Positions 1 to 63,839 are shown, counted from the first letter of the whole stretch. The stretch is DNA of 63,839 bases, filler included, from Octopus bimaculoides (GCF_001194135.2; 7 parts of 6 records of this genome joined end to end with filler, not necessarily neighbours in it), one strand, 5' to 3'. The notes: generated by a model from the sequence alone, not told the origin. Numbers and translations: made by a program.

Positions 1-566
1 TTTCCATGACCCTCATTATTAATACACATTCACGTGTTAACAGGATATTCCATATATTCCAAATTAGAGGAGCTAATTTCAAGTGGACAAGTTAATTTAG
101 GTGAAGATAAAGCTGATCTTTGCTCATAAGGGATAACTATGGATGTTTCACTTTATTAAACCTCATCAGCATAATATAATCTGATTGAAGTTGCTTGATC
201 AGTTGACAGATATTTTACATATAGAAAGAATAACAAATAATTTTTGTCCAAATGAATTTGCATAACTAAAATAAAATGAGGTAAAGGAAGTAAATGAAAT
301 GGACTAGTGGCTTGAAGTTGGAGAAATAAGTTAAGGATTAATAAATTGAATTTAATACACACACACACTTTAAAAGGATTTTCTTAGTTGAGAAAAGAAA
401 TTTACTACTGCAGTAATTATTAACAACATGCCCTAAGAAAAAAGGGAATAATTAAGAAGATATAATTAATGTCTCAAATTCAGATGCTTAAGAGTAAGAA
501 AAGTCTGATCTTTGCAGGTAGTGGACAAATAACTATGAATTTGTTTCAATATATTAGAATTGATCA

Positions 567-750
567 AGGCAGCAGGCTGGTTGAATTGTTAACATACTGG
601 ACAAAATGCTTAGCAGTACTTCATCCATCATTACGTTCTGAGTTCAAATTCAGCTGAGGTTGATAAAATAAGCACCAGTTAAACACTGGGGTTGATGTAA
701 TCACACACTCCCACCCCGAAATAGCTGGCCTTGTGCCAAAATTTGAAAGT
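567..750 (+). mobile_element. tRNA-derived SINE, family A (internally deleted copy)
   Basis: B-box GAGTTCAAATTC. Perfect 19-nt TSD AATATATTAGAATTGATCA at 548-566 and 751-769. Confidence 0.85.
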
Positions 751-825
751 AATATATTAGAATTGATCAGCATACTATGCTCTATTTATCAAGCCTGCTA
801 AATCATTTAGCTTTTTCTCTTATCT

Positions 826-1143
826 TTTACTTGTTTCAGTCATTGGACTGAGGCCATACTGGGGCACTACCTCCTTGAAGGGTTTAGTTGAACAAATCAA
901 CCCCAGTACTTATTTGCTTTTAAATTTGATATTTATCCTTATTGGTTTCTTTTGCTGAACTGCTAAGTTACGGGTACATAAACAAACCAACACTGCTTAT
1001 TAAGTGTTGTTAAGGGACAAACACAGACGCAAAGGCACATATATATATATATAGATTGATAAATAGATAGATATAGATAAAGAGAGAGATAACAGGTTTC
1101 TTTCAGTTTCCACTGATCAAATCCACTTGCAAGGCTTTGGTCA
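826..1143 (-). mobile_element. SINE family B fragment (tRNA/CORE-type, OR-like; naming uncertain)
   Basis: Matches the copies at 42397-42762 and 42797-43172 (ttttacttgtttcagtcattggactg...ttctttcagtttcc...aaatccact...aaggctttggtc). Confidence 0.75.
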
Positions 1144-2205
1144 CATATTTTTATATTTGTAAAAATTAATTATCCAATTATCTTTTGCTTGTCTTTCTCC
1201 AACTCTGAGGGAAATTTTTATTGATTAAGAAGTTTTGCATACAGCAATATGACACTTAAATATTTTTATGCATTCTTAGTCTGGGTTGACTTCCAAAATA
1301 TTCATGATATTTCTATATTCTTTTACTTTTCTCAGACACTGGACTGTGGCCATTCTGCGGGCACCAATTTTCCTGTGCCTATTTATCTCAGATCTAATAG
1401 GATATAGATCCTGATATTATCAATATTTGTTTGTTTGTTTGTTAGTTTATTTCAGGCAACACATTTTATGCCATGCTGATGAAATGCCTTTGAATAAGTT
1501 CGGGCATTTATTTGCTTCACAAGAAATTCACATATAGGATTTCCTCTACATTTCATTGGCTGAACTGAACCTTATTATCATTTAGAAGTCACCTTATATT
1601 TGACCATACTTAACTTTCTATAGTAAACAGTTTTCATATCTTCCTTGTTCAATCAATCACGACCAGCTTTTGTGTTCAGAACTTTCCATTAATACACATT
1701 CACATGTTAACAGGATATTCCATATGTATTTTTATTTTGTTGTATTTCAATTGGCTGTTTCTGTGACTTTCACTCATATCTATTAGTTCTATATGTTCTT
1801 TGTCCTCCCTTCACAAAATTTGTCACACAAAATTAAATTTCAAAAGCATAGTTATTTTTTTTTTTTTTGCTACACTTTTTCCTTTCACATTGACTTAACT
1901 CCTGCTACTATTTATACTGAGCACAGGCATGGCTGTATGGTTAGGAAGTTAGTTTTATAATCACATAGTTTGGGGTTTAATCACACTACGCAGTTCCTTA
2001 GGCAAATACATCTAATACATTAGGATTAACTTAGCGCCACATAGCAACAACAACATTCCCAACAGACTACATATTAATCAGCTTTGACTCATCATACAGA
2101 TAGTTGTATAGTGACAAAACTCTGATTAAGAAGATTACTGCCAGAGATCTAAATTTTGAAGTCATTATTAATTGCCCTTTATATACTAGATGCAACAATA
2201 GCTGC

Positions 2206-2647
2206 CATCATCATCGTCATCATCGTTTAACGTCCGCTTTCCATGCTAGCATGGGTTGGGCGATTTGACTGAGGACTGGTGAAACCAGATGGCTACACCA
2301 GGCTCCAATCTGATTTGGCAGAGTTTCTACAGCTGGATGCCCTTCCTAACACCAACCACTCAGAGAGTGTAGTGGGTGCTTTTATGTGCCACCGGCACGA
2401 AGGCCAGTCAGGCGGTACTGGCAATGACCACACTCAAAATGGTGTATTTTACGTGCCACCTGCACAGGAGCCAGTCCAGGGGCACTGGCAACGATCTCGC
2501 TTGAAAATCCTTTCACATGTCATGGGCACAAGTGCCAGAAAGGCGATGCTGGGCACAGGTGCTATCCTGATTTTGCAAGCTGAGTTTCGTGTCCAATGAA
2601 AGAGACGACATTGGCATGGGTGCCAGTCGTTGAAGTGGTTATGAAAT
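2206..2647 (-). mobile_element. Non-autonomous retroposon family C with (GAT)n tail
   Basis: High identity to 41129-41480 and 41851-42055 (gtttaacgtccgctttccatgctagcatggg...ctggatgcccttcctaac). The ORF at 2279-2599 is incidental. Confidence 0.8.
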
Positions 2648-3961
2648 TCACATTGTAATTATGTTATTTCAGGCTCAATCTCCACTGTTCAACATTACAG
2701 CTTGAACAATTAGCTAATAGTCAAATGAATTTGCTTGACTCTTCAGCATTTAAAGCAGCCGTATCCAGCCCAAATATTTTACCTATTTTATGTTATTTTA
2801 TGTTAAAACTGATCAGATATAACTTCTCACACCTACAACGTCATTCTAAAAAATATTCAAATTCATCATTAAAGTCTCAATACTTCAAGATAATGCATGA
2901 TTAATTTAAAACAACTTGAATAAATAATCAATACTTTTGACAAAAAATTCAGAATGCTAATGGGTTAAGTGAGAGTTGTGGTTTCAAATACCACAGAAGA
3001 TAGAAAATGCTCTTTTAACCAAACTGCTGATTCTTATATAGCATGAAATACTTTAAAACATGATAAAAAGGTATTACTTGATTAGAGAGCATAAATCCTC
3101 AATAGTTTAGAAATTAAACATTTAACTCTTTAGCATTTTAGTTTCCACTAAACAGCCATAAAAACAGGCTTCTTTTCAGGAGTGACAAGATTCTGTAAGC
3201 AAGCTTGCATGGAAAACAAACATAGGAATAGAAATAACTGCCTGAGGAGTTATTACTTAGAGGGGTACTTCTATTGATACTTTAATATTCAGATTTCTCT
3301 GCCAAACGTATTGCATATTTATTCACATTATTTTGAAGTAAACACACATTATTTTGTAGCTTCAAGATTTCAATAGTGTGTTTGTATATTTTTAGAATGA
3401 CATTGTAGGGTAGGTATGTGTGTGTGGTTGGATATGGTTAGTTTTAACAGATAGAATATTTGGCCTGGATATGGCCAGGTTAAATGCTGAAGTGTCAAAT
3501 ATGAAACAATCTAAGAAATTTTCTTTCTGCCTTGGGTATGGTATACTGTGCACTTTTCGAAGATATGTTTTAAACATGTAATTTTAAATACGATAGTGTT
3601 TTAGATGCATACATACTTGCCTCTGTGTGTGTGTGTGTGTGTGTGTCATAGCTTCCCAAAGTGGGCAATCTCATCCACTGGTGGGCGATTTCAACTTACA
3701 GGTAGGTGATGGGCGAATTTCTAGAAAATGGTGGGTGATTTGAGATTTTGGTGGGCGATATGAACATTTTGTGGATGACAATGAAATTTCAGAAATTAAG
3801 TCTGCATTTACTGATATCTAGGCATGCCTAGAATCAGGATGCTCTTTTATCATTTTGACTTGTTTATCAATCGAATATTTTTGTCACAGTCATTGCGATG
3901 GTTGTCATGTGTGCTAAAAATAGCAGCCAAATAGGCTTAGGCCTTAAATCACACTCCACCC

Positions 3962-4010
<49 letters not shown>

Positions 4011-4237
4011 ATAATTGTATGAAGTCCCACGTATAGAATTCAAATTCGCAAACATTTTCTGAAGATTAAAAAAATAAAAAAGATATGAGCAGTTAAATGT
4101 TGTGCGTAATTCTATGGGTTCGTGTCAAAACACAAGTGCTATTTTCAGGATGCTGACAAAATGTGCAATCATGCACAAAATGACAGCTTTGAAATCGTGT
4201 TTCTTGACTGGGTAAAAATGATCAAACTTTAAACCTC

Positions 4238-4908
4238 AGTAGCGTGTTGAATGTTTATACTGAGGAAAGGGAATAAATCCAAACAATAAATAATCACTAC
4301 TGTACTGTCAACAAATTTTCTTGACTGGAGGCATCAGTAAAGTGAAAATGTGAAAACAAATTTCTACAGATGGCATCAGAAAGGCAGTATGGTATTCCCA
4401 AAGAGAAGTCAATAGAGAAAAGTCAGATGACACGTCCTTACTGGAACAAATACGGATCTAGTTCGTTTGGTTGCCAGCATTTCAAAAATTAAAGTTTATC
4501 GAAAATCTTAAAGTTTGGCACATTAATGTACCTTTTCAACTTTTTCCAGAAAAATGTTTTTAAAAGTTTTTTCTGGAAAAAGTTGAAAACTCCAGCAATT
4601 TAACTTGGAAAGGTACATTAATGTGCCAAACTTCAAAATTTTCGATAAACTTTAAATTTGAAATGCTGGCAGCCAAACGAACTAGATCCATATTTGTTCC
4701 AGTAAAGAAGTGTCATCTGACTTTGCTCTATTGACTTCTTCTCTTTGGGAATACCATACTGCCTTTCTGACACCATCTGTAGAAATTTGTTTTCACATTT
4801 TCACTTTACTGATGTCTCCGGTCAAGCAAATTTGTCGACAGTACAGTAGTGACTATTTATTGTTTGGATTTATTCCCTCTCCTCAGTACAAACATTCAAC
4901 ATGCTACT
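4238..4908. repeat. Long inverted repeat (fold-back) inside the hAT element
   Basis: Arms 4238-4535 and 4609-4908 are reverse complements at ~93% (about 18 substitutions and 2 indels by eye). Nested perfect 22-bp stem 4533-4554/4568-4589. Confidence 0.95.
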
Positions 4909-6397
4909 CCAGGAAACTAGTAAACAGGAGAATGGCAAGTTAATTGTATTGCTTGTTACTAAGTCTGGGAAGTCTCACACAATTGGAGAAACATTACTTT
5001 GTCCAGTGATCGAAGAAGTTTTGCCAACCGTTATGCACGAAAAACCCGATAACATTATGAAGAAGATCTCACAATTTCTTTATGCATTGATGGAATGGCC
5101 AATGATGTCAAACATCAGTTCATTAATATTCTCCAGCGTTCTGAATTTTCTATACAAGTGGATGAGTCAACTGTTGTGGACAATCAATGTTTGATGATGG
5201 TATATGTTTGGTATTTCGACGAAGACCTTCAATCTTGTGAGGAAATGCTGTTCACAGAGGAATTAGCGCTTGATTCAAAAGGTGCAACTATTTTTCACAC
5301 TCTCAAGTCTTTCCTTTTTGAACAAATTATCTCACTCAGTAATATTCTTGTCTGTGTGTCTAATGGAACTCCTTCAATGATAAAAGAAATAGGGGGTTTT
5401 CATCTCTCCTAAAGCATGAAATTTCCCACCAGATACTATCTGTTCATTGCTTGGCATACAGGCAGCATTTAGTGGAAAAAATATGAACGATAGATTGAAT
5501 GATGTGCTACAGTTAGTTATCAAGACTGTGAACAAATTGAAGTTCAATCCCTTGTCTGATTGAATTTTCCATCAACTCTGTCTGAGAAATGATAAGGACC
5601 ATACTAAACTCTTATACCATACTGAAGTGTGGTGGCTGTCACAAGGAAACTGTGTTTTATACTTTGTTGAACTGTTTCATATAATCATATCTTTCTATGA
5701 AGATACTCCACTATCCACTTCATTGATGGCTGCAAGGTGTGATATCTTTGTGATATATTCACAAAATTAAATGACTTGAAAAAGTTATTTCAAGGAAACA
5801 GAAAAAACTCTTGTTGATTGTAAATCATTTATCACTACCTTCATTTCGAAATTGGTGTTGTATAAGACTAACATTTCAAAATGTCAATTCCATCAATTTC
5901 CACAACTTGATTCTTTGAAAGATGAATTGGTTTATGAAGATTTAAGTACATATCACAACTAACTACAATCATTGCACGATAACATGGTGGGGCAATTTCA
6001 AGATGTTATTGTGGTGAATATTCCAAATTGGTATAGCAATCCATTTGAGGTTGATGCAGTAGATTGTGAGGATAACATTCAGGAGGAATTGATAGAATTA
6101 CAAAATGACAATGACGCCACAATGCGATATCGCTGTAATGGCAAAGAAGGTTTGTGGTACCATCAGAGTATATTGAATTCCTACCCCAATATGTTGAAAC
6201 ATCTGAAATTACTTTTGCTTGCCTTTCCTACCTCATACCTGGTTAAATTTGGTTTTAACCATGTTGAAACTTTACTTACCCGCAAAAGAATTGGACTGGA
6301 TGTGACTCACATAGTAGACTTGCGGCTAAAGTCAACAAGTTTGGAACTGAATGTATCTGCACTAACTGCATCGCACCAGACACATGGATCTCATTAA
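4812..6397 (+). pseudogene. Frameshifted hAT transposase (ZBED5/SCAND3/Buster-like) with most of the BED finger deleted
   Basis: Across frames: MSPVKQICRQYSSDYLLFGFIPSP; SKQENG...KSGKSHTIGE; FSIQVDEST; VHCLAYRQHL; LLYHTEVWWLSQG; FPTSYLVKFGF (catalytic Glu lost); HQTHGSH*. Multiple stops and frameshifts. Confidence 0.9.
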
Positions 6398-6944
6398 AAA
6401 GTTTTATTCTTTATCTTTATAATACAATCATTAATTATTTTTGCATTGGTAGTTCTGATCAATGGCTCATTTGAGGAAAATGAAAATCAATATAAAAGAA
6501 AGCGCAAGTTTCCAGAAGTTAATCTGTCTGTATAATATGGAGTTAATGTTAGAATTTTATTCACACTAATGGCAAAATTAAACCCACATTAAGGGATTTG
6601 TAAACAACTTCATATTTAGTCCAAATGGCACTAGCAGGGCAATGACTCTATGATATAGTGTGTGTGTCAAATGATACAAGGAAGTGGGATTCCTGGGGGA
6701 TTTTATCTTGGGGAGGTTGTGTCTGGGGTGTTTTTACACAGGTAGGTGACGGAGCTGTTTTTAGCCAATCGGTGGGCGATATTGCAATTTGGCGTGAAAA
6801 GTTTGGGAAACACTGATATATATATATATATATATACATACGCACCACAGAAAGAGAGATAAATAGAAAGAGTTAGAGGGAAAAAGAGGTAGAGAAATAG
6901 AGAGAAAGAGATAGAAATAAAGAGAGAGTAATAGATATAGATAC

Positions 6945-6945
6945 A

Positions 6946-7022
<77 letters not shown>

Positions 7023-7149
7023 NNNNNNNNNNNNNNNNNNNNNNNNNNNNNNNNNNNNNNNNNNNNNNNNNNNNNNNNNNNNNNNNNNNNNNNNNNNNNN
7101 NNNNNNNNNNNNNNNNNNNNNNNNNNNNNNNNNNNNNNNNNNNNNNNNN

Positions 7150-7198
<49 letters not shown>
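6945..7198. repeat. (GA)n microsatellite spanning a gap
   Basis: Direct reading. Confidence 0.95.
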
Positions 7199-7199
<1 letters not shown>

Positions 7200-8619
7200 T
7201 TGAAAAAAGACTGAAGGAGAAAGAAAAACAATTTGATGTGACAATTTGTATTTGTTTTTGTACCTCTTACTCAACTACCTCTCTATTATACATGTCAGTC
7301 TTTCTACATCATTTTTCTTGACTCAACCCTGTTTTACTTTCAGAGAACATTGAGCCCAAGAGGTTTTGGTTCATGCATTATTCTGGGTTACATCTGCATC
7401 TTTTTGAGAAATAGCAATATTGTTTCAAGACAAACTTACAAATATCAATGTTTTTATAGATCAAGAGTACACTTTTTTATTTTGAAAGTAAAACAGGTAG
7501 AAAAGTTATAATGGTGCATAATATATTCTAGGTTGTAAACTGTCAAAAGAAAAGAACCTGAAACTGACTAATGATGTCTTCATTTCTGTGATGTTTAGAT
7601 TTCTATGTCCTTATGTTTAACTAACTTTCAAACAGCTGCATTGAAAANNNNNNNNNNNNNNNNNNNNNNNNNNNNNNNNNNNNNNNNNNNNNNNNNNNNN
7701 NNNNNNNNNNNNNNNNNNNNNNNNNNNNNNNNNNNNNNNNNNNNNNNNNNNNNNNNNNNNNNNNNNNNNNNNNNNNNNNNNNNNNNNNNNNNNNNNNNNN
7801 NNNNNNNNNNNNNNNNNNNNNNNNNNNNNNNNNNNNNNNNNNNNNNNNNNNNNNNNNNNNNNNNNNNNNNNNNNNNNNNNNNNNNNNNNNNNNNNNNNNN
7901 NNNNNNNNNNNNNNNNNNNNNNNNNNNNNNNNNNNNNNNNNNNNNNNNNNNNNNNNNNNNNNNNNNNNNNNNNNNNNNNNNNNNNNNNNNNNNNNNNNNN
8001 NNNNNNNNNNNNNNNNNNNNNNNNNNNNNNNNNNNNNNNNNNNNNNNNNNNNNNNNNNNNNNNNNNNNNNNNNNNNNNNNNNNNNNNNNNNNNNNNNNNN
8101 NNNNNNNNNNNNNNNNNNNNNNNNNNNNNNNNNNNNNNNNNNNNNNNNNNNNNNNNNNNNNNNNNNNNNNNNNNNNNNNNNNNNNNNNNNNNNNNNNNNN
8201 NNNNNNNNNNNNNNNNNNNNNNNNNNNNNNNNNNNNNNNNNNNNNNNNNNNNNNNNNNNNNNNNNNNNNNNNNNNNNNNNNNNNNNNNNNNNNNNNNNNN
8301 NNNNNNNNNNNNNNNNNNNNNNNNNNNNNNNNNNNNNNNNNNNNNNNNNNNNNNNNNNNNNNNNNNNNNNNNNNNNNNNNNNNNNNNNNNNNNNNNNNNN
8401 NNNNNNNNNNNNNNNNNNNNNNNNNNNNNNNNNNNNNNNNNNNNNNNNNNNNNNNNNNNNNNNNNNNNNNNNNNNNNNNNNNNNNNNNNNNNNNNNNNNN
8501 NNNNNNNNNNNNNNNNNNNNNNNNNNNNNNNNNNNNNNNNNNNNNNNNNNNNNNNNNNNNNNNNNNNNNNNNNNNNNNNNNNNNNNNNNNNNNNNNNNNN
8601 NNNNNNNNNNNNNNNNNNN

Positions 8620-8677
8620 GTCCAATGAAAGAGACGACGTTGGCATGGGTGCCAGTTGTTGAAGTGGTTATGAAATG
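8620..8677 (-). mobile_element. Terminal fragment of family C element beside a gap
   Basis: Near-identical to 2590-2647 (gtccaatgaaagagacgac...gaagtggttatgaaat). Confidence 0.8.
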
Positions 8678-9102
8678 ATGTCTTCATTTCTGTGATGTCT
8701 AGATTTCTATGTCCTTATGTTTAACTAACTTTCAAACAGCTGCATTGAAAAGCTGTCAGTGAGTGGGCTGTATTCTGCAATAAAAATGTCATATCAAGAT
8801 ATAAAAAAAGTAACTATGACCATTTTTATGCAAATTTGTGCACTAAATGCCAATGAGATTTATTATTTGTTTTAATCGTTTAACATTTAAAAGGGCCATA
8901 TCAACCTCAAATATTTTATCTGTTTTATGTTCAAAGCAGCCAAATCCAGCCTCTTGCATTGTCATTTTAAAAATAAACAATCCTATTCTCAAAGCTACAA
9001 GATAATGCATGATTAATTCAAAGCAACATAAATAAATAAGCATTATATTTGACTGAGTAATCTGAATGCTAAAGAAGTTAAAATGGTGAGCTGGCAGAAC
9101 TA

Positions 9103-9202
9103 NNNNNNNNNNNNNNNNNNNNNNNNNNNNNNNNNNNNNNNNNNNNTTAATTAATTAANNNNNNNNNNNNNNNNNNNNNNNNNNNNNNNNNNNNNNNNNN
9201 NN
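9103..9202. other. Artificial 100-nt scaffold spacer (44 N + TTAATTAATTAA + 44 N); same at 24438-24537, 32512-32611, 38271-38370, 60376-60475, 62579-62678
   Basis: Six identical constructs; the 12-mer places stop codons in all six frames. Confidence 0.95.
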
Positions 9203-9358
9203 ATATATATGTACATATACTCGCATGTATTTATCTCTATATATATATGTATATATATATACATATATATATGTATATATATATCTATGCATATAGATAT
9301 ATGCTGTGTAAATGTGTGTTTTTTGTGTGTTTGCCTGTGTGTGTGTGTATGTGTGTGT

Positions 9359-9398
<40 letters not shown>

Positions 9399-10331
9399 GC
9401 TTGTGTTATAGAAGGTGATAGCAATACTGACAGAACATAAGGTATCAACAAAAATGAGAATGACAGATAGTTTTGCTATTTACTGTTCTAACTGCATGAA
9501 TTCCCTATAAATTCTACAATGTTTGAAGCAGTTTAGAACACTCATATATTTATATGTATGTATGCATACACGCATGTATGTATGTATATATATATGTATG
9601 CACGTATGTATCCAGGTGTGTATGTATATATATATANNNNNNNNNNNNNNNNNNNNNNNNNNNNNNNNNNNNNNNNNNNNNNNNNNNNNNNNNNNNNNNN
9701 NNNNNNNNNNNNNNNNNNNNNNNNNNNNNNNNNNNNNNNNNNNNNNNNNNNNNNNNNNNNNNNNNNNNNNNNNNNNNNNNNNNNNNNNNNNNNNNNNNNN
9801 NNNNNNNNNNNNNNNNNNNNNNNNNNNNNNNNNNNNNNNNNNNNNNNNNNNNNNNNNNNNNNNNNNNNNNNNNNNNNNNNNNNNNNNNNNNNNNNNNNNN
9901 NNNNNNNNNNNNNNNNNNNNNNNNNNNNNNNNNNNNNNNNNNNNNNNNNNNNNNNNNNNNNNNNNNNNNNNNNNNNNNNNNNNNNNNNNNNNNNNNNNNN
10001 NNNNNNNNNNNNNNNNNNNNNNNNNNNNNNNNNNNNNNNNNNNNNNNNNNNNNNNNNNNNNNNNNNNNNNNNNNNNNNNNNNNNNNNNNNNNNNNNNNNN
10101 NNNNNNNNNNNNNNNNNNNNNNNNNNNNNNNNNNNNNNNNNNNNNNNNNNNNNNNNNNNNNNNNNNNNNNNNNNNNNNNNNNNNNNNNNNNNNNNNNNNN
10201 NNNNNNNNNNNNNNNNNNNNNNNNNNNNNNNNNNNNNNNNNNNNNNNNNNNNNNNNNNNNNNNNNNNNNNNNNNNNNNNNNNNNNNNNNNNNNNNNNNNN
10301 NNNNNNNNNNNNNNNNNNNNNNNNNNNNNNN

Positions 10332-10964
10332 NCAGTTATGTAATAATAGTAGTAACTGTTTCCATAACAATAACTCCACGAACAATATAGTTATTCTATT
10401 ATTGTTGGGAACAAGGATTATGGTGATGATAATGATGACGTTGATGATGATGATATTGATAATGCTGATGATGATAATGATAATGATGGTGATGATGATG
10501 ATGATGATGATGATGTCCGTAAACTGTAATACATTCATTTGACAGTTACAAAATACAAAATATTACAAAATAATGAAAAGCAACCTTGTGGTGGTTATTC
10601 AGTGAACATCACAGAGACACTGAACTGAATTGTTCTTAGATGTGTTTACAAAGTTTGCAGTGTTTACAATAGCGAGTTTGCGCATATACGTTTAAATAAG
10701 TATTCACCAACACATATATTCTGTCATACACACCCATACACGCACACAGAGACAAATACGCGTTCGCACACACGACGCAAACATACACACACACACACAC
10801 ACATACACATCTTGAACAATAATGATTTTGATAAGTGCCATGTTCAGAAGTCTCGGCCACTCTTGCAAAATTTTTGCCGAGTAAAAATATATTTTATATT
10901 CTTGTATTAAATTCTGTTCCTTCCGTTTTTCCCACGAAACTTAATAATTACAGCAACAATATTG

Positions 10965-11061
<97 letters not shown>

Positions 11062-12519
11062 CAACGAGGATGATAATAATTTGAATATGCATATGTATAA
11101 GTATGCATGAATATATATATATGTATGCGCGCGCGTGTATTTATATATATATGTATGTATGTACGTATGCAGGTATGTATATATGTATAGATGCGTGTGT
11201 GTGTGTGCGTGTGTGTTTATATATATGTAGAAATTTTTGCTTTGGTATTTGNNNNNNNNNNTATATATATATATGTGTATATACATGTATATATATATAT
11301 GTATTTATAATCACGTAAAAAAAAACAAATCAAAACACACAGGTATATATTGGCCTGTTTGCGTAAAATACAACATTATAAAAATTATATAAACTGAGTG
11401 GTGTTACGACACAAAAAAATGAAACTTTAAACAAATGCAGATGGGCATAAAAAAGCAAGAAAACAACTTGATATCGTATAAATGGCCAAAAACAAACAAC
11501 AAAAAACAGTTATGTAATAATAGTAGTAACTGTTTCCATAACAATAACTCCACGAACAATATAGTTATTCTATTATTGTTGGGAACAAGGATTATGGTGA
11601 TGATAATGATGACGTTGATGATGATGATATTGATAATGCTGATGATGATAATGATAATGATGGTGATGATGATGATGATGATGATGATGTCCGTAAACTG
11701 TAATACATTCATTTGACAGTTACAAAATACAAAATATTACAAAATAATGAAAAGCAACCTTGTGGTGGTTATTCAGTGAACANNNNNNNNNNNNNNNNNN
11801 NNNNNNNNNNNNNNNNNNNNNNNNNNNNNNNNNNNNNNNNNNNNNNNNNNNNNNNNNNNNNNNNNNNNNNNNNNNNNNNNNNNNNNNNNNNNNNNNNNNN
11901 NNNNNNNNNNNNNNNNNNNNNNNNNNNNNNNNNNNNNNNNNNNNNNNNNNNNNNNNNNNNNNNNNNNNNNNNNNNNNNNNNNNNNNNNNNNNNNNNNNNN
12001 NNNNNNNNNNNNNNNNNNNNNNNNNNNNNNNNNNNNNNNNNNNNNNNNNNNNNNNNNNNNNNNNNNNNNNNNNNNNNNNNNNNNNNNNNNNNNNNNNNNN
12101 NNNNNNNNNNNNNNNNNNNNNNNNNNNNNNNNNNNNNNNNNNNNNNNNNNNNNNNNNNNNNNNNNNNNNNNNNNNNNNNNNNNNNNNNNNNNNNNNNNNN
12201 NNNNNNNNNNNNNNNNNNNNNNNNNNNNNNNNNNNNNNNNNNNNNNNNNNNNNNNNNNNNNNNNNNNNNNNNNNNNNNNNNNNNNNNNNNNNNNNNNNNN
12301 NNNNNNNNNNNNNNNNNNNNNNNNNNNNNNNNNNNNNNNNNNNNNNNNNNNNNNNNNNNNNNNNNNNNNNNNNNNNNAATATATATATATGTATGCGCGC
12401 GCGTGTATTTATATATATATGTATGTATGTACGTATGCAGGTATGTATATATGTATAGATGCGTGTGTGTGTGTGCGTGTGTGTTTATATATATGTAGAA
12501 ATTTTTGCTTTGGTATTTG
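10332..12519. repeat. Near-identical ~1-kb duplication around gaps (10332-10608 = 11508-11782; 11113-11250 = 12379-12519); probably uncollapsed haplotypes
   Basis: Almost exact sequence matches, with an N gap of about the size of the missing middle. Confidence 0.8.
10966..11060. repeat. (AAT)n microsatellite
   Basis: Direct reading. Confidence 0.95.
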
Positions 12520-12936
12520 TATGAATCATATACGAGTTAAAAGGGACGGTGGATTGGTAATATAATTAGAGTTGGACAAAATGCCTTGCAGATTGAATAT
12601 CGGACTTATACAAATTGATTTCGAATCCCGTTCAAGCCGGTGCTGTCTTTCATCTTTCTGAGTTCGATAAAATAAAGCGTAAGTCGAGTACTGAGATCGA
12701 TATACTCGACCTAACCCAGCCCTCTATGATGATAAAAATCGATAAAACTACTCAAAGAAATATATAAATGCTGACCCCATTTAAACTCCAAAAGTGGGTG
12801 AGATAAATAAAAAGTAATAATAAGCAAGAAGATACCCGTTATTTGTTATATATAAATTTCTATTTCATATAGTAATTAGTGAATATTAGCGTCGTTACAT
12901 ACATACATTCAGACAGAAACACGCGGCACAGGTATA

Positions 12937-13085
12937 AGCATGGGCGCAGGTGTGGATGCTGGGCCAAAATGTCCGTTTTGCAATCGTGTATTTCACTCGG
13001 TGGTTCCACTTTCTTTTAGTATAGACCTGACTGACCAATATATTGTGAGTAAATTTGGTAGATGGTTTAGGTGTGTTTAAATCCC
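12937..13085 (+). mobile_element. Diverged SINE family B head
   Basis: gggcgcaggtgtggatgc...ggttccact...tagtatagacctgactgacc...ttgtgagtaaatttggtagatgg resembles 42797-42930. Confidence 0.6.
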
Positions 13086-14507
13086 CGTAGTTTTAAGCAC
13101 TTTAGTCATAAGACTAATCAGATAGGTATCAGGCTTAGAAAGTAAGAACTGAATGGATTTGATGAACTGAAATCTTTAAGACCGTATCCCAGCATGTCGG
13201 ATCGGATCCCCAGTAACTGACACAAGTAAATGTATATATATATATATATATATAAATATATATATGTATGCGTGGGTGTGTATAAGTACAAATATATGTG
13301 TTTATATATGTATAAGTATATATATGTATGTATANNNNNNNNNNNNNNNNNNNNNNNNNNNNNNNNNNNNNNNNNNNNNNNNNNNNNNNNNNNNNNNNNN
13401 NNNNNNNNNNNNNNNNNNNNNNNNNNNNNNNNNNNNNNNNNNNNNNNNNNNNNNNNNNNNNNNNNNNNNNNNNNNNNNNNNNNNNNNNNNNNNNNNNNNN
13501 NNNNNNNNNNNNNNNNNNNNNNNNNNNNNNNNNNNNNNNNNNNNNNNNNNNNNNNNNNNNNNNNNNNNNNNNNNNNNNNNNNNNNNNNNNNNNNNNNNNN
13601 NNNNNNNNNNNNNNNNNNNNNNNNNNNNNNNNNNNNNNNNNNNNNNNNNNNNNNNNNNNNNNNNNNNNNNNNNNNNNNNNNNNNNNNNNNNNNNNNNNNN
13701 NNNNNNNNNNNNNNNNNNNNNNNNNNNNNNNNNNNNNNNNNNNNNNNNNNNNNNNNNNNNNNNNNNNNNNNNNNNNNNNNNNNNNNNNNNNNNNNNNNNN
13801 NNNNNNNNNNNNNNNNNNNNNNNNNNNNNNNNNNNNNNNNNNNNNNNNNNNNNNNNNNNNNNNNNNNNNNNNNNNNNNNNNNNNNNNNNNNNNNNNNNNN
13901 NNNNNNNNNNNNNNNNNNNNNNNNNNNNNNNNNNNNNNNNNNNNNNNNNNNNNNNNNNNNNNNNNNNNNNNNNNNNNTATATATATGCACACACACACAC
14001 ATATATATATATATAGCAAAAAAAAAAAGAGAAAATAGACAGCTTCTGACAATGCAGAAAGTTTAAACAAATATGTTAATATTTCAGGCTCAGAGTCTGT
14101 TAACCCATTCAAACTCTCCAGGATTTTACATAACTGGACTTGTCTTAGACTGTTATTTTCCTCTGAAGATGAGACTTTGAACTCGAAATGTGAAGTTAAA
14201 AAAAAAATAAAACTTTCAGCATTGTCAGAAGTTGTCTATTGTTCCCTCTTTACATCCTTCGGTATTACAATGCTTCAAGCGATCGACAACGCTTGTACAT
14301 ATATGGCTATTTGACTGAGCTTCACATGACTTACAGTTTCGCAGGAATGTAGGATGTGTTCATCACATCTGAAATCACCTGATTTCTGATCAGAAGGACG
14401 CATCCTACTCACCCAAGAAACTATAAGTCAAGTGGAACTGAGCTGAGCCAAACTGTTATTAAGAAGTATATGTAATTCTTACCAAAGCAGTTGAGTAACA
14501 CTTTCTT

Positions 14508-14549
<42 letters not shown>

Positions 14550-14955
14550 TAGATAGATAGATAAATAGATAGATAAATAGATAGATATAAATATACGTAT
14601 GCATGTGTCGGGAGAGGGGAGAGAGAGAGGAGAGAGATAGTGTGTGTATGTGTGTATGTGTGTGTGTGTATGTGTCTTTGTCTGTGTACTAGCCATTTGT
14701 TGTCAGGTTTAAACAAATATTAATTATAGCATTACATGCATATTTTATATTCAGTATATTATTTGAAACATTAAGTTTCTTGATATGAGTAAGTTATTTG
14801 ACTTCGTCTAGCTAGTTAAGCGCTAGCTATTTTCCTTATGTGCAGATTTGTTCACCAAGGGTCCAAGTTCTTGCCAGTCCACATTATATAAGTGAAAAAA
14901 TCGAAAGTAAGCAAGGAAAATGGCTACTTCTTGAACTAGTAGAGCTGAGAGAAAC

Positions 14956-14986
<31 letters not shown>

Positions 14987-14994
14987 AATATATT

Positions 14995-15190
14995 AGATAT
15001 ATATGAGGATCCCTTCCAGGGGCTCTATTATAGATTTGTTCAACAATCTCAGTATGCCATGCGGTTTCCAGTCATGAGTTCTACTTATGTGCTAAGTTTT
15101 ATCAAAATCGATAGAACGATGTAGGAGTAGTTAGCTAACAATTCCACAAACGCACCCACAGACAGAATTTCCCACATATGTAGTAGATAA
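14995..15190 (+). mobile_element. Possible Helentron-associated (HINE/DINE-like) non-autonomous element end
   Basis: gtgctaagttttatcaaaatcgatagaacgatgtaggagtag...cacagacagaatttcccacatatgtagtagat resembles the typical HINE end layout; pattern recognition only. Confidence 0.35.
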
Positions 15191-15436
15191 TGGGTTTCTC
15201 ATCCATTGTTAGTAGTTTTAAAATAACTGGCTTTTAGTAAGTTGCACAACTGCATCACGTCAATGACTCTTCAGTTAACGGAAGTATATACAGCGTGTAT
15301 GATGAGAGATGTTTGAGCTTAATGATGACCATTTTGAAACTTGTTACCAATAGCTTCAGAAGGTAAGTGTAACTAAAAAGACCAACTCTAACAAGTTATA
15401 TTGCGTCCTCTCACATTGATATATGCAACATCTTTG

Positions 15437-15592
15437 ACCTACCTACCTACCTACCTACCTACCTACCTACCTACCTACCTACCTACCTACCTACCTACCT
15501 ATCTATCTATCTATCTATCTATCTATGTATCTATCTATCTATCTATCTATCTATCTGCATGTATGTATATATATATGTATATATACATATAC

Positions 15593-15633
<41 letters not shown>

Positions 15634-15830
15634 TACATACACATTCATGCATTTGTACGCACACCTGTATCTATTCATCCATCCATTCATACATACATAC
15701 ATACATACATACATATACGCACATATATATACACACAATAAGACACACACACACATAGTACACGCATACACACATATACATAAATCGGTACGCACTTTGA
15801 TAGGGGCGTACACACGCATATATACACAGT
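15437..15830. repeat. Compound microsatellite (TACC)n-(TATC)n-(TA/CA)n-(TACA)n
   Basis: Direct reading. Confidence 0.95.
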
Positions 15831-16833
15831 TTGACATACATTTCTACACACATTTGTTCCTGTATGAATTTCAATGATGGGACTTTGTTTCTCCGAAAGG
15901 AACTGAAAGAAGACACAAACGCACGTGCACTGCCACGTATAAACACATACGTACATTATTAGAACAGAAGACACGTTGCCTATGAACTTGGTTTTTAGTG
16001 AAGGATCACTCAAATGGAACATTATCACGAAAACATTTACGTTGAAATTGAATTCAGGTGACCATATATTTTATGTTTATTGAAAAAAAGCATCAATGTT
16101 TATTGATTAACACGACAATGTTAAAACTACTGTTATAGATAGTGTGGCTGTTCAAGCTAAGGAAGAGAGACCGCGTGAATGCTGGAAGGAAAAATCCCAA
16201 GCAATGAGAGGAAATTTGTTTCGCTTCAGTATACATCAGATACTAAACAAGATACGCGAGTGTACGAAAGATACTCTACATGGTTCTTAGACGTGCAAGA
16301 AATAGGAACCAAATTACATCGGTCATAAAAAATGTAGGAACACGTTGGATGATACGATCCAGGTACACTTTGAAAATAAAAATAGAAGAGCTCGTCACGG
16401 TTGAACTGACATTACCGTGGTTCTGTTCCATCAACACTAAGTACGAGTATACGTTCTTATATTATTATCATTAAATCTTTGGGCTTTGTGCCTAGAGTAG
16501 AAAAAATTATTATTAAATCTTAAATGTTTGAAAAACTGTAATATTTAGCTACAAGAAAGCTACTCGTTCCTTTAACGAAAAAATGGATCTGTAAGATTTT
16601 ATCAAAGTTCAACAGTTTATTGTTAACTGAATTAAATCAGCAACACTTGTGCTTAAAGAACAGTTTTTTTTAAACATGGCTAAACGACATAATGGACTCC
16701 AGTATTTAACTAGAACTTCTTTCCTCGAAACTGACATCGGCAGGATTTCAACCCAGATACTATAGGGGGATCGTAACAAAATTCAGCAAACTATTTAGTA
16801 CGAATATCCACAGTTTAGAACAACTCATTTCAC

Positions 16834-16867
<34 letters not shown>

Positions 16868-16870
<3 letters not shown>

Positions 16871-17990
16871 CAGAGGGGTTTATCATAGCAGCCCAAGATC
16901 AATGCCTACCTACAAAGAACTACCAGGCCAACATATTAAAGAACGGCAGCTCCCCATTATGTCGTATATGCCAACAACAAAATGAGACCATCGATCATGT
17001 TGTCTCCATGTGCAGTCTGCTTGCGCCTACAGAGTATCTCAACAGGCATGATAGAGCTGCACAATATATTCACTGGGTAATATGCAAAAACCTGGACTTG
17101 CCCCATGATAAAAACTGGTGGGAACACAAACCACCCCCAGTACTTGAAAATGATCACATTGCACTCCTCTGGAACTTCACCATTCAAACTGACANNNNNN
17201 NNNNNNNNNNNNNNNNNNNNNNNNNNNNNNNNNNNNNNNNNNNNNNNNNNNNNNNNNNNNNNNNNNNNNNNNNNNNNNNNNNNNNNNNNNNNNNNNNNNN
17301 NNNNNNNNNNNNNNNNNNNNNNNNNNNNNNNNNNNNNNNNNNNNNNNNNNNNNNNNNNNNNNNNNNNNNNNNNNNNNNNNNNNNNNNNNNNNNNNNNNNN
17401 NNNNNNNNNNNNNNNNNNNNNNNNNNNNNNNNNNNNNNNNNNNNNNNNNNNNNNNNNNNNNNNNNNNNNNNNNNNNNNNNNNNNNNNNNNNNNNNNNNNN
17501 NNNNNNNNNNNNNNNNNNNNNNNNNNNNNNNNNNNNNNNNNNNNNNNNNNNNNNNNNNNNNNNNNNNNNNNNNNNNNNNNNNNNNNNNNNNNNNNNNNNN
17601 NNNNNNNNNNNNNNNNNNNNNNNNNNNNNNNNNNNNNNNNNNNNNNNNNNNNNNNNNNNNNNNNNNNNNNNNNNNNNNNNNNNNNNNNNNNNNNNNNNNN
17701 NNNNNNNNNNNNNNNNNNNNNNNNNNNNNNNNNNNNNNCAAAAGATAGTGCTCATGGGAACTGCCCATATCCTACGTAAAATACCGTCTATGTGATCTCA
17801 AATTTTAAAGCAAACACATAATTTTCTTATGGTTTCTTAAACATTCACTTGAACAAAACTGTACAAATCCAAATATATGGTACCCTAGGCATAACACCTA
17901 CATGAACTTCTAACTTGTTGTCTCTTGAGGTCTCTGGGTGAGACTTGGATCCAACTTGTACAAATGCAAAACAAAAGTCAAACATAAAAT
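16868..17990 (+). mobile_element. 5'-truncated R4/Dong-clade non-LTR retrotransposon (zinc knuckle and start of RLE region, 3'UTR), middle in gap
   Basis: TEGFIIAAQDQ...CRICQQQNETIDHVVSMC (CCHC knuckle), EYLNRHD, IHWVIC, LWNFTIQTD; after the gap QKIVLMGTAHILRK...*. (TAA)n on both sides (16835-16867, 17988-18020). Confidence 0.8.
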
Positions 17991-18020
17991 AATAATAATA
18001 ATAATAGTAATAATAATAAT

Positions 18021-18236
18021 GAGTTTAAAATTTTGGCACTAGGCCAGCATTTTTTGGGGAAGGGGTAAGTCGATTACATGGACCCCAGTGTTTAACTGGT
18101 ACTTATTTTATCGACTCTGAAAGCATGAAGGGCAAAGGCGACCATGACAGAATTTGAACTCAGAACGTAAGAACCGGCAAAATGCAGGTAAGCATTTTGC
18201 CTGGCGTGCAAACATTTCTGCCAGCTTACCGCCTTA
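18021..18236 (-). mobile_element. SINE family A, near full length; further minus-strand copies at ~18250-18450 and ~18520-18640
   Basis: Reverse complement gives aggcggtaagctggcagaaatg...ttctgagttcaaattctg...gataaaataagtaccag...aaaattttaaaactc followed by an (ATT)n tail. Confidence 0.85.
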
Positions 18237-18696
18237 ATAATAGTAATAACCCATTCTACTACAGGCATAAGACTTTTGAGGGAGCGGGCTAATCTATTAC
18301 ATCGATCGCAGTACTCAACTGATACTTATTTCATCGACCCCGAAAGGATGAAAAGGAAAGTCGACCTCGGCGGAATTTAAACTCAGACCGTAAAGACAGA
18401 CGATATGCTGTTAAGCAGGTTTGCGAACAATTTTGCCAGCTCATTGCGATAATATAATAATAATCATGCTTCTTATACAATAATTCTTACGTAGTCGCAA
18501 GGCCACACACATTTAATAGACGGAACATCGATTTAATCGAATCCCCAGTATGTGACTGGTATAGTTTTATCGAACACCGAGAGGACGATATGCAATGTAA
18601 ACCTCAGTGATGGGGTTGAAATAAGAACGCATAGAATATGCAAAGAACATAACATTTTGAACATGTATGGAAAATAGACGCACATTGATACACACA

Positions 18697-18738
<42 letters not shown>

Positions 18739-19682
18739 CATATAAAGCTTGGGCTATCGTAAAGAAAAGAAAACAGTTTGTTCAATTCGTAAAGTTTGTT
18801 CAATTCGTACATGTACACAACAGCTTTTGTAAAATGTCAGAATATGTGTGTAATAATAGTTCACGTTTCCCTAGTCTTACCGGAGTAATATTNNNNNNNN
18901 NNNNNNNNNNNNNNNNNNNNNNNNNNNNNNNNNNNNNNNNNNNNNNNNNNNNNNNNNNNNNNNNNNNNNNNNNNNNNNNNNNNNNNNNNNNNNNNNNNNN
19001 NNNNNNNNNNNNNNNNNNNNNNNNNNNNNNNNNNNNNNNNNNNNNNNNNNNNNNNNNNNNNNNNNNNNNNNNNNNNNNNNNNNNNNNNNNNNNNNNNNNN
19101 NNNNNNNNNNNNNNNNNNNNNNNNNNNNNNNNNNNNNNNNNNNNNNNNNNNNNNNNNNNNNNNNNNNNNNNNNNNNNNNNNNNNNNNNNNNNNNNNNNNN
19201 NNNNNNNNNNNNNNNNNNNNNNNNNNNNNNNNNNNNNNNNNNNNNNNNNNNNNNNNNNNNNNNNNNNNNNNNNNNNNNNNNNNNNNNNNNNNNNNNNNNN
19301 NNNNNNNNNNNNNNNNNNNNNNNNNNNNNNNNNNNNNNNNNNNNNNNNNNNNNNNNNNNNNNNNNNNNNNNNNNNNNNNNNNNNNNNNNNNNNNNNNNNN
19401 NNNNNNNNNNNNNNNNNNNNNNNNNNNNNNNNNNNNNNNNNNNNNNNNNNNNNNNNNNNNNNNNNNNNNNNNNNNNNNNNNNNNNNNNNNNNNNNNNNNN
19501 NNNNNNNNNNNNNNNNNNNNNNNNNNNNNNNNNNNNNNNNNNNNNNNNNNNNNNNNNNNNNNNNNNNNNNNNNNNNNNNNNNNNNNNNNNNNNNNNNNNN
19601 NNNNNNNNNNNNNNNNNNNNNNNNNNNNNNNNNNNNNNNNNNNNNNNNNNNNNNNNNNNNNNNNNNNNNNNNNNNNNNNNNN

Positions 19683-19726
<44 letters not shown>

Positions 19727-20950
19727 AATGTATACAACCCATTATTCCTGTCCATGTAATATGTATATATATATGTATATGTATATGGATTAGTGTGTTC
19801 GTATGCGCGCGTGTGTGTACATGTGTATTTGTAAACTCACATTTCTCACAGGCATGGATCTCAATAAACATGTAAGTACACTCATACAAACTGTCATGGA
19901 CATTATTTTCCAGAAAGACAGACAAAAAGATATTAAGAGTGAAGTCCAGGACTTGATGAAAACGTTTCGAAATTAAGGTGATGAGATGCAATTTTTGCGA
20001 ACGTTGATAGTTTGAAAGTTCTTACTGAAAAGGTTGGAATAAAATGAAGAAATTAAATAATTAGAGTCTTAAAGTGGTGAGGTAAAGGGGTGCTGAAGGG
20101 TAGGCAAGGACAGACGAGTGCAACTTAATGGTATGATTGAAGTGTCAAAGATATGTAATCAGAAGGTTCAATAGATAGCAAGAGGCCGTTATAAATAAGT
20201 GGTAGACGAGTTAAAGACACAGCACGTCGGTGAGCCAAAGGTTAAAGAGTACCATCGAGAGAATGTTTTATCAATCTGCCGAATGACACTCTTCTCGATA
20301 CGGTGAAAGAGTGGAATACAAAGTGCAAAGAGAAAAACTGGGCGTTATATAAAGTCAGTAAATTGTTCAGATTCAAGGAAAAAGTCTTGGCACTGGGAAG
20401 GGTAAATAAAAAATCGTTAGTGATTTTGAAATCGAATTCCGAATATAAAATACAACAATTTCAAAGGGAGACTACTGCAGTTGATGACTTCATAACTGTG
20501 AGGATGCGGAGCAGAAGAGAAAGTCCTGTTGGGATATTTCATAGTATCTGAGTGTATATATATATATATATGTATACGTTAAGTACACTCACATTCAGAC
20601 GTAGCCACTCACACACACTGCAAACTTTTACCCGCTAGAGGGGCAATTATTCATACATTCTAAAACGATAATTATAACACAGTAATACATACATATGTAC
20701 TTACATACACACACGTGAGTATACATATATATGCATATGTATATATATATATTCATATGTGAATGTGAGCGTGTGTGTATAGTGAACGGTTCGCTTGTCG
20801 ATTGTAACAGCAAGCATGTTATTTGAGTTTGAACGATTAGCGGTTACTGCACGGTACGCTATACCGGCCCGTTCGATTACTACTCTGTCTGAGACTGAAA
20901 CTTGAAGTTGGTCAACTATAACTTCTGCATACACACACACACACACACGT

Positions 20951-20989
<39 letters not shown>

Positions 20990-21483
20990 CATACATATAC
21001 ATATATGCATATATAAACATATACATACATACATACATACATACATACATACATACATACATACNNNNNNNNNNNNNNNNNNNNNNNNNNNNNNNNNNNN
21101 NNNNNNNNNNNNNNNNNNNNNNNNNNNNNNNNNNNNNNNNNNNNNNNNNNNNNNNNNNNNNNNNNNNNNNNNNNNNNNNNNNNNNNNNNNNNNNNNNNNN
21201 NNNNNNNNNNNNNNNNNNNNNNNNNNNNNNNNNNNNNNNNNNNNNNNNNNNNNNNNNNNNNNNNNNNNNNNNNNNNNNNNNNNNNNNNNNNNNNNNNNNN
21301 NNNNNNNNNNNNNNNNNNNNNNNNNNNNNNNNNNNNNNNNNNNNNNNNNNNNNNNNNNNNNNNNNNNNNNNNNNNNNNNNNNNNNNNNNNNNNNNNNNNN
21401 NNNNNNNNNNNNNNNNNNNNNNNNNNNNNNNNNNNNNNNNNNNNNNNNNNNNNNNNNNNNNNNNNNNNNNNNNNNNNNNNNNN

Positions 21484-21553
<70 letters not shown>

Positions 21554-22433
21554 GAGAGGATGTGGGAAGAAACTGGAAACAATAGTGAGTCTTCAATGCA
21601 ATTAAATAGGAATTTCCTTCTACGTTGGAATTTCAAGACATCGTCTTTGCTATGTTAACAGTAAGAGATTTCAGTGTCAAGGTACAGAGACGAATGACTT
21701 GTGTTTCTTAAATATTTCAATGTTGAAGGATTACAGCCATTCATATTAAGAGCTCCAAAGAGAATTCTTAGAGCAACGGATTAAATTCTTGCCTTACAAT
21801 TAATAAATACTCTTTAATCTCAGCACGATGACAGAATCAAAGATTATTTTCAATTGATATTCTCTGATTCCAAATTCACAATCAAATTCACTGACGGATT
21901 GACAGACGTTTAAGCATAGATGCTCAATGATTTAATGCATATTTATACATACACATATGTCCACATAAGTCCATGCAAAGATACACACATATATACAAAT
22001 ATACATATACGCATATATGTATGTTTATGTATACGCATGTGCCTATAAGTGCATTTATTTGTACATATATGTAGACGTATATGAATGTGCATGTGTGTGC
22101 GCGTGTGTGACCATAAAACTATTTTTAATATTTCCAAGCAAAACTTCGTGAGTATACATAAAACATATACATACATACATGCATATATATCTATATCTAT
22201 ATCTATATATATATGTATATATATGCATGTTTATACATATATATGTATATATACACACATATGTTGGCATATATAAATTTTGATTTACGTAAAAGAAGGA
22301 AACGTGCTCAATAGACCTCTGTTTTAGAGAAGTGTAGAATACGACGAAAATTGTCAAATGAAATTCTTGATACAGAGGAAATAACCCAGTTTGTCAGCAT
22401 ATTCATATATCTATACATTTATACATACATACA

Positions 22434-22467
<34 letters not shown>

Positions 22468-23290
22468 CACACATATATATACATATATATATGTGTGTGT
22501 ATGGACAGCAGCGACCATTGTAAGGGAACAGTATCTGTCGTTCTATGTTTGATGCCAATTTTTTAAGATTGTGAGGTGTAATTTAAGGGTCGTAGAGTTC
22601 TGCTAATTCTAACAGATCTATTGCCAGCCTAACCAGATAGTGTTCCTCATGTTCGGAATATATATTTATGTGAGTGCATTTTTAGGTATTTGCGTCTTTA
22701 TGTGAGTGTGTAAATATGTGTTTATATATGTCTGTGTACTACCGTATATCTAAGACTACTTCAGTTTCAGTGTTGGTATTGTTATTCTTATTTTCAGGAT
22801 TAATTCCCTTTTGTTCGTTCTTTTATTTCCCATCGCTTTTCCTTTATCTCGGTGCATATTGTATTTTGTGTCATTCACAAAAGCATGAACAACGAAAGAT
22901 CGCCTTGGTATGCAACGATGATATATTAAACGAAATCGCATAACTGAATTGACGTGTAGTAAGTGACACCATACTAAATTAAAGAAACCAATGCAGAAAA
23001 TAAAGGAACTAATTACATGAGTTCGGGTTTGTTTCATTATAGGACAAACAAAGAAACAATTAGAAATAGGAGCAAACACTTGCAGTAACTTATCTCAGTT
23101 AAAAAACAAAGAAGCCAGAAAGATAATTTCGTTGCAGCATTTATTTTTCTGAACGTATTAATTTAGTTATATATGTACTAAGTTAAGTATGATTGAGAGA
23201 AAGGAGAAAGGGCATGGACAAACTTATTTCCTCAGCCAAATATTTTACGAGTCAATACCAATTCATTCCTTAGAGAATTACAGTCGCTGA

Positions 23291-23340
<50 letters not shown>

Positions 23341-23528
23341 CACAATCATACATATAGATATGTGCGTGTGTGTGTGGGTACAGAGAGAGAGAGAGGGAAA
23401 GAGAGATAGATAGAGAGAGAATGTGTGTGTGCGTGTGCGTGTGAAGATCTATGCATAATCTATTTTTAATTATATCTACCTATATCTAATTATATCTAAT
23501 TATATCTACCTATCCATCTATCTCCATA

Positions 23529-23599
<71 letters not shown>

Positions 23600-24537
23600 A
23601 CATACATATATATATGTTCTTATTCTTTTATTATTTTCTAGTTTCAATAATTGGAATGTTGCCATCTCGGTGCATCCCATTCAGAGGAAATGCATCATGG
23701 TATCTTGTTGGAACCCTCGCCCTACACCATCGCTTCCTACAAACCTTTCTCGTGGTGCACTGTTAGCAAGTGGTACCACGTAGAGAGAGGACCGCTCCAG
23801 GAGCACCTCTGCTCTACATGTGCATATGCGTTTTAATGCGTGAGTATACATGTATGTATATATGTATGTTTGTATGTGTATGCATATGTATATATATTTA
23901 TGTGTTTGTGTGTGTGTTTATTTGCTCTACATAATTGCTTACGCATCTAAATGTTTGTACGTACGTGTATGTAGTTGCATACAGACAGACAGACAGACAC
24001 ACAGCGTTGCACATATACACATGTAACATTTTCATCTGATCGAGATTCCTCGGAAACTTTTAACCCGCTCACACCATCCATCTTGGTCCTACACTAGCAG
24101 AGAAATGTTTTTCGGGGAAGCATCATATAGATCAACTTGTGCGTTGATCTACATACGTCGTGTACGAATGACATGCTCAATTCTTATATCTAAAGCGGGA
24201 AGGGCAGGGACACACACAAAAATTTACACAATCCAAATGTTCCACCTATTTTCTACATAATGAATACCAGACAGACGCAGTGTAACACCATCGTAAGGGC
24301 CTGGTTTGGTTTAGTTTATTTGCAAACCTAAGACGCTGACGCGGTAGCAGGTTGTGAACTAGTCAACGTGGTTTAACTCAATACAAATGGGTTTATCTCA
24401 TTTATGTATGTATGTATATATATATATATATATATATNNNNNNNNNNNNNNNNNNNNNNNNNNNNNNNNNNNNNNNNNNNNTTAATTAATTAANNNNNNN
24501 NNNNNNNNNNNNNNNNNNNNNNNNNNNNNNNNNNNNN

Positions 24538-25766
24538 GTGGAGGGATATTGGCGTTGTAACAGTGTTTTTTTGAGGTCTTGTAAGCGTATTTCTCGAGTG
24601 GTTGGGTCAGAGACAATGGTGCAAATTCTTTTAGCTAAATTAAAGGGGATATTTATCTTGGTGTGTTTTGGGTGGCATGAGCTAAAAAGGAGGTATTGTT
24701 GTGAGTCTGTAGGTTTGTGGTAGATGTCGGTTGTGATTTGGTTATTAGGTGTTTTTATGATTAAGAGATCAAGAAAAGGGAGATGATGTTTGCTGAATTC
24801 CATAGTGAATTGAATGCTAGGATGTATGTTATTAAGTATGGATTTGAATTCTAGAAGTTTTTCATAAGGTTCCTTCCATATGATGAAACAATCATCCACG
24901 TATCTTTTCCAGTTATCCATTAAATATATGTGGAAAAGGTGTCCAAATTTCTGGCGTGAGATTTCATATAGTGTTAATTCAAAAAAAACCATTATGAGGT
25001 TCGCAAGGACTGGTGCAGCTTTAGTACCCATCGCGATACCACATTTTTGGCGAAAGTATGTATCTGCAAACAGGAAGTAATTGTTGGTCAGAATGAACTT
25101 AAGTGATTCTATAATGAAGGTTGTGTTGATGCGATTAGGAAATGTTTCTGGGTGTTTGTGCAGCCAGAATTTAATTGCCTCAATAGCATATTCATGAGGG
25201 ATATTAGTATAAAGGTTGACCACGTCAAAAGAAACCAAGAGTGACTCCTCGTTTGTTGTTTGCGGGAGGTGATTGAGCATGTCAAGATCATCTCTAATAA
25301 ATCTTTTGATGTGACTTAGGAAAGGTTTCAAAAGAATGTCCAAGAAATTGCTTAAACGATGTGTTTCGCAGGAGGTGCCTGCTATAATGAGTCTTAGTTT
25401 TAAATCTTCCGGTGCCTTGATGTTGATGTAGATTTCAGAGGAGAGTTTGCAAGCTTCGGTGATGGATTTGTTCTTATGGATTTTAGGGAGGCCATAAAAG
25501 AGGCTTGGCTTGCATTTGAAATTAGTGATGTAATCCTTTTCTTTGTCCGTGAGTCCTTGACCTTGCTGAAGTATAAGGGTGGTGAGGTTTTTGAGAGTTT
25601 TTTGTTGTTTATAGTTGGTGATAATTTCATATAAGGAGTTGTCGTTTAGTAAGGAGAGTGCTAGGTGTTTGTAAAAATCTGTGTTCATTAGGACTACAGT
25701 ACTACCTTTATCAGCTTCTTTGATAGTAAGGTTTTTGTCCTGTTGTAAGTCTCTTACTATTGAACT
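24538..25766 (-). mobile_element. Penelope-like element reverse transcriptase, ~410 uninterrupted codons, cut by a spacer
   Basis: IKEADKG, FYGLPKIHK, SFDVVNLYTNIP, GIAMGT, RYVDD, LPFLD, YHKPTD, SSCHPKHTK. No stop from 25766 to the gap; GIY-YIG domain not visible. Confidence 0.92.
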
Positions 25767-27049
25767 TCAAAAGCTCAAAGACAATATAATGTATGGGTAT
25801 ATTTATTTTTTATATATTATTGTTTTATATATTATTTTCTTCATTTTATACTTCTTTGTAAAACACTTTTTCATTCTCCTTCTTCTTGATAATTTGCTTT
25901 CGCNNNNNNNNNNNNNNNNNNNNNNNNNNNNNNNNNNNNNNNNNNNNNNNNNNNNNNNNNNNNNNNNNNNNNNNNNNNNNNNNNNNNNNNNNNNNNNNNN
26001 NNNNNNNNNNNNNNNNNNNNNNNNNNNNNNNNNNNNNNNNNNNNNNNNNNNNNNNNNNNNNNNNNNNNNNNNNNNNNNNNNNNNNNNNNNNNNNNNNNNN
26101 NNNNNNNNNNNNNNNNNNNNNNNNNNNNNNNNNNNNNNNNNNNNNNNNNNNNNNNNNNNNNNNNNNNNNNNNNNNNNNNNNNNNNNNNNNNNNNNNNNNN
26201 NNNNNNNNNNNNATATATTGTTACATTTTAAGTGCTGTTACATTGTTTACAACATAACGTCTGACCATAAGTAGAACAAACCATGTTTTGGGCCTGGCTT
26301 CAAACACAGAGAGAGATATTAAGGTGATGTGTTTCACCTGTCAACTGAACTATTTATTTTTCCTGTGTAAATTTACATGTATAATACTGGTGTTTAAACA
26401 GGCCATTGAATGTGTATTAAGTAATATTCAAATGACAACACCCAGATATTTCTACAGAAGCTATTGAACATTTATATACCAAATATTATTTCACTGAACT
26501 ATAATGAATCGCAACGCTTTAAGTTGGTACTTTTTACATGTTCTACAGAAAAAGTGTAGTGTTTCTATAGTTTCTGAAATAACAACAGTTCTACATGGAC
26601 CAGGAGAAATCCTAATGGACATCTTGATATTTTTTATGTAAGTTTGACCAAGATTTACAAGTCACTCAAGTAAATCAGGATTGTGATCCCTTACACACTG
26701 TTCCTATGTAGAGAGGAAGGTCAAGACATGATGCTCATGAGTGGGAATAATAACAAAATCTATTATGTACCAAAAATACTGCATCAAATCAATTATTTGA
26801 AAATGTTTCTTTTGGGAGGAAGTTTAACACAAGTGTACGTTGTCCATAGCAATTGTAACGTTGAAGGACAATCCCGATGAGTTTGAAAGAACCAACAGGA
26901 ATTAAAACCTGTTACGATCGTATTGCTCGTCATGTATGCTTTCATTTTCTTCCATCGTACGCATTAGGTTTTACAAAAAGTTTTCAGGATTCGATGACCT
27001 TTAGAAATTCATAATTAGTTCTTTACAGTTACATGTAATGTAAATTGGT

Positions 27050-28470
27050 CTGAAGTTGTTCCAAAGCTTGTGGTGCATAAAGAAAATGCCACAGGACTGG
27101 CCAGACTTATTTCCAGAGAATTCAATACGATTTCATTTTAGCGATTTATTCAGCGTCGTACTGGAGAAAATAATACTTAAGGAAGTCAAAAGTTTCATTT
27201 ACTCTATTGAATTATGGAGAAGGTCTTCTACATGCGCATATGATAACAATGTTTGAACTATAGGAAGCACCTTACGCAGCAGATGATTTCAATGTTTGTT
27301 TCTAAAGCAGCCAGAGATGACACAACTATTGGAAGTGTAATTCGTAGTCTTTGCAACAATTATTATCTCAACAAAGCACCGAACTCTTATTCAATATACG
27401 GAAATATGTTGGCTCAACCAGTTTGCATTGTATGCATCAACAGGATATGCTGCATTTTAAAAAATAATATTCTATAAATCATTCAACTTTAATATTTTAA
27501 TTTCTATTTATAGAGGTTCTGTTTGCTGCATTGATGTCAACAGGAAACTAATAAAACCAATTCGAAGCTGATTTCCTCTATTAGAATGAAATATTACAAA
27601 TGTCGAGGTGCGTGTATGAAACTGCTGCTGGCACATTCCGTGCTCTTTTGCAAAATGACTTCCTTTTTTCCTCTTTTGGTAATACTGTAGAGATTCTAGA
27701 TGATTTTCAACAAACACTTCCTATCGTAAAGAAAGTTGGTAAAGCTGTTATAGTGAATATATTTATGACTCAATCTTCATTTTGGAGTCGAGTGGTGACA
27801 TTACAATTTATCATTAATATATAACTACAGAATTAAGAAGAGTGTGACTGGACATATTCTATTCTTTGTGCTGGTGATAGAAGTGGAAAAACAGACTCTG
27901 ATTTATTAGTTTGAGCTTTCAAACCGCGTCGAGGTTGGAATCGAATTAACGCGAAATATCACGTTTTTTGGTAGACCATTGGATCTTCTACCATTACTGC
28001 TGCTGATTCCGAAAATGAGAAAAATATCAGTTCAATTGACGGAGTAAATTACAAGTATTGATTCCTCCGATGATTAAGATAATACGTACAGTTATTCATT
28101 GGAGTTCCTAGAAATGGTGATGTTTTATGTTTTGCAATGGGATAATATTCAAAATAGCTCTTACATGAACGCATGTTTGCAGGTGACATTCTTACTGTAT
28201 GAGAAATCTGTTGTGTCAAGAATAAAATTGAGACCTACAGACAAAATTTTGCTATTTATCTTTACACGATTACAGCTTCCGTTTACTTGTCTTTCACGAT
28301 GGAAGTCAAAAAGCATCAATGTTAGTCATTTAGTAAAGTAGGTCTCCTCCTCCTTACTAGTCTCTTGGTGCGTGGATAAATGGATGTAGCTGTCAAGAAT
28401 AACACAGGGTACTTCAGAGATAGTGGTAATGTCCAAAAAGATTGTTACAAATTTCTTCTATCATAACTTT
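27050..28470 (+). pseudogene. Heavily decayed Helitron RepHel PIF1-helicase region (may extend upstream to ~26500)
   Basis: Ordered motif relics across frames: FALYASTGYAAF (cf. ALAVASSGIAA), EILQMSRCVYE (Walker B region), NTVEILDDFQQTLPIV (GGDFRQTLPV), QSSFWSRVVTLQFIINI, TSIDS..YSLEFL, SRIKLRPTDKILLFIFTRLQLP, FSKVGL..RG*MDVAV (KVG..HGQLYVA). Confidence 0.7.
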
Positions 28471-29593
28471 CGCCTTAACTTCTATATAAACTTAATTTTA
28501 TTAAATGTGTATGTATTTACATTTGATTTATTGCTTATTTGTTTTCCATCCTTAATATATATATATTGTTAATAATCATCATTTGTGATAATCAACAATT
28601 ACGAGAGTTGTGCCGAGCAAAGCGGACGCGGAAAAACGCGCCATCATTAACAAAAATGGTAACGGAAACAATACTGCTATCCGGTACAATATAATCGGAG
28701 ATAATTTACTTTGAAAAAGAAAGAACAGTAATTGTGAAACTCAACTTTAACGCTGACAATATCATAAAATGCTATCAAACACCAACAAGAAGCTATTAAG
28801 TTAATTTATCTAAGAAACAGTGTAACAAGACACCGAATCTTCTCGCAAAGATTCATATAAACAAAAATCAATTACTAATGGAGGTCTTTGAGTCAAAAGA
28901 CAACAATCAATTGAAGAAATGACTAAACATTGAACGAAAATTACCGTAGGAGGAAAGATCTTTATAAAAGGTAATGCAGATGGGTCAGTTTGTAGTGTGT
29001 CTCGCTAAAACACTATGAAGTAGTGTAAAAACTAGTAGTGTAAAAATAAAAGTGTTAAAACACTATAAAGTAAAGAATATATATTTTACAAAAGGTGTTA
29101 ATGATATAAACGATATATTTTCTAAATATGTGAAGATTACTGAGCTGGTAATCTCTACGCATTGTTCATGTCAATAAAACAGAGTAAAGATAATAATCAT
29201 GAAGGTTATACATACAATTAATCACATATAAAACTATTGAGATTATATGTTTAATAATCTCTTTTAAAACCATTAAGTTAAATAATTTCTTACAGTGCTG
29301 CGTAATGTCGTTAATCAGCAATATGTAAAAGTACAACCATGCATACGCATTTTCCTCTAATAATTTCAGTTTATGGAATGCCACCATGATTGGGAACCAC
29401 GATGCGCCAAAGATTCACCAGTAATTATTTCAAGCTGGCACTTATCTGGTTTTATCAAACGGATATGTAATCTTTGAGGTTAAGAGTCTCAACACGACGC
29501 AATTTTGTACTACTAAACATAAATGCATGCATATACACATATAGTGACTCAAACACAGACACACATATATGTATATCTGTAATATGTATATAT

Positions 29594-29683
<90 letters not shown>

Positions 29684-30299
29684 TAAGAATGGATACATAA
29701 GGGTGGAAGACCACAGGAACAATACCGTATATCCAACGCAAGATTTAATATATGTGTGTGTGTGTTCAATTCATTCTAGAATCAATAAATATATAGTTTT
29801 AAGTCTCTAATAATACTATAATTTGAATTCTAGCTCATGCTGAGCACTTCAACTCTAGCCCGTTTTTATGTATTGTTATATTAACAATATATAATTATAC
29901 AAAAAATTACAGTATATATATATTATATACATACACAAACACACGTATATGTATATACATATATATATATGTATACATATATGTATGTATATATATATGT
30001 GTGTATATATATATGTGTATAAGTATGTAAATATATATATATATATGTGTGCATATATATATAAACAATACCGAACACACATGCACAAAGTATGTGTTTT
30101 ATCAGTTCGTGAGTAGGTTGCGATTGTTAGTATAAGAGAATATATTCTCAAGAATTCACCTGGTGTTAAAACACCTGGAAGTCATAGACAAGCGAGATAA
30201 CTCGCATCAGGTCCAGTTACAAGAGCGATAAATATTAATGTTTCGTCATCTTTGTCACTTGTCAATTCCGCGTACCCGAAACGAGGCCATCTGCAAATG

Positions 30300-30640
30300 T
30301 ACCAAGCAAATAAGAAATCCAGCTGAAACGACCCGAGCAGCGAGTGCTTTTTCTACGTGACAACACTCGCCTCCACGTCGCTAATTTTGGAAAATGCTAT
30401 TCAAGAGCTTGGTCGTAAAGTTCTGCTGCACCACCGGCTTTCTTGATATAATGCCTTCAGATTAGTACCTTTAACGATCGCTCTCTGACAACCTCCGACA
30501 ACCTCCGACGCATTTCGTTCAACAGCTGCGTGGAACTGAAAATGTAGCTCAGTGATCCCTATCTTGAAGTCATTAACGAGCTAGTGGAACGTTGGCAAGA
30601 ATTCGTGAACAATGACAGACAGTATATCATTGGCTGCTTT
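30300..30640 (+). mobile_element. Decayed mariner transposase C-terminal fragment
   Basis: Broken frames give LRDNTRLHVA (HDNARPHVA), IQELGRKVLLH (ELGWEVLPH), INELVERWQEFVNNDRQYI. Confidence 0.6.
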
Positions 30641-32457
30641 GTTAAAATTGTTGATGAAAAATAATGACTAAAACAAATAGAAAAAAAAAACGAACGAATT
30701 TATCTGACAATTTAGTGTAAAGTTTGACGATAATGTAAATGTCTGCTGAAGCAAATCTAAGACGTCATTCCAGAATGATACGACATAATTAATAATCCTT
30801 TCAATAACGTTATTCTGTGATAAGAACACTAAATGCATTAACAATAGGTTCTTGCATACTCGTGAAATTAGATCTTCGTGTCGGATATAATTTTTGAAAA
30901 ATATAATGAACTTCATCTAATGAATGATTTTGTCTTTTATACATTTTTATTGAATGTCTGCCGATCATTCTTTTTAAAGTTGAAACCACTCAAGTCCAAA
31001 ATGTCTTGCAGCTTTTGTCACAGAGGAAATGTGTGCGTTTGTACGTATGTGGGGAGTGTATGTATGTGGTTTTATGTCCGTTTGTGTACATAAGAAGAGT
31101 TTTAAATTAGTCACATATGGCGTATTTCCAAACTAGATAATTTGAATCTCTCATGACTTGTTGTTTTTCTTTTTAATCGTAATTTAATAATATTGATTTA
31201 TTTAACTGAACACAAGTTGCCACATTGTACTATCTGTTAGTGTAGAAAAATAGAATTGTTTAGAGACAAAATGATTAATAGACACCATTGGCATAAAGAA
31301 CAGTATTTAAGTTAGTGCTAACATATTTAACGCAGGGTGTATTACAAAGCGAACAGAATAAATGAGAATCCTTTTTTTTACTAGATAATGCTAAAACAAA
31401 AATGTTGCCAGAAAATTGTTTGGGGCGGCTTAAAAAATGAGCCATTACATCTGGTTCAAGAGAGAGGACGAACGGTGTAGCATGAATGAATGTTAAGGAT
31501 AGTAGAAACATCAGGCCCAGAGCTGCAATGTCTGTCTCAACAAAGTTCGTGCTATTATACAAAAGTTTTGTTGTCGGTATGGAGGATGGCTACGGGCAGC
31601 TCTGGTATCGCGGTGGAAGGGGGCCAAAGCACCTATCGAGTTAGTTCACCGCCTTAGACACCTACTCATGCACTCGGAGACGGAATATAGCAACGCCCTA
31701 TCAAACAAGTGTTTACCCTAAAGATTAACAAGAAGTCTTTTAATTTTTCATTCAGATGGCATTTCTGAATTGTTTATTACAATATCAAGGACTCTATATC
31801 TAGATGAAGAGAATAACTAGAGGCCGTTCGTGATTTTTTAAATTCGATTTAACTTATTATTGGACGTTTGGATTAGCTTGTTCTCTATTCCAGACGTGAA
31901 GTTTATTTATTATTATTTATTTGAACAGCGGTAATGAAGGTACAAAAATAAAAAGAAAACCGGAAAATGTGTTTTCTTTTAAGCGGGAAAATGTATATTT
32001 TCTTCTACGAGAATATGAAAAACATTTGAACGAGAGGGATGTTAATCAAACGATTAAACCAAGCTGTATGTATATTTAACTGTTTTATTTATAAATCTTA
32101 ATACATTTGATCGAAAACACAGTTTCCATATACAACTCACTTCCTTACACACTTACAAGCAGTCATTACAAAGTTAAAAAAAAAAAGAATTAAATTTAAC
32201 ACTGACTTAAAGTTTCACTGTACAGTTGATCTTTCAGGCAGGCTGAAAGAGCTAGAAGATGCTAAATCTTATGCTAGTACATGCTAAACAGATAAATGTT
32301 TGTGATGTAGACAGAATATGTAGTTGGCTTTACATTTCATATGGAATTCTTTGTCAGATAATATTCAGTCGGTGCTTTTTTTTTCCATCTTATACTTAGC
32401 GTCAACCTAATATATATAATGTCTTCACTTTTGTCTTGTTACTTTTAACTTTCGACT

Positions 32458-32511
<54 letters not shown>

Positions 32512-32649
32512 NNNNNNNNNNNNNNNNNNNNNNNNNNNNNNNNNNNNNNNNNNNNTTAATTAATTAANNNNNNNNNNNNNNNNNNNNNNNNNNNNNNNNN
32601 NNNNNNNNNNNTATATATATATATCTATATATATATATATATATATTAA

Positions 32650-32770
32650 TTCTCTCACACGGCTTTGGACGGCCAGAGGCGTCCAAAGAAGACACTGGCC
32701 GAAGGTGCCACGTAGTGGGACTGAACCCAGTATCATGTCGTTGGGAGGCAGACATCTTGCCGCGCCTGTC
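32650..32770 (-). mobile_element. SINE family B head
   Basis: ggctttggacggccagaggcg...gaagacactggccgaaggtgccacgtagtgggactgaaccc matches 42660-42760. Confidence 0.7.
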
Positions 32771-33012
32771 TATCCCCTTTTTTTCCTTATGTTGTATTGT
32801 TAAAATAGTGATATATCCCAATGCTGTTTCTAGGAAACTAATTATCCACATAGAGGTTTCCCTGTATATGAAGACATCTAAAACTAAGCCCTAAATAGAA
32901 CAACGGCAGTTTTTTTTTTTATCAATTCAGTATATTATTTCTTAAGATGTTTCAAATGTGACCATCCTATCTTTTTCTCAGTGTGTTGCAGTTTCGCTTT
33001 TCCCTTGAAAAA

Positions 33013-33663
33013 GGAGAATGAGATTTAAAAAAAATTTAGTTACTATTTCTAACTGGTTAAGCAGTGATATAGTTGGTATTAGATTCTTAATCCTCCCTAG
33101 CATTCTATTCTATTCCTTTTAAACCAATTGGCCAATTGATTAATAAAAGAGGCGATGAAACTGAACCTGTGCGTGTGATATTATTGGCGTAATGACACTC
33201 TCAAAACCCACAACACAATTTGTTTCACAGTGATATTGTAAGTGTAGGTTGCTATTTCTAATATTAATTTCTAGCTCTTTTTCAAGGCCCCAAGATGGAG
33301 TTTTAGGGTGATTTAACGTCTATTTTTAGCTATTAGAGGGACGATAACAATGGCTTTCTCTTTTAGAATGCATCTTTCGCTTCCCCAATTGGTATGACGA
33401 GATCTGGGAGAGATTTGACTGTTATTTCTAGCAGTTATAGTGACAACACAAGGGTCGCCCTTACTATCAAATATATCACTTCATTTATTAAAGGGAAATA
33501 AAAGATCCATAGGCAATTTGACTGCTATTTTTCGCAAGTATAGTGACGACGTAGAGGTCGTCTCTGTATGCAGTATATATAATTTGTGAAAACGTCAGGA
33601 TGCGATTTGAGGGAAATTAATCTGCCACATCTTGGAAGAGGAGCGACCACCTAGACAACTCTC
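33013..33663 (+). repeat. Degenerate array of 5-6 copies of a ~65-nt unit with unrelated spacers
   Basis: Cores of ATTTRRCTGCTATTTCTAGC type at ~33034, 33246, 33310, 33412, 33516, 33615; the last four are ~100 bp apart. Confidence 0.65.
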
Positions 33664-33858
33664 TCACTCCCTCACTCATTTCCCCCCTCCTATCTCTTTC
33701 ATTCTTTCTTTCCCCCTCTCTCTCTCTCTCTCTCTCTCTATGATGGTGTTTCACTACCGTTTAATGAATGGATAATAATTCAAAAGCAATTGAAAACTAT
33801 AGCCTAAAAGTAAAATAATTTACCTTAATATGTCTTCTTATCTCTATGAACATATATA

Positions 33859-33895
<37 letters not shown>

Positions 33896-34377
33896 GCACA
33901 CATACATACATATATATATGTACATATATACATAGATATATGTATATCTGTATACACACACGCACGCACACACATGCACACACACATATATATATTCGTT
34001 TGCGTCTGTGTATGTATGTGTGTATATAAGCATACATGCTTTGGCCAATAGATTTGATTTACACACAACTTGTCACCTCTCTCCATTTTATTAGCAATTA
34101 TTATCGCTCTCCGTTGTACTCTAATCAAATTGATTTCTAATATCTTATATATATTATAACATAAAGAAGGAAATATTTTTCTATTTATCTCACTTTCATC
34201 AAATAATCACTAATATTTTCCGATTACATAATTAATTGACTTGGTCAGGCTTCGGTTCATATCAATGAGAAAACTGGAAAGATAAGATGAATGAGGCGAT
34301 CTAACTTAAAGCACTGAATCAACCAAAATTCACAGAGCCTAAGATGTGGTTGCTGACCATGTTGCTTTCTCTTTTAC

Positions 34378-34640
34378 TGTATGTCGTTTGCTTGTTTCAA
34401 TCATTGGACTCCGGTCATAATGGGGCACCTTCTGCAAGAAGAATTGTCCGACAAATAAACCCCAAGACTTGCGCTTATTTAAAAAAGAAAAACAGAAAAT
34501 ATTGGTACATATTCTATCAATAACATTTTCCTGATTTATGGTGACGTAAACAAACCAGCACCGGTTGTCAAGTGACCCTGTTGGGAGTCAAACAGAAACA
34601 AACTCACACACATGCACACACACACACACACAGATACATA
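34378..34640 (-). mobile_element. Diverged SINE family B body
   Basis: ttgtttcaatcattggactccggtcataatggggcacc...gtaaacaaaccagcaccggttgtcaag matches family B. Confidence 0.65.
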
Positions 34641-36686
34641 TATAAACATATAAATACATATGTATACATATATATTCATGTAAATACACACACTGCCCCG
34701 ACTCACTATTAACCATTCCATCTACGCACACGTGCTAAAACATATATACACACGCACAATGACATACCCCCCCCCACACACACAGACTACTCACACAAAC
34801 ACAAACACGTACAAACATTTAATACCATACAGACACACAATACCACAAACCACATACACGCATACACAGAGAATTACCACCACATGCACACACCCTAGCA
34901 CCCGCGCACACACACTCAGTTACTGCTACACACACACGCGCGCGTTACCATATACACACACATGCCACCACACACACCCGGGTACACGCACACACACACA
35001 CACACACACACAAACTAACCATTCTACACTATCTCCTGGCCCAGAAAGCACTTTCTCTTTCTCCTTCTACTTCCGGTCATTTCAAAAATGTAACTAGACG
35101 TAGACTGATGGCGACTTTTCTTTCCTTCTTCCTTTTCCTTTAGATTTTTTTATGTTTCCTGTTTCTGAAAAAAAAAAATGGCTGGTGTCAGGCTAATAAC
35201 TTCCAAGAAACTGACAAGAAATATTACGCTCATGTATTTGTTTTGCAAGATTCTTGATGTGAAATCATTTGAAACATCGATATATTTTGGGACGGTCATA
35301 TTTTGCCAATTAAAGACACACTGTATATTTGCTCTTCACTTCTGCTTTATTATTATCATTACTATAGTTTCATTTGTTAAAGTTCTTTAGTCATACATGG
35401 CTTCTTCAGCAACACTCTATCCCAAGTGTTCTGCTTATTCCATTTGGAGACCAGACATACAGTGTGTGTGTGTCTAATTAGCAAAATATGATCATGCCAA
35501 AGCATAAAAAAACCAATAATTTACAAAACCATATAACTTTTAGATGATGATGATGATGATGACAAGAAAGAGAGGAAGAGTGGGGTAGGAGGAGGAAACA
35601 GTTTGTAAAGTGTTGACGTACCATTAACGTATACCCGAAGGAACTGTGCACGCTTGAAAAGGTTTTGGGGGCATGGTATCTTATTTTCAACTTCTTTTGA
35701 ACTCAGAACTGAAGCACCATAAAAAAAAGAAAAAAAAGAAAAAACTCGATGCCTATGATACACTTGAAAAGAAGTGACCTCGTGTACTGAAGGACCACCT
35801 GCAACCTCAGTGTATGACTGCACATCTTCCTCCACAGTAAAGGAATATGAAATGAATGGTCGCAATTGGACAGCCTTCTGCAGCTAGTCAAGGAAACATT
35901 ACAGATCCTGGATTCACTTTTTGAGCCAAGATGTGTTTACCGGCCTTTCGATGCATGTTGAAAGAAAGCTCATCCATTATAAATTTATCGACCAGCGAAA
36001 CCTACTTATTCACAAAACTCAACTTCCTTTCTAAAAAGAATCTGAAGAAGTGCTTGAGAGCCGGAGGAAGTATTTCTTCTTTTGTGCGTGTGCGTAACAT
36101 CTTTCCATGTCTTCGTGGCAAATAAAGAAATGCTCATCTTTATTATCGCTACCACCATCAACACTTCTACAGCCATCATCTTTCACCATAGTCACTTGAC
36201 ATAAAATATAAGTCTGTAGTTCCTGAAAAAGAAAGAAGGTAGAAGTTCATTACGATGGACTCGGAGAATAACCAGATCCAACTGAAACGCAACAACAATC
36301 TTTTGGCGCAATTTATCGTTGTACTTACGCAAATGAAGTACATTCAAATTTCTTTCATCATTCAGCGCAAATCTCGAATCAATCCAGCAGACAGCAGAGT
36401 TTATTCCGAACCTGCAATGCCCCAGGTAAGACTGTCAGGATTTCTGAAAAGTAATCAGTAGTCCCTTGAATGAAAGTCCTCAGTCATAACCTGTTCAATT
36501 AATCTTTGCAGACAGCTAGATTCTTACTCCAAAATTGTTGCTGCTGCGAAACACTATTCCTCTGTAGAACTGAGTGGTAGAAGCGCCACCAGCCTGCAGA
36601 CTCGGCATCTCGTAAACGGTATACAAAGGAGAACATTCTGGACTGAAGGTGCTTAATTTTAGTCTTTGGTTTACTCAGGACTTCTT

Positions 36687-36960
36687 CGGCGGAATTTGAA
36701 CTCAGAACGTAGAGGCAGACGAAATACCTATTTCGTTATTGCCCACAAGGGGCTAAACATAGAGGGAACAAACAAGAACAGACGAATGGATTAAGTCGAT
36801 TACATCGACCCCAGTGCGTAACTGATACTTAATTTATCGACCCCGAAAGGATGAAAGGCAAAGTCGACCTCAGCGGAATTTGAACTCAGAACGTAACGGC
36901 AGACGAAATACCGCTGAGCATTTCGCCCGACGTGCTAACGTTTCTGCCAGTTCGCCGCCG
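36687..36960 (-). mobile_element. Young SINE family A variant with distinct 3' tail and a terminal repeat of an internal 42-nt segment
   Basis: CpG-rich, A-box TGGCAGAAACGTTAG and B-box GAGTTCAAATTCC on minus; 36687-36728 matches 36871-36912 at 39/42. Confidence 0.85.
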
Positions 36961-37928
36961 AAGTCGATCTTGCCTTCGCTGTAAGGACGTTATATACTAA
37001 AATCTAGGTGAGGAAAATATATTAAGTGAATACAATATGCATCCATTGCACAGAAAAAGTGACATAAGCGTGAGGGTTACATACACTATAGAGGCGGTCA
37101 AGATTGTTAGCGATCGACAGTAAGAGAGATGTAAACGATTAATACAAACACACGTTTGCATGAAGCGTTGTAATACAGAAATAGAAAAATAACCGGAAAG
37201 GAAAACGTCTAACAATGCACAGGAGACAGTTGCAAACCCTTTATATATTTCAGGCACAAAGGCCCATCTTCCGGAAACTGTTCATTGGAAGCCCGTCATA
37301 TGCGCGTGTGTGTGTGTGTGTGCGCGAGTGCATGTTTGTGTTTTCATATGTATTTATGTGTGCAGGCGTGCATTAAAAAATGTTGTTTGTTTTCCTTGAG
37401 TTTATGTGTAATATGTGTATATATACTCGTGACACTGCATATGCATGTGTCAGCTAATCTCGCAATCCCGGGATCACACCGTTCGACTTGTAATTAGTCA
37501 ACGTGGACAGGTAGACGTAGAGCTACCACCATAGATAAGATGGCAACATTATGCTGAGTCTTTCATCCAGCAGCGTTACAACAAAGACTGAAACGAACAC
37601 AAGAGAAGGGAACAAAAGAGGGAAGAGAGAGGGGAGGGAGAGAAGAGAGAGGAGAGAGAGAGGGAAGAGGAAAGAGGGGGAAGTGAGAGAAGAAACAGGA
37701 GTTTGTTCTTTAATTAGGTTACTTTCGTTACTTTCGTTTTATTTCACTTGGCACTAAAGAGGCAATTCCAACGAGTATGTTTTTTTTATATTTTCTATAC
37801 ATTTTTTTAATCTTGTAATTTTGTACGAAAGCTGTTGCCAGTGCACACAAAGATAAACACACGCACACACACAAGCACATTCACACATACACACGCACAC
37901 ACACACACATACATATATACATATATAC

Positions 37929-37978
<50 letters not shown>

Positions 37979-38077
37979 ATCTATATCTATATATATATAT
38001 ATTTTTATTTTATTTTATCTAGTTTCAGCTCATGAGTTGTGGCCATGCTGGGGCACCGCCATTTTTCTGGGGCACCG

Positions 38078-38270
38078 CCATAACCTCTTCGTTGGTTATG
38101 TTGAGGCCCAAATATTCTCCAGTTTCACTGGTCCTACTCCCGAACTATACGGTCGGTATATCGACGACTGTATCGGTGCCACCTCACTCTCCCGCGAACA
38201 TCTTGACTCGTTCCTCTCTTTCGTTCAGTCTTTCCATCCAGCCCTCCACTTCTCCTGTACTGTCTCTGAC
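38078..38270 (+). mobile_element. Second Penelope-like RT fragment (different family), cut by a spacer
   Basis: NLFVGYVEAQIF...PELYGRYIDDCIG...FHPALHF; typical PLE YxDD region. Confidence 0.75.
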
Positions 38271-38813
38271 NNNNNNNNNNNNNNNNNNNNNNNNNNNNNN
38301 NNNNNNNNNNNNNNTTAATTAATTAANNNNNNNNNNNNNNNNNNNNNNNNNNNNNNNNNNNNNNNNNNNNCTGGTAAGTAAAAATGGAAAAATCAAATAT
38401 ATTTCTAAGTATTGTTGAATTTTTGTTAGCATCATAATTACCATTTATTAAATATTTACACTATTATTTTTGTCTGTGTTTTTTTTTTTTTAACCCTGTT
38501 ACACCATATTTCTGCAATAATGGGAAGAGGTTAAACATCACCTCTGTCAGATTCCTGATAAAGCAGTAATGAACAACACACATAGAAAAAGAAGATGCAA
38601 CCGATTCTGTCCATTAGTTTGCCTGCAATAGTTACTCTTGGGCTGTAAATGTAACCATTTATTTTTTTTCCTCGAGAGCCCAGGTGGAGGGTAAAGTTAG
38701 ACATAGAGGCTCAGGTTTCCAAGAGAATTAAGCTTATAGTATCAAAAAATTATCCTTTCACGTATGAAGCTGAGTCACTACTGATTCGTTAACTTGCTGT
38801 TTCCAAGTTGATT

Positions 38814-38858
<45 letters not shown>

Positions 38859-39029
38859 TATCTGTATGTTTGTGTGTGTGTGTGTTTCTAGTAAGTCGAT
38901 CACATTTCTGATACTAAGAAGTGACATGAGTGTCTGCAGATTGCATATTTTCATGTAAATACATCAGTTAACTGGCAACTTTCTTGTCAATATTTTTTTA
39001 ATTTTTCATCAATATACGTAAGTAAAGCA

Positions 39030-39072
<43 letters not shown>

Positions 39073-39974
39073 ATTGTAATCTGTCAAAATGCATTAATTG
39101 AAATCAATTCTGAAGTATGTAGTTTTAAGAGTATTCAATAACATTGATGGTTTAGTTACATTGTGTAAACTTTCTACTCAAAAAATAAATATATATTGAA
39201 ATGTATATTGAAATCAATATTAATTTTCCTGAGAGACTGAAATGTGTTTTTGTAAAGAACATATTTCTTTACATGGCCTCTTAAAAAGTTCAACCAGTCA
39301 CTTCATCACCAAGAAGTGAATACCTGAAGATACACACACACACACACACACTCACACACACATACACACACACATACATACACATACACACATGCACATA
39401 TTATATAGATAAATAGATATACTTGAATATCTGTTCACTCATCAGTAATTAATGAAAACTTTGTCTACATGGTAGATCTGGTTTTTAAGTGTCAACAAAT
39501 AACTAAAAAAATCCAATATCAGCTCAGAAATTATGACCTCATGCAGGTTTCAATTAAGTACTTATCATATAATGAGGTTGAAATAATCAACTGTTTTCTG
39601 AGCAACATCACCACTGATTTCTGGCCTTGTGCTTGTTAGAAATGATGATGATGATAATAATAATTAATGATGATGATGGACTCTCTCATCAAAGATGACA
39701 TATCAGCGTCAAGCTTTTGCCAAACGACCTGCACAAAAGATTTTTTTATTGTGATCAAATGTATGTGCCACAAATTAGCTCACTCCCATCATCAAAACGA
39801 CGTTGTCTGAACAGGTACACAAGTGTGCTACGTGTCACATGATCAGAAAGCGTGACATGAAATGAAGTGTTTTGCTCAAGGACACAATGCATCGTTCAGT
39901 CCCGAAATCGAACCCATGATTAGTGATCATGAATGCAACACACAAATCGCTAGGCCACACACACCTACAATAAC

Positions 39975-40195
39975 GCAGTGAGCTGGCAGAATCATTAAGA
40001 CGCTGGTGAAAATGTTTAGCAACACTTCATCCATCTTTACATTCTGAATTCAGACTCCACTGAGGTCAACTTTGCTCTTCATCCTTTCAGGTTTTATGAA
40101 GTAAGTTCCTGTCAGATACTGGGGTTGATGTAATCAGCTACCCCCATCTCCAAAATTTCAGGCCTTGTCCCTATTTTTGAGAGGGTTATTATTAT
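39975..40195 (+). mobile_element. SINE family A copy
   Basis: gcagtgagctggcagaatcattaag...ttctgaattcagactcc...tttcaggccttgtccc followed by (ATT)n. Confidence 0.8.
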
Positions 40196-41128
40196 CATTA
40201 TTACTGTTGCTGTTATTATTAATGGCTCAAGCTGGAAGTATTATTAGCATAAGTACCAGCTAAGTACTACAGTCTATGTAATCAACTATCCTCTCCCCCA
40301 GTAACTGTTGGCCTTGTACCAATATATTGTTGTTTTTGTTATTATTGCTAGCAAATCTACCCATCTATGATGGAGGTATAAAATGAGGTGAGGAAGTCAT
40401 AATAGCAGTATGTATTGAGAAATGTGTAAATGGACTTGATAGATTACTGGGTGGTTGATGGTTTCTTCATATTTTCCACAAACCCTGCATTATGGACTTA
40501 TTCCATCCCTGATGATGTGATGTGGATAGGAAATAGTTACTAGATTTGATCTTGTGCAATGATTATTATTGTTTTTGTTGTTCCTATTGTTGTTAGCATT
40601 ATCATCATCATCATCATCATCATCATTATTTAGTTCTTGGGAATATTTTTTCATTGCTCATTGTTAATAGCATGTAAAATGTAGATGCTAATAACTTTAA
40701 TTAGTGCTAGTTATTGTAAATAGCTATTCCCGACTTCTTCTATTTCAGTGTGATCAATATTTTTCATATTAGCTATATTTGTACTCATTCAAGCAGTCTA
40801 AATAATCCCATTGAATCAAGCAAACAATCTTATCTATTTGTCAACTTCAATAGATTTCCTCTCTAAAGTAGACAACAAATCAATAATTTGCCTGTTTGTT
40901 GTTTTGTCTTCTAAAATATTCTAATTTACATGTCAGGATGATCTGGCAGTTTGTAGCCTTCAGGATTTGAATGTGAGTGTGGTGGAGAAAAAGTAGTAGT
41001 GAGAGGTGAAAAGAGAAATATCAGTTATACATACAAAAGCAGACTGTATGAAGTATAGGTACAAAGTGTTATGATACTTTCATGGGTATTGAATGCAAAA
41101 AAACCTGCAGAGATGACAAAAAGCAGAC

Positions 41129-41480
41129 TGCCCAGCGTCGCCTTTCTGGCACTTGTGCCCGTGACATGTGTAAAGACATTCGAGCGAGTTTGTTGCCAGC
41201 ACCGCTGGACTGGCTCTTGTGCAGGTGGCACGTAAAATACACCATTTTGAGTGTGGCCATTGCCAGTACCGCCTGACTGGCCTTTGTGCCAGTGGCACGT
41301 TAAAACACCCACTACACTCTCTGAGTGGTTGGCGTTAGGAAGGGCATCCAGCTGTAGAAACTCTGCCAAATCAGATTGGAGCCTGGTGTAGCCATCTGGT
41401 TCACCAGTCCTCAGTCAAATCGTCCAACCCATGCTAGCATGGAAAGCGGACGTTAAACGATGATGATGATGATGATGATG
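41129..41480 (+). mobile_element. Family C retroposon copy with (GAT)n tail
   Basis: Reverse complement of 2206-2560. Confidence 0.85.
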
Positions 41481-41504
41481 ACTTTGGAGTGTAAAGAAAA
41501 CAAG

Positions 41505-41760
41505 GAAAATATGTCAGGTTGTGTGAAGTATGTGTGACATAAGATATGAGTATTGAGTTTGGAAGTTCCACAGAAACTATAAAGTTTAGAATGTATGAAA
41601 TATACATAAGGAGTGTAATGCTACATGCTAGAGAAACATGGGTAATCAAAATGGAAATTTTGTGGAGTCTACAGAAGCAAATTGTATGAAATATAGATAG
41701 AAAGTTTGATGTTAAATGTTAGTGAAATGGTTGTTAGATGTTATATATCTGGAGAGACAT
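41505..41760 (+). mobile_element. Decayed RTE-like RT C-terminal fragment; related copy at ~44425-44610
   Basis: KFRMYEIYIRSVMLHARETW (cf. LY..CVR..MLHGSETW); both copies share ggaagttcca.a.aaactat.aagtttagaatgtatgaaat. Confidence 0.45.
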
Positions 41761-41850
41761 AACAAGAGCAATTAAAATATAAAATATGTTAGATAATTGT
41801 AAGGTATTGTCAAATGATATGAATTGTTATACAGGAAATTATGATGATGA

Positions 41851-42055
41851 TCATCATCATCGTCGTTTAACGTCCACTTTCCATGCTAGCATGGGTTGGA
41901 CGATTTGACTGAGGACTGGTGGACCAGGAGGTGACACCAGGCTCCAATCTGATTTGGCAGAGTTTCTACAGCTGGATGCCCTTCCTAACGCCAACCACTC
42001 TGAGAGTGTAGTGGGTGCTTTTATGTGCCACCGGCCTGACTGGCAGTACTGGCAA
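41851..42055 (-). mobile_element. Family C 3' fragment, inverted relative to 41129-41480
   Basis: ~93% reverse-complement match over ~180 nt. Confidence 0.85.
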
Positions 42056-42396
42056 ATCCCTTTTAATACCAACTCCTCTGAAAGTATCCCTTTTCTATGA
42101 TACAAACTTCATGTTTTAAAACAATCTAAATTAAGACTTTTTATATTAATTTTATGTTAATCTGCATTCCAAAATATCACCTTAATGATGACTGTTATTG
42201 TAGTAAATCTGTCATTATTTTCAAAATTAATTGAAACAAAAGCAATGTATTTCAACAGAAATATGGTAATAAAAGAGTCAATCAATTTTGGCAGGATCTT
42301 CAACACACAATATAGTAAAATAAAACGTAATACCAAAGCAAGGCATTCACTTCAATGTTCTAAGTTTATTATCAAATCACTCTCTCTCTCTTTACT

Positions 42397-42762
42397 CTTT
42401 TACTTGTTTCAGTCATTTGACTGTGGCCATGCTGGAGCACCACCTTTAGTTGAGAAAATCGACCCCAGGACTTATTCTTTGTAAGCCTAGTACTTATTCT
42501 ATTGTTCTCTTTTGCCAAACCACTAAGTTACGGGGACGTAAACACACCAGCATCGGTTGTCAAGCGATGTTGGGGGGACAAACACAGTCACACACATACA
42601 TATATATATATATTTATACATATATACGACGGGCTTCTTTCAGTTTCCGTCTACCAAATCCACTCATAAGGCTATAGTAGAAGACACTTGCCCAAGGTGC
42701 CACACAGTGGGAATGAACCTGGAACAATGTGGTTGGTAAACAAGCTACTTACCACACAGCCC
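42397..42762 (-). mobile_element. SINE family B, near full length
   Basis: tRNA-like head on minus (ggctgtgtggtaagtagcttg...ccaggttcattcccactg) followed by the CORE-like ccttgggcaagtgtcttct. Confidence 0.85.
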
Positions 42763-42796
42763 CTCCGATTATCTGCAATATTTTACAATATTTCAA

Positions 42797-43172
42797 AGGC
42801 ACAGGCTTGGCTGTGTGGTAAGAAGCTTTCTTTCGAACCACTTGGTTCCAGGTTCAGTCCCAAGTGTTTTCTACTATAGCCTCTGACCAACCAAAGCCTT
42901 GTGAGTGGATTTGATAGATGGAAACTGAAAGAAGCCCATCATATATATGTATGTATATACCTTTGTCCGAATGTCTTTGTGTCTGTTTGTATCCCTATCA
43001 CTGCTTGACAACTGGTGTTGGTATGTTTACATCCCCATAACTTAGCAGTTCAGCAAAAGAAACTGATAGAAGTACTAGGCTTAAAAAATAAGTAATGGAG
43101 TCAATTTGCTCAACTAAGACTTCTCAAGTGGTGTTCCAGCATGGCCACAGTCAAATGACTGAAACAAGTAAA
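42797..43172 (+). mobile_element. SINE family B, near full length, head-to-head with the previous copy
   Basis: aggcacaggcttggctgtgtggtaag...ggttcagtccc...gactgaaacaagtaaaagaataaaa. Confidence 0.85.
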
Positions 43173-43194
43173 AGAATAAAAATAATGAAACTTT

Positions 43195-43210
43195 ATTTTT
43201 ATTATTATTA

Positions 43211-43272
<62 letters not shown>

Positions 43273-43300
43273 GTTGTTGTTGTTGTTGTTGTTATTATTA
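43195..43300. repeat. (TAT)n/(TGT)n microsatellite
   Basis: Direct reading. Confidence 0.95.
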
Positions 43301-44839
43301 CTATTATCATCCATTGACTTGAGTGAACTATATTAAGGTCCTTTGAAGTTTTCTACTGACTATTTTGTTTGTACAGTTTTTTTTTTTTTTGCAATGTTGG
43401 AGTAAATAATGTTGATACATCTATGTCATGTGCATACCTTTTGAGGTTTGTGATGTATATTGATGTTCTTTTGAATCACTGAAAATTGATGGCTTCAATA
43501 AAAGCCTCACCATTTTAACATCCATTTTTCCATGCTTGCATGGGTCAGGCAAGATTTGTTGAGGCAGAATTTCTATGGTTGGGTGCCTTTCTTATTGTCA
43601 ACTCTCAGTCTTTTCCAAGTAAGGTAATAATATTTCACCTTGGCTAGACATCTTTTCATAAAAAACTGGAAACAAATGACACAAGCTCATATGACAGTAA
43701 CATTCACTTACAACCATCATGTGATGTTAGCACAAGGAGACATGAACATATGCATACACACACATATTCAATAAGATTGTTTCAGTCTCCATCGATGAAA
43801 TCCACTCAAGGCTTTGATCAGCCCAGGGATAGAGTAGAAGGCAAATACCCAAGGTGTTATACAGTGGAACTGAACCGAAAACCATATGATTAGGAAGTGA
43901 ACTACTTGACCACACAACCACCCTTGTTTAAAAAAAAAAAATAGAATTAATAAGCGAAATCTAGAACTCGCATCTCTAAACTTTCTATTATGGCATTTTT
44001 TTTCTTTGACTGCATTTTTGTACTCAGTTGGACCATACTGGGTTATACATTGTGAAAATGCGGCAAAACCATTTATACTGAAATTTAGTTTTTCTATTAT
44101 AGAGTTTCTTCAAATCTCTAAATTAATTAGATTTCTGTGTAATTTTTCAACAATTGTGTTTTGGGTTACTTTTTTTTTTTTTCTGTATATTGATTTTATA
44201 TTGTAGCAAAGGTGGGATAGTTCTTTGTTGGTTAAATTATTTTTATAGCTCAGAATTTTACCAAATGTCAAGCACTTAGAGGAAAGTACTTTGTAAGAAT
44301 ACTCCACATACAACATGAATGTAATACAGTTTCACATATGTAATATGAAAAACTGTTTTTATACATAATATAATGATAAACTGAGATTATACATGCAATT
44401 AATAGACAAAAACTCTCTCTAAGGACCATGAGATGTCAGGTTGTATGAAATAAGTATGATACCTCTTGGAAGTATGATGCAAGTATTGAATATGGAAGTT
44501 CCATAAAAACTATGAAGTTTAGAATGTATGAAATTTACTTTAAGAAACAAGGTTATCTAGTTGTGAGACATGGATACTGAATTTGAAATCCCAAGAAAGG
44601 TTGTTTAAAATTTGAAATAAAGAACAAAGGAAATTACCGTAATGATAACAGCTAATCAAAATTTTTGGAAAATAACATCAATACAAATGGAGGTGGATCA
44701 TTGTTGCTGCGCAAATTGTGCACTTCTGTGATCAGACACTCCAGTTATGGCCATTCTTTTTATTCAAGCACAGTCTTTAGAACTATGTTATCTAAAGTAC
44801 CCTTCCATTTTAAATATAGAAACATTTTGATTTAGAGTA

Positions 44840-45757
44840 TAAGGTGGCATCAAAAAATTCCTGGACTAGTTCTGTAGCACACCAATAGATAGCAGCATAC
44901 AGATGTGTGCACAGTGAGAGTTAGCAGTGACCTTCCCATGGCATTGTGCTGAGTGATATCACTGTGTTTACTTCGCAAATTGTGAAATTTGTGTTTCTGT
45001 GATCATGTGTATGCTGTAGTCTGTGATTTTGTCACAGATAGGAACAAAGATCCCGTGTAAAATTTTGTGTTAAACTTAGGAAGTCTGCTATAGAGACATT
45101 GAACATGCTTCAGCAATCTTACAGCAATGAGGCAATGGATTGTACACAATGTTTCGAGTGACACAGGCACTTCAAAAGTGGAAGAACATCCTTGGAAGAC
45201 AATGAATGATCTGGAAGACCTGCCACAAACCTCACCTCCAGAAATGTGGCATTGTGCTTCAAGAATTCATCCACCTGAGCCAAACTACCAATCAAGACTT
45301 CTACTGTGACATTTTGAAGTATTTGAAGGAGGACATTCGGCAAAAGCAGCCGGATCTGTGGAACTCGAAGAATTGGATTCTTCACAACAACAATGCACCC
45401 TGTCACCAAGTTCTCCTCACTCATGAGTTTCTTGCCAAAAACAACATGGTTTCACTTCCACACCTGTCCTTTTCGCCAAATTTAGCACCTGTGGACTTCC
45501 ATTTCTTCCTTAAGATGAAAATGCAGCTCAAAGGTTGTCATTTTAACACCATTGTCAATATCCAGAGTGAATCGCAGAAGGGCCTTGACTCACTTACAGA
45601 AAACAACTTCCAAGCTGGACTCCAAAAGTGGCAGGAACACTGGGACTGGCATGTTGCACAAGGTGACTATTTTGAAGGAGATGATGCTAAAATTTAGGTA
45701 AATAAGTTATTTTTTATAAAACATAACTACTCCAGGAACTTTTTGATACCCCCTCAA
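44840..45757 (+). mobile_element. Internally deleted mariner transposon
   Basis: TIRs ~26/31 (aaggtggcatcaaaaaattcctggactagtt / aactactccaggaactttttgataccccctc), TA on the left. Transposase relics EQRSRVKFCVKL...FKSGRTSLED..SGRP, then a jump to WILHNNNAPCH, SFSPNLAPVDFHFF, QGDYFEGD. Confidence 0.9.
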
Positions 45758-45873
45758 AGATTTGTCACCTATTTCTAGTAGGTTAAAGCACCATGGTACT
45801 TTGAAAATATTTTTTTGTTTCTAATAAGCTTTTTTTACTCAGTAACTTAATGTATTTTTTTCCACTTCTCCAG

Positions 45874-47381
45874 ATGGTGTAACTGCTGAAGAGGTTGAAG
45901 CAAACCTTGACACGATCAGGAAAAGTTTCCATTCGCCTCCACTTCATCCTTGCTTGCTCACATTTGACAAAGAAGAAATAGAAAAAGATCTAAACATATA
46001 TAATGTTTTCGAAGTGCCAGAGAAATTGCATGCCAGAGCAGAAGTTGTGATGTCTTTTCTTATATTCTTTATTATTTCAATTGCTTCTTTTGTCATGTTT
46101 CAGCGACCTGCCGCCTGGCTTGCACTTTTCCCTATTTTCCTTATTATTGAAATTCTTTTCATTCTCAAATTAATATTACGTAAAAAGTTTATATTTATAA
46201 ATAATTTACCTGATAGTTGGATTATTCGAAGTATTGAAGCTACCTTTTTAGCACTCATCCCAGTTCTTGCTGTATTCTCAAACTTCTACTGCCCTGGCTT
46301 CTTAGGTCGTTTGTGGCAGGAGAAATGTTTCTGTATTACATTTATGATTGCATTTTTCAATTTCACCACTTTTACAACAGTAAGTTCAATAATGAGATCA
46401 GTCATGGCTATACTCTCATTTTTTATCTTCCTTTTAATTCATACCCTGACTGCCTGCACGCAAAACAGTGAGATGGAATATGACCTGTTGTCTGATAACG
46501 CATCAGATATTGTCACACAAATGCCTCTCCCTAATTTAATCTTTAGCCGGTCAGACCATTTCATTTTCTTCATTGACTTGGATTTACTACTCCATCTGCT
46601 ACTTATATTATTTTTGAATAGAGAATTTGAAGTAAGCTACCGAATTTGCTATCATTGTGACGCTGAGGCCTTGTCTTGTCAGCAACAGACAAAAGAAAAC
46701 AAAGACCAGTTGGAATGGCTATTGCACAATATCATCCCAGAACACATATCTTCAAAACTGATAAATGGCCGCTATTCTAAAAACCACCAGTATATTGGTG
46801 TAATTTTTGCTGGTCTTGTAAACTTTAATGAATTGTATGAAGAATCTTACCAGGGTGGGCGGGAAATGTTAAGAGTTTTAAATGAATTAGTAGGTGATTA
46901 TGAGGATCTTCTTGATGATTACCGATTCAAAGATGTAGAAAAAATCAAAACTATCACTAGTACATTTATGGCAGCTTCTGGTTTAGACGAAACGAAGTGC
47001 CGACAAAATAACCATAAATATGCACACCTGTTCAACCTAATGCTATTTGCCATGGAGATGCAAAAAGTAATTGAAAATTTCAATAAAAGTATGATAAACT
47101 TTGAATTTATTCTCAACATTGGGTACAACTTTGGCGAGGTTACAGCCGGGGTTATTGGAACGACTAAACTGCTGTTTGATATTTGGGGGGATACTGTTAA
47201 TGTATCTAGCCGAATGTACTCCAATGGAGCCGCAAGAAGAATTCAAGTTCCTTCATCAAACATTGAAATCTTATCAGAAATGTTTGAGTTTGAATATCGA
47301 GGTACAATATTAATTAAAGGGAAAGGGGAGATGGGAACTTATCTTCTGGTAAAACAAAAAGATGGGGCTTGCTGGGATTAA
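45874..47381 (+). CDS. ADCY9: Terminal coding exon of a membrane adenylate cyclase type 9-like gene (end of C1b, M2 with six TM helices, helical linker, C2 catalytic domain); 5' exons not found
   Basis: Strong acceptor ttttttccacttctccag|ATGG at 45873/45874 (phase 1), open to TAA 47379-47381. AC9-type motifs: PPLHPCLLTF, EFEVSYR, WLLHNIIP, YSKNH, GVIFAGLVNF, YEESYQGGRE, VEKIKTI, TAGVIGTTKLLFDIWGDTVNVSSRM, YRGTILIKGKGEM. ATP-specifying Lys/Asp and transition-state Asn/Arg are present. The TTG start in the ORF track (45954) is not the real start. Confidence 0.9.
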
Positions 47382-47522
47382 ATATACAACAAAACTTTTA
47401 CTTTTAATCACAAAGACTGAAATATGGAAATCCTTGCAAAAAACTGGAGAAAGTAAACCTATTTAAAAAGATTTTTTTTTTTTTAGAGAAATTAAAAAAC
47501 AATGAAAGTAAAATAATGTAAA

Positions 47523-49883
47523 TGGCAGTATTGCTGCTGAAATCATTAGTGCTTTGGATAAAATGCTTAGTGGCATTTCTTCAAGCTCTTTACATTCTGA
47601 GCTCAAATCCCACCAAGGTCAACTTTTCCTTTCATCCTTTTGGGGTGGATAAAATAAAGTGCCAATTAAGTTCTGGGGTCTATGTAATTGATTAACTCAT
47701 CCCCCTTAAAATTGCTGGCTTTATTCTAAAATTTGAAACAACAATTATCATTATTATTTTTAGAATTTGTATTAATATTATCATCATCATCATCATCATG
47801 AAGTATTATAATCCATTTAAATGGTATTAAATTAGAAAAAGAAATGATTATTTTGAATTAGTACCAATCAAGTATTGAGGTCTTTATGATCAACTGCTCC
47901 TTCCCTGAAAAACATGCAGCTTTGTGCTTAAGTTAGGAAATATTGAAATTATTGTCATTGTTAGTATTATTACAATTGATATTTAACATTGCAAAAAGAT
48001 AAGTAGAATACAATGTGTGAAGAAAAACAATAATTTGGAAATGATCTATTCCAGAAGATCATATATTCCACTTAAGCTTTTTTGCAATATATGTATGTGT
48101 GTGTGAATATATATGTAGGTGGGTGTGTATACACACTCACATGTTCTACTGATAGCAACAGATATGTATTGCTATTAATTTACTAATTCTGTCTTTTTAA
48201 TTGTTCAATGTATTGGAGTTTTAATCTCTTTAAAAGAAATATTTTACTTTAATTTTGATGCAGCATTTTCTGGTTTGATGTTGTCTTGAAAAGCCTTTGT
48301 TAAGGGCAGCATTGTAAGATTTATGAGTTATACCTACAACTAGAACAATAACCGTCTGTTCACTAAGTTGTAACATTTCCTTTCTCCACTTTGCTTTCCT
48401 TTTCCAGCCAATAAATATGGAATATATCTAAAATTGGTACTTCTGCCAGTTCAGCTGGAAAGCGTAATTTACTTTCTCTATTCTATTTTTTAAATTCTAT
48501 CTGAGCAAACTGTTAAAACTTTGATTCATGTTTTTCTTTTTTTTTTAATGTCTGAATAACTTATCCAGTCTCAATTAGAGTTTTCAAATTCAACTGAGAA
48601 GTTTTGCACAAAACCCTTTATGTGCTTAGCTATGTCAAGTAGACACTCCATATTAATATTATTAAGTATTTGGCAGTAAAAGCAGCAAAGGTATCTATAA
48701 ATCCTTTTTACAAAGCAGTTTTTGTTTTGTGTTGATCTTCACTGCTTTTAGTGGTTAAATACCTCACCTTATGTAAAGTTGGAGTAACACATCTTTTTTG
48801 AAAAACTTCTTCCTCTTTGAAAGTTTTTATGCTTATTGTAGTTTATGAGGGAAGAAGAACGAAAGGTGAGCTTGCAAACTCGTTAGCACAGTGGACAAAA
48901 TGCTTGGTGGGTTTTTTTTTGGCTCTTTTATGTTTTGACCGAGTTCAAATCTCAATGAAGTCAGCTTTGCCTTTCATTTTTTGAACACAGGAGGTGACGC
49001 AATTGACTAAAACTCCTCCCCATTAAGTTTCATGCTTTATACCTATTGTGGAAAGAATTATCATTAAGGCAGTGAGCTGGCAGAAGCACTAGCATGCTAT
49101 ACAAAATGTTAAGCATTTTGTCTATCTTCACATTCTGAGTTCAAATTCTGCTGAGGTCTTATTGATAAAATAAGTACCAGTGAAGTACTGAGGTCAAAGT
49201 AATTTATTTTCTCTTCCTCTCAAAAACTGCTGGCTATGTAACAAAAATTGAATTCAGTTGTTTGACAGAATTGCTACAGAACCAGACAAGACACCTAGTA
49301 GTATTTGTTATGGCTCTTCAAGTTCTGTGTTCAGATCTCGCCAAGGTCCACTTTACCTTTCATCGCCCTACTGGAATTGATAAAATAAAGTACCTATCAA
49401 ATACTAGTGGTGAGGACAGAATCAATGTAACTAACTATTCTTCTCCTTCAAATTTCTGGCTGTGCCTTTGTTAGAGACAGTTATTAATAGTCTCCTGTTA
49501 CATGGTATTGTTGCTATAACTAATTTAATTATGCTTCCTATCAACCAAAAACTTGATTTCTAGGATGAAGAGCATTCTTATGCCTTCTAAATGACAGTCT
49601 TTTTCTGCTCTTCAAGTCTGTTTTTACTTAGTATCAAGGACTTTGTAGATAATTCTAGTAGAACCAAATAAGAGGCTTTCTAATCCCAGATTAATTTGAT
49701 CCAGAGAACTCAGAAAGCTTTGATCCAATTTTTTAATATCTGAATATTTGAAACAAACAATTTATCTAATCTCAGAATTGTTGAATTCAACTGAGAAGTT
49801 CTACACATATTTTTTGCTTGCTTCGTCATGTCAGGGGATGACTCCATATCAATATCATCAAGTAGTTGGCATTAAAGACCATC

Positions 49884-49916
<33 letters not shown>

Positions 49917-51593
49917 CTGTAAATCCATTTTACAAAGCAGTGCACTCACTCTTAGAATGAGGTTTAGTTTTCCAAGGTTTGCTCTCAAATTTCACCTCAC
50001 AGTTCCTAAGACCCCAACTATAATTGGCAGGATCACGACCTTGTTAATTTCTTTATTCCAGCATTTGAGGATTTCATACTTCAAGTCTGTATAATAATAC
50101 TCTACTTTTTTTTATTATTACTATTATTATTATTATTAACAAAGAAACACATACACACCACAGGTGAACATGACAACAAATACATACTCACACATGCTCA
50201 CACTCTCCACCAACAAAATATGTATTTATCTATATATATACATTTATATATATATATATNNNNNNNNNNNNNNNNNNNNNNNNNNNNNNNNNNNNNNNNN
50301 NATATATAAAATACCTGATATCCAGGGGAGAAAAACAGTCACAAAAAAAATAATTCATTTGGGAAAGCATTAGTTGTATGGTAAAAGATTTTGACAATTC
50401 GATTATAAATAAATGTTTAAAAAAAAAATTTACAACCTCCAGAGCATGAGTTTCCGTTTGCAAAACTGTCCTTCCCACCCCTACTATAGACAACTTAATT
50501 AGTTTATATTCTTGGAAAAAAATGAAAGAATTGTCTATTTAATTATATCTGATATTTTACTAAACCCAACCCGTCCCCACTACACCACACACACACACAC
50601 ACACACACACTTCACTCAGGTGATGTGTTGAGGATTACTATTATCTGCTTCTCTAACAAATAGACTTAGGCTGAGCAGGTGTGCAATAGTGAAGTGGAAG
50701 CAATATTCCAATTCACTAATTTTTGTTTGATTGGCCTTTTGGCTATGATCAAAGTGTATTATTATTATTATTATTATTATTATCATCATTATTATTAAAA
50801 AAACAACTCATTATTATTGTTATTATTATTAATTAATCAATTAATAATTATTAATAATAATAATGAAAAGTTATTTTCATCATCATCGTTATTATGGCAG
50901 TGAATTGACAGAATTAGCAGAACAGCAAACTAAATGCCTTGTGGTATTCAGTTGCATAGCTTTACACTGAGTTCAAATCCTGCCAACGTCAAATTTACAT
51001 TTCCTTTTTTTCTGGGATTGATTAAATAAGTGCCAGTCAAGTAGTTGACTGAAGTCAATATAATCAACTCTTCCTAAAATTTCTGGCTTTGTGCCTATGT
51101 ACGTAACCATTATTATTATTATCATTATTATTATTATTATTATTATTATTGGCAGATGGTTGTCCCTTATTGGATGTTCATTGATGTCCCCTCATGTGTA
51201 GCCCATGTGACAAGAAAAAACATTAAGATTATCAATGTTATAACATTATAAATGGCAGTTGATGGCAAAAGTGTTAGAACAACAGGTGAACAAAATGCCT
51301 TTGGGTATTCAGTTGAGTCCTGAGTTCAAATTCCCCTATGGTCAACTTAATCCCATCATTCTTTAGGGCAGAGAGGTAACAAAGGGTTTTCAATATAATT
51401 TAATATATTCCTTATCCCCTACTTACTTCAAAGCCAAATCTGAGGCATTGTGCCTGTGTAGAAACCATTACTATTATTATTTTTCTCATCATTATTATTA
51501 TTGTTCATGTTGTTGTTATTATTACTATTAAATATTGTTCATATTTTAAATGTTTTTCATGTCTTATGTTGCCTTTTTTCTTCTCTCTCTCTT

Positions 51594-51658
<65 letters not shown>

Positions 51659-52090
51659 ATAAGGAAGTTCCATCGCTTCCCAAGTATTGTTGTAATCACA
51701 CCACTGTTGTATAATTAAGACAATTAATAATCAACAAAAATAAGTTAAGTCCAACTTATATTGTGTTTTTCTTTATTTTTTGGGGACTTTTTGTTACATT
51801 TTATTAATCAGACTTTTTAAAAAATATTTTTCTCCTATTATTTTTATGCAATTGTTTTGATTGAGATAATTATTATTATTAGAATTAGGAGTGTCTGACA
51901 AAGTAACATGTATTTTGTTACAGCTGTTTACATTCTGAGTTCAAATACAGCTGAGGTCAACTTTGCCTTTCATCCACCCAAGGCCAATAAACTAAAAAGT
52001 ACAGAACTAGGGTGGATATAATTGAGTTGCCCTCACCAAAATCTTTTGGTCTTGTGCCTATGTTAGTAACAATTATTATCATTATGGTTA
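47523..52090 (+). mobile_element. Cluster of at least eight co-oriented family A SINE copies or fragments (~47523, 47855, 48865, 49067, 49290, 50895, 51255, 51880)
   Basis: Each carries parts of ggcagtgagctggcagaa / ctgagttcaaat / gataaaataagtacc / ggccttgtgcc and ends in ATT-rich tails. Confidence 0.8.
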
Positions 52091-52208
52091 TTATAAATTG
52101 TCACAGATTCATTACAACAGCTCTAGATCTTTTACAATAAAGAAAGGAAAATTATACATGCTCACATACCATGCATCTGTGAGCATGTGTATAAATATAT
52201 ATATATAT

Positions 52209-52255
<47 letters not shown>

Positions 52256-52371
52256 TTCATACACACATAAGTGTGTGTATGTACATATGTGTATATATAT
52301 ATTTATATATGTACATTATGTATGTATATATATGAATAAATATACACATACATTAATATATATATATATCT

Positions 52372-52739
52372 TTTTAACAAGAATAGTATTGACTGTAATT
52401 TCAAAGTTTTGGCCAGCTAAGCCATCATCGGACTGTGGTATATTTGCAAACAAACCCATGACCTAAAAATGACACACCTAAATAGACATACCTGATTACA
52501 AAGTTCTATATGCATGAGCAAACTCTGGACAATAACACAACCCCAAATTTTATCAATAAAAATGTCCCATAACACCTCCCCATCACAACCTACCATATAA
52601 ACTAATTATACAAAAACCCAGGAAATTATGACATAACAGAGACTATATAGACCCTAGATGAACTTCGATATACCACAGTTCAATGATGGATTAGCAGGCC
52701 AAGACTTCAAAGTCAATGTTAATACTGTTCTTGTTAAAG
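52372..52739. mobile_element. MITE-like element with ~72-bp diverged TIRs
   Basis: 52372-52443 and 52668-52739 are inverted at ~78%; non-coding 220-nt interior; AT-rich repeat flanks. Confidence 0.55.
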
Positions 52740-53743
52740 AATAATAAATTTGTATTGAGTAATCCTTCAGTTTAAATGTAAAATTGTTTTTATAACTGAA
52801 TGTAAAAACAACCATTAATGCAAATAAATATGTATATGCATATATAAATGTGTGTGTGTGTATATATATCTGTATATGCATATGTATTATAGACATATAC
52901 ATGCATTAATGTGTGTGTGTATATATACGTACACATATATACATACATGTATATATGCTTTAATACACACACACACGCATATATATTCACAAACATACGC
53001 ATGCATATATACACATTATATGATTATATATTTCACAGAATAACAGGAAAGTGGTATATATGCTTATGATGGGACTACACTGAATAAGTCTTGTTACAAT
53101 ACAAGTAACGTACTGCAGATAAACTATTAATTCCAAACAAGTGGAATATAATTCTGATGTCTTAGCATCTCAACACTGCAATCATCATCGCAACAGATAA
53201 GTTACACACACACACATACACACACACACATGCTCACATATAGAATTATGCAGTTTCTTCATTCATTTTGCATTGTGACTAAAAGAATTTTTATATTCAT
53301 TTATTAGAGTATTATTCATAAAGCTGACTGCCCTTCCTACTACTTAACATTTAACCATGATTTAAACTTGTTGTCACTCAGAGTAATAAACAATAGTTCT
53401 AGCTGAATGGATCGATTGAACTCAGAAGTACCATGAGTAACCCTAAAGATTAAGCTCTAAGCTGTTGTGCCTCATCATACAGACACATATATTTGTGTGT
53501 ATGTACAATATCATCATCATCATCATTGTTTTAATATCCACTTTCACATATTTCCATGAGTCAGATAGAATCTGTTGATGCAAATTTTCTATAGCTGGAT
53601 GCCCTTCCTGTCACCAACCCTCACCTGTCTCCAAGTATGGTAATATTTTCATATGACCAGGCATGTTTTATAACTGGAAATAAACAACATTGCTTATATG
53701 ATGGTATCATCATGTGATAGAAAAACAAAGGTACATGCATATG

Positions 53744-53783
<40 letters not shown>

Positions 53784-53836
53784 CTTTGTATATGTGTGTG
53801 TACAGGTGTATATACATATATATATATATATATGAG

Positions 53837-53877
<41 letters not shown>

Positions 53878-54054
53878 CTGTGTATATGTATGTGTATATA
53901 TATATATATATATAAGCTATGTATATATATATATATGAGCTATGTGTGTATATATATATGTGTGTCTATATGTTTATATGTATATATATATGTGTGGTGT
54001 GTGTATATATGTGTACATACATATATATGTGTGTGTGTATAAACATACAGACAC

Positions 54055-54379
54055 AGAAGGTTCCTAAATTCCTCATCAGTTATCAACCAGATGGTATTAC
54101 ACAGTTTCATGCCATTCATGATAAGACTGCGGTGCTTCCAGGCTGGCGGCATTCACAAGGGTTCAGAGAATATTGGACTGTGAACAAACAAACAATACAC
54201 GGACAACAGGCAATACTGAAGTTGACATATGAAAGTGAATAAGTCTTATTCAAGACGATGGACAAAGACAAATGATTAAAAAAATTAACAGAGTGCAGCC
54301 TTACACTTGGATGAAGACAAATCATAGGGAACGCTTAGATGGGAATTCTAAAGGATTGGAAACAGAAGGACAACAAACA

Positions 54380-54380
<1 letters not shown>
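54055..54380 (+). pseudogene. Possible very old Ty3/gypsy RT relic
   Basis: Weak ordered resemblance only: SFMPFMIRLRCF..GIHKGSENI (TFITPFGRY.F..FGISSASE) and LKKLTECSLTL. Confidence 0.25.
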
Positions 54381-54463
<83 letters not shown>

Positions 54464-55783
54464 ATGTTTGTATTTATGTACATACATATATATAATTGAA
54501 AAACTAGTACAATGGTTGTATTGACCTTAGGTCATTATCAAGTTACTTGCTAATAATCTGTTGTTAAATTAATCATACTTGTTTAAAAAAACTAAAAACT
54601 CTATATTAACATCAAACATTTGGTACTGAAAATGAAAGTAGTCCTCATTGATTACACCAATTTTAATGAATATTATACAACTTATATGTGTATTTGTGTG
54701 TGTCTGTGTAATACATCTCAGCTGTTAAGACACTTGCGTGGCTGAGTATGATTCAAAAGTATTCACATTTAGTGCTGCACAAGCATAATTTTAGCTTGGA
54801 TAGTTAATACAAACTATAAAGCTCTGACAGACTGTATCCAAGTTCATTTATGCAAAATATGTAACATCTAGTCATCAGTGGTTAGTGACTAGCTTTGTGA
54901 GAAAATAAAAACATGCTTTACATAGGAACTTCCATGTACAATAGTCTCCCTTTTGGTGTTATCCACTAATATTATCAAACAATGAAAGTGAAAGCTGTAG
55001 AGTTGCAAAGACAATAAAGTACTGGAATAAATAATGTCTTAGAGTATTTAGTTTCATATATCTGCACTTTTAGTTCAAGTCCTACTATTTTACACTTTAT
55101 CCTTCATCCTTACTACAATACAAGACCAAGTGTTTTAAGGCTATTTTCATTGTTAAAGCAAAAGTTAGCAGTGAACCCCTAGACAGTCTTTCCCATTTTT
55201 CCTTAAGCTTTACATTCCCATCATTTCCTCCATCATTTTTAGCTATTTCTTTCTTGATCTTATTCTTTTCTTTCCTCCCGCATTCATTTCCATCACTTCT
55301 CTCATTCAATCACATTCATCCTTCCTCAGCACATGACTCAGTCATTTCATCCCATTTATCTTCCCAACATACATCACTGTCTCTATTTTTCTCTCATCAT
55401 CATCAAGCAATTCATTGTCTTCCCTCTCTCTCTCTTCACCCTCCTCCTCTCTCATACTGTCTTCATTTATCTTCTTCTCAACATTCTCTGCTGTTTCATG
55501 GTTCATTAACTTTCCACATTAATAAAATAAGTAACGGACAGAGACTTGAATTTATACAATAGAGTACTATTCCTTTCTTATGAATATGTGATATAATGCT
55601 AAACATAACAAGCATGAAACTGTATTATTTTTGAATTTTCTGTTTCTATAAAATATTTCATAATTCTACACTTAGTATTGAATACTTCTTCCCTTTTTAT
55701 GCAATAATGTTAGTTCATTTACACACATACATACATCTGTGTGTGTGTGTGTGTCTGTGTGTGCGCGCGCATATATATATATA

Positions 55784-55825
<42 letters not shown>

Positions 55826-56514
55826 GAAAGAGAGAAATTAAATGACAAGGGAATAAGAAATTATGTCATGAAGTTCATTAGCTTACAGCTGTTTCTGTAT
55901 ATTGAATTCTAACACCATGTTATTAGTGTTACTATGCCTAAGCAAAATAATATATTATTTGCTTTGGCCTTTCACTTCAGCTCCTCATTTTTTTGTTTCT
56001 CTACTCATCTGTTCTTTCTGTAGAAGAGCAATAGGCTTGAAATGTTAAAAATTTCTTCCAAATTTCCTAAGCATTAAACTAATACACCCTGTTTGTTGTT
56101 TTTTCACCCCATCTTAATGGGGGTTTTGTTTTGTATTTTGGGACCTCATATATAATGGTTTGTTTCTGTTTAGTGCTTTATTTAATTAATCTTGTGTTGA
56201 TTTAATGAGGATTCAACTCTTCAAAAGCTCTTGTTTCTGATTCGAAAGAGAAATCTGTTGGTTTTCATGAATGGTTTTTATATATAAGGATGTTCTCAAC
56301 TTGTATATGATATAAGATGGTCAGATAATTTAATGCTAAATTTGCAAGCTACCTACAGAGCCAGAATATTGTAGTGATCATATATAAATTATATAGTATA
56401 AGATATATAATCATATTATCATACTTATAAAATAACACATATTATTCTAGTTTGTGTATGTGTATATATATATAAATATATATATGTATATATTTCTGCT
56501 GCTTTTAAATAAAG

Positions 56515-56546
<32 letters not shown>

Positions 56547-56622
56547 CATCTATACACATATTGTCTCTCTCTGTATAATATATATATATATATATATTTG
56601 TATGTATATACACATATTGTCT

Positions 56623-56670
<48 letters not shown>

Positions 56671-56757
56671 ATCTATACACATATTGTCTATATATATATA
56701 TATATATTTATATATGTATGTGTATCTATACACATATTTATATATATATATCTACAC

Positions 56758-56797
<40 letters not shown>

Positions 56798-57724
56798 ATA
56801 ATCTATATGTATGTGTATCTATACTCATATTGTCTATAGACATCTACAATACATGTGTACATACATGTCTCTGAGTATACATACACACACACACATTTTG
56901 TTTTTGTATTTGATTTGTGCTGAAACATTTTGTTGTGTCTTGAGAGGGTCATTATACCAATGATAAATACATGTAGTCATTCAACTTCACTTCATTATTA
57001 ATGAATTGGTTAGTCCTTTAAGCAACCAACTTAATCGATCAGTTGATTAGACAATCAACTTAATCGATCAGTTGGTTAGACAATCAATCGGTTGTCTTCC
57101 CTCAAGTATATAGCTTCGTAAACACAGGTGTCAGTTCAAGGGCAAACAGATTTGAAGCAGATCTGGAAATAAGGAGGAGCTTGGTATTGATGAGGTCAGG
57201 AATGGCAACAAAAGGACTTTGTCAAACAATTGACTGTTGTTTAACTGACTGATTAAGCAAGCAGCAAATTAGTTGGTTGGGTAAATAACAAACCAAATGA
57301 CCTATGATAAAGAAGTGAAACTGAACCAGTGCATGTATTTATTACTGGTGTAAAAACCTTCCCAAGATATAACAATATATATATATGTATATAGCATTTA
57401 ATAACCCTAATATTATGTATGTAAGGAAATAAGGATTGGAGCTTTTATATATGTATGTATCATATAAAAGAATTTATATGAACGAAAAATAGGATATTCA
57501 AACATGTCAAGAGTAAGAGAGTAATGTGTAGTCAAAATACTTATTAACACATCATTAATATTTTCATGGCAGATTGAAGAACTAAGTGAATTTAACTCAA
57601 AAGAACTTCATTTTTGCATCTTGAGTATGGAACGTTTGTGGAATGTCACTGGTCTTTTAATGGCCTAAAACTGATTGGGGTTTGACTCTCTCGTGAAACC
57701 ATTAGTAAAAGTGTGTTAATACAT

Positions 57725-59530
57725 TAAATATAATCATCATCTGGTTGAGCTTGCACAATTTTAACCCACAAATGCCAGCCATCTCAGTTTTGCATTAACT
57801 GATGGAGGTCTTTGGGGAAGCATCCAATATCTCTGGTGAGTTCATCTACATATGTTGTGTTTGGATGACCTCCTCATGTACAGCCACACTTTGGTATCCA
57901 TAGCAGTAGGTCATTTGCCAGCTCTTGTTTAGCTCACTAGCAATGTCCAGCAAAGCTCAAGTGCATTCTCCTTATAATGGTGGAAAGAGACAGACCTCCA
58001 TACAGTTGTTTCTTGGTGGAATGAGTACTCCAAGACGTGTTTAAGACTGCTCTTAACGTTAGGATGCAAGTTCCATCTGGCTTGGATTCCAGTTTTTTGA
58101 CAAACATCCAGGACTGACTCTACTGTTAAATGAAAAAATTCCTCTTAAGGTTGTCTGACAGAGTTGAGATCCAGCTTTGGCTGTCTGAGTTTTTACATCT
58201 TTTTTCAGTTGAGGCTATCTCAGAACTCAGGTACACAAAATCGACTTGACTAATGGGATCTCAATTGGTGTTGGTGATGGATCCTTGTTAACTGTGAGCA
58301 ATGAACTTGGTTTTACAAAGATTAGCAAGTAGTCCAACATCATGTGCAGCTAATTCTAGACTATGAAGTAATTTAGTGGAGTTCAATAGTGTGTCAAAGA
58401 GGAAGGTTAAATCATCAGCATAGAGTTGGATGTTTGATTGATCTTCTTTTCATGAGTGTGAAACTGAGGCTGTTTAGATTGTCAACTGATGTTGTAAAGA
58501 TATAATTTCAGAAAGAGAGAAATTACCTATATGTCCTGCTGGAGTATTCTGGCTCTGATAGCAAAGAGACTTGTATCTCCGTCTGGGGATCTTACCATTG
58601 ATTTGGTGGTGTTATAGAGCATCATAATTGCTGCTGTTGTTTCCTCAGGGATACCATAGGCCAGTAGTGATTTTTTCCATTTTTACCAGTGGATAGAGTC
58701 AAAAACCTTTGAGAAATGAAACAGTAACACTGCTTCAAGATTTCTGGCTTTAACTCCTTCTATTAGACAACATACTGTAAATATTTGTCCAACAGCTGAT
58801 CTATTTTTTCTGAAGCCACTTTTTGATTTCTTTCTTAAAACTTTCTAAAGTTCTTTTGAATGGGAGTGAATTATAAATTTTTGTAGTGATGGCTGTAAAA
58901 GTGATGCTTCTGTAGTTCTTTGTAAGACCCAAATCGCCTTTCTTTGGAAATGATAGTATGCAACCTTCTGTCCATTTGTCAATGTTGCCTCCATTGTAGA
59001 CTGTATTGCAGAAGCCTAACAGAATATCATTGATATTCTGTTTTCCAGAATATTTCCAGACTTCAGGTGGAATATTATCTAGTTCAGCAGCTTTTCAGTT
59101 TTGTGTGATTTTAAGGATGTCTTTCAATTCGTCAATGGTCAAACCACAAGTTATAATATCAAGTATGTGGTCAATAATTGATATTACATTTTTATCAGAA
59201 ACTGACGGTATATTCCCAAGCAAATTTTCAAAATGATCCCTCCACTTTTCTAAGCGTTTCTGTGGATTTTTAGCTTCAATCTTTGACTTGAAGTTTTTGC
59301 ACCTGCTTATTTCTTTAACTGTCTGACATACTAGTGATGTCTGCTTGTTTGCGATAGTGTGTTTAATTTGATTTATTCTTCTTTGGATGTAACACTTTTG
59401 TTGAGATAGGTATAGGTCTACTAGTGCTTTTGGTAGCTTTTGAAATTGGATTCATTTGAGAACTTTGATGTATAATTTCAGCTTGAGCCACTTCTTGCAG
59501 GTGTTACAAATACCAAAGCACAGTGGTCTT
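57725..59530 (-). mobile_element. Decayed RTE/RTEX-type LINE (RT domain and 3' end)
   Basis: Minus-strand relics AAELDNIPPEVWK, ILSFPKKGDLGLTKNYRSI, FSKVFDSIH, LAYGIPEET, MVRSPDGDT, YADDL, LAAHDVGL; ends in a GATGAT tail near 57725. Confidence 0.8.
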
Positions 59531-60004
59531 GAAACTGGAGGTGATACAAACATCCAAAGACCATAAATAAATACACATTCCACACAACTACAAGTAGAAA
59601 TGGCGAGTATCTAAATGAATTTAATCTTGACAAAGTTTTTCTAAATGCCAAATTTCAAAAGAAACTTTTCAAGCTGCATACATTCACTTATGCCAGTGAC
59701 TTGACTTCTCAACTAAATTACATGCTAATCAACAAAAAATTGGTAAAACTTACCTTAAACACAGTTTTAGCAACAGAAAATTGTCATATCAAAATTTTGC
59801 CTGAGCCTTAGAGCTATCAAAACTAAATCAGTCTCTAGGCCTGCATATAGCTGGTCAATTTTAACCAACAACAGAGAAATCTGCAATTAATACACAATAG
59901 GACTTAGAAAGAGACTTGAGCTACTACAAAATGAAAATGAAGAAAACTCCAACACAGCATAAAATAATTTCATGTTTAACACAGAAATTGCAAATCAAGC
60001 ATTA

Positions 60005-60375
60005 ATAAACATCTGCCCTGGGATGATATTAAATATGTGTAGGTGTGTGTTGTTGGCACTCCGTCGCTTACGACGTCGAGGGTTCCAGTTGATCCAATCA
60101 ACGGAAACAGCCTGCTTGTGAAATTAACGTGCAAGTAGTTGAGCACTCCACAGACACGTGTACCCTTAACGTAGTTCTCGGGGATATTCAGCGTGACACA
60201 GTGTGACAAGGCTGGCCCCTTTGAATTACAGGCACAACAAAAGTAAGAGTAAGAGAAAGTTGTGGTGAAAGAGTACAGCAGGGTTCACCACCATCCCCTG
60301 CCAGAGCCTCGTGGAGCTTTAGGTGTTTTCACTCAATAAACACTCACAACGCCCAGTCTGGGAATCGGAACCACG
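60005..60375 (-). mobile_element. SINE of a fourth family, head cut by a spacer
   Basis: Minus strand begins ...cgtggttccgattcccagactgggcgttgtgagtg (B-box-like), CpG-rich body; family recognised from memory only. Confidence 0.6.
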
Positions 60376-61225
60376 NNNNNNNNNNNNNNNNNNNNNNNNN
60401 NNNNNNNNNNNNNNNNNNNTTAATTAATTAANNNNNNNNNNNNNNNNNNNNNNNNNNNNNNNNNNNNNNNNNNNNACGCACACACACATATATGTATTAA
60501 TGTGCGTGTGTGCGTGTGTGTGTGTGTAGCATAACTTTAAAAATCGGATTTTTAAGAAACTCTATGATGACATTTATGCAACCACAATTTTTCGCCATTT
60601 ACTTCGCAATGAAAATCCACTGGGACTGACCTGAAGTTTTGCAGTGAACCTCAATATAACTATATATATCTTGTATCACTCTTAATTTTTTAAACTTCAG
60701 ACCCTTAACAAACCAACCGCCCCTAGGTGGAAATTGTCTTTCTAACCTAGGCAGAGTGTTAATGCGATAAATACTAGCCTTTATACGATGTTTGATCCCT
60801 GAAATAACAACTCCCCTCTGAAAAGAAAAAAAAAAAAACAAACAAAAGAGAAAATCCCATCTAAGTACATAATCAAAGGAAATCAATATTTTTTTCATAA
60901 TTATTGTTGATGATATTCTTGATGTTGTCGTTGTTGTTTCTGTTACTGTTGGAGTTTGTGTTCGAGTCGTCGTCGTTGCTGATACTGCAACCGATATAGC
61001 TACTTTTGCTGCTGCTACTGCTGCTACTGCTGCTGCTGCTGCTGCTGCTGTTGATTTTTATAGAGTATTATCCTTTTTGATTTAAAAGGAGCATTGCCTC
61101 CCTCCACTTATAACCTCTTCAATCTTTAGAGGTAAACATAACTAGAGGTTCGCTGACAATCTATTGACTTTCCGCAATTTCTCGAGAGTGAAAAAGGGAC
61201 CTGGAAGGATGAAGAGATTTATGTG

Positions 61226-61258
<33 letters not shown>

Positions 61259-62274
61259 NNNNNNNNNNNNNNNNNNNNNNNNNNNNNNNNNNNNNNNNNN
61301 NNNNNNNNNNNNNNNNNNNNNNNNNNNNNNNNNNNNNNNNNNNNNNNNNNNNNNNNNNNNNNNNNNNNNNNNNNNNNNNNNNNNNNNNNNNNNNNNNNNN
61401 NNNNNNNNNNNNNNNNNNNNNNNNNNNNNNNNNNNNNNNNNNNNNNNNNNNNNNNNNNNNNNNNNNNNNNNNNNNNNNNNNNNNNNNNNNNNNNNNNNNN
61501 NNNNNNNNNNNNNNNNNNNNNNNNNNNNNNNNNNNNNNNNNNNNNNNNNNNNNNNNNNNNNNNNNNNNNNNNNNNNNNNNNNNNNNNNNNNNNNNNNNNN
61601 NNNNNNNNNNNNNNNNNNNNNNNNNNNNNNNNNNNNNNNNNNNNNNNNNNNNNNNNNNNNNNNNNNNNNNNNNNNNNNNNNNNNNNNNNNNNNNNNNNNN
61701 NNNNNNNNNNNNNNNNNNNNNNNNNNNNNNNNNNNNNNNNNNNNNNNNNNNNNNNNNNNNNNNNNNNNNNNNNNNNNNNNNNNNNNNNNNNNNNNNNNNN
61801 NNNNNNNNNNNNNNNNNNNNNNNNNNNNNNNNNNNNNCTATCAGATAAACTTAGAATAGATGTTACATACACACATAAACACATACATACACACAATGGT
61901 TAATTTGGAAATCGCCCCCAGTAGAAACCAAGACTACATTTCAAGGATTGTGTACATTCCTCGTTGAAAGCATGTGAGATATGGGAAGTTGAATTGGGAA
62001 AGCAATGCTTGTCATCGCCATCAACGAAGGAAACCGGTAAGTGAAGGAGTAGCAATTTTTGTAGAACCACGTGATTTGTATGCTGAACTTTAGGGAGCCA
62101 CTCGAAAACGTACTCCCGGTGGAGTGAATGGGGATGGTTCCATTTCCAGTATCTGCGAACGCGTATCAAGGGTTTGTGTCATTAGTGGAACCGCAAGTGT
62201 AAAGTATAATTGCGCCTGATTACGGTTTTCTTAGCGGTTAGTGATGGCCTTCCTCAGCTACGAGTAAGCGGTCA

Positions 62275-62578
62275 TCATCATCGTCATCATCATCATCATC
62301 ATCATCTTCATCACCATCATTATCATCATCACCATCATCGCCATCATCATTATCATCATCATCATCATCATCACCATCATCACCATCATCATCATCATCA
62401 TCATCACCATCATCACCATCATCATTATCATCATCATCATCATCATCATCGTCATCATCATCATCACCACCATCATCACCATCATCATCATCACCATCAT
62501 CACCATCATCACCATCATCACCATCATCATCATCATCAACTTCATCATCATCATCATCACCATCATCATCATCCTCAT
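62275..62578. repeat. Long imperfect (CAT/CAC)n microsatellite
   Basis: Direct reading; source of the poly-His and poly-Met ORFs. Confidence 0.95.
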
Positions 62579-62678
62579 NNNNNNNNNNNNNNNNNNNNNN
62601 NNNNNNNNNNNNNNNNNNNNNNTTAATTAATTAANNNNNNNNNNNNNNNNNNNNNNNNNNNNNNNNNNNNNNNNNNNN

Positions 62679-63528
62679 CTCTGCGAGTCACCCGAGGGAA
62701 ATACAACAGGGACCGTCGGACGCTTACGCGAATTCTTAGAAAAGATCACAAACGTGCAGCTCCCAAAGTTACTGCAGAGCTTAATAACCGACTCGAGAAC
62801 CCAGTTTCCACAAAAACTGTTTTCCGGGAGCTGCACAAAGCCGGATTTTCAGGGAGGGCTGCAATCAGACAACCGCTACTTCCAAAAACAAATGTTGCAA
62901 AGCGTTTAGAGAGGAGTAAAAACCTACGGAATTCGTCCCTAGAGCAGTGAAAGAATGTTATTTTCTCGGACGAGTTATCCTTTATCTCATTTCCTACTAC
63001 TGGCCGAGTATACTTGTGGAGACAGCCAAAAGAAGCATTTGACTCACACTGCCTTCTTGCAACTGCTAAACATGGAGAGGGATCTCTGATGATCGGGGTG
63101 GGGTACTATATCTTGAAAATCCGCCGGCCCAATGGTTTCCCTTCATGGCAGAATTAATAGACATGACTATTTAAGCATTTTATCTGATCAAATTCATCCT
63201 ATGGTTTCCGAAGTGAACCGCAATCTTTCAGGATGATACTGCACCAATTGACACAGTTAAAGTTGTTACTGAATGGCACGAGGAAGATTCTAGTGAAGTT
63301 GCACATCTTACCTGGCCAGGTTTCAATATTATTGAATATTTATGGTGCATTTTAGAAAAACAAGTAAGGAATCGATATCCTCCACCATTATCACTACAGG
63401 CACTGGAGACTGTCATAGCTGAAGAATGGACAAAAATTCCTTTGGCAACAATTCAAACTTTGTACGAGTCCATACCTCGTAGAATTCAAGCTGTAATTAC
63501 TGCTAAAGGCGGTCCTACCCCATATTAA
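62679..63528 (+). mobile_element. Tc1-family transposase pseudogene, 5' end cut by a spacer
   Basis: RDRRTLTRI...VSTKTVFRELHKAGF, VIFSDE, VYLWRQPKEAF, IFQDDTAP, FNIIEYLW, LYESIPRRIQAVITAKGGPTPY*; stops and frameshifts present. Confidence 0.9.
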
Positions 63529-63839
63529 AATAAATTTGCTTCCTTTATCTTTTACTTGTATCAATCATTGATGCGAAAAGTAGAACTGGAATACCGGAGG
63601 TAGGATAATATGCCTTATTAATAAAAGACATCACAAAGCCTGTTACTCTGTTACTCAAAAGTTCATGTTCCCATTCGTTCAGACAGTTTTGGTTGAGAAA
63701 CTGTTCAACACTGTCCGACGAAAGGGGACGTGAAACTCTGAGTAACAGCTTTTGTGATGTCTTCGCAGTTTTGTTGATACATACATACATACAGATAAAT
63801 TCCTCTATTAGCATAATATCGAGGTCTCTTTCTTTCTTT

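What the first reader, a model, noticed from the sequence alone, without database searches (positions are those of the whole stretch)
4238..4908. Mu killer-like fold-back of the hAT transposase 5' end
Seen: a ~670-nt near-continuous hairpin (outer arms ~297 nt at ~93%, inner perfect 22-bp stem, one 19-nt bulge). The right arm is the native transposase leader plus first codons (ATG 4812, CRQYSSDYLLFGFIPSP) and continues into the rest of the transposase, so this is an inverted duplication of the element's own 5' end, not an inserted MITE. Both arms span the BED-finger deletion junction (~4885-4890), so the deletion came first. Established: maize Mu killer is a deleted MuDR with an inverted 5' duplication whose hairpin RNA silences the family in trans. 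Inference: read-through here would give long dsRNA against a Buster-type family, feeding endo-siRNA/piRNA or ADAR editing, which is very active in coleoids.
Basis: partly seen in the sequence, partly recalled or inferred. Interest (0 to 1): 0.75.

Follow-up and report, generated by a model that had tools for sequence, protein, structure and literature searches.

The report
Fold-back duplication inside a dead octopus transposon
A dead octopus "cut-and-paste" transposon carries a real 670-base inverted copy of its own front end, most likely an old DNA-repair accident rather than a proven silencing device like maize Mu killer.

Summary
Window 4238-4908 is a spacer-less inverted repeat: left arm 4238-4561, right arm 4562-4908. 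The arms match at 302 of 323 aligned positions (93.5%) and differ by three indels of 22, 3 and 1 nt. The RNA fold is -483 kcal/mol (z = -42).

It lies inside a degraded Buster-type hAT copy (3647-6815), whose nearest relatives are in Octopus bimaculoides and O. vulgaris. Three paralogous copies have the order A-B-zinc finger-C. The window has A - rc(B + 22 nt of C) - B - C, with the zinc finger (aa 27-83) missing. So the right arm is native (start codon 4812) and the left arm is its inverted duplicate. None of the five other copies sampled carries the fold-back. Both arms share the identical deletion junction.

The axis sits on a native 10-nt palindrome, TTTTTAAAAA. That points to snap-back or strand-switch synthesis during replication or gap repair, possibly in the same event as the deletion.

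The Mu killer-like function is untested, because no read data were available. It also faces counter-evidence:
- The terminal repeat and promoter region are not duplicated.
- No intact family member was found among the octopus proteins returned.
- The arm differences show no sign of selection for pairing.
- A published survey finds no endo-siRNA pathway in molluscs.

If the locus is transcribed, ADAR hyper-editing is the most likely fate of the RNA.

The parts
3647..6815 (+). Degraded, non-autonomous Buster-type hAT copy that contains the fold-back
   Evidence: blastn collinearity with paralogs L001, L002 and L003 from the 5' end CATAGCTTCCCAAAG to the 3' end GGGAAACACTG. Protein hits are octopus SCAND3-, ZBED5- and ZMYM6-like proteins.
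3647..3663 (+). 5' terminal inverted repeat (CATAGCTTCCCAAAGTG)
   Evidence: Conserved first bases of all four copies. It matches the reverse complement of the 3' end (CAGTGTTTCCCAAACTT) at 12 of 17 positions, read directly from the sequence.
6799..6815 (+). 3' terminal inverted repeat (AAGTTTGGGAAACACTG)
   Evidence: Paralogs end at the same bases and are followed by 8-bp target duplications (L003 GTTTAAAG on both sides).
3647..4237 (+). Region A: single-copy 5' subterminal region with repeated GGTGGGCGAT motifs; not part of the hairpin
   Evidence: Aligns end to end with L001 5195-5741, L002 4920-5517 and L003 3671-4277.
4238..4561 (-). Left arm: inverted duplicate of native region B plus the first 22 nt after the deletion junction. 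It includes an inverted copy of the start codon (4334-4332) and of codons 1-26, with one stop.
   Evidence: The reverse complement aligns to the right arm (93.5%) and to paralog region B, equally well as the right arm does. tblastn with P0004 places aa 1-26 at 4337-4260 on the minus strand.
4562..4908 (+). Right arm: native 5' leader (4562-4811), start codon and 25 codons (4812-4886), and 22 nt beyond the deletion junction
   Evidence: Collinear with L001 5749-6076, L002 5525-5833 and L003 4285-4576, and continues into the transposase body.
4557..4566 (.). Fold-back axis, on the remnant (TTTTTAAAAG) of a native 10-nt palindrome TTTTTAAAAA
   Evidence: Paralogs without the duplication have TTTTTAAAAA at exactly this native position. 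Perfect 10-nt palindromes number only 5-8 per roughly 3-kb element.
4587..4608 (+). 22-nt segment present in the right arm and in all paralogs but deleted from the left arm (the 'bulge')
   Evidence: Flanked by a GAAA microhomology, read from the sequence.
4881..4897 (+). Zinc-finger deletion junction CCTCAG|TACAAACATTC (4886/4887); its mirror copy lies at 4249-4265
   Evidence: Paralogs carry 108-155 nt here. Relative to P0004, aa 27-83 are absent and the frame shifts.
4887..6397 (+). Rest of the transposase reading frame (aa 84-591 of a full-length relative), broken into four frame pieces with four in-frame stops
   Evidence: tblastn with P0004 and three-frame translation.

Best explanation
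This is a genuine internal inverted duplication (fold-back) inside one dead copy of an octopus Buster-type hAT transposon. It was not found in any other copy sampled. The native order is A (5' subterminal region), B (leader plus first 25 codons), Z (zinc finger), C (rest of the transposase). The window has A - rc(B + 22 nt of C) - B - C, without Z.

The most economical origin is a strand switch or snap-back during DNA synthesis, either at a replication fork or during repair of the gap left by excision. A nascent strand copying C leftwards skipped Z and ran through B. It reached the native palindrome TTTTTAAAAA at the start of B, folded back on itself there, and copied about 347 nt of itself. 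That self-copy included the fresh deletion junction. The strand was then joined to A with the loss of 6 nt (TATAAC). This would explain three features at once: there is no spacer, the axis sits on a pre-existing palindrome, and both arms carry the identical junction.

Since then the two arms have drifted apart by 6.5% plus three indels, in the way neutral DNA does. The element no longer encodes a transposase. The only predictable molecular consequence is that any transcript crossing 4238-4908 would form roughly 320-350 bp of near-perfect dsRNA. In octopus such RNA would most likely be hyper-edited by ADAR rather than diced into siRNAs.

Shown: the structure, the identity of the native and duplicated arms, its absence from the other copies examined, the palindrome at the axis, and the decay pattern. 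Inferred: the snap-back mechanism, neutrality, and the fate of any RNA.
For: The native order and the extra inverted segment come from blastn against paralogs L001 (O. vulgaris) and L002 and L003 (O. bimaculoides), with base-level alignments. Both arms are equally distant from each paralog: L003 90.6 vs 90.1%, L001 87.2 vs 86.9%, L002 81.8 vs 82.1%. They are closer to each other (93.5%) than to any paralog, and they share two derived substitutions and the exact deletion junction. That is the pattern expected for an in-situ duplication.

The changes private to each arm are balanced (11 right, 8 left). The mismatches do not favour G:U pairs in the sense RNA (4 G:U on the + RNA, 10 on the - RNA, 7 neither).

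The axis coincides with TTTTTAAAAA, which is present in copies that lack the duplication. Such palindromes cover only about 2-3% of element positions.

No fold-back was found in L001-L006. The transposase is broken by a frame-shifting 57-codon deletion, at least three further frameshifts and four stops. All octopus proteins returned are fragments of 442 aa or less, against about 590 aa for full-length relatives.

From the literature: O. bimaculoides has an exceptionally high share of loci able to form long near-perfect dsRNA, and exceptionally high hyper-editing (PMC5625713). No endo-siRNA pathway was detected in molluscs, including O. bimaculoides (PMC12479628).
Against: No reads, long or short, could be laid on the locus. 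The junctions therefore rest on a single assembly that has N gaps nearby. The orthologous locus in other species and the genome-wide copy number of the fold-back could not be examined, because no DNA search of cephalopod genomes was available, the window's ORFs are not in the protein collection, and the junction-spanning ORF has no homologues. The centre no longer reads as a clean snap-back product: ACA has become GT at 4566-4567. The distal junction has at most an imperfect 3-nt microhomology (CCT). So the mechanism is inferred from geometry, not proven. Neutral decay is argued from only 21 substitutions. Lack of function cannot be shown from sequence alone.
Confidence: 0.7

Rival explanations
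1. Mu killer-like trans-silencer. Read-through or own-promoter transcription yields a long hairpin RNA whose small-RNA products (endo-siRNA or piRNA) silenced the Buster family in trans.
For: [quoted passage not shown] Region A, which may hold the element's promoter, lies directly upstream and reads into both arms. The family appears dead in octopus, as would be expected after successful silencing. The duplication arose fairly early in the copy's life, with only two shared-derived substitutions.
Against: The terminal repeat and subterminal region are not in the inverted repeat, unlike Muk (two copies of TIRA) and the Ac composite insertions (Ac 5' terminal sequences). Only 97 nt of the arms is coding sequence (75 nt before the deletion junction plus 22 nt after it). 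A survey of 32 molluscs, including O. bimaculoides, found no evidence of endo-siRNAs. piRNA production does not need a hairpin (own knowledge). The arms show no pairing-preserving substitution bias, and family death is the default fate of DNA transposons (own knowledge). No transcription or small-RNA evidence could be obtained.
Confidence: 0.07
2. Two-copy origin. The left arm is a fragment of a sister copy of the same deleted subfamily that landed in inverted orientation, by nested or aberrant (alternative) transposition or by ectopic repair. It was not copied from the right arm in situ.
For: The arms are only 93.5% identical and share just two derived substitutions. The closest paralog, L003, is about 90% identical to either arm, so the arms are not dramatically closer to each other than to other copies. 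Another copy (L005) also shows an inverted segment, so rearranged copies occur in this family.
Against: The two arms meet at the same native coordinate to within a few bases, with no spacer and on a native palindrome. An independent insertion would hit that point only by rare chance. The left arm has no element terminus, no TIR and no 8-bp target duplication. The identical deletion junction was not seen in any of the four informative paralogs (sequence printed).
Confidence: 0.1
3. Assembly artefact. A chimeric read or a mis-join of two diverged paralogs created a palindrome that does not exist in the animal.
For: The piece comes from a gapped assembly: N runs at 7023-7149 and 7648-8619, and a 99% identical 78-nt duplicate on either side of the larger gap. 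Palindromic chimeras are a known artefact of some library types (own knowledge).
Against: Artefactual palindromes are near-identical. Here the arms differ at 21 sites and three indels. At each of 19 of those sites, one arm keeps the paralog consensus while the other is derived, which is real independent divergence. There are no Ns within 2 kb of the hairpin. A mis-join would need a second genomic copy with the same private deletion junction, ending exactly at the native palindrome.
Confidence: 0.05
4. An inserted MITE or Foldback-type element that merely resembles the transposon leader.
For: The hairpin is long, AT-rich and spacer-less, like Foldback elements and palindromic MITEs. Porath et al. 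note palindromic Harbinger repeats in frog.
Against: The right arm sits where the native element has it in three paralogs and continues directly into the reading frame. Removing only the left arm and restoring 6 nt gives back the native sequence. No target duplication flanks either 4238-4908 or 4238-4561.
Confidence: 0.02

Closest known systems
Maize Mu killer (Muk)
   Same: A natural partial inverted duplication of a DNA transposon's own 5' part, including the beginning of the transposase gene, able to form a long hairpin if transcribed (PMC3440606).
   Different: Muk duplicates TIRA and gives a hairpin RNA of about 4 kb, driven by a flanking gene. Its siRNAs cause heritable silencing through plant RdDM. 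Here the arms are about 0.33 kb, start 591 nt inside the element, exclude the terminal repeat and contain only 97 nt of coding sequence. Transcription, small RNAs and silencing are all untested, and the host phylum appears to lack an endo-siRNA pathway. The superfamily also differs: hAT here, Mutator in Muk.
Maize 'Ac killer' alleles p1-ww-id1 and p1-ww-id4
   Same: Same superfamily (hAT). Inverted repeats of the element's 5' sequences arise spontaneously. One is apparently transcribed from the element's own promoter. The same could apply here, because region A lies upstream of both arms.
   Different: Those alleles arose by alternative transposition engaging the termini of two elements, coupled with re-replication. 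They give kilobase-scale repeats that include the Ac terminus, inside composite insertions. The octopus fold-back involves no terminus, pivots on an internal 10-nt palindrome, and looks like a strand-switch or snap-back product.
Internally rearranged non-autonomous hAT derivatives formed by abortive gap repair (for example Ds from Ac; Rubin and Levy 1997, cited from my own knowledge and not read here)
   Same: Internal deletion combined with locally templated, sometimes inverted, filler DNA in a hAT element. Breakpoints are clustered: the duplication ends 22 nt past the deletion junction.
   Different: Reported fillers are usually tens of bases, whereas here about 347 nt were copied. The link to excision repair rather than ordinary replication is only inferred.
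Inverted-repeat dsRNA loci edited by ADAR (hyper-editing clusters), very abundant in O. bimaculoides
   Same: A long, near-perfect intramolecular duplex formed by repeat-derived DNA (PMC5625713). The window holds a second, older example at 2735-3498.
   Different: Typical substrates are two separate repeat copies in opposite orientation with a spacer. This one is a spacer-less self-duplication inside one element. No editing or expression data were available.
Drosophila hairpin RNA (hpRNA) endo-siRNA loci (own knowledge)
   Same: Long genomic inverted repeats that fold as single transcripts.
   Different: hpRNAs are defined by Dicer-2/AGO2-dependent 21-nt siRNAs. Molluscs appear to lack that dedicated pathway, and nothing of the kind was tested here.

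Membership tests
Buster-family hAT transposon (non-autonomous, degraded copy) | Transposase homologous to the Buster clade (ZBED5/Buster1, SCAND3/ZBED9, FAM200) | tested here: met
   Best hits are octopus proteins that NCBI names SCAND3-like, ZBED5 and ZMYM6-like, plus scorpion ZBED5-like and FAM200C-like proteins, with precomputed PF14291, PF27073 and PF27046 domains. tblastn covers aa 1-26 and 84-591 of the 591-aa relative P0004. ZBED5 belongs to the Buster family (PMC3606216). The local Pfam copy gave no transposase-domain hit even for positive controls P0004 and P0018 (one sub-threshold zinc-finger match to P0004), so its negative result is uninformative.
Buster-family hAT transposon (non-autonomous, degraded copy) | Short terminal inverted repeats | tested here: met
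   CATAGCTTCCCAAAGTG at 3647-3663 against the reverse complement of 6799-6815, 12 of 17 matching. The ends are conserved in four copies.
Buster-family hAT transposon (non-autonomous, degraded copy) | 8-bp target-site duplication | tested here: inconclusive
   Paralogs: L003 has GTTTAAAG on both sides and L002 has CATTCGAC/CATTGGAC. The window copy is flanked by GTGTGTGT and ATATATAT, both microsatellites, so no matching duplication is visible.
Buster-family hAT transposon (non-autonomous, degraded copy) | Intact transposase reading frame (autonomy) | tested here: not met
   Zinc finger (aa 27-83) deleted with a frame shift, at least three further frameshifts and four stops. This makes the copy non-autonomous but does not affect family assignment.
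Mu killer-type transposon 'killer' locus | Inverted duplication of part of the element's own transposase gene and 5' region | tested here: met
   The left arm is the reverse complement of the native leader, 25 codons and 22 nt.
Mu killer-type transposon 'killer' locus | The terminal inverted repeat or 5' terminus (promoter region) lies inside the inverted repeat | tested here: not met
   The arms begin at element position 592. Region A with the terminal repeat is single-copy. Muk holds two TIRA copies, and the Ac killers hold Ac 5' terminal sequences.
Mu killer-type transposon 'killer' locus | Transcribed into a hairpin RNA | not testable with these tools
Mu killer-type transposon 'killer' locus | Hairpin-derived small RNAs | not testable with these tools
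   No small-RNA data were accessible. The literature reports no endo-siRNA pathway in molluscs, including O. bimaculoides (PMC12479628).
Mu killer-type transposon 'killer' locus | Dominant, heritable trans-silencing of active family members | not testable with these tools
   This needs genetics. No intact family member was found among the octopus proteins returned, so there may be no present-day target.
Fold-back (snap-back / strand-switch) inverted duplication | The two arms meet at the same native coordinate with no spacer | tested here: met
   The reverse complement of the left arm and the right arm both start at the native TTTTTAAAAA. One base separates the innermost arms.
Fold-back (snap-back / strand-switch) inverted duplication | A pre-existing short palindrome or inverted repeat at the axis | tested here: met
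   TTTTTAAAAA is present at this position in L001, L002 and L003, which lack the duplication. There are only 5-8 such 10-mers per element.
Fold-back (snap-back / strand-switch) inverted duplication | Microhomology at the distal junction | tested here: inconclusive
   At 4237/4238 there is only an imperfect CCT/AGG match offset by 1-2 nt. After 6.5% divergence this cannot be judged.
MITE / Foldback-type inserted element | An independent unit with its own ends and target duplication, unrelated to its host sequence | tested here: not met
   The right arm is native host-element sequence in three paralogs, and there is no flanking duplication.
ADAR hyper-editing substrate | Long, near-perfect intramolecular duplex | tested here: met
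   About 320-350 bp at 93.5%, -483 kcal/mol.
ADAR hyper-editing substrate | Expressed, with clustered A-to-G mismatches in RNA reads | not testable with these tools
   No sequencing runs were available.

The most novel reading that the evidence does not exclude
This would be an animal counterpart of the maize transposon 'killers'. Early in the life of this Buster family, a self-made hairpin was transcribed from the element's own 5' region. It seeded small RNAs (piRNAs, or a cryptic germline siRNA-like class) that shut the family down in octopus. It would be the first such case outside plants and in a phylum thought to lack endo-siRNAs.
Probability: 0.05. Interest if true: 0.75.

Novelty: new member of a known kind. 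Interest (0 to 1): 0.3.

Why it matters
The locus is a clean, datable example of how a DNA transposon copy can acquire a long self-complementary segment through one strand switch at a tiny native palindrome. It shows that the raw material for 'killer' loci, and for the long dsRNA that ADAR edits so heavily in octopus, can arise inside a single element without a second copy. If RNA and small-RNA data showed arm-derived small RNAs, it would test whether hairpin-triggered transposon silencing exists in a lophotrochozoan. Without such data it is a well-documented structural curiosity in a repeat-rich genome where inverted repeats are common.

Tried and rejected
- **Sequencing runs.** So there was no check by long reads, RNA-seq, small RNAs or editing.
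- **Local Pfam scans.** Scans of the conceptual transposase gave nothing. The positive controls gave no transposase-domain match either: P0018 had no hit and P0004 only a weak, sub-threshold zinc-finger hit. The negative is therefore uninformative, and I relied on the precomputed domains and source names.
- **Exact look-up of window ORFs.** Ten window ORFs were looked up and none is in the collection. The source record and the orthologous loci could not be fetched.
- **Homologue search with the junction ORF.** The 77-aa ORF spanning the junction has no homologues by word search. No further copies with the same deletion or fold-back could be retrieved.
- **Rfam and tRNA scans.** Neither found anything in the window. 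The flanking repeats are not recognisable tRNA-derived SINEs by these tools.
- **MITE insertion.** Considered and rejected.
- **Left arm from a different paralog.** Considered and rejected, because both arms are equally distant from every paralog.
- **Selection for RNA pairing.** Tested through mismatch types: 4 G:U on the + RNA against 10 on the - RNA. This gives no support for selection.
- **Background frequency.** In about 87 kb of other octopus loci, no inverted repeat over 80 nt exceeded 78% identity. The hairpin is unusually good locally, although the literature reports many such loci genome-wide.
- **Dating.** Not attempted, because I had no calibrated substitution rate.

Full report
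**1. The observation**

Window 4238-4908 is a single, spacer-less inverted repeat. The repeat finder returns four contiguous arm pairs:
- I1: 4238-4408 / 4738-4908, 94%
- I4: 4404-4486 / 4657-4739, 94%
- I5: 4485-4542 / 4602-4659, 91%
- I9: 4533-4560 / 4562-4589, 93%, with one base between the arms

Folded as RNA, positions 4230-4915 give -482.8 kcal/mol. Dinucleotide shuffles give -139.6 +/- 8.2 (z = -42). My alignment of the right arm with the reverse complement of the left arm gives 302 identical positions out of 323 (93.5%), with 21 substitutions and three indels. The largest indel is 22 nt (4587-4608) and is missing from the left arm.

**2. The host sequence**

Three-frame translation and a protein search show a decayed hAT transposase. 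The best hits are Octopus bimaculoides and O. vulgaris proteins that NCBI names SCAN domain-containing protein 3-like, zinc finger MYM-type 6-like and ZBED5. Next come scorpion ZBED5-like and FAM200C-like proteins of about 590 aa. The relatives carry precomputed domains PF14291, PF27073 (FAM200-ZBED5 RNase-like) and PF27046. [quoted passage not shown]

tblastn with the full-length relative P0004 (591 aa) gives this layout:
- aa 1-26 at 4809-4886
- aa 1-26 again, inverted and with a stop, at 4337-4260
- nothing for aa 27-83, the zinc finger
- aa 84-591 in four frame pieces with four in-frame stops, up to 6394

The element ends are CATAGCTTCCCAAAGTG (3647-3663) and AAGTTTGGGAAACACTG (6799-6815). 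They are conserved in four copies. Paralogs have 8-bp target duplications: L003 has GTTTAAAG on both sides, and L002 has CATTCGAC/CATTGGAC. The local Pfam library returned no transposase-domain match even for the positive controls, so I disregard that negative.

**3. Which arm is native**

I fetched the genomic loci of five octopus relatives and one more distant copy:
- L001, O. vulgaris OX597826.1
- L002, L003 and L004, O. bimaculoides
- L005, O. vulgaris
- L006, GCA_046766455.1

blastn of the window against them gives these correspondences:

| Window segment | L001 | L002 | L003 |
|---|---|---|---|
| A, 3647-4237 | 5195-5741 | 4920-5517 | 3671-4277 |
| B, 4557-4886 (L003 hit 4557-4846) | 5749-6076 | 5525-5833 | 4285-4576 |
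| C, 4887 onward | 6185 onward | 5989 onward | 4817 onward |

In the paralogs, region B follows region A directly. In L001 and L002, 108 and 155 extra bases (the zinc-finger region, Z) lie between B and C. In L003 this stretch is partly Ns.

The native order is therefore A-B-Z-C. The window has A - rc(B + first 22 nt of C) - B - C. The right arm is the native leader (4562-4811), the start codon and 25 codons (4812-4886), and 22 nt beyond the deletion. The left arm is an inserted inverted copy. No paralog has a second, inverted B, and an inverted-repeat scan of all five loci finds nothing comparable. L006, with an intact zinc finger, also lacks it.

**4. The deletion junction**

The base-level alignment shows CCTCAGTA(C/T)|AAACATTCAAC in both arms. 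L001 and L002 have zinc-finger codons at that point. The junction is identical in the two arms and was not seen in L001, L002, L004 or L006. L003 has Ns there. The deletion therefore predates the duplication or arose in the same event. Later gene conversion between the arms is a less parsimonious alternative.

**5. Relationship of the arms**

Both arms are equally distant from each paralog:

| Paralog | Right arm | Left arm |
|---|---|---|
| L003 | 90.6% | 90.1% |
| L001 | 87.2% | 86.9% |
| L002 | 81.8% | 82.1% |

The arms are closer to each other (93.5%) than to any paralog. Against the paralog majority, 11 changes are private to the right arm, 8 are private to the left arm and 2 are shared-derived. 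This is the pattern of an in-situ duplication that happened fairly early in the copy's history, followed by independent and roughly symmetrical decay. It also argues against an assembly or sequencing artefact, which would give near-identical arms.

Among the 21 mismatches, 4 would be G:U in a sense transcript, 10 would be G:U in an antisense transcript and 7 would be neither. Nothing suggests that pairing has been preserved by selection.

**6. How it arose (inference)**

In the paralogs, region A ends ...AAACCTC and is followed by TATAAC TTTTTAAAAA CATTTTTCTGG.... In the window, AAACCTC (4231-4237) is followed by AGTAGCG..., the reverse complement of ...CGCTACT at 4902-4908.

The left arm runs to CCAGAAAAATGTTTTT. 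There it meets AAAAGTTTTTTCTGG, which is the native sequence again. The axis therefore lies on the native 10-nt palindrome TTTTTAAAAA, and 6 nt (TATAAC) are lost. Native elements hold only 5-8 perfect 10-nt palindromes in about 3 kb. A random axis would hit one about 2-3% of the time.

A single model accounts for the geometry:
1. A nascent strand is synthesised leftwards through C.
2. It skips Z and continues through B.
3. On reaching the palindrome it snaps back and copies about 347 nt of itself, including the new junction.
4. It is then joined to A.

This could happen at a replication fork. It could also happen during synthesis-dependent repair of the gap left by excision, the 'abortive gap repair' route known for Ds formation from Ac (Rubin and Levy 1997, cited from my own knowledge and not read here). 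The duplication ends only 22 nt past the deletion junction, which fits clustered template switches in one event.

Two later changes sit at or near the axis. The central bases changed (ACA to GT at 4566-4567), and the left arm lost the 22-nt segment that lies 26-47 nt from the axis in the right arm. Both are the kind of centre-modifying change that stabilises long palindromes (own knowledge). Alternative transposition, the origin of the maize Ac killers, is unlikely because no element terminus is involved.

**7. What it does**

Nothing functional could be tested. The assessment rests on anatomy and the literature.

[quoted passage not shown] It is thought to give a hairpin RNA of about 4 kb by read-through from a flanking gene (PMC3440606). 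The Ac killers contain inverted repeats of Ac 5' terminal sequences, 1.8-3.9 kb long, that give dsRNA and 21-24 nt siRNAs.

The octopus structure shares the principle of self-complementarity in the element's own 5' part. It differs in four ways:
- The terminus is not duplicated.
- The arms are about 0.33 kb, with only 97 nt of coding sequence.
- The element and all octopus relatives returned are broken.

By contrast, O. bimaculoides is exceptional both for hyper-editing and for the fraction of loci that can form long near-perfect dsRNA. Porath et al. estimate 4.4 x 10^-3 of random 50-mers (PMC5625713). So if the locus is transcribed, from region A or as part of a host transcript, ADAR hyper-editing is the most likely fate. 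The hairpin would then be one of very many such substrates.

**8. Verdict**

The structure is real and well explained. It is a fold-back duplication, found in this copy and in none of the five others sampled, inside a dead, zinc-finger-deleted Buster-type hAT copy. It pivots on a native palindrome. My probabilities are:
- real in-situ fold-back with no demonstrated function: 0.7
- two-copy origin: 0.1
- killer-like function: 0.07
- assembly artefact: 0.05
- MITE: 0.02

It is a new instance of a known kind of rearrangement. It resembles the maize 'killers' in form, but it fails one structural criterion for membership and the functional criteria are untested. Interest is modest at 0.3. It would rise sharply only with small-RNA or expression evidence.

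Noticed in passing
window 2735-3498 (arms about 2735-2960 and 3282-3498); related copy at 8871-9082: A second, older fold-back (72-81% complementary; pairs I2, I6, I8, I12). It is formed by two oppositely oriented copies of an interspersed repeat. A third, direct copy lies near the right end of the piece, and further copies occur in O. vulgaris locus L005 (29271-29503, 17558-17703, 16482-16608). It shows that inverted-repeat dsRNA-forming loci are common in this region.
   Followed up: partly
window 2206-2496: An interspersed repeat of about 290 nt with at least ten copies (70-84% identity) in the 38-kb locus L005. Its 3' part (2375-2493) matches a tandem-like array at L005 35043-36216. No tRNA or Rfam match was found, so its class is unknown.
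   Followed up: partly
window 7570-7647 and 8674-8751, flanking the 972-N gap 7648-8619; also 2591-2647 vs 8620-8676: A 78-nt stretch is repeated at 99% identity on both sides of the large N gap (D5). The first 57 nt after the gap match 2591-2647 at 96% (D8). This looks like assembly redundancy or uncertain scaffolding at the gap edges. The region to the right of 7648 may not be truly contiguous.
   Followed up: no
window 3618-3646 and 6816-6838: The hAT copy has no matching 8-bp target duplication. It is flanked by a (TG)n run on the left and an (AT)n run on the right, while paralogs L003 and L002 have clear 8-bp duplications. Either microsatellite slippage erased the duplication, or the two ends come from different insertion events (recombination).
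   Followed up: partly
window 3965-4007: A T-run of about 43 nt inside region A. It is an expansion of an 8-12 nt T-run in the paralogs. The window copy also lacks 39 nt of region A that the paralogs have, just after position 3849.
   Followed up: yes
L005 31722-34013 (O. vulgaris OX597817.1): Another copy of the family is rearranged in a different way. Window 5048-6022 matches L005 32509-33495 in the forward direction. It is immediately followed by window 6078-6592 in the inverted direction (L005 34013-33499, 90.5%). Part of this copy is annotated as the C-terminal part of a 287-aa 'hypothetical' protein (P0028). Inversions may be recurrent in this family.
   Followed up: partly
window 6845-7203 (with N run 7023-7149): A long (GA)n / (AGAT)n-type microsatellite block directly downstream of the element, interrupted by a 127-N gap.
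   Followed up: no
window 3664-3760 and paralogs: The 5' subterminal region holds several copies of a GGTGGGCGAT(T/A)T-like motif, conserved among the four copies. These are probably subterminal transposase-binding repeats, as in other hAT elements (own knowledge).
   Followed up: no
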